Source: Antechinus flavipes
Lineage: Eukaryota
Reading direction: 5' to 3'
Length of the DNA: 64,000 bases
NCBI RefSeq assembly: GCF_016432865.1
Contig: NC_067403.1
Span: 263,748,001-263,812,000, forward strand
A model generated the notes under the pieces. It had not been told where the DNA came from, ran no database searches, and was given only the letters and a program-made list of their open reading frames with translations. Below are positions 1-64,000 of this stretch, one piece after another. How positions within the stretch are numbered: the stretch's first letter is position 1; each line of letters opens with the position of its first letter. Position numbers and translations under genes: made by a program.

Positions 1-226
1 GATCCCGGCCCCCCGAGGGTGAGATCCTGGCCCCCCCAGGGTGAGATCCCGGCCCCCCGAGGGTGAGATCCCGGCCCCCCGAGGGTGAGATCACGGCCCC
101 CCGAGGGTGAGATCCCGGCCCCCGAGGGTGAGATCATGGCCGAGGGTGAGATCGCGGCCCCCCCAGGGTGAGATCCTGGCCCCCGAGGGTGAGATTCTGG
201 CCCCCGAGGGTGAGATCCCGGCCCCC
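1..226. repeat. Minisatellite, about 21-23 bp unit (gagggtgagatcccggccccc), about 10 copies, runs off the window start
   Basis: Direct inspection. Confidence 0.95.
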
Positions 227-278
227 GGCAGACCTTTGCTTCCTCACAGGTGGAACGGGAGCCAGGGGGCGGCGGAGG

Positions 279-484
279 CTAGCTGACAAAGGCCGCGATG
301 GTCACGGCCTGCAGGAGGCCCTCCAGGCCGTAGAGGGTCAGCAGGGCCCCGTTGAGGAGGACGTCGATCCACAGCACGAAGGTGGCCCACAGCAGGAAGT
401 ACAGAGACAGGAAGGCGTTGGCCACGGTCAGCAGGAGGCTGCTGCCCAGCAGGGTCTCCTCCTCCGTCAAGTTGCCCTTTGCGC
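279..484 (-). CDS. TMEM80: TMEM80 last coding exon
   Basis: Acceptor ccacag| at 486-485; (G)[12 protein letters not shown]...LQAVTIAAFVS; TAG at 281-279. Confidence 0.95.
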
Positions 485-3400
485 CTGTGGGGGCAGCCGG
501 GCTCTGTGAGCACTGCCCGTCCTCGGCCTGCCCCCGGCCCTGCCGCACTCCCCTCCCTTCCCCCCCCGCCCCGCCGTGGCCCACTTGTGGCTGGGGGTTT
601 CCGGACTATCTCTCCCCGACTCAAGGATGCAAAGGGCCTGGGTCTGTCAAAGGTCCCTCAGAAACCCAAAGACAGCTCCCAGTGGGGGAGGCAGATCAGC
701 ATAGGTGATGGAAAGTCCTGGCTCCCACCAGCACCCCAACTGGCCCTGGTGGATGAGGGGCCCCTCCCCCCGGCAGGGCAGGGGGTCCTGGCAGCTTATG
801 GCATTACATGCCCCAGCCTCTCTCTCCCACCGCCCCCAGAGTAGAGCCTCCCCCCAGCAGGGCCTCCCCCCACCCGATGGCCTCCCCCCAGCAGGGCCTG
901 CTCGGCCTCCAGCTCCCTAGAAGCCTATCGCGCTTGCTCTCCTTGCCAGGCCTGGGCAGCCAGCGTGTGGGTGGGGAGCAGGGGAAGGGCTGGCTCCCCG
1001 TGTGCATCAGGGACCGAGGAGCGCCCCAAAGCTGGGGAGGAGACCGTTGGGCAGCCCGGGAGGACTCGTCTTTCTGGTTAGGCCTTTGAACGAGCTAACT
1101 GAGGTTTAACAACAGTGCAGAGGGAAGCCCGGAGCCCACTCACCCAGGTAGAGCCGCAGGGCCTCCAGGACGCCCATGCTGCCCAGCAGGAGCACATCGA
1201 CGGCCCAGTACGCGGGCGGGTAAGCGAAGAGGTGCACTGCAACGACAACGGGCGGAGGGTCGGCGGCGGCGGGCAGAGGCGGCTCACCGTGTCGCCCGCG
1301 TGTCCCCGGCTCCCCGACGACTTTCGCTTGTTTCTGGGAACGGCGCGTTCCTGGGTCTCGTTCTCTCAGCATCGGAAAGATGTCCAGGTCTTTCTATAAG
1401 CAGCCTATACAGCTCTATAATGCACCGTCAGGACAATCACACCCACGCCCGTCACCTACCGCAGTTGGCGCGGCCATTCCCCCCGAGGGGCTTCCGCCCC
1501 TTTTCCGATCCGTTGCCACCACCACGAGGGCTGCCCCGAACACTCTGCGCCTGCGGGTCCCTTTCCTTCCTTAGCGATTTCCTGGGGACGCAGGCCCAGT
1601 GATGGCACTGAAGGTCAAGCCCTCCGGGCAGAGCCCCAGACGTTCCCAGAACGGCCGGATGCTTCACAGCTCCACCACCAGTATCGGTGTCCCAGTTTTC
1701 CCGCTTCCCCTCCCACATCCATCACAATCCTTTTCTGACAGCCCGCCTGAGAGTTGTTTTAATGTGCATTTCTCTAATCCATAGTGAGTTAGAGCCTTTT
1801 GTCATAGAACACAGATGCTTTTGCCACCTGAATACTCTGTTCATCAGCTTTGACCGTTTATCAATCGGGGAAACAACTTACTTTTGTAAAAGATCACCAG
1901 CAGCGAGATCAAGAAATAGACAGGATAATAGATTCCACTTAAGCGAAACTGCATCTGCAGCGGCACGGAGGAGAGCTGGGCAGTCGTTAAGGAGCCTGGT
2001 CAGGTACCACCCCCCCCCCCCGGGGCAATCCCCCCTCAGAGGGGCCCCCACCCGCTATACTCAGCTCCTGAGAGGAGTGCGGACACGTGCGGGGCCCAAG
2101 CTGGCCGGCCCTGCTCCCCCCCACCCCCAGCTGCCAGGGAGGGACACAAGGGTCAGCCGAGCAGTCTGCGCTCTGGCCACAGATGCCGCTGCTGTGCACG
2201 TGGCCCCTGCCTTCTCCCTGGACGTGCTCTCTCCCCTGGCCTACGCTAGCCCGGCTGCCCCTCTCGCAGTTTCCCATGACGGAAAAAACCCATTCATTGC
2301 CATTAATTTTTCAGAAAGCAGATGAGATGACATAAATAAAATATCTTTTTATTCATCCTTTCCCAGTAGCACGAACCCCCCAAGAACGCAGCTGAGCTTG
2401 CTAGAATTCCTCACTGGTCTGAGGGGAGCCGTTCCCCCAGTTTGCAGATGAAGAATGAGGCACAGTGGCCCGGGCCCTGCCCTCAGGCTGGTAGGTCTAA
2501 GGCTAACCAAGAGATAAGAGCCTTTCCTCTCCACATAGAGATGGCTGAGAAGCCCAGAGGATGGGACTCAGCTGAGCTAATCCCCCGCCCTGATCTCAGG
2601 CCTCTGAGCTTCCTGGGCAGATAAGGAAGCCAGATGGACCATCTAACCCCTCGGCTTAGCCGCACCCTGAGTTCTCAGAGATCCTGGGTCCCATAGGGGT
2701 GACTGGCCAGTCAGAGCTAGAACAGGGAGCGAGCAGGAAGGATACGAGGATGGATGATCTTCCTGTAAGAAAAACACAGTCCAGTTAATTCAGGAGAGCA
2801 CACTCTGCCGGCCACTCTCCCGAGGTCCCAAATGCTTTCCCAGGCCAGAGACTCTGGGGATTAGCTCACTTACACCACCAGGAGCCCCACTCTGTAGTCC
2901 CCTCATCTTCTACTCAATCCTTCAGCAAAGAGAAAGGAACGCTGAACCCAATACACAAGAGGGGGATGCATGGGAACGTTCCCCTCAGTGAGAGCAAGGA
3001 CTGCCCGTGAAAGGGGCCCTTGAGTATGGGTACAACTCGTAGATCTGAGCATGGCTAAGCCAAGAGGGAGGGTGCACATCAGGGCTATGGTCCTTTGGTT
3101 TCCTTTGAGAAAATACAAGGGGAAAGCCAAGGGTGTGAAAGAGATGGGCTCATTCCTTTGAGCTCTGAACTCCAAGGCAAGAGCCTCTTTTCACACATGA
3201 GAAAATGAAGACTGAGTAGTGGATCAACATCTTGCAGCAGACACGGGATGGGAGCCCAGACAATTTTAGCAGATACGACACAAGGCCTCACTTTGACTCT
3301 ATCACAGATCATTGGACCTCAACCAGATTCAAGGAATCTCTCGACAAGGACTTGGTCTAAATGATAAAATAGCCATTTTGATCCCCTTCCAACCCAGCAC

Positions 3401-5745
3401 AAAATTTGATGTTTATATTTCTATGAAAAGATTATTAATCTATAGACACTTTATGTCCTCAGTGCTCTGCATACATCAGGTACCTCATACTTTTCTATTT
3501 ATGCATTAGTTCATCAGTTGTGATTTTCACATTTTCAGCAGTCAATGAGAATCAATACCTACCTACTATGTGCCAGGCACTGTGCTAAGAACTTGGGATA
3601 CAAACCCTCTGCAGCATTTAGACATCCAGAAATGTTACAGAGGTGAAATGGACCAGAGACGCTGCAGAGGTAAAATGGACCACAGTGTAATGGACCAGAG
3701 ATGTTGCAGAGGTGAAATGGACCAGAGACGCTGCAGAGGTGCAATGGACCAGAGTGCAATGGACCATACATGGTACAGAAGTGAAATGGACCAGACATGC
3801 CGCAGAGGTGAAATGGACCAGAGGTGCAATGGACCAGAAATGGTACAGAACTGAAATGGACCAGAGATGCTGCAGAGGTGAAATGGACCAGAGACGCTGC
3901 AGAGGTGCAATGGACCAGAGTGCAATGGACCATACATGGTACAGAAGTGAAATGGACCAGACATGCTGCAGAGGTGAAATGGACCAGAGGTGCAATGGAC
4001 CAGAAATGGTACAGAACTGAAATGGACCAGAGATGCTGCAGAGGTGAAATGGACTAGAACTGAGAAGGACCAGAGCTGCTACCAAGGTGATACTGCCGAG
4101 GTGATATGGAAGAAATGGTGCAGAAGTGAAACAGACCAGAGATGCTGCAAATGATGCTGCAGCGCTGAAATGGACCAGAGATGGTACAGAGGTGAAATCA
4201 ACAGCCTTGGGTACCATATTAGAGATGGAAAGGATAAGAGAGCGAGAAGCCTGCAGACAGAAAGAGTGGTGTTTGCTACAGCAACTGGGAAGGAGGAAGA
4301 GGGTAAGGACTGGGGGAAAGATGAAGAATTTTGTTTTGGACATGCTGAGTTTAAGACAACTACTGGATATAGTTTGCAATGTTTAAAAGGAAGTTAGAGA
4401 TGAGAGACTGGCGGTCAGCAGAGAGGTTAGGGTGGATATGTCTAGTTTGGGAACTAATGAGATCACTAGATAAATGGTGATCATAAGAGCGACAGTACCT
4501 ATTATGTGCTTAACTCTTGACAAATATTTACTCATTTGATCCTCACAACAATCGTGGATTGTAGACACTTCCCATTTTATAAAACTGAGAAAACTGAGGC
4601 AAGCAAAGATTAAGTGATCTGCCCTATTTCATTCAGCTAGTAAATTCCTGAAGCCGGATTTGAAACCAGGATTTTTTCGAGTTCAATACTCTTATCCATT
4701 GTGCCACCTAGTAGCCAACAGGTTGGAAAAAGAGCCCAGAGCCCAGGACAGAACCCTGGAGAACCCCTATGCTTAAAGTTATGATGTGGAGGAGTAAAGG
4801 AGTCTCCAGTAAAGGAAACAGAGAAGGAACAGTCAGAGAGGAAGGAGAGGGAGGGAAGAGATGTCCTGAAAGCCCAAAGACTGAGAACACTGGACTTAAG
4901 AGGATGACCCCAGGGTGCTGGTCTATGTGAAGGCGGTGGGCTGGCTCAGCCCTTCAGGGGACTGTCTTTGGAGCCGCTCCTGGAGGCTCTCAAGGCTTCT
5001 TCACCCGTTCTCGCCTTGTTATTTCCTTTGGCTAGTGTGTATAGGGACTCCTTCCCATTCAGACAGTAAGTTTCCAGGGGGCAATGGCTGTCACACAGTA
5101 GGTGCTTAATAAAGGTGGATCCCAATCAAGCTTTGAAATAGACAAAATAAGACGCAAGGGGTTGAGGAGCGCGTGGAGGAATCAGTTCCCGTGCCTGCGT
5201 GATGAGAACAAAGGACAAAGGTTCCGGCTCTCTAGGCACCCAATTCTTAGGAAGCTGAGCGTGTGACTTGCTCAAGGTCACAAGGAGGGGCCAGATTGGG
5301 ATTCGAACCCAAAGGTTCAGGCCTCGGAGCCGCAATTCCCTCGGACAAGGCGCCGGTCAAGTTTAACGTCAGCTGCGGCACCCTCGAGGACTTACTGCGC
5401 AGGCGCCAAAGGCGCGGCTGCGCCTTCAGTCCCGGGAAGCCGGAACATTCTGAGGGAACCTCGAGGCTGTCACTTACTGCGCAGGCGCCCAAAGCCATGG
5501 CTACGCTCTCATTCCGGGAAGCCAGCACCTATTACCGAGGGTTCGCCAGAAGCCGCACTTACTGCGCAGGCGCCAAACTTGGCATGGTGGGGTGGCGTTA
5601 GCTGGCCGGCTTCCTCGGCCGCCCGCGGCCCCCCCGGACGAGGGATCTGGATCTAGTGCTCTGCCCCCTGCCTCCCCTCTCCGGCCTGGGCTCTACGCCC
5701 TCTGGCGCCCTCCGTCGCTGCCTCACCTCTCCGCCCGGCCGCCAT
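279..5745 (-). CDS. TMEM80: Transmembrane protein 80 (ciliary transition-zone TMEM17/216/80 family), whole coding span
   Basis: Join (minus) 5745-5727, 2762-2746, 1975-1882, 1236-1144, 484-279. Gives [93 protein letters not shown]...AAFVS*, colinear with human TMEM80. All junctions GT-AG with consistent phases; head-to-head with DEAF1 as in human. Confidence 0.93.
1144..1236 (-). CDS. TMEM80: TMEM80 coding exon 4
   Basis: ttgcag| acceptor; [37 protein letters not shown] donor; 93 nt. Confidence 0.95.
1882..1975 (-). CDS. TMEM80: TMEM80 coding exon 3
   Basis: cccag| acceptor; [38 protein letters not shown] donor; 94 nt. Confidence 0.95.
2746..2762 (-). CDS. TMEM80: TMEM80 coding exon 2 (17-nt microexon, predicted)
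   Basis: Strong acceptor tttttcttacag|; GAAGATCATCCATCCTC (GRSSIL; human GRGSSTV); weak donor GTATCC; supplies the phase 1 to 0 shift needed. Confidence 0.65.
3545..4460 (-). mobile_element. L2 LINE remnant interrupted by a minisatellite
   Basis: L2 3' signature cctactatgtgccaggcactgtgctaag at about 3560; purine-rich L2-like body 4200-4460. Confidence 0.65.
3630..4200. repeat. Minisatellite, about 27 bp unit (gaggtgaaatggaccagagacgctgca), with 166-bp higher-order duplication
   Basis: Direct inspection; block at 3736 recurs at 3902. Confidence 0.9.
4490..4715 (-). mobile_element. MIR/MAR1-type SINE
   Basis: CORE-like cccattttataaaactgagaaaactgaggc...aagtgatctgccc...ggatttgaaaccagg. Confidence 0.75.
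5727..5745 (-). CDS. TMEM80: TMEM80 coding exon 1
   Basis: ccaagATGGCGGCCGGGCGGAGAG|GTGAGG; MAAGRR (human MAAPRR); good Kozak context. Confidence 0.88.
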
Positions 5746-6692
5746 CTTGGCCCCCGCCCCCCCTCGCTCCGCCCCGATCCCGGCAGCCTGTGCGCCCTCC
5801 ACCGGCGTCCTCGGAGGCGCGCTGGTTCCGCCCCCAGTGGCGGCGGGCGCGGCCCCGCGGCCCCGTAGCCAATGGGGCGCTTCGGCTGTCGTTCGGCCAT
5901 CTTCGGGCGCGCGGCCGTCGTCCTCGGACGGGCTCGGCTGGCGTCGGCAACTCTCGGTTGGTCCCGGGCGCGGGCGCGCGGCCGACCTCTCGGTGCGTCC
6001 CGGGACCGCGGCAGCGCGGCGGGGGCGGCCATCTTCGTGGCGCCCTGCCTGTCCGTGAGGAGGAGCCTCGGCGGCGGCGGGGGCGGCTTCGGGAGCGCTC
6101 GGGCCCGCTCGCCCGCTCGCTCCGGGCGCGCTTCGGCCCCGCTCGGGTCCGCTCGGGCGGCCTCGGCTCCGTCCGCCGCCTCCGGCCGCCCTTTCGGGCC
6201 GCTTCGGGCGAGCTCGGCCCAAGGAAGGGGGGCGGGGAGACGGGAGGGGGAGGGAAGAGGGCAGGGGGAGGGGCTCTGCCAGCTCGGCCGCCTGTCTGTC
6301 AAGCCTGCGCCCCGCCCCCTCCCCGCCCCCGCCTCTCCTGGCCACACCCCCAGGCCCAATTGGGCCTGGGTGGGACCCTTCTTGGCCTGGGTGACCCCTC
6401 CTGGGCTGACATCTCCCCGGCTGGGCTCCCCCTTTGATCCCAGGCTCAGATCACGGGGGTCCCATCTCCCTTCCCTCTATCCCCAGGGTCTTAGCCCTGC
6501 CGCAGCTGACCCCTGTGCCCAGGTTGGAGGCCAGGCTCCTCGGGCTTGGCAGAGCCAGCCTGGGGCCCAGCCCTTTGGCAGACCTGGGCCGACCCCCGCT
6601 GCTGAGCCCGGCCTCAGCCCGTCCTGCGCAGGCGAACGGGCCTGGGTCTCCGCGTCCTTGGCCAAGGGCTGCTCCAGCCCCCCGAGGGTCTC

Positions 6693-37859
<31,167 letters not shown>

Positions 37860-37901
37860 ATGGCGGCAGCACCCCAGGCCCAGGAGGCCCCGTGAGGTCC
37901 C

Positions 37902-37916
37902 CCAGCAGGGGGCGCC
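37902..37916 (+). promoter_or_regulatory. CTCF core motif in DEAF1 3' UTR
   Basis: CCAGCAGGGGGCGCC matches the CTCF core consensus. Confidence 0.55.
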
Positions 37917-38345
37917 GTGGACAGGAGCTGGACCCCAGACCCGGCCGTGCAGCGGGCCCCCCCCCACACTCCCCTTGACGTACCTCTCGTGCTCACGGTC
38001 CCGGACGGCTCGGCTGACCCCGCTGAAAGCAGCCGGGGGGGCTCGTGGTCCGGGGGGCGAGCGGCGGCCCCGGCGGGCCCTCGGACCTCTCTGGGGTAGC
38101 CCCGGTGACATCTCTGGGCAGCAGCGAAGCCCTCGGCCCAGACTGAGCGTCAGCTGCCCGAGGGTGAGTGGCGCAGGGCTCCGGGCACAGAGCGGGCTCT
38201 GCCAGGCTGGAAAGGCTTCGAGCGCCCGCAGCGTCACCAGGCCCTGCCCCCTCTCAGGAGCCTTTGGCTGTGGGTGCCCACGATGGCTGCCTGTACCCCA
38301 GCCTCTGCGGGGACAAACATCACTGTGGTTTTTAAGTAATCTCTA

Positions 38346-38351
38346 AATAAA
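38346..38351 (+). terminator. DEAF1 polyadenylation signal
   Basis: First AATAAA about 490 nt after the stop codon. Confidence 0.7.
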
Positions 38352-38869
38352 AGACTCCACCACCACAAACACTTAGTAAAGGCCTGCTGTGTGTGGGAGG
38401 CTGAATTATGGGAGAGGCCCCGGCGCCCGCTGGGGACGTCGTTCTCCGGGCGGAGTCTCGGGTCTCAGTTTGCTTTGCTGTAAAATGGGGGGATGGCCCT
38501 AGACCTCCTGGAAGGTCCCGATAACAAAACGCCTTGTGGGTCACAGGAAAGGCTTCAGCACAGACAGGGTTGGAGAGGAGTCTCAGGGAGGTGCTCCTGG
38601 AGCACAGGCCAGTGTGGGAAAGGACTTCGGCCTGGTCTGGGGGCTCTCCCTCGCCCTGCTGCAGAGTGACATCTCACCCCTGGGGCTGTGGGAGCCGGGA
38701 AGGGGGACCTGAGAGAGCTGGGGCCCGAGCTCAACGTGCACTGAACTGCCCCTCCCCCAGCGCACAGGGCCTTCCTGGCCTGAGCAGCCCCCACCCCTGT
38801 CTCCTGGGGGGGGGGGGGAGAAGGGAGGGCTGGAAAGCCCATCTGGGCTGCTTCCTCCTGGTCAGCCCT

Positions 38870-39200
38870 TGTGTGAGTGTGTGTGTGTGGGTGTGTGAGA
38901 GAATGTGTGAGTGTGTGTGAGTGAGGGTGTGTGTGAGTGTGTGAGTGAGTGTGTGAGTGTGTATGAGTGAGTGGGTGTGTGGGTAGGTGTGAGAGTGTGA
39001 GTGTGTGTGTGTGTGAGTGAGTGGGTGTGTGTGAGAGTGGGTGTGTGTGAGAGTGGGTGTGTGTGGGTGTGTGTGGGTGTGGGTGTGGTAGGTGTGAGAG
39101 TGTGAGTGTGTGTGTGTGAGTGAGAGTGTGAGTGGGTGTGTGTGAGAGTGGGTGTGTGTGAGAGTGGGTGTGTGTGAGTGTGTGTGAGTGAGTGGGGGTG
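38870..39200. repeat. Compound (GT)n/(GA)n microsatellite running into a gap
   Basis: Direct inspection. Confidence 0.9.
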
Positions 39201-39407
39201 NNNNNNNNNNNNNNNNNNNNNNNNNNNNNNNNNNNNNNNNNNNNNNNNNNNNNNNNNNNNNNNNNNNNNNNNNNNNNNNNNNNNNNNNNNNNNNNNNNNN
39301 NNNNNNNNNNNNNNNNNNNNNNNNNNNNNNNNNNNNNNNNNNNNNNNNNNNNNNNNNNNNNNNNNNNNNNNNNNNNNNNNNNNNNNNNNNNNNNNNNNNN
39401 NNNNNNN
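39201..39407. other. Assembly gap (207 N)
   Basis: N run. Confidence 1.
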
Positions 39408-39499
39408 TATCCATGTGTCTGTGTGCGGGTCTGCGCAGGGCTGGGGAGGACAAGCAGGTTATTATCTGTCGGAGCCACTTACGACCCTGGAGCACCGGC

Positions 39500-40960
39500 G
39501 GGGGGAGCACCAGCGGCCCAGCCAAGGGTCCTTCCGAGCTGATCCCATTGCCCGGGGCGGGGCTGGAGAGGAGGCTGGGCATCTAGCCTCCGAGGCCCCG
39601 CCCCTTTCCCTCGTAAGCTCCGCCCTGGGTGGGTGTGGACCTTTGTCTTACTCAGAAGAGCCGGGGAGCCGCCACATGGTTTCCCGCGCTTCGGGAGCCT
39701 CCTACGACTTTCCCGCGCTTCTGTTTCAAACGCGCGGCCTCTGCCGACCTCGCCGCCGGATCCGGGCCCTGGGCCCCTTCGGCGGTTCCGTGGCGAGAAC
39801 CGGGGCCTCCGGACGCCCCGTTGTCGCGATGTCCGAGAGAAGCCTCCGGGAAGGCCGGGGAACGTACTGATCACTGACCGGCCTTTCGGAGAGGCCCGGC
39901 GCCGGCCCAAGGGACAGGGAGCGCCCCGCGCCGCTTGGTTGTCGCCCCAGGACAAAAGGCCACATCCCGGACCGCGCTGGGGGCGGCGCTACAGACACCG
40001 CGGCTGAAGTCACAGGGTTCCCGGCGCACAGTAAGGCCCGAGAGGCTCCCTCAGGATCCCGAGCAAGAAGCCGATCCCCCAAGGGATCCCAGGCGCGCCG
40101 CGAGCCTTGTTAGGCACCTGCTGTGCCCCGAGGGCTGCGGGACAAACGTTCCGCTCCCGAGGACCTTCTCTTTAACGGGGGCGCGTCCCGGACCCGAGCC
40201 CCTCAGGTTGTTGGTGCGGCCGGAGCCGCTCCCGTCGGTTCTCTAACAGGTTATTTTGGGTTCCATTTGGAGTCCCAAACTGTGCCCCTCCCACGCCACG
40301 CTAGGGGGAGCTACATCGGACACGGATTTGCTCCCGTTCTCGGGCCGGCAGAGGGCAGCTTCTTGGGCCAGAACTTTGCGCGGATTTGGGTTTGGGAGAG
40401 TGACTCAGTTCTCGGAGCAAGGCCGCTGTTTCCGCTGCAGCGTCTGCTCCTTTCATCGCGTGTCATGAAGTCCCCTTTCTCGCGCCGCGGCGGACGCGGA
40501 CCCCAGCGTGAGCGCTTCCTCCTCTCAAGTTCACCTTTGACTCAGTCAAAACTTCGCCGGGAGCGGGCGGTCTTCACGTGGTGTGGGGCCCAAGGGGCTA
40601 GCTCCGCCCACCTCCTCCCAGCTCCTCCCTGGGTGCCTTGGAGTTCACTACCAGGGTGGCCGCCAGCTCGGGGGGCAGGGGGTGTCTCTCCCGAGCGCGT
40701 GAGGACCTCCCCGCTGGAATGGGAGGCGGAGAACACTCGTTCCGCTTGGCCGGGACCTCGCACCTCAGCCTTGCCACTCACCGCCAAGTCCTGGGGCGAC
40801 AGGCGGTGACAAAGCAGCCGGGGTGGAAACAAACGCTGGCACCCGAGGGTCCAGCCGCCGATTCAGCGTCCCGGGGGGGCCGGCCCACACTGCCGGCCTC
40901 GCTAGAGAAAAGGCCTCACCCTAACCATTTTATATAGGAGCGCGGTAGGTATAAATCAGT
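39500..40960. promoter_or_regulatory. Orphan CpG island between DEAF1 and DRD4 3' ends
   Basis: CpG-dense block with no recognisable CDS; minus-strand TATATAAAA at 40936-40928. Confidence 0.55.
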
Positions 40961-41110
40961 TGCCATGACAAGGATTCCAAACAAGTCCAGAAAACGCCTT
41001 AAGCAGCAAACACTACACTTAATTCCAAGCGGAGAAAGATGGTAACCAAATGCAACGTCTTAGAATAGAATCTCATTTGTAGAATCTTTCAGAGAAACAA
41101 GATTGTTTAT

Positions 41111-41922
41111 TTGTTTATTTACTTATTTTAAATAAGTATCGCTTTATGAATCGCATCGGGAGAGAAAAATCAAAAGGGAAAAACCATGGAAGAGAAAAAA
41201 AACAGAAAAAAAAGAAGTGACTATAGCATGGGTTGATTTACATTTGATCTCCATAATTCTTTTTCTGGATGCAGGTGGTGTTTTCTATCCACTGACCCAC
41301 TGAAAAGAACCAAACCTTTCATAGTCAATCACTGCACACTCTTGCTGTTACTGTGCGCAATGTAGTCCTGGTTCTGCGCGTTTCACTCAGCATCAGTTCT
41401 TGTAAATCTTTCCAGGCCTTTCTAACAATTAGCTTGTTTGTCATTTTTATAGAACAATAATATTCCATTACCTTCATGTACCACAACTTGTTCAGCCGTT
41501 CCCCAGTTGGCGGACATCCAAACCTTTTCCAATTCTTTGCTACCACAAAAAGCGCTGCTGCAAACATTCTTGCCCCTGTGGGTCCTTTTCCCTCCTTTAT
41601 GATTTTCTTGGGATACAGACCCGGGAATGGTACTGCTGGATCAAAGGGTATGCACAATTCTATAGCCCTTTGGACATAGAATGGTTGGATCCATTCACAG
41701 TTCCACCAACAATACATTAGAGTCCCGGTTTTCCCACATCCCCTCCAACATTGACCATTATCTTTTCCTGTCATCTTAGCCAATCTGAAAAGTGAAAAGA
41801 GTTGTTTTAATTTGAATTTCTCTAATCGATAGTGACTTATTGTATTTTTATAAGACTATAGATGGCTTTGATTTTGTCATCTGAGAATTGTTCGTATCCT
41901 TTGATTATTTATCAATTGGGGA
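41111..41922 (-). mobile_element. 5'-truncated L1 with 16-bp target-site duplication
   Basis: ORF2 C-terminus CWRGCGKTGTLMYCWW...LFVVAKNWK; TSD aaacaagattgtttat at 41095-41110 and 41923-41938. Confidence 0.92.
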
Positions 41923-42099
41923 AAACAAGATTGTTTATGATGCTTTGAGCAGCATCACATCATAAAGTAGAGAGAAAACGAAGGATAATTTTTTTTAAAG
42001 TTTGTCAAGGATACTTAGGTTACTACCTAAGTAGTCATCCCAAGGGTTTCATTTAAAGATGAGGTTGGAGAGGGGATATTTTTTAGTCATGTCCAAATC

Positions 42100-42310
42100 T
42101 TCATAACTCCATTTGGGGTTTTCTTGATAAATATTGGAAAGGTTTGCCATTTCCTTCTTCAGCTCATTTTACAGGTGAGGAAACAGAAGCGAACAGGGTA
42201 AAATGACCTGCCCAGTGTCACACTGTTAAGTGTCTAAGGCCAAATTTAAATTCAGGAAAATGAATCTTTCTGATTCCAGGTCTGGTGCTTTACACATTTA
42301 TTACCCGTCT
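42100..42310 (-). mobile_element. MAR1-type SINE
   Basis: tttgccatttccttcttcagctcattttacaggtgaggaaacagaagc. Confidence 0.8.
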
Positions 42311-42751
42311 GCCCCTGGAACAAAATGTATAACAACTAAGAAAAATCAAAAAGACCTGTAGATGTTTTATTATAAAAATATAGTTTTTCACCATTCATGA
42401 TAGTAGAGCCACCATACTTGATTCAAATATTCATATGTGCTCAGAGAAAATGTGATAGACAAAGAATGAATAAAGATGGGAAAGGCAGACATATTGGGCC
42501 AAGTATACACTTTGCCATATTCTGGCAACACAATCATGACGATATAGAGAGATTGATTCACAGAATTCACAGAATCTGAAAGATGGGATGATATTAAAGG
42601 TGGAAAAAGCTTTTCAGACCTTGCTTACACTGAAAAAGACAATCAAGAGCCAGCAATAGCTAACAATCGGACAGCAACAGCCAACAAGCAGCTATTTTTC
42701 AGATGCGTCGGAGACATCAGTAGGGTGCAGTTAGGTTTTCCACAAGTAATA

Positions 42752-42888
42752 TTTTTTTATTTTTTTATTAAAGCTTTTTATTTACAAAGCCTATGTGTGG
42801 ATAATTTTTCCAATAATGACCCTTGCATGACCTTTTGTTCCAAAATTTCCCCTCCTTACCCCTACTTCCTCCCCTAACTGGCAGGTAT
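42752..42888 (-). mobile_element. Very short L1 3' end with target-site duplication
   Basis: Poly-T tail; TSD tccacaagtaata(tttt) at 42739 and 42888. Confidence 0.85.
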
Positions 42889-43199
42889 CCACAAGTAATA
42901 TTTTACAATGGCCAGATCTCATAATTAGCTGAAAGATATAGAGAAACGCCTCACTCTACCATGTTCATTGTTTGTTGATTTTTTGGGATGGGGGAAGTTT
43001 TCAACTGGGTAGAGCAAAGCACTACCTTTAAGACTTTATTCCCCCCAAATCATATCCCACCAGTCGTTTCAGAAGCATTTGAGATTTTTTTGAAAGATAG
43101 AACAGCAAAAATAACTTATTCAAATGTCTTCTCATCACAGACATCAGTCAAGGCGTTTTTGAGAGGTGTTTGCTGATGTGTTTGGGGAAATCCATGTTA

Positions 43200-43380
43200 A
43201 AGGATTCTTTGTGAACGGAACATCAGGAAGACCTGTTTGAATCCAATCTTAGGTGCTAGCTATGTGTCCCTGGGTTCACAGAGCACCAACTTCTCAGGAT
43301 TGTTTTAAGGACCAAAAGGGTTAACATATAACATACTTTGAGATCTTGAAGTGCAATAGAAATGCTCAAATTGGGTCCAG
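43200..43380 (+). mobile_element. MIR-type SINE remnant
   Basis: tcaggaagacctgtttgaatcc...ctatgtgtccctggg...aggattgttttaagg. Confidence 0.6.
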
Positions 43381-43399
43381 GTGACCTTGAGCTGGTGAC

Positions 43400-44060
43400 A
43401 TCAAAGGTCAGAATACTCCAGAGCCTCAGCATCTGTAACCATTCAAAAAAAGGTGTGCCTCTTCAGTCACTCAACGAAGACCAAACAGAGGAAAAAGATA
43501 GTACTCAGATTATGAAAATGCAATTGGATGGATGGCCTCTAGAACCTTCCATTAATGTGCATATCTGAGACAGACAGAACAAATGAACAATGAATCGGAC
43601 CCAGGATAAAACAAGAAGAGGAAAGAGTTGGGATGGCCTTTGGGACATTTCCAAGATCCTGTGATGTCCCCAAACTCGCCAAAACAAAGAGCCACATTTT
43701 TAAGCCAATGTTATACATTGGCAAGACATGGAAGAAGAAAAAGTCTGAAAATTATAGTCCCGTGGAGGGCCAGGAAGGGGCCCATTGTGGATGAGAGTAG
43801 GTATCAACCTGCAGTAGGTGTCAACTGGTGAAGATGTCATGGACTTGTAAGGAGAAGATGAGTCGGTCACATGGTAAGGCCCCATCGCTCCCCATTCTTG
43901 GGATGTTCAGACATAGGAAGGAAGGCCTCCAGTCACTGGGCAGATGGATGCTCAAGGACCATCTCGTGGGAGCACTTGGATGAGAGCCACAGGACATGAG
44001 ATTGCCCCATCACAAAGCAATCTCTGTCGAGTGATTGAATTGAGTAACAGCAAGATGCTC
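43400..44060 (+). mobile_element. Degenerate RTE-clade LINE fragment
   Basis: Frameshifted MQLDG.P.., MNNE.DP, G.MAFG, PMLY..TW and RR.VGHMVR segments resemble the RTE ORF C-terminal region. Confidence 0.6.
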
Positions 44061-46786
44061 CCTGGGTACCAGGAGTACTTTGTCAATGATCAATAGTACA
44101 GAAGAAAGGGTGTGGAAGATAGAATCAGAGAAACATGCTTAGAGGAGATGGACTGACCCTGTGTGGACAGTGAGCAGCCTCGGGAGGTGGATCGTGGATA
44201 GAGGGAACCTGGGAATGTTGGAATCTAGAGAAAGGCCCAGGACCCTCCCCCCCCCAACCCCCCCAGAGGATGAAGGTCTTTCTGGTCTTTTGGATGCAGT
44301 TTCCACCTCTGTAAGTTCATAGATCCCTTCAAGATCCAGTCCTCTATTCCACGAGTCCCTGGCTGTGGAAGCTTCCTGCTTCATAGCATGCCCTCTAAAA
44401 GCCCTCTTTCGGCCAGGAATCGGCAGCCCTAACACTAATTCCGAGCCAAGCTCACACTCCTCTGTTCAGAGCATCCTGGAAACCTCGGCTCTTTTCCTGT
44501 TACCTCAGGAATGGGCCTCGACCTCTCTAGGAGCAGGCCACCCAGTAGAGAAGCCCTACCTGATGGGATCACTCAGAGCAGAATGTTCCCCTGGAGAAGG
44601 ACGCTTCCGCAGCTCATTTCCTTGCGCATTGCCAGCACCAGGCTTGAGATGTGCCCTGGGGTCCCTTCCAGGAAACGGCCCTCTTCCGCAGGGGAAGGGC
44701 TCCCGGAGGAGTTGGGGGGCGTGGCAATGTCAGCAGATTCAGTCCCTCAGACCAACTGGCTTCAACAGGGGAGTAGCACCTGAGCTCAGGACATCGCCAA
44801 TGAAGTGCCCATCCTCCCATATTTGTTTTTTAAAAAGTCATGAGAATTCCATGTTCTCTTTTAAACACTTTTACTGGCTTTCCTCAAGATTTTCTTGGGG
44901 AATTCGTCCTGGGCAAAAGGCGTTTTGTCCCACCCCACCCCTGGCTCCCCTTGCTACTAGGTCGCTTGCCCAGATTGTCTCCCTTTAGGAGATGGGCCGG
45001 GTTCTGTCTCTTTCTTGGAGAGAACAGAGGCATTGGAGCAGCAGAACTTCCCACTAACTTTCTCCAGAGAAACCTGGCTCCCAGCTGTTGGTAGCGGCCC
45101 CTAGCCGTCGTCCCACCCGCGGTAGTTAGTCTTGCTATCTGCCCAGCCAAGTGACCGGGATGCCCTGGGGTCCTGGCAATATCCAGAGACTTGGGAAAAG
45201 CTAAAGACGGAGGGATCTGGCTGGGCTGTGGCTGCTGACAGATCCAGGAGGGGCTGAGAAAATGCCAGTGGCAAAGGGGTCCTAAGCTGACGGGGGCCAC
45301 ATCTCTGCCCCTGGAGCAGCGAATCATGGCACGTGATGTGACACAATGGTCCTCGCTCCGCCCTGTGCCCTGCCCCCAAGGGTCTGCATTCCCTGCGGGC
45401 TCGGGCCCATCTCTCACTCGTGGGCAGGCAGGGGACAGGGCAAGACAGTACATAGAAAGGGGAGGCACTAGAGGAGGAGGGTCTCCTCCTTTAGTGCGCT
45501 GGCCATTGCTGCAGGGGCGAGTGACCGGGCTCCAGTCCCTGGGCATCGTCCGGCTCTTTTAGATCAAACCGGAGGAGCCTGCAGAAGCTGGCGGGCTGGC
45601 TGCTCGGCTTAGAGTCGCAGGTGCTGCCCCCCAGCCCAGGTTCCGAGGCAGTATTCTGGCTCCGGGACAGGCTTGGTGAAGGACTGGCCGCCCCAGCCGG
45701 ACAGCTCTCCTCCAGCAGGGTGTGCTGCCCGCCTGCAGGAACCCGGGCCTTCGGCCCTGCTGCCCCCTGTGGCTGAGTCCCTAGGGTGACGCTTTCAGAG
45801 GCTCCCCAGCAGGGCAAGGCAGGCAGCCCAGTTGCACGCCCCCTCTCTGGGGGGACTGAGCAGGCCGGCACCACCATGGCTGTGTGGGAGGGCTCTCCGC
45901 TGGAGCAGGAGAACATCTGGCCTGCTGAGCAGAGGTGGGAGGGGGGCTGATGCTGGGGTGAGAGCCCCGCCCTTCCCAGCAGACTGCTTTCACACCTCTC
46001 AAGTCCCTGCCACGGAGCCCGAGCGCTCCACTTCACGGTCCATAACTTTGCAAAACTCGGCGAAGAACTCAACACCTCGAATTACTGTCATGGGAGGGGG
46101 ACCGAATCACGAGGGAGGGAGGAGCCCGCGGGGCTGCCTTAGACCCCCCTGACTTGAGAGGAAAACCCAGGAATCCACATGAGGATCGACTCCCCAGGCT
46201 GTGCCGGTAAGGGCTCTGCGCTCCGAGCCTCGTTTTTCTCATCTGTAGAATGGGAGCTGATGGCTGTGCTGTCTCCTTCATGGGAAGTAAAACACAAGCG
46301 GAAGGGGAAGCTTCTAGGCTCAGGACAGGTGGTAGACCCTCATCCTCTGCAAACCTGCTTAGCCCCAGCCCGCTGCCTGAGGAGCCGAAGGATGCCCTCG
46401 GTGATCTCCAGGTCCGGCTATGGGGATGGGTGGACCCCCGACTTCGGGATGGCAGCCCTGCCTGGGTCACTTAACTCCCATAACCTTCTGCGATCTCACT
46501 CTGAGTTGCCAGAAGGAATCGGGGACTCCCTGTTGAGGGACCTTGCCAGGTCTTTCCTCCACCAGCGCGGAGGGAAGCTGTCAGGCTGAGCCCTTCCCCC
46601 AGCGCTCGCTGCTGAGCACTGAATGGCTCCCCAAAGCCAGCGGGCAGCTGGGCCAGACGGCCTCGGGCAAGCCGGCCTGGTCTAAGTGAGCACGTGGCAC
46701 AGCTGGGAGTGCTGGGGCAACGGGAGAGGAGAGACCTCTCAGGGTGGCCAGCCCGGGGGCTCCCAGATGTGAAAGGGGAAGGCCAT

Positions 46787-46792
46787 TTTATT
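46787..46792 (-). terminator. DRD4 polyadenylation signal
   Basis: AATAAA on the minus strand about 480 nt past the stop. Confidence 0.65.
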
Positions 46793-47274
46793 AGGCTCAC
46801 ATCCCTCCTATCAGTCCTTCTGTACAGTCCCCCTGCCCCCTTTCCCAGGGTTGAGGGGGGGAGCTGCCCGGGAGAGCCAAGGCTGCCGGGTCCCTTTGGG
46901 CCATCAGGGGCCCCGGATCTGTTGGACTGGGAGTCCAGCTCCGGAGAGGGCGGTGCACGATGGGTGGGCAGTCAGGCTATAAATACCCAAGCCCTGTCAG
47001 CACCGGGGGCAAGGACGAAGCTTCCCCTCCCGCCCCTCCCCAGGAAGTGCACATGTTCACAGGGCCTCCCTAGGGGGGAGGCTCCGCCAGGCACCCGCCC
47101 TGCGCCCTCCGGCTCTTCTCTGCTGACCCCGAACCCCCACCCTCGGGGTGCCCGGAGCGTCTGCCTCTGCAGTAGCCAGCCGCAGCCGCGGCCCAGCGCT
47201 AAGGCAGCTGGGATCCTCGGTCCCAACGCCCTGGGAGGAGGGTCGTGGGTCTGCCTCTGCCCCCAGCCAGGGTC

Positions 47275-47477
47275 CTAGCAAAGGAGCCCGAGCACGCGGC
47301 GAAAGAAGTTCCGGAACTCCGTATTGAAGACGGTGTAGATGACAGGGTTCAGGGCGCTGTTCACGTAACCCAACCACGTGACTACGCTGACCAGCCCCCG
47401 GGGCAGGGGGCAGGCGGGGCACAGCGCCCTGGTGACGTGGACCACAAAGAACGGCGTCCAGCACACGAGGAAGGCAC
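47275..47477 (-). CDS. DRD4: DRD4 exon 4
   Basis: [23 protein letters not shown]...[24 protein letters not shown]. Confidence 0.97.
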
Positions 47478-50400
47478 CTGGGGGTAAGAGGCTTCCGTGA
47501 GGCCGGTCCTCAACTCCGGGATGCACTTCTCCCGCCGCCCCTCCCCCCCAGTCCTGGGCTCCCCGCCCTCCCGCCGCCCCTCCCCCCTGTCCTGGGCTCC
47601 CCGCCCTCCCTCCACCCCACCCCCTTCCAAGTCCCGGCTCCCCGGCCTCCTCTCAGAACCCCAGCTGCCGAGGGGACACCCACCGACTACCACCGGCAGC
47701 ACCCTCATGGCCTTCCGCTCCCGGCCCGTGATCTTGGCTCGTTTTTTCGGGGGCCCGGCGGGGGGCAGCGCCTGGGGCCGGGGCCCGACTGGGTAAGACA
47801 CCGTCTGGATTGGGCCGCGGGCCGAGTGGCCCTCCCGGTCGGGGCCCTCCGCGTCCGGGTCCTCCGGGTTGCGGCCGCCCCCGTCCGAGCCCTCCGAGTC
47901 GGGCCCCGGAAAGCGCCGGCGAGGCCAGGGCCGGGGCGGCCGGCCCGGCCCGCGGGCGGCCCCCGGGCCCAGGCTCCGCCGCAGCTTGGCCCTGCGGGCC
48001 TCCTCCCAGGTGCGGAGGCGCCGGAACATGGCGCAGTAGAGGACCAGCATCAGCGGGCAGGGCAGGAAGAAGGAGCACACCGACGACCAGACGACGTAGT
48101 TCCGGCTCTCCAGCTGGCACACGGCCGGGTCCCGGTCCGGGGCGCCGTTGAGACCGAACAGCACCGGCGCGGCCACGGCGAAGGCCAGCCCCCACACGGC
48201 GCCGATGAGCAGCAGCTGCCGCCTCCCCAGCTGCCGCCGGCTGTAGTTCAGGGGCACGGAGACCGCGATGAACCTGCGGGGGGAGGCCGGGGAGCTGGGG
48301 GCTAGCCGGGAGGGGGCCCCTCCCGCGCAGTCGCCGGCTTCGAGGAGCCAAACTGGCGGCCCGAGCTGGGGCTCTGGGGGAAGGCAGCCCCTCGGCAGCG
48401 AGCCAGGGAGGCCGGGAGGGGGCTCGATTCTCCGCCTTTGCTAACTTGTGTGTCCGGGGTCAGCCTCGGGAGGCAGAGAGGCCAGCTGGCTGGGGGGCGG
48501 GGCTGGGGGAGGAGGCCCACCTGTCCACGCTGATGGCGCAGAGGTGGAAGATGGAGGCTGTGCAGAGCATCACGTCCATAGTCATCAGAGCATCACACAG
48601 AGCCGGGTTCAGAGTCCATACGCCTCCCTGGTACTGGGACGGATGGACAGAGCTCTGAGGTCCCGGCGTCAACCACTCAGACATTCACAGTGTGTGTGGG
48701 GGGAGAGAGACAGACAGAGACACAGAGAGAGACAAAGACAGAGACACACAGACAGGCAGAGACACAGACACAAAGAGACAGAGAAAGAGTCAGAAACAGA
48801 GAGAGAGACAGGGAGACAGAGACACTGAGAAACAGGGAGAGAAAGAACACTCACGGCACACACCCACTCTCATTTGGGACAGAGAGAAGCTGGGAGGCTA
48901 CACCCCAATGCCCTCAGATTTCTCCCTCTGCAGAGCACAAACGGGGCACACCAGGGACCCAGACAGGGGTGTAGATTTGGCCAAAATAGCTGTGCTTATT
49001 CCAGTCTGGTCGGGAGAAGAAAAGCATGGTCTGCCCTGGGAGCCCTCCTTCTGCTTCTGAACTCTGGCTGAGATCTTGGCCATGTCCCCCACCCACTGTT
49101 TCCTGGGCAGTGGACGAGTGGGGATGCGGGAAAGGCTGCTCTCCCTTCCTTTCCACGTTGACATCTGGACCTCACTGCCATTGGAGGGGCCATTCAGTGG
49201 CTTTGTGTAGTAGGATGGCCCTTAGGGTTGGATCAAAAGACCTGGTGCTGACCAGGCCCCTGTGCCAAGTGGGGGTAGAATCAATCTTTGTAAGTACTCC
49301 TCTCTCCCTGGGCCTTGGTTGTCCAGATGCTTTGGGATCTCCTGCACCCTAGTCTCCAATTCCCTGGAGCCCTCTGAACTAAAAGATCTCTAAGGTCCCT
49401 TACAACTCTCAGTCTCAAAGCCTCCATTACTTCCAGCTCTAGAGATCGCTGACAAAGAATCCAAGTGCCTGGATCGCTTCACTGTAAATCTTGGGAGCCT
49501 CAACCAGGCCCTACCAGACACCCTCCAAAGGAGATCTCGGCCCCTCCTCCTCTGTCCTCTCCACTGAGATTAAAGGCTTAGTGGGCAGCAGAGACGTCAG
49601 AGTTCAGAATGACCCCTCCCTCCCTGGATTAGCTTGTCCTCATCCCCTACCCTTCCCTCAGTCTGTCCTTCACACCACCTGTGAGGACATTCACAAAGAC
49701 CCCAAAAGTAACAAGAAAGTTTGGTCTCCCAGGACCCCCTCCCTCATACACCCCGCCCCCTTCCTTCCAAAGTAGGAGGAGCACCCCATACTGAGTGATC
49801 CCAACGTTTGAGGTCGGCCATGAGTCCCCGGTCAGAGTGCAGCAATTCCCCCTCCCAACCCCCTCCATGGGATGATAATGCTGGAAGAGCAGGAAGTGGC
49901 CAGGTGCTGCCTCAGCCCCGCAGGTCCCATGACGCAAGTCTGACGACCTCAGACAAGAACCACCTTGTCTTCATCCCTGGCTGTGCTCCTGCTGCGCCTC
50001 GGGCCCCTCAGAGGTGACCCAGTTTATCCTCCGCCCCCAGATGGATGTTTTATAAGTTGGTTTCTGCTTTATAGAGAGGGCCTGTCTTTACCTGGACAGT
50101 TGCATTAGGAACCTTGTGCTGCTCACTCCTTAGGGCAGAACCAAGGGAAGAAATACTAGTGATGCAAGGAGTGGGGGCTGGCTGAAATCCTTTGACTGAC
50201 TCTCCCATTCTTTGGTGTCTGAGCTTAAGAAGAGGGGGTCAAAGGGATCTAGATTCTTCACACACTTCACTGAACAGATTCTTATTAAAAGGCACAGAGT
50301 TAGAAAATCTGGAAACAAGAGGGAGATTGGGCCGGGCATCTCAGGCACTAGCTGCAAGGCTGCGCCCCACGCAGTCCGTGTCACTCAGAAGGAGGTATTC

Positions 50401-52058
50401 ACCAGAGCGCCCCCGGAGTCTGTCCAGGAGGCTGGGCTGTTCCACATTTTTACAGTGAACTTGGATAAAGACTTGGATGGCTTGCTTATCCAACGTGCAC
50501 ATGACTAAGTCAGGAAGGCCAACTCACCAGATAATGTGGGCTAGCCAGTCAGGATCCCAAAACAGCTTAATGGGCTAGGAGTGGGTAGGTGACCAAGGAT
50601 GAGGTCCCTTGGGCCTTTGGGTTCAATTAGTCCCAGAAACAGCTGGGACAAGGAGAAAACTGCTTCCCCTAAACACCCTCTGAGAGATCTTCAACATTGC
50701 TCTTTGGGCAGAGCAAGACAGGTTGCTCAGACTTGAACTGACAGCAGATTAGCATCTCCTTCTTTCCTTTCTCCTCTGTGTTTCTCTTTCTCTCTCTTCC
50801 TCTCCTTTTGTCTGTGTCTGTGTTTCTCTCTCTTCTTCTTTCTCTCCTGCATCACCTTCTCTCCTTTATTCTTTTCCCCAGCCTTCCTCTCCCTGCACTT
50901 CTCATCCCTCTTTGGNNNNNNNNNNNNNNNNNNNNNNNNNNNNNNNNNNNNNNNNNNNNNNNNNNNNNNNNNNNNNNNNNNNNNNNNNNNNNNNNNNNNN
51001 NNNNNNNNNNNNNNNNNNNNNNNNNNNNNNNNNNNNNNNNNNNNNNNNNTCCCTCCATCTCTCCTCTGTTTCTCCCGACATCTCTGTGTCTCTCCATTTC
51101 TCTCTTCCCTCTATTACTCTCTCTCTTCCCTTCCCTTCCTCTCTCTTCTTTCTTCTCCTTTTCTTTCCCTCCACCCCTCTTTCCTCCGTTTCTCTGTGCA
51201 TCCCTCTCTTTTCTCTCTCTCCCAGTTGCCTTTCTCAGTCTATTGCTATCTTGTCATCTTCATCTCCCTCCTCGATCTCAGGAAACCAGGACTGGTATTG
51301 GAGTCTGGAGGACTATGGGAAGGTTGAGGACAATGGTCAGAGGGCATGACCGTGTCAGGTTCAGTGTTTCAAGAGATGAGATGTGTATGAAAGGAATTAG
51401 CAAAGGAGGGCTAGGGAAAGTATGGGACAGACATGAAAGGGGTAGCAGGGGACGGGATTCAAAGAATCAGCGACAGGGACCGTGCAACATGAAGTAGACT
51501 AGACTAGGGGTTTATACCGGGATATGGGGGAGGGGGCAGGCAGGATCCTGGGCTGGACAATTGGAGTGGAAGGTCCAAGAATAGACAGTAAAAGGAATTG
51601 GGGGGGAGGGGGAAGAGTGATGTCCTTTATCCAAAGGAGGGGGAAGATCCCGAGTTAGAAGCGGGAGCTGGGGGGGGGGGGAGTCCAATGGAGGAGAGAG
51701 GGACTGCAAAAGGGATGGGAGTGGCTTGGGTCTAGGAGGCAGGTTGGACGGGCAGACCGGGCCAGGGGGCTTCCTGGATCCGGGTTCACCTCACCTCGGA
51801 GTAGACGAAGAGCGGGAGAACTAGTAGCGCCAGCAGCAGGTCGGCCACGGCCAGGCTCACTATGAAGAAGTTGGTGGGGGTCTGCAGGGCCCGTTCCGCC
51901 GCCACGCTCACACACACGAGCGCATTGCCAGCCAGTACGGTGACCATGAGCAGGATGCCCCCGACCAGAGCGCCCACATGCGGCTCGAGGGTCCCCAGGC
52001 CCCCTCTGCCGCTGCCCGCGAGCTCGCTGGCGTTCGAGAAACTGCGGTTCCCCGGCAT
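47275..52058 (-). CDS. DRD4: Dopamine receptor D4, whole coding span
   Basis: Join (minus) 52058-51795, 48633-48521, 48273-47684, 47477-47275 = 1170 nt, 389 aa. 7TM motifs [44 protein letters not shown]; four-exon layout as in DRD4. Confidence 0.98.
47684..48273 (-). CDS. DRD4: DRD4 exon 3
   Basis: [13 protein letters not shown]...[17 protein letters not shown]; 590 nt. Confidence 0.97.
48521..48633 (-). CDS. DRD4: DRD4 exon 2
   Basis: [37 protein letters not shown](R); 113 nt. Confidence 0.97.
48680..48845. repeat. (GA/GACA)n low-complexity tract in DRD4 intron 1
   Basis: Direct inspection. Confidence 0.85.
50750..51235. repeat. CT-rich low-complexity tract spanning a gap
   Basis: Direct inspection. 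Confidence 0.8.
50916..51049. other. Assembly gap (134 N)
   Basis: N run. Confidence 1.
51795..52058 (-). CDS. DRD4: DRD4 exon 1
   Basis: [11 protein letters not shown]...[34 protein letters not shown]; |GTGAGG. Confidence 0.95.
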
Positions 52059-52076
52059 CGCCGAGGACGGATCCCC

Positions 52077-52097
52077 TTCAGGACCGTGGACAGCGCC
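52077..52097 (+). promoter_or_regulatory. RE1/NRSE (REST site) in DRD4 5' UTR
   Basis: TTCAGGACCGTGGACAGCGCC versus consensus TTCAGCACCNNGGACAGCGCC: one mismatch. Confidence 0.75.
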
Positions 52098-52669
52098 GCG
52101 CCCCGCCAAACGGAGACGGGGCGCCGCGCCGCATTCCCGGAGACTCAGCTCCGACTGAGGAGCCCCGGGAACGGACAAAGAGGGCCCAGGGGCTGAAGAG
52201 CGGGGGCCGGGCGCCCTAACCTCTGGTCCTCCCCCCGCCCCCAGCCTATCTCCGGTCCTGGCTGCTGAGCTCAACTCCGGCTTTCAGCACGCGGTAAGTT
52301 CTCTGGCTCCACCCCGGCCTCGCCCCTTCTCGGTCCCGCCCTCTCCGGGCTCTGAAGCGAGCCCCCCCAACACAAACACACGCAGGCACGCACGCACACG
52401 CGCGCGCGCGCCCCTCCCCTCTTTGCAGAGATGGCCGAAGTGAGGGGACCCAGAAGCACTGGGTTACCACCAGCGTCCCTCGCCTTCCAATACAATCAAG
52501 ACTTGGAAAGGGTGGGATAGTCTGGGAATCCGGGATGGACATTGGTCTGGAAGCAGGGGCAATACCGCGTGACTTCGGAGACAGTTCGGGAAGAGCTCAT
52601 TGGTCAAGGTACCGGGAGTCCAGGGTGCTGTCAGTCAGAGAACCTACAAATGTTCTATCATTTCAGTCC

Positions 52670-52910
52670 TGTCCGGCTGTTCTTGGCCCAATTTGGATTT
52701 TCTTGGCAAAGATACTGGAGGGGTTTACCATTTCCTTCACCAGATCAATTTACCAAAGGAAACTGAGGCACAAAGGATGAAGTGGTTTGCCCAGGGTCAC
52801 ACATCTAGGAAGTATGTAAGGCCAGATTTGAACTCAGGATGATGATGCCTTCTTGTCTCTGGGCCCCATGCTGTATCCATTGCCCCATCCAGCCGTCCTG
52901 GACCTAGATA
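52670..52910 (-). mobile_element. MAR1-type SINE
   Basis: ttcttggcaaagatactggagggg..taccatttccttc...ggccagatttgaactcagg. Confidence 0.85.
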
Positions 52911-53879
52911 AAATGGTTCTCTATTTCCAAGACCAATTTTAGGCTCCAGAAGCTCTAGCTCCTGCACAAGTTTCTATGGTTTGATTAGACTAATCTAGGT
53001 CCGATGTTTGGGCCTCCATGCAGATGTATATAAAATGCAAACAGCAGAACCCTGGGTCCTGCTCTGGGTACAGGTCTGAGGGGTGGGGGAAGGGCTCAGG
53101 AAGCCCCCCCCCCAAAGAGAGCATCGCTAAAACCTCCTCACTGACGCCCCACCCCAGGCTGAGACTGTTCTCGCCCTCCTGAATCTGCTCTAGTTTCAAT
53201 TTGAGCCTGTCGGATCCCTCCATCCATCCTTCTGAGCCGACTGAATTAAGGTCCTCCCCCCAGAAAGTCTTTGACGGTTCTGCACCTCCCCTAGGAAGAA
53301 GCACCAGGCCCAGGGCCCTTAACCTCTGGTGCCTGCTTGGCTTCCGGTCTCTGAGGCAAGCAACTGGCCTCCACAGGCGCACCCATGCCCTAGACTTTTC
53401 CTCCATGTCTGCGGAAGCCAGGCAGGACTCGGGGGAACTTTCCCCCAGCTTCATCCCGGGCTCCCAGGCTGGGTGTCCCCCCAACTGGCTTCCCTACCCT
53501 CCTGGACCTTTTTTTAATGCCTGTGCTTAGGTTATCTCCCTAAAGCCCTGTCTCCCCAGCTCTTCACCATCCCCACGACTGGCACAAATTGTTATAGCCA
53601 AACGCCCCAGAGGTCCCAGTTCCCTGCTCTGCGCACTCTGCCCTCCCTCCAAGCATCCTCTGAGCGGAGATGCTCTCTTCCTCCCCCTCCCTCTGCTCTC
53701 TCTCAGTACCCGGAGTTCCCATTTGGATGTACAAACTCAAGGAAAGACCGAGGCAGAGGCAGTCAGTGGGCCCGACCTCGAGGCCCCCACAATCTCCCTC
53801 AGGCACGGAGGCTAGGCTTGCCCGCCCCAACCCTTCCGAAGCCTCTATCCGGCCTTCGGGGCCAGGAAAGGGATGAGAA

Positions 53880-54290
53880 GGGACTGGGCGGGGCCATCGA
53901 TCCACCGCAGCAGGCTTCAGCTCGGGCAGCCAGGGCTGGGCACCTGCCCCTGGAGAGGATGACAGCTGGAGGGGCGGCCTTGACCTTCCCGGCCGATCGA
54001 TGGCCCCGGACTAACTGTTTGCGAAGTCGCCGGGGCGGAAACCGTGGAGCCTCCGAAAGGGCACCGGGCGGGCGTGGGGGGCGGGTACCAGGGGAACCCT
54101 GGCGCCCCGAGCCTCCGTCTCCGCCCTCGAGGTCCCAGGCCCCAGGGGATTTATAGCGAGCAAGTCCCCGAACCAAGCACTGGGGTCAGGCGGCCGCCTG
54201 GGAGGAGAAGGCAAAATAGAAACGGAGAAGGGAGAAGAAGTCCGCCGGGAGGTGAGAGCCAGTGAGCTTTCTGCCGAGGCCGGTGAGTGG
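53880..54290 (+). promoter_or_regulatory. Candidate SCT promoter and non-coding first exon
   Basis: GC box 53886, E-boxes CACCTG 53941 and CAGCTG 53963 beside GGGGCGG, ATTTATAG 54149-54156, donors GAG|GTGAGA (54251) and CCG|GTGAGT (54282). Confidence 0.5.
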
Positions 54291-54369
54291 AAGCCGCGGG
54301 ACTGCTGCAGGCAGGGCTGAGCGGCTCCTGAGCGACGAGGCATCCTCCGGCCCTCCTCCTGCCGCTCCC

Positions 54370-54730
54370 GGTCTCTGTCTCTCCCAATGTCTCTGGGTCC
54401 CTGTCTCTCTGGATCCCAGTCCCTCCCAGTGTCTCTAGGTCTCGGTCTCTCCCTGTGTCTCTGGGTCTCCGTCTCTCCCAATGTCTCTGGATCTCTGTCT
54501 CTCCCAGTATCTCTGGATCTCTCTCTCTCTCTCTCCCAGTATCTCTGAGTCTCTGAATCTCCCTGTGTCTCTGTCTCTCCCAATGTTTATGGGTCCCTGT
54601 CTCTCCCAGCGTCTCTGGGTCTCTGAATCTCCCAATGTCTCTGAGTCTCTGAATCTCCCCGTATCTCTGTCTCTCCCTGTCTCACTACCCCTCTGAGAAC
54701 TGTCTTCCTCTCCCTGTCTCTGTAACTCTC
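54370..54730. repeat. Degenerate CT-rich tandem repeat
   Basis: tctctgggtccctgtctctccc variants. Confidence 0.75.
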
Positions 54731-54974
54731 CCATAGGGGTCTCCTTGTCCGAGCCTTCCTTCTCTTTCCTTTTCTTTCAGTCTCTGTCTCCTTACCGCCC
54801 TAGCTCAGGCTTCCAGCTTCGGCCTCTATGATTCTGTCTGTCTCGGTCTCGGAGCGTCCGTCTTGCCCGCTTCTCGTCTCTAGCTCCTCCTTCCCCATGC
54901 CCGTTCCCGCCCCTTAGAAAGTCTCCTGCCCTGGATCTCGGATCTCGGGCGCCAGAGCGCGCTGCCCAGCTCCG

Positions 54975-56758
54975 GCCCCTGAGCCCGCGCTCCCTCCTTC
55001 TCAGGCTCCTGAGCCCGCGCTCCTTCCTTCTCAGGCTCCCTGCCTCTGCGCTCCCTCCTTCTCAGGCTCCTGAGCCCCCGCTCCCTCCTCCTCAGGCTCC
55101 CTGCCTCTGCGCTCCCTCCTTCTCAGGCTCCTGAGCCCCCGCTCCCTCCTTCTCAGACCCCTGAGCCCGCGTTCCCTCCTTCTCAGACCCCTGAGCCCGC
55201 GCTCCCTTCTTCTCAGGCTCCTGAGCCTCCGTCCCTCCTCAGGCTCCTGCCTCTGCGCTCCCTCCTTCTCAGGCTCCTGAGCCCCCGCTCCCTCCTCAGA
55301 CCCCTGAGCCCGCGCTCCCTCCTCAGGCTCCTGAGCCCCCGCTCCCTCCTCAGCCCCTGAGCCTCCGCTCCTCCTCAGGCCCCTGAGCCTCCGCTCCTCC
55401 TCAGGCTCCCTGCCTCTGCGCTCCCTCCTTCTCAGGCTCCTGAGCCCGCGCTCCCTCCTCAGGCTCCTGAGCCCCCGCTCCCTCCTTCTCAGGCTCTTGA
55501 GCCTCCGTCCCTCCTCAGCTCCTGCCTCTGCGCTCCCTCCTTCTCAGGCTCCTGAGCCCCCGCTCCCTCCTCAGGCTCCCTGCCTCTGCGCTCCCTCCTT
55601 CTCAGGCTCCTGAGCCCGCGCTCCCTCCTCAGCCCCTGAGCCTCCGCTCCCTCCTCAGGCCCCTGAGCCCGCGCTCCCTCCTTCTCAGATCCCTGAGCCC
55701 GCGCTCGCTCCTTCTCAGACCCCTGAGCCCGCGCTCCCTCCTCAGGCCCCTGAGCCTCCGCTCCCTCCTCAGATCCCTGAGCCCCCGCTCCCTCCTTCTC
55801 AGGCTCCTGAGCCCGCGCTCCCTCCTCAGGCTCCTGAGCCCCCGCTCCCTCCTTCTCAGGCTCCTGAGCCTCCGTCCCTCCTCAGGCTCCTGCCTCTGCG
55901 CTCCCTCCTTCTCAGGCTCCTGAGGCCCCGTTCCCTCCTTCTCATGCTCCCTGCCTCTGCGCTCCCTCCTTCTCAGGCTCCTGAGCCCGCGCTCCCTCCT
56001 CAGGCCCCTGAGCCTCCGCTCCCTCCTCAGGCCCCTGAGCCCGCGCTCCCTCCTTCTCAGATCCCTGAGCCCGCGCTCCCTCCTCAGCTCCTGCCTCTGC
56101 GCTCCTCCTTCTCAGACCCCTGAGCCCGCGCTCCCTCCTTCTCAGATCCCTGAGCCCGCGCTCCCTCCTTCTCAGACCCCTGAGCCCGCGCTCCCTCCTT
56201 CTCAGACCCCTGAGCCCCGCCTCTCTCCTTCTCAGACCCCTGAGCCCGCGCTCCCTCCTTCTCAGGCTCCTGAGCCCCCGTTCCCTCCTTCTCATGCTCC
56301 CTGCCTCTGCGCTCCCTCCTTCTCAGGCTCCTGAGCCCGCGCTCCCTCCTCAGGCCCCTGAGCCTCCGCTCCCTCCTCAAGCCCCTGAGCCCGCGCTCCC
56401 TCCTTCTCAGACCCCTGAGCCCGCGCTCCCTCGTCAGGCCCCTGAGCCTCCGCTCCCTCCTCAGACCCCTGAGCCAGCGCTCCCTCCTTCTCAGACCCCT
56501 GAGCCCCGCCTCTCTCCTTCTCAGATCCCTGAGCCCGCGCTCGCTCCTTCTCAAACCCCTGAGCCCCGCCTCTCTCCTTCTCAGATCCCTGAGCCCGCGC
56601 TCGCTCCTTCTCAGACCCCTGAGCCCGCGCTCCCTCCTCAGGCCCCTGAGCCTCCGCTCCCTCCTCAGACCCCTGAGCCCGCGCTCCCTCCTTCTCAGAC
56701 CCCTGAGCCCCGCCTCTCTCCTTCTCAGACCCCTGAGCCCGCGCTCCCTCCTTCTCAG
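54975..56758. repeat. Large minisatellite, 27-31 bp units (ctcaggctcctgagcccgcgctccctcctt), about 60 copies
   Basis: Direct inspection; copy number estimated from length. Confidence 0.97.
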
Positions 56759-56828
56759 GAGCTCCGAGAGCTCAGCCGTCGGACGTTTCGAATATCCCGT
56801 GTCTCCCGGCGCACAACCCTCAGTCCCC

Positions 56829-56908
56829 ATGGCCAAAGGAGTCGGGGCCCTCGTGATCCTCTTTGCCTTCTTGATCCAAGGATCTTCTTCGCTCCCGGCT
56901 CCTCAGAG
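56829..56908 (+). CDS. SCT: SCT signal-peptide exon
   Basis: [26 protein letters not shown](R): hydrophobic core plus small-residue cleavage region; AG|GTGAAT donor, phase 2. Confidence 0.88.
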
Positions 56909-59181
56909 GTGAATCCTTCCCCTGCATCTTCCCACCCCGGCTCCCCTAGCTGGGTGGCTGGGGATCGGCGGACGCCAACCAGACCTGGGCTCGGGGCTCC
57001 GAGAGAGGGCGGGACTGGGCAGAGGGAGGCCACCCTCCCCTGCTCTTTCCGGGGTGCGTCCTGACCGGAGGATGCTTCGGGTCCGACCAGGGACGGGGAC
57101 ACGGTTAGCAACCGACGCGCTTCCCTCAGACCTCCTGCCGACTTGGCGGGCCCCAGCCGAAGCTCTCGGGTGGAACGTCTGCGGATGGGGATGGTTGGGG
57201 CACTCCTTCTCCCACACCTCCCTGGCTCGGCCTCCTCCCCCCGCCCCTCACAGCCTGTCTCCCGATAGGACTCAGCGCCACATGGACGGCGCCTTCACCA
57301 GCGAGCTGAGTCGCCTGAGGGAGAGCGCTTTCGTCCAGAGCCTGGTCCGCGCGCTGGTCGGCCTGGGGCCCAGGTGAGCGCTTCCCCGGGATGTTGGGGG
57401 AGGGGGAGGGAATCAGAGAACTGGAAGAGGGGCGCGGGGCCGAGCCGGGCCTGACGCAGCTGCCGCCACGCGCCCGCTCCGGCCCCCAGCCCGCTCCGCT
57501 GCCTCCCCAGGACCCAGAGACACTCAGACGGCGCCTTCACCAGCGAGCTCAGTAAAATAAGAGGAAACGCCCAGGTGCACCGCCTTATTCAGCAGCTGGT
57601 GGGTAAGCGCAGGTGAGAGCCGTGAGCGCGTCCGCTCCCACATGCCTTCCCCCAGACAAGTGGCCCCGCCCCACAGACACCCCGAGGTTCAGCGCCCCCC
57701 ATCCCTCAACCCCCCATCCCTACAAGCGCACACTCTCCCTCTAATCACTTCCAGCTATCTGCAGGTCTGTAACACTCCCTTTTCTCTTTGTGGCCGGGAA
57801 GATCAGTCAGAGAGCCGGAGGAGGTGACTGGAAGGAGCGGGGAAAATGGGCCCCTCGCCTCGGCCCAGGACAATTCGCCCTGCCTGAAGTGGCTTCGAAT
57901 GTGCCTCCCACAGAACGGGTAACTGCTCCCCTTTCCTGGAGCGCAAATGGGGCTGCGCGATCCCTCCCCTTTCCTCCCCCGGGCCATCTTGGGAGCGCGG
58001 GCGGTCTGCAGGGCTCCCTGTCCTTTCCGGGGTTTCCGGGCTGGGCCTCTGTCTCCAGGACCAGTGTTCAAGGCCCTCTTGTGACTTCTCAGTGCAGAAC
58101 TTGGAGGGAGATCCCTCGGAAGCAACTGTCTCTGGCAAGTCGCTCCGTGGCCAGAAGCTGAGGCTGAAGGGAAAGGAGCCTCTCCCGGGGAGGGCGCCCA
58201 AAGGCAAAGCGCTCGCTGTCTGACTCAGTAATAAAGGAGCATCTGATACAGAGTCCGGCTCGTGTGATGGAGAGGAGGGGGTTGCGGGGAAGGCGGGGGT
58301 TGGGGGGAGGAGCGTTAGAAACAGGCGGCTCCAGAAGCAGAACGGGGCTGGGAAGCGCAAATCGTTACACTCCCGAGTCCGCAGTCAGACGCCTCCCGAT
58401 CGGTCCTAGCGGAGCCCTCCCCTCACCGAGGGGTCCCTGGGCCGGGGAGGTCGGCTGAAGGGGCGGGGCTGTTCTGGCGGAGGCGCCTCGGGAGGCTCCT
58501 TCGGCCCTGAAACTTGCATCACCCTTGAGGGCCGTCCCCAAGGGCAAGGGCGGCCCTGTGGAGGAAGGAGACTCAGGAAGGGCGCAAGGAAACCAGCGGA
58601 GCTCGGACGTGCTTGAGAAAACTTCCCCTCTCCGGAGGTCATCAAACCAGAGCCCAGACCTGGGGGGGGGGGCTTCCTTGCCGGCCAGGCTAGAGACCCC
58701 AAGTTCTTTTTGCCGTTAGAATTCTGGATTGCCAAGGGATTGGGGGGCTGCTTCCCAAGGGTAGAGCTGGCCAGCCCCAGCTTCCTCCTGCACGGCCCCT
58801 CACTGATCCTGAACCACATCAAAGGTGCCCTAATCCCTTCCTTGCCCGAAACCCCTCCTCTTCCCCGAGGGTTCACTCCCTAGGAGACAACCCGACCCTT
58901 CCCTTTCTCCCTGAAAGCAGCTGCAGCCGCTGTGGATGCTTAGGCTCCCAAGGCTCTACCTCTCGCTGGCCCGGACCGGGGCTTTCTCCCCTTGTCAGTC
59001 CCCTCTCCCCTTGCCAGTCCCTTCTCCCCTTGCCAGTCCCCTCTCCCCTTGCCAGTCCCTTCTCCCCAGACTGCCCAGTCTTTTCTGGGAGATCAGCCCA
59101 CAGAGGCAGAGCTTTGGAAGCAGAGCTGGAAGGGCTCTCAAGAAGCCCAGGTCCCTCTCTTCTCCTGCTCCTGCTTCCTGA
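56829..59181 (+). CDS. SCT: Secretin precursor with two secretin-family peptides, proposed coding span
   Basis: Proposed join 56829-56908, 57269-57373, 57511-57612, 57811(or 57802)-57918, 59070-59181; all introns phase 2; about 168 aa. Divergent from DRD4, as SCT is in human. The last two exons are less secure. Confidence 0.8.
57269..57373 (+). CDS. SCT: SCT peptide exon A (secretin-like peptide)
   Basis: gatag|; (R)[34 protein letters not shown](R); AG|GTGAGC; 105 nt. Confidence 0.9.
57511..57612 (+). CDS. SCT: SCT peptide exon B (27-aa amidated secretin)
   Basis: ccccag|; (R)[33 protein letters not shown]; AG|GTGAGA; 102 nt. Confidence 0.95.
57811..57918 (+). CDS. SCT: SCT C-terminal propeptide exon (predicted)
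   Basis: [35 protein letters not shown] resembles the rodent EN..LA...D.LCLLW segment as recalled; GG|GTAACT donor, phase 2; acceptor ambiguous (57802 or 57811). Confidence 0.6.
58986..59069. repeat. 19 bp tandem repeat x4 plus partial copy (ctccccttgccagtcccct)
   Basis: AG dinucleotides at 58997, 59016, 59035, 59054. Confidence 0.9.
59070..59181 (+). CDS. SCT: SCT terminal exon (tentative)
   Basis: Long pyrimidine tract plus CAG; phase-2 frame [36 protein letters not shown]. An alternative exon at 59327-59360 cannot be excluded. Confidence 0.4.
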
Positions 59182-59924
59182 GGTCTGGAAAGCTTCTCCT
59201 TAGTGAGGCTGTTGCCTGCCCCTGCAGCCCCCAATCAGGCTCCTGGCTCCATCTCTGTGGCCAAGTGGCCGTGTTAATGCCTCCTCCACCAGACAGCCAG
59301 CCTGTGTCCCCCCTCCTCTCCCCCAGGCTCCTCCTTTCCTTACTGCCCCCTGGCTGGTGATCTGGCAGCCCTTTCTGGCTCACCATCATTATCAGTTCAT
59401 TGGTGTCCTTATTAAGATGCCCCCCCCCCAGGGTCAAGCCCCAGCCTTGCCTGTTGACAAGTGGTAGATGACTCTTCTGTCCCGGGCTCTGGGGACACAC
59501 ATGAAGGAACACCAAAGAAGCCAGCTCTGCAAGAGCTCCCGCTCCCCCAGGGAAGAGAATGTGCAAGGATCGAATGGATGTGCGGCAGTTTGGGGAGGAT
59601 GGGCATTCTGTGCCTCAGTTTCCCTTTCCCATGGGGACTGATCTCAAGCACGGTTAAGCATGTGTTTCAGGATTCTGACTGGGGAGAAGGGCCCTTTGCC
59701 TCCAGTTGCTTCCCACTTTCTGATCCCTTCTCTGGTATTCCTCTCACACACCCCTGGGCTGCAGATGCTGATATTCCTAGGGAGCCACTCCTCTGTCCCA
59801 AAGAGCAGACACCTCCCAACCTTCCCTCCTCCCACCTCTGCTGCTGTCTCTTTCCCACAAGCATGTTCTGTGAATAACTCCCTATATGATCTGTCATATC
59901 TATACCATATAGATACCTCCCAGT

Positions 59925-60082
59925 GTGCCAGCGAGGTGGTGCAGTGGACAGAGCACCAGTCCTGGAGTCAGGAGGACCCGAGTTCAAATCTGGCCTCAGA
60001 TACTTCACATTTCCTGGCTTGTGACCCTGGGCAAGCCACTTAACCCCAATGGCCTCAGCAAAAAAAACAACCAAACAAAAAA
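59925..60082 (+). mobile_element. tRNA-derived CORE SINE (WSINE1/SINE1-like) with A-rich tail
   Basis: aggtggtgcagtggacagagcacc (A box), gagttcaaatc (B box), ...cacttaaccccaatggcctcagcaaaaaaaa. Confidence 0.88.
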
Positions 60083-60959
60083 TATCTCTGAGTGATGACC
60101 TGAAATTTCCAGAAATGCTCACAGGCCTTTCTGTGTCCCTGCTCCAAAGCTGGCTGTCCCTACCCCCCAGGGTCTTGGTCCTCGGTCCCCACAAATTCAG
60201 CAACTGGCTCACCTGCACCTGAGTCCCTCCCCCTTCTCCTTGCCTCTGCCTCCAGTTTGCTAAGTCACGCACTAGCTCAGACCCGTCTGGTCAGATGTCA
60301 GACCCACCAATGACTTTGCCTCGGGTACATCAGTGTCCAGTCGTGGCTCTTCCAGGGCCATGTATCCAGAGATGCTCTTATGCCCCTCCTCCCCCCATTC
60401 TGACCATCAGAGAAGCCTTTGGACCTGTTGATGCCTAACAATCCTACAGTCCACTACAGTTCTCAGATCGTTTTCAGGCAAACTACTACAGGAAAACCTG
60501 CTCCACTTTGGACTCAGGTAATTTTTTGGGACCCAAATGTCCTTGACGTGGTCAAATTCTGATTTAGTTCTTCCCCAGGCTGATCGACTTTGTCACATTA
60601 TGTATGGATGACTATACTATGTCTCCAAGCTTTAGGACTTGCAAACCAAGCTGTACCCCAACCCCCTTTGGAGGGATGCGACTTGCTTGTTCCCTTTCAC
60701 CAGACAGCAACTTTCCCCAAAACCGTCCGAAGCTAGCAGTGGACTATGAGCATTTGTCTGGATCATCAGGCCCCGTGGTGAAGGAGCCACCCAAGGTCTT
60801 TCTGATGTCACATCCGGGGCTGTGGATTTTCAAAAATTTAAACTTACCTGATGCCCCTGAAATGAAATTTCCCATAGTCAAAGAGGAACAGAAAGAGATT
60901 GGTCCCAAATGAGATCACACATTTCTCCATTCATTGAATACACATCTGCCCACATGCAG

Positions 60960-61440
60960 CTTGTTGTTTTTAAGGATATAATAAATTCAACACGTTACTT
61001 TAAAACCAATCCTGCTCCCGTTTTCTTTTGAACATCTGTTCTCTTCAATGACTTTTTGGGGAATCCTATCCCTACCTTCCTTTCCTGCCCCCTCCCACTG
61101 AAAAGAAGAAAACCATAATCTCTGTAATAACTGTGTTTAATCGAGGAAAATAAATTTACAAAAGGAAAAAGTGTCATCAGCCCTCAGACAAAAGATGGGC
61201 ACCATGTTTCATCACAAGTCCTCAGGGGTTATTGCAATGATCAGATTTCTGAAGTCTTTCAAAGTTGTTTTTCTCTACATGGTTCTTCTTAGGGTACAAA
61301 CTGTTCTAATTCTGTTCAAGTCACTCTGTATTAGATCATAAATGAGTCTTTCTCCCCAAGTTGCTCCATTACTTCTTGTGGCAAAACAATATCTCATTAC
61401 ATTTATAGACCACAGCTGATGGACACCTCCTTAGGTCCAG
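60960..61440 (-). mobile_element. Old L1 3' region remnant
   Basis: AT-rich, with gtctttcaaagttgttttt and ctgttctaattctgttc..tcactctg L1-like segments. Confidence 0.5.
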
Positions 61441-61929
61441 TGTCCTTTATCACTGAAGGATCTTGGGAGGGGTATTTCTTCCCAGTTCAGGAAGGATCAA
61501 GAGGCTATCTCTGCATCTGCTCTGGAGGTCCAGGTGTCCACTAAAGCAGCAGCAAATTTGGATCTTTCTGGGGAGGGATGAGCTTCAAAGGAGTCAGAGG
61601 AAGCCTATGGTTGGGAGCTCTGCCCTCCACCTCCAGAGAATCCCTAAGGCCCGACTGGCCTAGGGTGCCATCTGCTGGAGGCCTACTGACTGGGCCTCCT
61701 GCACCAACTTCCTCCCCTTTGACTCTGTTGATTCCAAGATCTGCAAAGTTCATCACTAAGTATTTCTCGGTGTTTGCCTTCTTAAACATCGGTTTTCTCG
61801 ATGAAGATAATAGTTGTTCCTACAGTGGTGTTTTCGCTATAGACCTTGGATTCTCAACCTAGAATCTGTGTTGTTTTGTTACTGTTTTGGTTAAAGTACC
61901 CATTTATACAACCACTTTACAAATATCTC

Positions 61930-63030
61930 CTTTTTTTTTTTTTTTTTTTTACTTAATAGTATTTTTCCAATTACATAGAGTTTTCAATATTCATTTTTGT
62001 AAGACTATGAGTTCCAAAATGTTTCTCCCTCCCTCCTTTCCCTCTCCCTTCCTCAAGACAGCCAGCCCTCCGACATAAGTTAGTACAATGATGTTAAACA
62101 TATTCCATGTTAGTCATGTTGTGAAAGAGGAATCGGAACAAAAGGAACGAGCCGTGAGAAAGAAAAATGTAAAAGGGGAAAATAGTATGTCTTCTTCTGC
62201 ATTCAGAATCCATGGTTCTTTCTCTAGGTGGAGATGGATGTCCCAATGGAAGGACATCCCCTCAGTTTCCAGTTCTTTGCCGCCACGAAAAGAGCTGCTA
62301 TAAAGAACTGGACATTGGGGGGATGCTCAGCAGTTGGGGAGGGGCTGAAGTTGTGGTATATGAATATAACGGGATGCCATTGTTCTATAAGGAATGAGGA
62401 ATAGGGAGGGTTTTTTGTGTGTGGACACAATTGGGGTTAAGTGACTCGCCCAGGGTCACACAGCCAGGAAGTCTTAAGTGTCTGAGACCAGATGGAACAG
62501 GTAGATTTTTGGGGGGAAAAAATGGAAAGACTTCTAGGAAGTGAGCAGAATTGGGAGAGCATTGTGCACAGTTATAGCAGCGCTGTTCAATGATCAGCTG
62601 GGATGGACTTTGCTCTTCTCAGTTCTACAGCAATACGGCAACACTTTAAGACAATTCCAAAACTCATGATGAAAATGTTATCCACATCCAGAGGAAAAAC
62701 TATGGAGTCTAAACTATCTCTACATGTAAATTACTGTTATGTGGGGGGAAATGAAAATAAAACTAATGGGAGATTGCCTTGATTTAGTAGTGGCTGATGA
62801 ATAAAATAGTATTTGAGGGGGGAGAAGAGCTGCTATAAGTATTTTTTTACATATGGGTCCTTTTCCATTGCATAGGATCTCTTTGGGACATGGGCCCCGC
62901 AGTGGTATCGCTGGATCAAAGGGTGTGCACAGTTTGATAGCCCTTTGGACATAGTTTCAAATTGTTCTCCAGAATGGAGAGATCAGTTCATAACTCCACC
63001 CAGACTGCTTTAGTGCCCTGGTTTTCCCAT
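61930..63030 (-). mobile_element. Nested cluster: minus L1 interrupted by plus L1 (62304-62824), itself carrying a minus SINE (about 62410-62500)
   Basis: Poly-T at 61931; 14-bp duplication aagagctgctataa at 62290-62303 and 62825-62838; SINE signature ggggttaagtgactcgcccagggtcacacag. Confidence 0.75.
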
Positions 63031-63379
63031 ATCCGCATCCGTTATCTCCTTCTGAATATGTGGTTTGGTCTTCCTTGTCACCATAGTAGCTTTCTAGGGT
63101 CAGAATTTTTCTGTTTGCTCTCTTTTCCAGCCTATTTCTTTGCCCTTTAATTCTTTGTTAAACTTCCAGAATGGAAGGCCCCAGGTTCATGGATTTGGGG
63201 CAGCTGTTGTCAGAGCTACTTCTAGAGACCTGCACGCTTTCAGTTTTTCCAAGAAGGTGTGATCTGAGGAGGGGAGTGTTTACTATTCCCCCCGCTTCTG
63301 CTCTGGTCTTCAAATGACAATGAACACTATTTCCTGTCCTGGAACTGTGAGGATGATTCCTGCTCCAGCCTTCTCCCCT

Positions 63380-63590
63380 TCCAGTCCCCAGCCTCCTCCC
63401 CTTCCAGTCCCCAGCCTCCTCCCTTCCCAGCCCCCCGCCTCCTCCCTTCCCAGCCCCCCCACCTTCTCCCTTCCCAGCCCCCCCCGCCTCCTCCCTTCCC
63501 AGCCCCCCGCCTCCTCCCTTCCCAGCCCCCCGCCTCCTCCCTTCCCAGCCCCCCGCCTCCTCCCTTCCCAGCCCCCCAGCCTCCTCCCTT
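63380..63590. repeat. C-rich minisatellite, about 24-25 bp, about 8 copies
   Basis: cccagccccccgcctcctcccctt. Confidence 0.9.
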
Positions 63591-64000
63591 CTCAATTCCC
63601 TAGCCTTCCATATAAATGGTCTCACTTGGCCCTCAGACTTCAGGGAGACCTCCTCCTCTCCCACTTCCCAAGGATTAGTCCCAATGCAGGGAGGCAAGTA
63701 AAGTTCTTTTCCCAGCAGCTGGGGTCACTGACTAGTTAATGGTCTGAATCCCAGGGCGGTTGAGGAGGAGGGTCAGGATGAATGTTCCTGAAGCAGGGAC
63801 TGCCTGGGAACTGGGGCACAGAGGAGAGACCCCCGGCGGTCCCCTGGACACGGACTCGGGCCCAGCGGAGACTGAGCCTTCCGCTCCTTGTGTGAGTAAT
63901 GAGGCTCAAAGGACGGAAAGCAAATTCTCCACAACCAAGACTCCTGCTCCCCCTCCCCAGCTCCTCCCCAGGACCAGGCTGTCACATGACGAGTCCAGGT

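Follow-up and report, generated by a model that had tools for sequence, protein, structure and literature searches.

The secretin gene (SCT) of the marsupial Antechinus flavipes consists of five coding exons and encodes a single prepropeptide with two tandem class-B1-type peptides, as established by reading and translating the sequence. Endocrinology began with secretin, and the SCT gene of mammals has been described as encoding one hormone. The explanation that best fits our data, and that we consider highly probable, is that marsupial SCT specifies two tandem hormones, of which the first (peptide A) is the orthologue of SCT-LP and the second (peptide B) is secretin, and that peptide A is encoded by an ancestral exon that marsupials have kept and that was lost on the placental stem.

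Organization and identity of the Antechinus SCT locus

The window, that is, the whole stretch of 64,000 nucleotides that was analyzed (GCF_016432865.1 NC_067403.1:263748001-263812000), contains the following SCT features:

56829..56908, plus strand: coding part of SCT exon 1 (80 nt), with the ATG at 56829 and a hydrophobic signal peptide; its product is 26 residues (signal peptide and start of the propeptide) plus the AG of a split Arg codon
57269..57373, plus strand: exon A (105 nt, phase 2-2), encoding RTQR and then the predicted SCT-LP orthologue
57279..57359, plus strand: core of peptide A, residues 1-27
57374..57510, plus strand: intron A-B (137 nt, GT...AG), with 64% identity between Antechinus and Dromiciops
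57490..57510, plus strand: 5' segment added to exon B by the alternative acceptor AG at 57488-57489, in RefSeq isoforms X1 and X3
57511..57612, plus strand: exon B (102 nt, phase 2-2), encoding RTQR, the 27-residue secretin and then GKR
57802..57918, plus strand: exon 4 (117 nt), C-terminal propeptide ending in CLPQN plus GG; poorly conserved
58093..58231, plus strand: coding part of exon 5, AELGGRS...ARCLTQ, with the stop TAA at 58229-58231; poorly conserved
58230..58235, plus strand: AATAAA polyadenylation signal, overlapping the stop codon and kept in Sarcophilus and Dromiciops

The two peptide exons had been described in the first-pass annotation as AG/GT-bounded, phase 2-2 exons of 105 and 102 nt that open with RTQR and contain no stops, and this description was borne out by our own reading and translation. 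The splice context of exon A is ...cccgatAG (acceptor) and GTgagc (donor), that of exon B is ...ctccccAG (acceptor) and GTgaga (donor), and stops are absent from both the 34-residue translation of exon A and the 33-residue translation of exon B. All SCT introns are phase 2, and both peptide exons start with R-T-Q-R-H because the split codon AG/G yields Arg. After residue 27, exon A continues with GLGP and ends with the AG of the next Arg codon.

The spliced product of the window is identical to XP_051819870.1 ('secretin isoform X2 [Antechinus flavipes]', 180 aa), which settles the earlier assignment of the gene as secretin; since the product matches this model, exons 4 and 5 could be placed at 57802-57918 and 58093-58231. 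The product of exon 1 is identical to residues 1-26 of the same protein, and the exon is followed by GTGAAT, with the GT donor at 56909. Isoforms X1 and X3 use the acceptor 21 nt 5' of exon B, which adds seven residues (SPLRCLP) and leaves the RTQR site intact, and both peptides A and B are present in 3/3 of the Antechinus RefSeq isoforms. Peptide B shows the hallmarks of secretin, as its 102-nt, phase-2 exon places it between RxxR and G-K-R. The identity counts reported earlier for peptide B were reproduced, at 19/27 positions with galliform secretin and 17/27 with the human-type placental secretin (identical in Elephantulus). The gene is the SCT (secretin) gene of a dasyurid marsupial.

Upstream of SCT, the minus strand carries 7tm_1 exons at 47385-48440 and 51789-52283 (47.4-52.3 kb), head-to-head with SCT, and a 503-residue 7TM gene is also found upstream of SCT in Sarcophilus. 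No cadherin ORF was seen downstream of SCT in 58.3-64 kb of the window; in the dugong, a cadherin gene is located downstream of SCT. We take the SCT neighborhood to comprise DRD4 upstream in a head-to-head orientation and CDHR5 downstream, and refer to the 7TM gene as DRD4-like. The 7TM gene upstream, together with the dugong cadherin gene downstream, would fit this neighborhood.

Membership of the hormone family was assessed with the Pfam model Hormone_2 (PF00123), which has a cut-off of 21.2 bits. Peptide B scores 27.5 bits, over the cut-off, peptide A alone scores 18.2 bits (E 0.0026), somewhat under it, and the whole precursor XP_051819870.1 carries PF00123 in its precomputed annotation. 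The N-terminus of peptide A reads H-x-D-G-x-F-T-S-E-L, and 16/27 of its residues are identical to peptide B. A profile search with A and B combined, against 1.84 billion representative proteins, returned 55 matches with two-stretch secretin precursors on top (E 1e-39 to 1e-18), a correspondence that is, judged from these scores, far beyond chance. The best of these matches are automatic gene models named 'secretin'. Precursors of the VIP type were also returned by this search, as weaker two-stretch matches.

Selective constraint and phylogenetic distribution of exon A

Nucleotide alignment and codon analysis were performed on three genomes (the Antechinus window, Sarcophilus and Dromiciops). 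Between Antechinus and Dromiciops, exon A is 92% identical at the nucleotide level, against 64-66% for the introns that flank it (Fisher p = 3.5e-9); the corresponding values are 89% for exon B and 73-75% for exons 4-5. The 8 substitutions that separate exon A of these two species comprise 5 in 26.7 synonymous sites and 3 in 75.3 non-synonymous sites, a non-synonymous deficit with a binomial p of 0.033 on these 8 events. The Nei-Gojobori omega is 0.19 for exon A and 0.14 for residues 1-27, compared to about 0.4-0.5 for exon B. The AG/GT splice sites of exon A are kept in 3/3 genomes (Antechinus, Sarcophilus and Dromiciops) and its frame is open. Across these three genomes, the data indicate that exon A is under purifying selection with a dN/dS of about 0.15-0.2, away from the value near 1 that the first-pass annotation had associated with a disabled exon.

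A similar pattern is observed at the protein level in seven marsupials, one didelphid among them. No other part of the precursor varies as little as peptide A, with 5/27 variable positions, against 9/27 in secretin (peptide B); in the signal peptide and propeptide 57% of the positions are variable, and in the C-terminal exons 4-5 about 80%.

Two-peptide 'secretin' models are found in 10 marsupials, that is, Antechinus and nine others (koala, Gracilinanus, Petaurus, wombat, Trichosurus, Dromiciops, Sarcophilus, tammar and Sminthopsis). The integrity of exon A in relatives, on which the earlier interpretation depended, is evident from its undamaged state in every marsupial seen (10 species). These RefSeq models are automatic predictions, and when the spliced A+B segment (XP_051819870.1 residues 27-95) was searched among assembled public runs no candidate transcript product was found; there was also no Logan source among the marsupial protein clusters. 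The lack of a transcript candidate in these runs would agree with exon A being a pseudo-exon, either decaying or never used, or the result of an assembly duplication, that is present in the models only through homology-based prediction. We regard this as extremely improbable, as the open frame and the AG/GT boundaries are kept in three genomes, exon A is intact in independent assemblies of the 10 species, and its 92% identity and omega of about 0.15-0.2 stand against an intron identity of 64-66%. Moreover, A and B differ at 11/27 residues, which argues against an assembly copy, as had been anticipated from the divergence of their 3' halves. Assembly duplication or a chance ORF as the source of exon A is rejected in view of the cross-species conservation.

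Outside the marsupials, a two-peptide SCT precursor is annotated in platypus, turtles, crocodilians and birds. Peptides were extracted from 37 species for a comparison of the layout, and all non-placental amniotes sampled share a single one. The signal peptide is followed by RxxR and by peptide A, which begins at residue 31 or 34; peptide A is followed by the tail V/M-G-L-x-x-R and then x-Q-R; and peptide B, whose start is spaced exactly 35 residues from that of A, has Gly and basic residues at its end. The RxxR motif precedes both A and B throughout these species. Peptide B of the monotreme model looks degenerate (QADGTGADQF...). In the tortoise (Gopherus), exon A measures 105 nt and has the same phases as in Antechinus.

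More than 100 placental SCT models have a single peptide exon. The SCT locus of the dugong has an intron 1 of 138 nt and one peptide exon of 102 nt, with phases as in Antechinus exon B, and tblastn did not reveal a relic of exon A at this locus, in the one placental genome examined. Since the layout is common to marsupials, platypus, turtles, crocodilians and birds, and placentals have a single peptide exon, the proposal of the first-pass annotation that marsupials kept an ancestral two-hormone precursor is upheld, and the 105-nt exon A of the tortoise is in line with it. The parsimonious reading is that the amniote ancestor already had both peptide exons and that deletion of exon A took place in the stem lineage of placentals. 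The distribution shows that loss of exon A is confined to placental mammals and does not extend to mammals as a whole, as marsupials and (in some form) platypus keep the SCT-LP exon.

The sequence itself is already public, as automatic RefSeq and UniProt models hold both peptides under the name 'secretin'. Precursors with SCT-LP and secretin have been published for birds since 2012; the mammalian SCT-LP is the new element here, as far as open-access text shows. We found no description of a second secretin peptide of marsupials or monotremes in open-access full text, marsupials and monotremes are not mentioned in Cardoso 2010 and Tam 2011, and a PLoS Biology paper of December 2025 presumes that the second secretin-derived peptide was lost in mammals (PMC12714231). 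Our reading would allow the loss of SCT-LP to be dated to the placental stem, and marsupials offer a mammalian model in which the role of SCT-LP can be studied. It also calls for caution, as the peptide repertoire of placentals does not equal 'the mammalian' set.

Relationship of peptide A to SCT-LP and to secretin

Peptide A has the characteristics of an SCT-LP in both gene structure and sequence. Its coding sequence occupies a separate exon, of 105 nt and phase 2 in both Antechinus and Gopherus, that lies between the signal and secretin exons, and the peptide has an aromatic residue at position 18, a V-G-L-x-x-R tail and no Gly-dibasic amidation site. Marsupials have F at this position, platypus and sauropsids have Y, whereas peptide B has Q18 and G-K-R. 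Judged by position, exon size, phase and the 3'/C-terminal signature, peptide A is the orthologue of the SCT-LP of birds, turtles and crocodilians.

Wang et al. are said to have described, in 2012, a chicken secretin precursor in which SCT-LP is followed by secretin. The marsupial precursor resembles the avian one in the order of its elements (signal peptide, RxxR, A, RxxR, B, G-(K/R)-(K/R)), in the location of A and B on consecutive phase-2 exons with B 35 residues after A, and in an A peptide with aromatic residue 18, the V-G-L-x-x-R tail and no dibasic amidation site. In contrast to sauropsid A, which has Ala at position 2, Asn or His at position 7 and Asn at position 14, marsupial A has Met, Val or Thr at position 2, Thr7 and Arg14. 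A further difference from the avian precursor is that codons 1-11 of marsupial A are near-identical to those of exon B, which suggests gene conversion between A and B in the marsupial lineage.

Maximum-likelihood analysis of the 27-residue peptides did not recover an all-A clade and grouped therian A and B with placental secretin (95/98). A tree constrained to contain one all-A clade has a slightly higher likelihood (AU p 0.67, on 27 columns), and the 27-column tree does not discriminate between a position of placental secretin beside marsupial A and one beside marsupial B. As the tree fails to separate A from B, the case for A being orthologous to SCT-LP is made by position, by exon size and phase, and by the 3' signature.

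The codons of A and B offer an explanation for the behavior of the tree. In Antechinus, residues common to A and B have identical codons in 9/10 cases within codons 1-11, and in only 1/6 within codons 12-27 (p = 0.008). The same-codon counts in Dromiciops are 6/9 for the 5' part and 0/5 for the 3' part; no such contrast between the 5' and 3' parts was found in tortoise. Thus, the 5' third of exon A looks homogenized with exon B in marsupials, and the tree would be unable to resolve A and B because of this homogenization of their 5' codons. The 3' part of marsupial A retains the SCT-LP signature of an aromatic residue 18 and a V-G-L tail. Marsupial exon A is probably no longer the pristine ancestral exon but a mosaic, and the direction of homogenization was probably from B into A, because marsupial A has the secretin-type residues Thr7 and Arg14, where sauropsid A has Asn or His at position 7 and Asn at position 14.

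Both the tree, in which therian A joins therian B and placental secretin apart from sauropsid A, and the sharing of 9/10 codons in the 5' part could also be explained if exon A arose by re-duplication of the secretin exon within mammals or marsupials after loss of the ancestral SCT-LP exon. This scenario would have to account for an exon order, a length of 105 nt, phases and a 35-residue spacing that match those of tortoise, crocodilians, birds and platypus, and for a 3' half of A with the aromatic residue 18 and V-G-L tail of sauropsid A and with only 1/6 codons as in B. Considering also that the all-A clade stands in the AU test and that partial gene conversion is the simpler account of the 5' similarity, we consider re-duplication very improbable. 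The account that we favor for exon A, in outline, is that of an ancestral SCT-LP exon that would have been deleted on the placental stem, and whose 5' third would have been homogenized with exon B in marsupials.

Predicted processing and function of peptide A

Directly before His1 of secretin, placental precursors carry an RxxR motif (rapr, rtpr, ralr, rarr). The N-terminus of placental secretin has been established from the purified hormone. Because the RxxR motif of placental secretin precedes both A and B in marsupials, both N-termini could be freed by one and the same convertase step. We therefore envisage that, after removal of the signal peptide, prohormone convertases would cut after each R-x-x-R and free His1 of A as well as His1 of B. 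Peptide B would then be trimmed at G-K-R to Val27-amide, like known secretins. Peptide A has V-G-L-G-P-R-T-Q-R in place of G-K-R and would probably be C-terminally extended (~31-34 residues) and non-amidated, its C-terminus probably being set when the precursor is cleaved at the next RTQR and then trimmed by carboxypeptidase.

In substitution scans of secretin, His1, Asp3, Phe6, Thr7 and Leu10 were the most sensitive residues, with positions 8, 19, 22 and 23 also affected (PMC8944975). Peptide A retains the secretin residue at positions 1, 3, 4, 6, 7, 8, 9, 10 and 22 (N-terminally H1, D3, G4, F6, T7, S8, E9 and L10); it has Val19 and Val23, and marsupial B has Val19 and Ile23. Both SCT-LP and secretin of chicken are reported to stimulate SCTR, the receptor for secretin in this bird (PMC12714231, citing Wang 2012). 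Activity, expression and processing of SCT-LP are known for chicken only, and marsupial A is known here from its sequence. As every critical N-terminal residue of secretin is kept in peptide A, and chicken SCT-LP is reported to be active, peptide A is a probable SCTR agonist. By analogy with chicken SCT-LP, peptide A most likely activates the secretin receptor, and its function is most likely that of a second secretin-receptor agonist that is co-released with secretin. The potency of peptide A at SCTR could be reduced by its Met or Val at position 2 and by its lack of amidation.

From the sequence, we infer that peptide A is a secreted second hormone. Exon A could instead be spliced and translated to yield a conserved spacer or propeptide that serves folding, sorting or processing, or a redundant weak SCTR agonist without distinct physiology. 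Such a role would agree with the lack of a G-K-R amidation signal in peptide A and its uncertain C-terminal cleavage, with its score under the Pfam cut-off and with the fact that placentals dispensed with exon A entirely; in addition, the in-vivo role of the bird peptide SCT-LP has been termed unclear (PMC12714231). For a spacer, however, it is difficult to see why conservation sits on hormone-like residues, with 5/27 variable positions against 9/27 in secretin and ~80% in the propeptide exons, or why every lineage keeps the RxxR-His junction from which the N-terminus of a class-B1 agonist would be freed. Together with the reported stimulation of SCTR by chicken SCT-LP (PMC12714231, citing Wang 2012), these observations lead us to consider the absence of an independent hormone quite unlikely, and we retain the reading of peptide A as a second hormone.

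The marsupial locus also bears on the origin of secretin in placentals. Marsupial SCT resembles that of placentals (human, pig, rodent) in the RxxR-His junction, the 102-nt exon with G-K-R and the phase-2 introns, and apparently also in its DRD4-like neighbor; in contrast to marsupials, placentals have one peptide exon, and the 138-nt intron 1 of the dugong shows no trace of exon A. Placental secretin is identical to marsupial A at 18/27 positions and to australidelphian B at 17/27. Its positions 11-17 read SRLRESA (or SRLRDSA), of which SRLRESA is identical to positions 11-17 of marsupial A, and this region is closer to marsupial A and to didelphid B than to australidelphian B.

A bolder reading, which we deem unlikely, combines two propositions: that marsupials and monotremes have in peptide A a physiologically separate hormone with a receptor preference or a target tissue of its own, and that the mid-region of placental secretin (SRLRESA) derives from exon A, having been transferred by gene conversion or unequal recombination before the deletion of this exon. 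If this were true, secretin, the first hormone discovered, would bear part of a lost sister hormone. Simple descent of placental secretin from B is sufficient, although placental secretin may carry a short conversion tract from A.

A clean A/B chimera as the origin of placental secretin was considered and is not supported, as positions 2, 5, 18, 21 and 24, the G-K-R and the 102-nt exon are B-like, and as the B peptide of didelphids already reads SRLRD. Sloth secretin has Q at position 18, as in B.

The arrangement proposed for marsupial SCT is reminiscent of other precursors of this hormone family. Like VIP/PHM, PACAP/PRP and proglucagon (GLP-1/GLP-2), it comprises several peptides of the Hormone_2 type that are encoded by their own exons and are released at basic sites, and as in the VIP and PACAP precursors the canonical hormone is the second peptide. 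In contrast to marsupial A and B (16/27 identical), PHM and PRP are far more diverged from their partners, and the VIP, PACAP and proglucagon precursors represent other loci and sequences.

Similarity of exons A and B in marsupials

The exons encoding the secretin-like peptide (peptide A) and secretin (peptide B) are most alike at the start of the two peptides:

57279-57311: codons 1-11 of peptide A
57521-57553: codons 1-11 of peptide B

Within these stretches, which include an identical run of 23 nt, 9 of the 10 residues shared by the peptides are specified by the same codon; for codons 12-27 the figure is 1 of 6. This near-identity at synonymous sites indicates that gene conversion has probably taken place between marsupial exons A and B. 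At position 5 of peptide B, the dasyurids and the tammar have Ala5, as in peptide A, and other marsupials have Thr5. The Ensembl-derived Sarcophilus model P0011 (UniProt A0A7N4PA42) starts with the 5' portion of exon A, switches to the 3' portion of exon B and continues into intron; this is evidently a mis-prediction due to the resemblance between the exons.

The Antechinus RefSeq isoforms point to two alternative acceptors:

57490-57510: stretch added by an alternative exon B acceptor located 21 nt upstream (RefSeq isoforms)
58093-58098: putative last-exon acceptor of isoform X3, approximately 5 nt downstream of 58093 (placed by eye)

The first of these adds SPLRCLP, for which the Sminthopsis equivalent is SPPRCLP. 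The C-terminus of isoform X3 is frameshifted, which points to the use of an alternative acceptor for the last exon.

Organization of the region upstream of SCT

Several features were located on the 5' side of SCT:

47385-48440 and 51789-52283, minus strand: exons encoding a 7TM receptor of the rhodopsin family (E 8e-15 and 4e-12 against Pfam 7tm_1)
54371-54683: array of 26-bp, TCTCTGGGTCTCTGTCTCTCCCAGTG-like units (Sarcophilus locus, 2385-2558; Dromiciops locus, 1952-2704)
54970-56759: minisatellite of approximately 62 copies of a 30-bp unit, consensus CTCAGGCCCCTGAGCCCGCGCTCCCTCCTT

The receptor gene lies head-to-head with SCT in Antechinus and is presumably DRD4, as in the region upstream of Sarcophilus SCT. 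The 26-bp array, flanked by the DRD4-like gene and SCT, is found in all three marsupials (Antechinus, Sarcophilus and Dromiciops) and is older than the 30-bp minisatellite. The latter ends approximately 70 nt upstream of the SCT ATG, and occupies the place where the SCT promoter or 5' UTR should be. As the corresponding place in Sarcophilus (2828-2931 of the locus) holds 3.4 copies, and a search of the Dromiciops locus found none, the copy numbers identify the 30-bp array as a recent expansion in the Antechinus lineage.

Tandem peptides in platypus and frog

The platypus is an agastric mammal. Its predicted secretin model (P0049, UniProt A0A6I8NQ74, residues 44-115) contains a plausible peptide A, reading HVDGRFSSEFSKVQQRAYLQ..., and a degenerate peptide B, QADGTGADQFSKLREQAQAQ..., that lacks His1, Phe6 and Thr7 as well as the G-K-R signal. 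Judging from this model, the SCT-LP-like peptide may survive in platypus while secretin proper decays.

In the frog Engystomops pustulosus, two adjacent 'hypothetical' genes on a single 111 kb contig (P0012 and P0045) each code for a tandem pair of secretin/VIP-like peptides that are nearly identical, RRQADAIFTSEFSKLRNN... and RHSDAIFTSEYSKLLQRE...; the arrangement looks like a lineage-specific expansion.

Follow-up and report, generated by a model that had tools for sequence, protein, structure and literature searches.

Secretin was the first hormone to be discovered. In the stretch of Antechinus flavipes DNA analysed here (64,000 nucleotides, hereafter the window), the secretin gene (SCT) carries two successive hormone exons, A and B, and human secretin resembles exon A at some positions and exon B at others. 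This raises the question of how the single hormone exon of placental mammals arose. An earlier note on this DNA proposed that it could be a chimera, produced by a deletion that fused the two exons or by conversion between them. Answering the question requires the structure and age of the two-exon gene, the affinity of each part of the placental exon and the ways in which its middle part may have come to look like exon A.

A secretin gene with two tandem hormone exons

The gene consists of five exons and spans positions 56829-58235 of the forward strand, on which all its features lie. The coding part of exon 1 (56829-56908), which encodes the signal peptide, is followed by a GT donor at 56909 and gives a 100% tblastn match to residues 1-27 of P0066, the protein named by NCBI 'secretin isoform X2 [Antechinus flavipes]'. 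The phase-symmetric exon A (57269-57373) is translated as TQR followed by a 32-residue peptide of the SCT-LP type, with its His1 codon at 57279 and without GKR amidation signal. After an A-B intron of 137 nt (57374-57510), exon B (57511-57612) encodes TQR, the 27-residue secretin proper (57521-57601) and GKR (57602-57610). The C-terminal propeptide is encoded by exon 4 (57802-57918) and by the coding end of exon 5 (58093-58235), whose stop codon (58229-58231) overlaps an AATAAA at 58230-58235; the translation of these two exons corresponds to the C-terminus of P0066. What we take to be a marsupial-type SINE lies at about 59930.

The exon boundaries were compared with Logan contigs from two runs, apparently of RNA, from close relatives that are 95-99% alike. 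These contigs contain the joints 56908/57269 (contig X19 record 14), 57373/57511, 57612/57802 and 57918/58093, all with GT..AG introns, and an RNA contig ends at 58236. As the joints link exons 1, A, B, 4 and 5, both hormone exons are included in one mature mRNA. Furthermore, one RNA contig of a relative uses an in-frame alternative acceptor at 57490 (joint 57373/57490), which gives the same 7 extra residues as those found in the Sminthopsis isoform P0069.

Both exons fit the glucagon/secretin hormone family (Pfam PF00123, Hormone_2), with a His1-x-Asp-Gly-x-Phe-Thr-Ser N-terminus, a length of about 27-32 residues and basic cleavage sites. Indeed, PF00123 is precomputed on the orthologous precursors, and the closest solved structure for the peptides of both exon A and exon B is that of secretin (E = 3e-6 and 5e-6, respectively). 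The match of exon 1 to P0066 and the RNA-backed exon structure identify the gene as the SCT orthologue. The tandem hormone exons within one transcript, the upstream one displaying the A-clade characters (a residue other than Ser at position 2, an aromatic residue 18, V23, a GL..R end and no amidation signal), identify it as a two-peptide SCT (SCT-LP and SCT), as in birds. The locus is a marsupial secretin gene that keeps the ancestral amniote organisation, with two tandem hormone exons for one precursor.

A Tasmanian devil model from UniProt (P0011), which begins like A and ends like B, was considered as a possible fused exon. Its junction is consistent with a join made in annotation between a GT in A (57333) and an AG in B (57573-57574), such a joint is absent from the RNA contigs and the NCBI devil model P0067 carries both full exons; P0011 is therefore no evidence for a fused exon.

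A profile of A and B was searched against 1.84 billion proteins, and word searches followed. Two-peptide precursors were recovered from 10 marsupials (koala, wombat, Petaurus, Trichosurus, tammar, Dromiciops, Antechinus, devil, Sminthopsis and Gracilinanus) and from turtles and birds, for which a single pattern caught 69 of them. Crocodilians also possess both peptides, their B beginning with HADG. The platypus has one two-peptide precursor, the B peptide of which is degenerate, without His1, Phe6 and Thr7, and a search with this sequence (P0047) yielded no further relatives. Single-peptide precursors were found in more than 100 placentals. The presence of the two-peptide SCT in marsupials, platypus and sauropsids implies that the exon duplication is older than the amniote split and that exon A was lost only in placentals. 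Two-peptide SCT in mammals is thus already present in public annotation (ten marsupial models and one platypus model); our literature search found no paper on it, nor any proposing that secretin is a mosaic. Peptide A is near-invariant across the 10 marsupials, and this conservation over about 80 million years suggests that marsupial SCT-LP is probably a working hormone.

The two ends and the middle of the placental exon

The human secretin sequence quoted in the earlier note is exact when compared with the solved structure PDB 6wi9_P, and the GKR extension is seen in P0150. The residue matches that it reported are also correct: R12, L13, E15 and Q20 of human secretin are found only in the peptide of exon A, with which the stretch F6-E15 is identical, and S2, R21, Q24 and GKR only in that of exon B. 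Among them, Q20 is uninformative, H20 being specific to marsupial B and Q20 being present in sauropsid B. The SRLRE motif on which the chimera idea depended is by no means peculiar to one species, SRLRES being found in exon A of 10/10 marsupials. A codon alignment was built with DNA added from Gracilinanus, Dromiciops, Trichosurus, tammar, turtle, crocodile, condor, sloth, golden mole, hyaena and kangaroo rat.

Both ends of the placental exon are orthologous to those of exon B. Codons 2 (tcg), 5 (acg), 21 (cgg), 24 (cag) and 27 (gtg), encoding S2, T5, R21, Q24 and V27, are B-like, as is the acceptor context cctccccag, and the G-KR end is of the B type, with the same one-codon deletion relative to the G-x-KR of sauropsid B. 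The placental exon is devoid of all the old A-clade characters (non-Ser2, aromatic 18, V23 and GL..R end).

The middle of the exon tells another story. Placental codons 12-16 read cgY ctK cgR gaS agc in four orders and match those of marsupial exon A (cgY ctK mgR gag agY) at the nucleotide level (cgc ctg cgg gag agc), with 13-15 of the 15 nt identical, and all 15 in the comparison of Hyaena with Gracilinanus A. In the window, this block, which encodes RLRES, is found in exon A at 57312-57326 (cgc ctg agg gag agc). The equivalent block of exon B (57554-57568) reads aaa ata aga gga aac (KIRGN) and has been kept in its ancestral AT-rich form. Indeed, Australidelphian B displays aaa ata aga gga/ggg/cgg aac/acc/act and sauropsid B (turtle, crocodile and bird) aaR atg aga gga aaY, and sauropsid A and B both have S-K-M at positions 11-13 and N-A at 16-17. 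As Australidelphian B retains a near-sauropsid block, the B exon of the therian ancestor encoded K-M/I-R-G-N/T, and the placental RLRES is derived. The reverse possibility, that therian B already carried RLRES and passed it to A, is ruled out by the sauropsid codons aga gga kept in Australidelphian B. In the placental exon, the segments thus follow one another in the order B-A-B.

These data also date the difference between bird and placental secretins: since Australidelphian B keeps an avian-type SK[IM]RG[NT], it arose after the marsupial-placental split. The earlier note had attributed this difference to an origin of the placental exon from A and B; the placental middle is indeed derived and A-like, but copying from A is not required to explain it.

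The same note read the likeness of the 5' halves of exons A and B as homogenisation by conversion. The identical 23-nt run that it pointed to does occur exactly twice, at 57285-57307 and 57527-57549 (codons 3-10 of A and of B, respectively), 0 being expected in shuffles, and the 3' parts of the two exons are far more different (18/44 nt) than the 5' parts (7/42 nt). However, over codons -3 to 11, the A-B distance within a species (7-12 nt) equals that between species (10.4 nt, versus 4.8 for A-A and 4.0 for B-B): paralogues are no closer within species than between species, so that homogenisation is not borne out. Furthermore, synonymous A/B codon differences in codons 1-11 amount to 5-6 of 9-10 in tammar and possum, the A exons of tammar and Trichosurus share synonymous ggt and aca that are absent from their B exons, and A5 is encoded by gcg in tammar B versus gcc in A. 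Outside dasyurids, the longest identical A/B runs reach 8-16 nt, and the 23-nt run is a feature of the dasyurid lineage made by two changes in B (gat to gac and acc to gcc). Purifying selection on the receptor-activating N-terminus, together with GC3 codon bias, would keep the 5' halves similar without ongoing gene conversion. Their likeness is the product of constraint and GC3 bias, to which a single, very small conversion may at most have been added, and not of concerted evolution.

Parallel substitution and its rivals

Tests of mosaicism give contrasting results for the whole exon and for its parts. Maximum likelihood does not separate a grouping of the whole placental exon with A from one with B (dlnL 2.0, and 0.3 once taxa were added; AU 0.35-0.50), and Fitch parsimony on fixed trees requires 178 steps with A and 181 with B, the 12-16 block giving p = 0.21-0.36 with only 13 informative sites. 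In the whole alignment, the dlnL values of the individual codons add up to -8.7 over codons 11-17, in favour of A, and to +9.0 from codon 18 to the end, in favour of B; the p value of this contrast is 0.03 when sites are permuted and 0.13-0.16 when codons are. The mid partition alone, a segment picked post hoc, rejects grouping with B (dlnL 14.2, AU 0.005), and the remaining partition favours B (dlnL 5.2, AU 0.11). Permutations of informative sites in triplets give a p value of 0.05 with the consensus and of 0.01-0.18 across 15 triplets of species. All these values come from an exon of only about 105 nt, the block was chosen after the data had been seen, and the stationary HKY model behind the tree tests is violated by the GC differences. 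In partitioned trees, the middle favours A and the rest favours B, but the whole exon is tied and the permutation tests are marginal. Globally, the segment-wise conflict within the placental exon is real, but as a sign of recombination it is confounded by GC heterogeneity and by the parallel changes described below.

GC-biased substitution drives parallel amino-acid change, and codons for F, Y, M, I, N and K are lost in GC-rich regions. The reading that we favour, and that we hold to have about an even chance of being right, is that the placental secretin exon is the orthologue of B and acquired RLRES by parallel GC-driven substitution, not by copying from A. Exon A would have been deleted on the placental stem, leaving the B orthologue as the single hormone exon. 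The AT-rich and fast-evolving block (K-M/I-R/N-G/E-N) would have been driven independently to the same GC-rich and conservative end state in placental B and in marsupial A, residue 15 (G to E/D) being a recurrently toggling site.

Several observations point in this direction. In Australidelphian B, codons 12-16 have an AT content of 67% versus 36% elsewhere and are the AT-richest part of ancestral B. AT-to-GC changes largely outnumber GC-to-AT changes from B to the placental exon (16 vs 2), as well as in Gracilinanus B (14 vs 3) and in marsupial A (32 vs 6), and the number of F/Y/M/I/N/K residues falls from 10 in turtle to 2 in placentals and Gracilinanus B as the GC content of the exon climbs from 0.46 to 0.75. 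The B exon of Gracilinanus, an undoubted B orthologue with a GC3 of 1.00, encodes S-R-L-R-D-V; its R12 codon is AGG, one step from AAG, versus CGC in its own exon A, and its mid-block differs by 6-8 nt from placental exons and by 12-13 nt from its own orthologues. Platypus B carries L13 and E15 (V13 and Q15 in platypus A), and E15 or D15 is found in some bird B variants. These cases establish that K to R, M/I to L and G to E/D recur in B without any donor, with changes parallel to the placental ones in the B exons of both Gracilinanus and platypus. That the placental block itself arose in this parallel way is what we infer from them.

Other facts weigh against parallel substitution. All five residues of the block are the same in the placental ancestor as in marsupial A. 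S16 and CGY at codon 12 are specific to this pair: CGY, which requires two or three changes from AAR, is used at codon 12 in four placental orders and in all marsupial A, unlike the AGG of Gracilinanus B, and N can be replaced by several GC-richer residues besides S16, as other B lineages show with T, V, H or Q. A rough estimate from a substitution matrix, too pessimistic under GC drive, puts the exact coincidence of four residues at about 2e-4 if all four sites change. Finally, there is the rejection of the B grouping by the mid partition (AU 0.005).

These facts are those that would be expected from the main alternative, a possible but less probable one, in which short-tract gene conversion in stem placentals copied a patch of A of about 15-35 nt (codons ~11-16/17) into B, starting from the near-identical codons 3-11, A being deleted afterwards. 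Such a copy would account for the identical RLRES, with its 13-15 identical nucleotides out of 15 and its shared CGY, for the opposite signals of codons 11-17 and 18-end, for the rejection of B by the middle alone (dlnL 14.2) and for the triplet permutations (consensus p of 0.05, range 0.01-0.18). A and B are separated by only 123-151 nt, and the presence of 'cat gca gat gg' in both the A and the B exon of the crocodile points to a possible micro-conversion, so that patches of this size may occur in SCT. However, the block was delimited with the data in view, conservative tests are not significant (p = 0.21-0.36 for the Fitch block and 0.13-0.16 for the codon-level permutation) and the tree tests assume a stationarity that the GC differences contradict. 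A clustering of changes is also expected from GC-driven substitution, as no part of B is richer in AT than this block, and the R, L and E/D states arose in Gracilinanus B and platypus B without copying from A. Moreover, codon 10 (ctc) stays B-like in placentals, and the donor RLRES must have been present in the A exon of the therian stem before placentals, whereas platypus A is devoid of it. The claim that the placental exon is a chimera thus holds as a description, the mosaic look being visible at the codon level; as an account of its origin, parallel substitution explains the same pattern about equally well.

A deletion or unequal crossover that would have joined the 5' part of A to the 3' part of B in a single exon is very improbable. 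This deletion-fusion would remove A and create the single exon in one step, would place the A-like block 5' of the B-like 3' half and would agree with the placental loci, in which no exon A remnant survives. Indeed, about 80 nt of intron precede the placental exon in sloth, golden mole and hyaena, and tblastn gives one significant hit, a secretin-type exon, per locus in four placental loci, so that the exon remnants that the earlier note suggested looking for in eutherian SCT introns are absent from the loci examined. However, a fusion predicts an A-type 5' end, and the polarity is the wrong one: placental codons 2 (tcg), 5 (acg), -3 (gcc) and 10 (ctc) and the acceptor context are B-like, and the exon A counterparts (atg/gtg, gcc, gct/act and ctg) are not seen in the placental exon. 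About six further replacements would be needed, versus four for the conversion patch.

In these placental loci, a 7tm_1 gene is found upstream of SCT in sloth, and a cadherin gene lies downstream in all four.

Equally improbable is that placental secretin is the orthologue of exon A (SCT-LP), B having been lost instead: whole-exon nucleotide trees cannot reject this (dlnL 0.3-2.0, AU 0.35-0.50), Fitch counts favour it by 178 steps to 181 and the sloth downstream intron is weakly similar to the marsupial A-B intron, but the placental exon has a B-type G-KR end and displays no A-clade character older than the mammal-sauropsid split. As for the intron, local alignments of placental flanking introns with marsupial intron 1, the A-B intron and the intron that follows B give z up to 6 by simple shuffles for sloth versus the A-B intron, a likeness that is not significant against GC-matched windows of the same locus (fractions 0.03-0.19) and that is absent in golden mole, the one high score of hyaena (versus Gracilinanus) being a match between G-runs.

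Significance and comparison with known systems

If the conversion reading were true, human secretin would be a mosaic of two ancestral hormones, and the divergence of its mid-region from that of bird secretin would be the mark left by a sister peptide that has since disappeared. Whichever way it was reached, the middle of placental secretin is a late and derived feature, identical to that of marsupial SCT-LP, and the middle of Australidelphian secretin is still 'avian'. The two-peptide SCT, which predates the amniote split, persists in marsupials and, with a degenerate B, in platypus. The choice between copying and parallel change bears on which residues tune the binding of secretin to its receptor. 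More largely, the case calls for caution, as parallel substitutions towards GC, when they fall within a short AT-rich block, can be mistaken for recombination.

As in known mosaic paralogues produced by inter-exon gene conversion, the segments of the placental exon, a short duplicated exon, give conflicting signals that cluster spatially. The hallmark of such systems is however lacking, since the paralogues are not more alike within species than between species. With GC-biased substitution, the placental exon shares a strong AT-to-GC bias, falling numbers of F/Y/M/I/N/K residues and the same replacements in independent lineages. It differs from it by the change of G15 to E/D, which runs against the GC direction and implies that some selection or site-specific toggling is also needed.

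When placental (human and pig) secretin (PDB 6wi9_P; P0150) is compared with marsupial SCT, both its ends are as in exon B and its F6-E15 stretch is as in exon A. Unlike marsupial SCT, the placental gene has a single hormone exon, with no room for, or trace of, exon A in four placental loci. Mammalian SCT has been described as having lost the second peptide (PMC12714231).

The closest system is avian SCT: according to the work cited in PMC12714231 (Wang et al. 2012, Mol Cell Endocrinol 348:270, pmid 21939730), the chicken gene encodes SCT-LP and secretin in one precursor. Like it, marsupial SCT has two tandem exons in one precursor, the upstream peptide being devoid of Ser2 and GKR and the downstream one being secretin, and marsupial B keeps the SK[MI]RG[NT]AQV middle of avian secretin. 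Unlike avian SCT, marsupial exon A has T7, R12, L13, R14 and S16, by which it differs from sauropsid A.

Splicing between exons A and B

The secretin gene (SCT, 56829..58235, forward strand) carries two peptide exons, exon A (57269-57373), which encodes a peptide of the SCT-LP type, and exon B (57511-57612), which encodes secretin proper. An alternative acceptor located at 57490, i.e. 21 nt 5' of exon B, is used in one RNA contig of a relative, in which 57373 is joined to 57490. When this acceptor is used, peptides A and B are separated by 7 further residues, in frame, an insertion that is also present in a Sminthopsis isoform (P0069).

A UniProt model from the Tasmanian devil (P0011) displays a fused peptide, whose 5' part derives from A and 3' part from B, with a junction compatible with the use of a GT inside exon A (57333-57334) and an AG inside exon B (57573-57574). 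This model was rejected as evidence of a fused exon, as such a joint was found in none of the RNA contigs and as the NCBI devil model includes both exons in full. Such a peptide would look like the placental mosaic, i.e. a secretin that is B-like at both ends and carries codons 12-16 (RLRES) as in marsupial exon A.

Introns, repeats and flanking sequences

In sloth (L002), the intron following the secretin exon is 163 nt long, and about 110 nt of it can be aligned with marsupial A-B introns, a likeness that is not significant when compared with GC-matched windows. No such likeness to these introns was found in golden mole, and the single high score of the hyaena intron, obtained against Gracilinanus, corresponds to a G-run match.

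Upstream of SCT, about 62 copies of a 30-bp unit (consensus CTCAGGCCCCTGAGCCCGCGCTCCCTCCTT) form a minisatellite (54970-56759) that stops some 70 nt short of the start codon and in which the DNA contigs of the source species are fragmented. Downstream of the gene, the element located at 59930-60000 (…gagttcaaatctggcctcaga) is presumably a tRNA-derived SINE of marsupial type.

Conservation and decay of the two peptides

In crocodilians and trionychian turtles (P0159, P0160, P0163, P0165 and Crocodylus DNA L009), exon B starts with HADG and not HSDG. Exons A and B of Crocodylus share 'cat gca gat gg' without any difference (L009, 4403 and 6430), which makes the 5' extremity of exon B a candidate for A-to-B micro-conversion.

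Marsupial peptide A (P0001, P0002, P0062-P0069) belongs to the SCT-LP type, lacks an amidation signal and carries Met, Val or Thr at residue 2. It has remained almost unchanged over about 80 million years and is more conserved among marsupials than peptide B, which argues that it is a functional hormone.

The platypus precursor (P0047) retains both peptides; peptide A is intact and peptide B, having lost His1, Phe6 and Thr7, is therefore probably inactive as a hormone. Monotremes are known to have lost gastric genes, and the degeneration of platypus peptide B may be linked to this loss.
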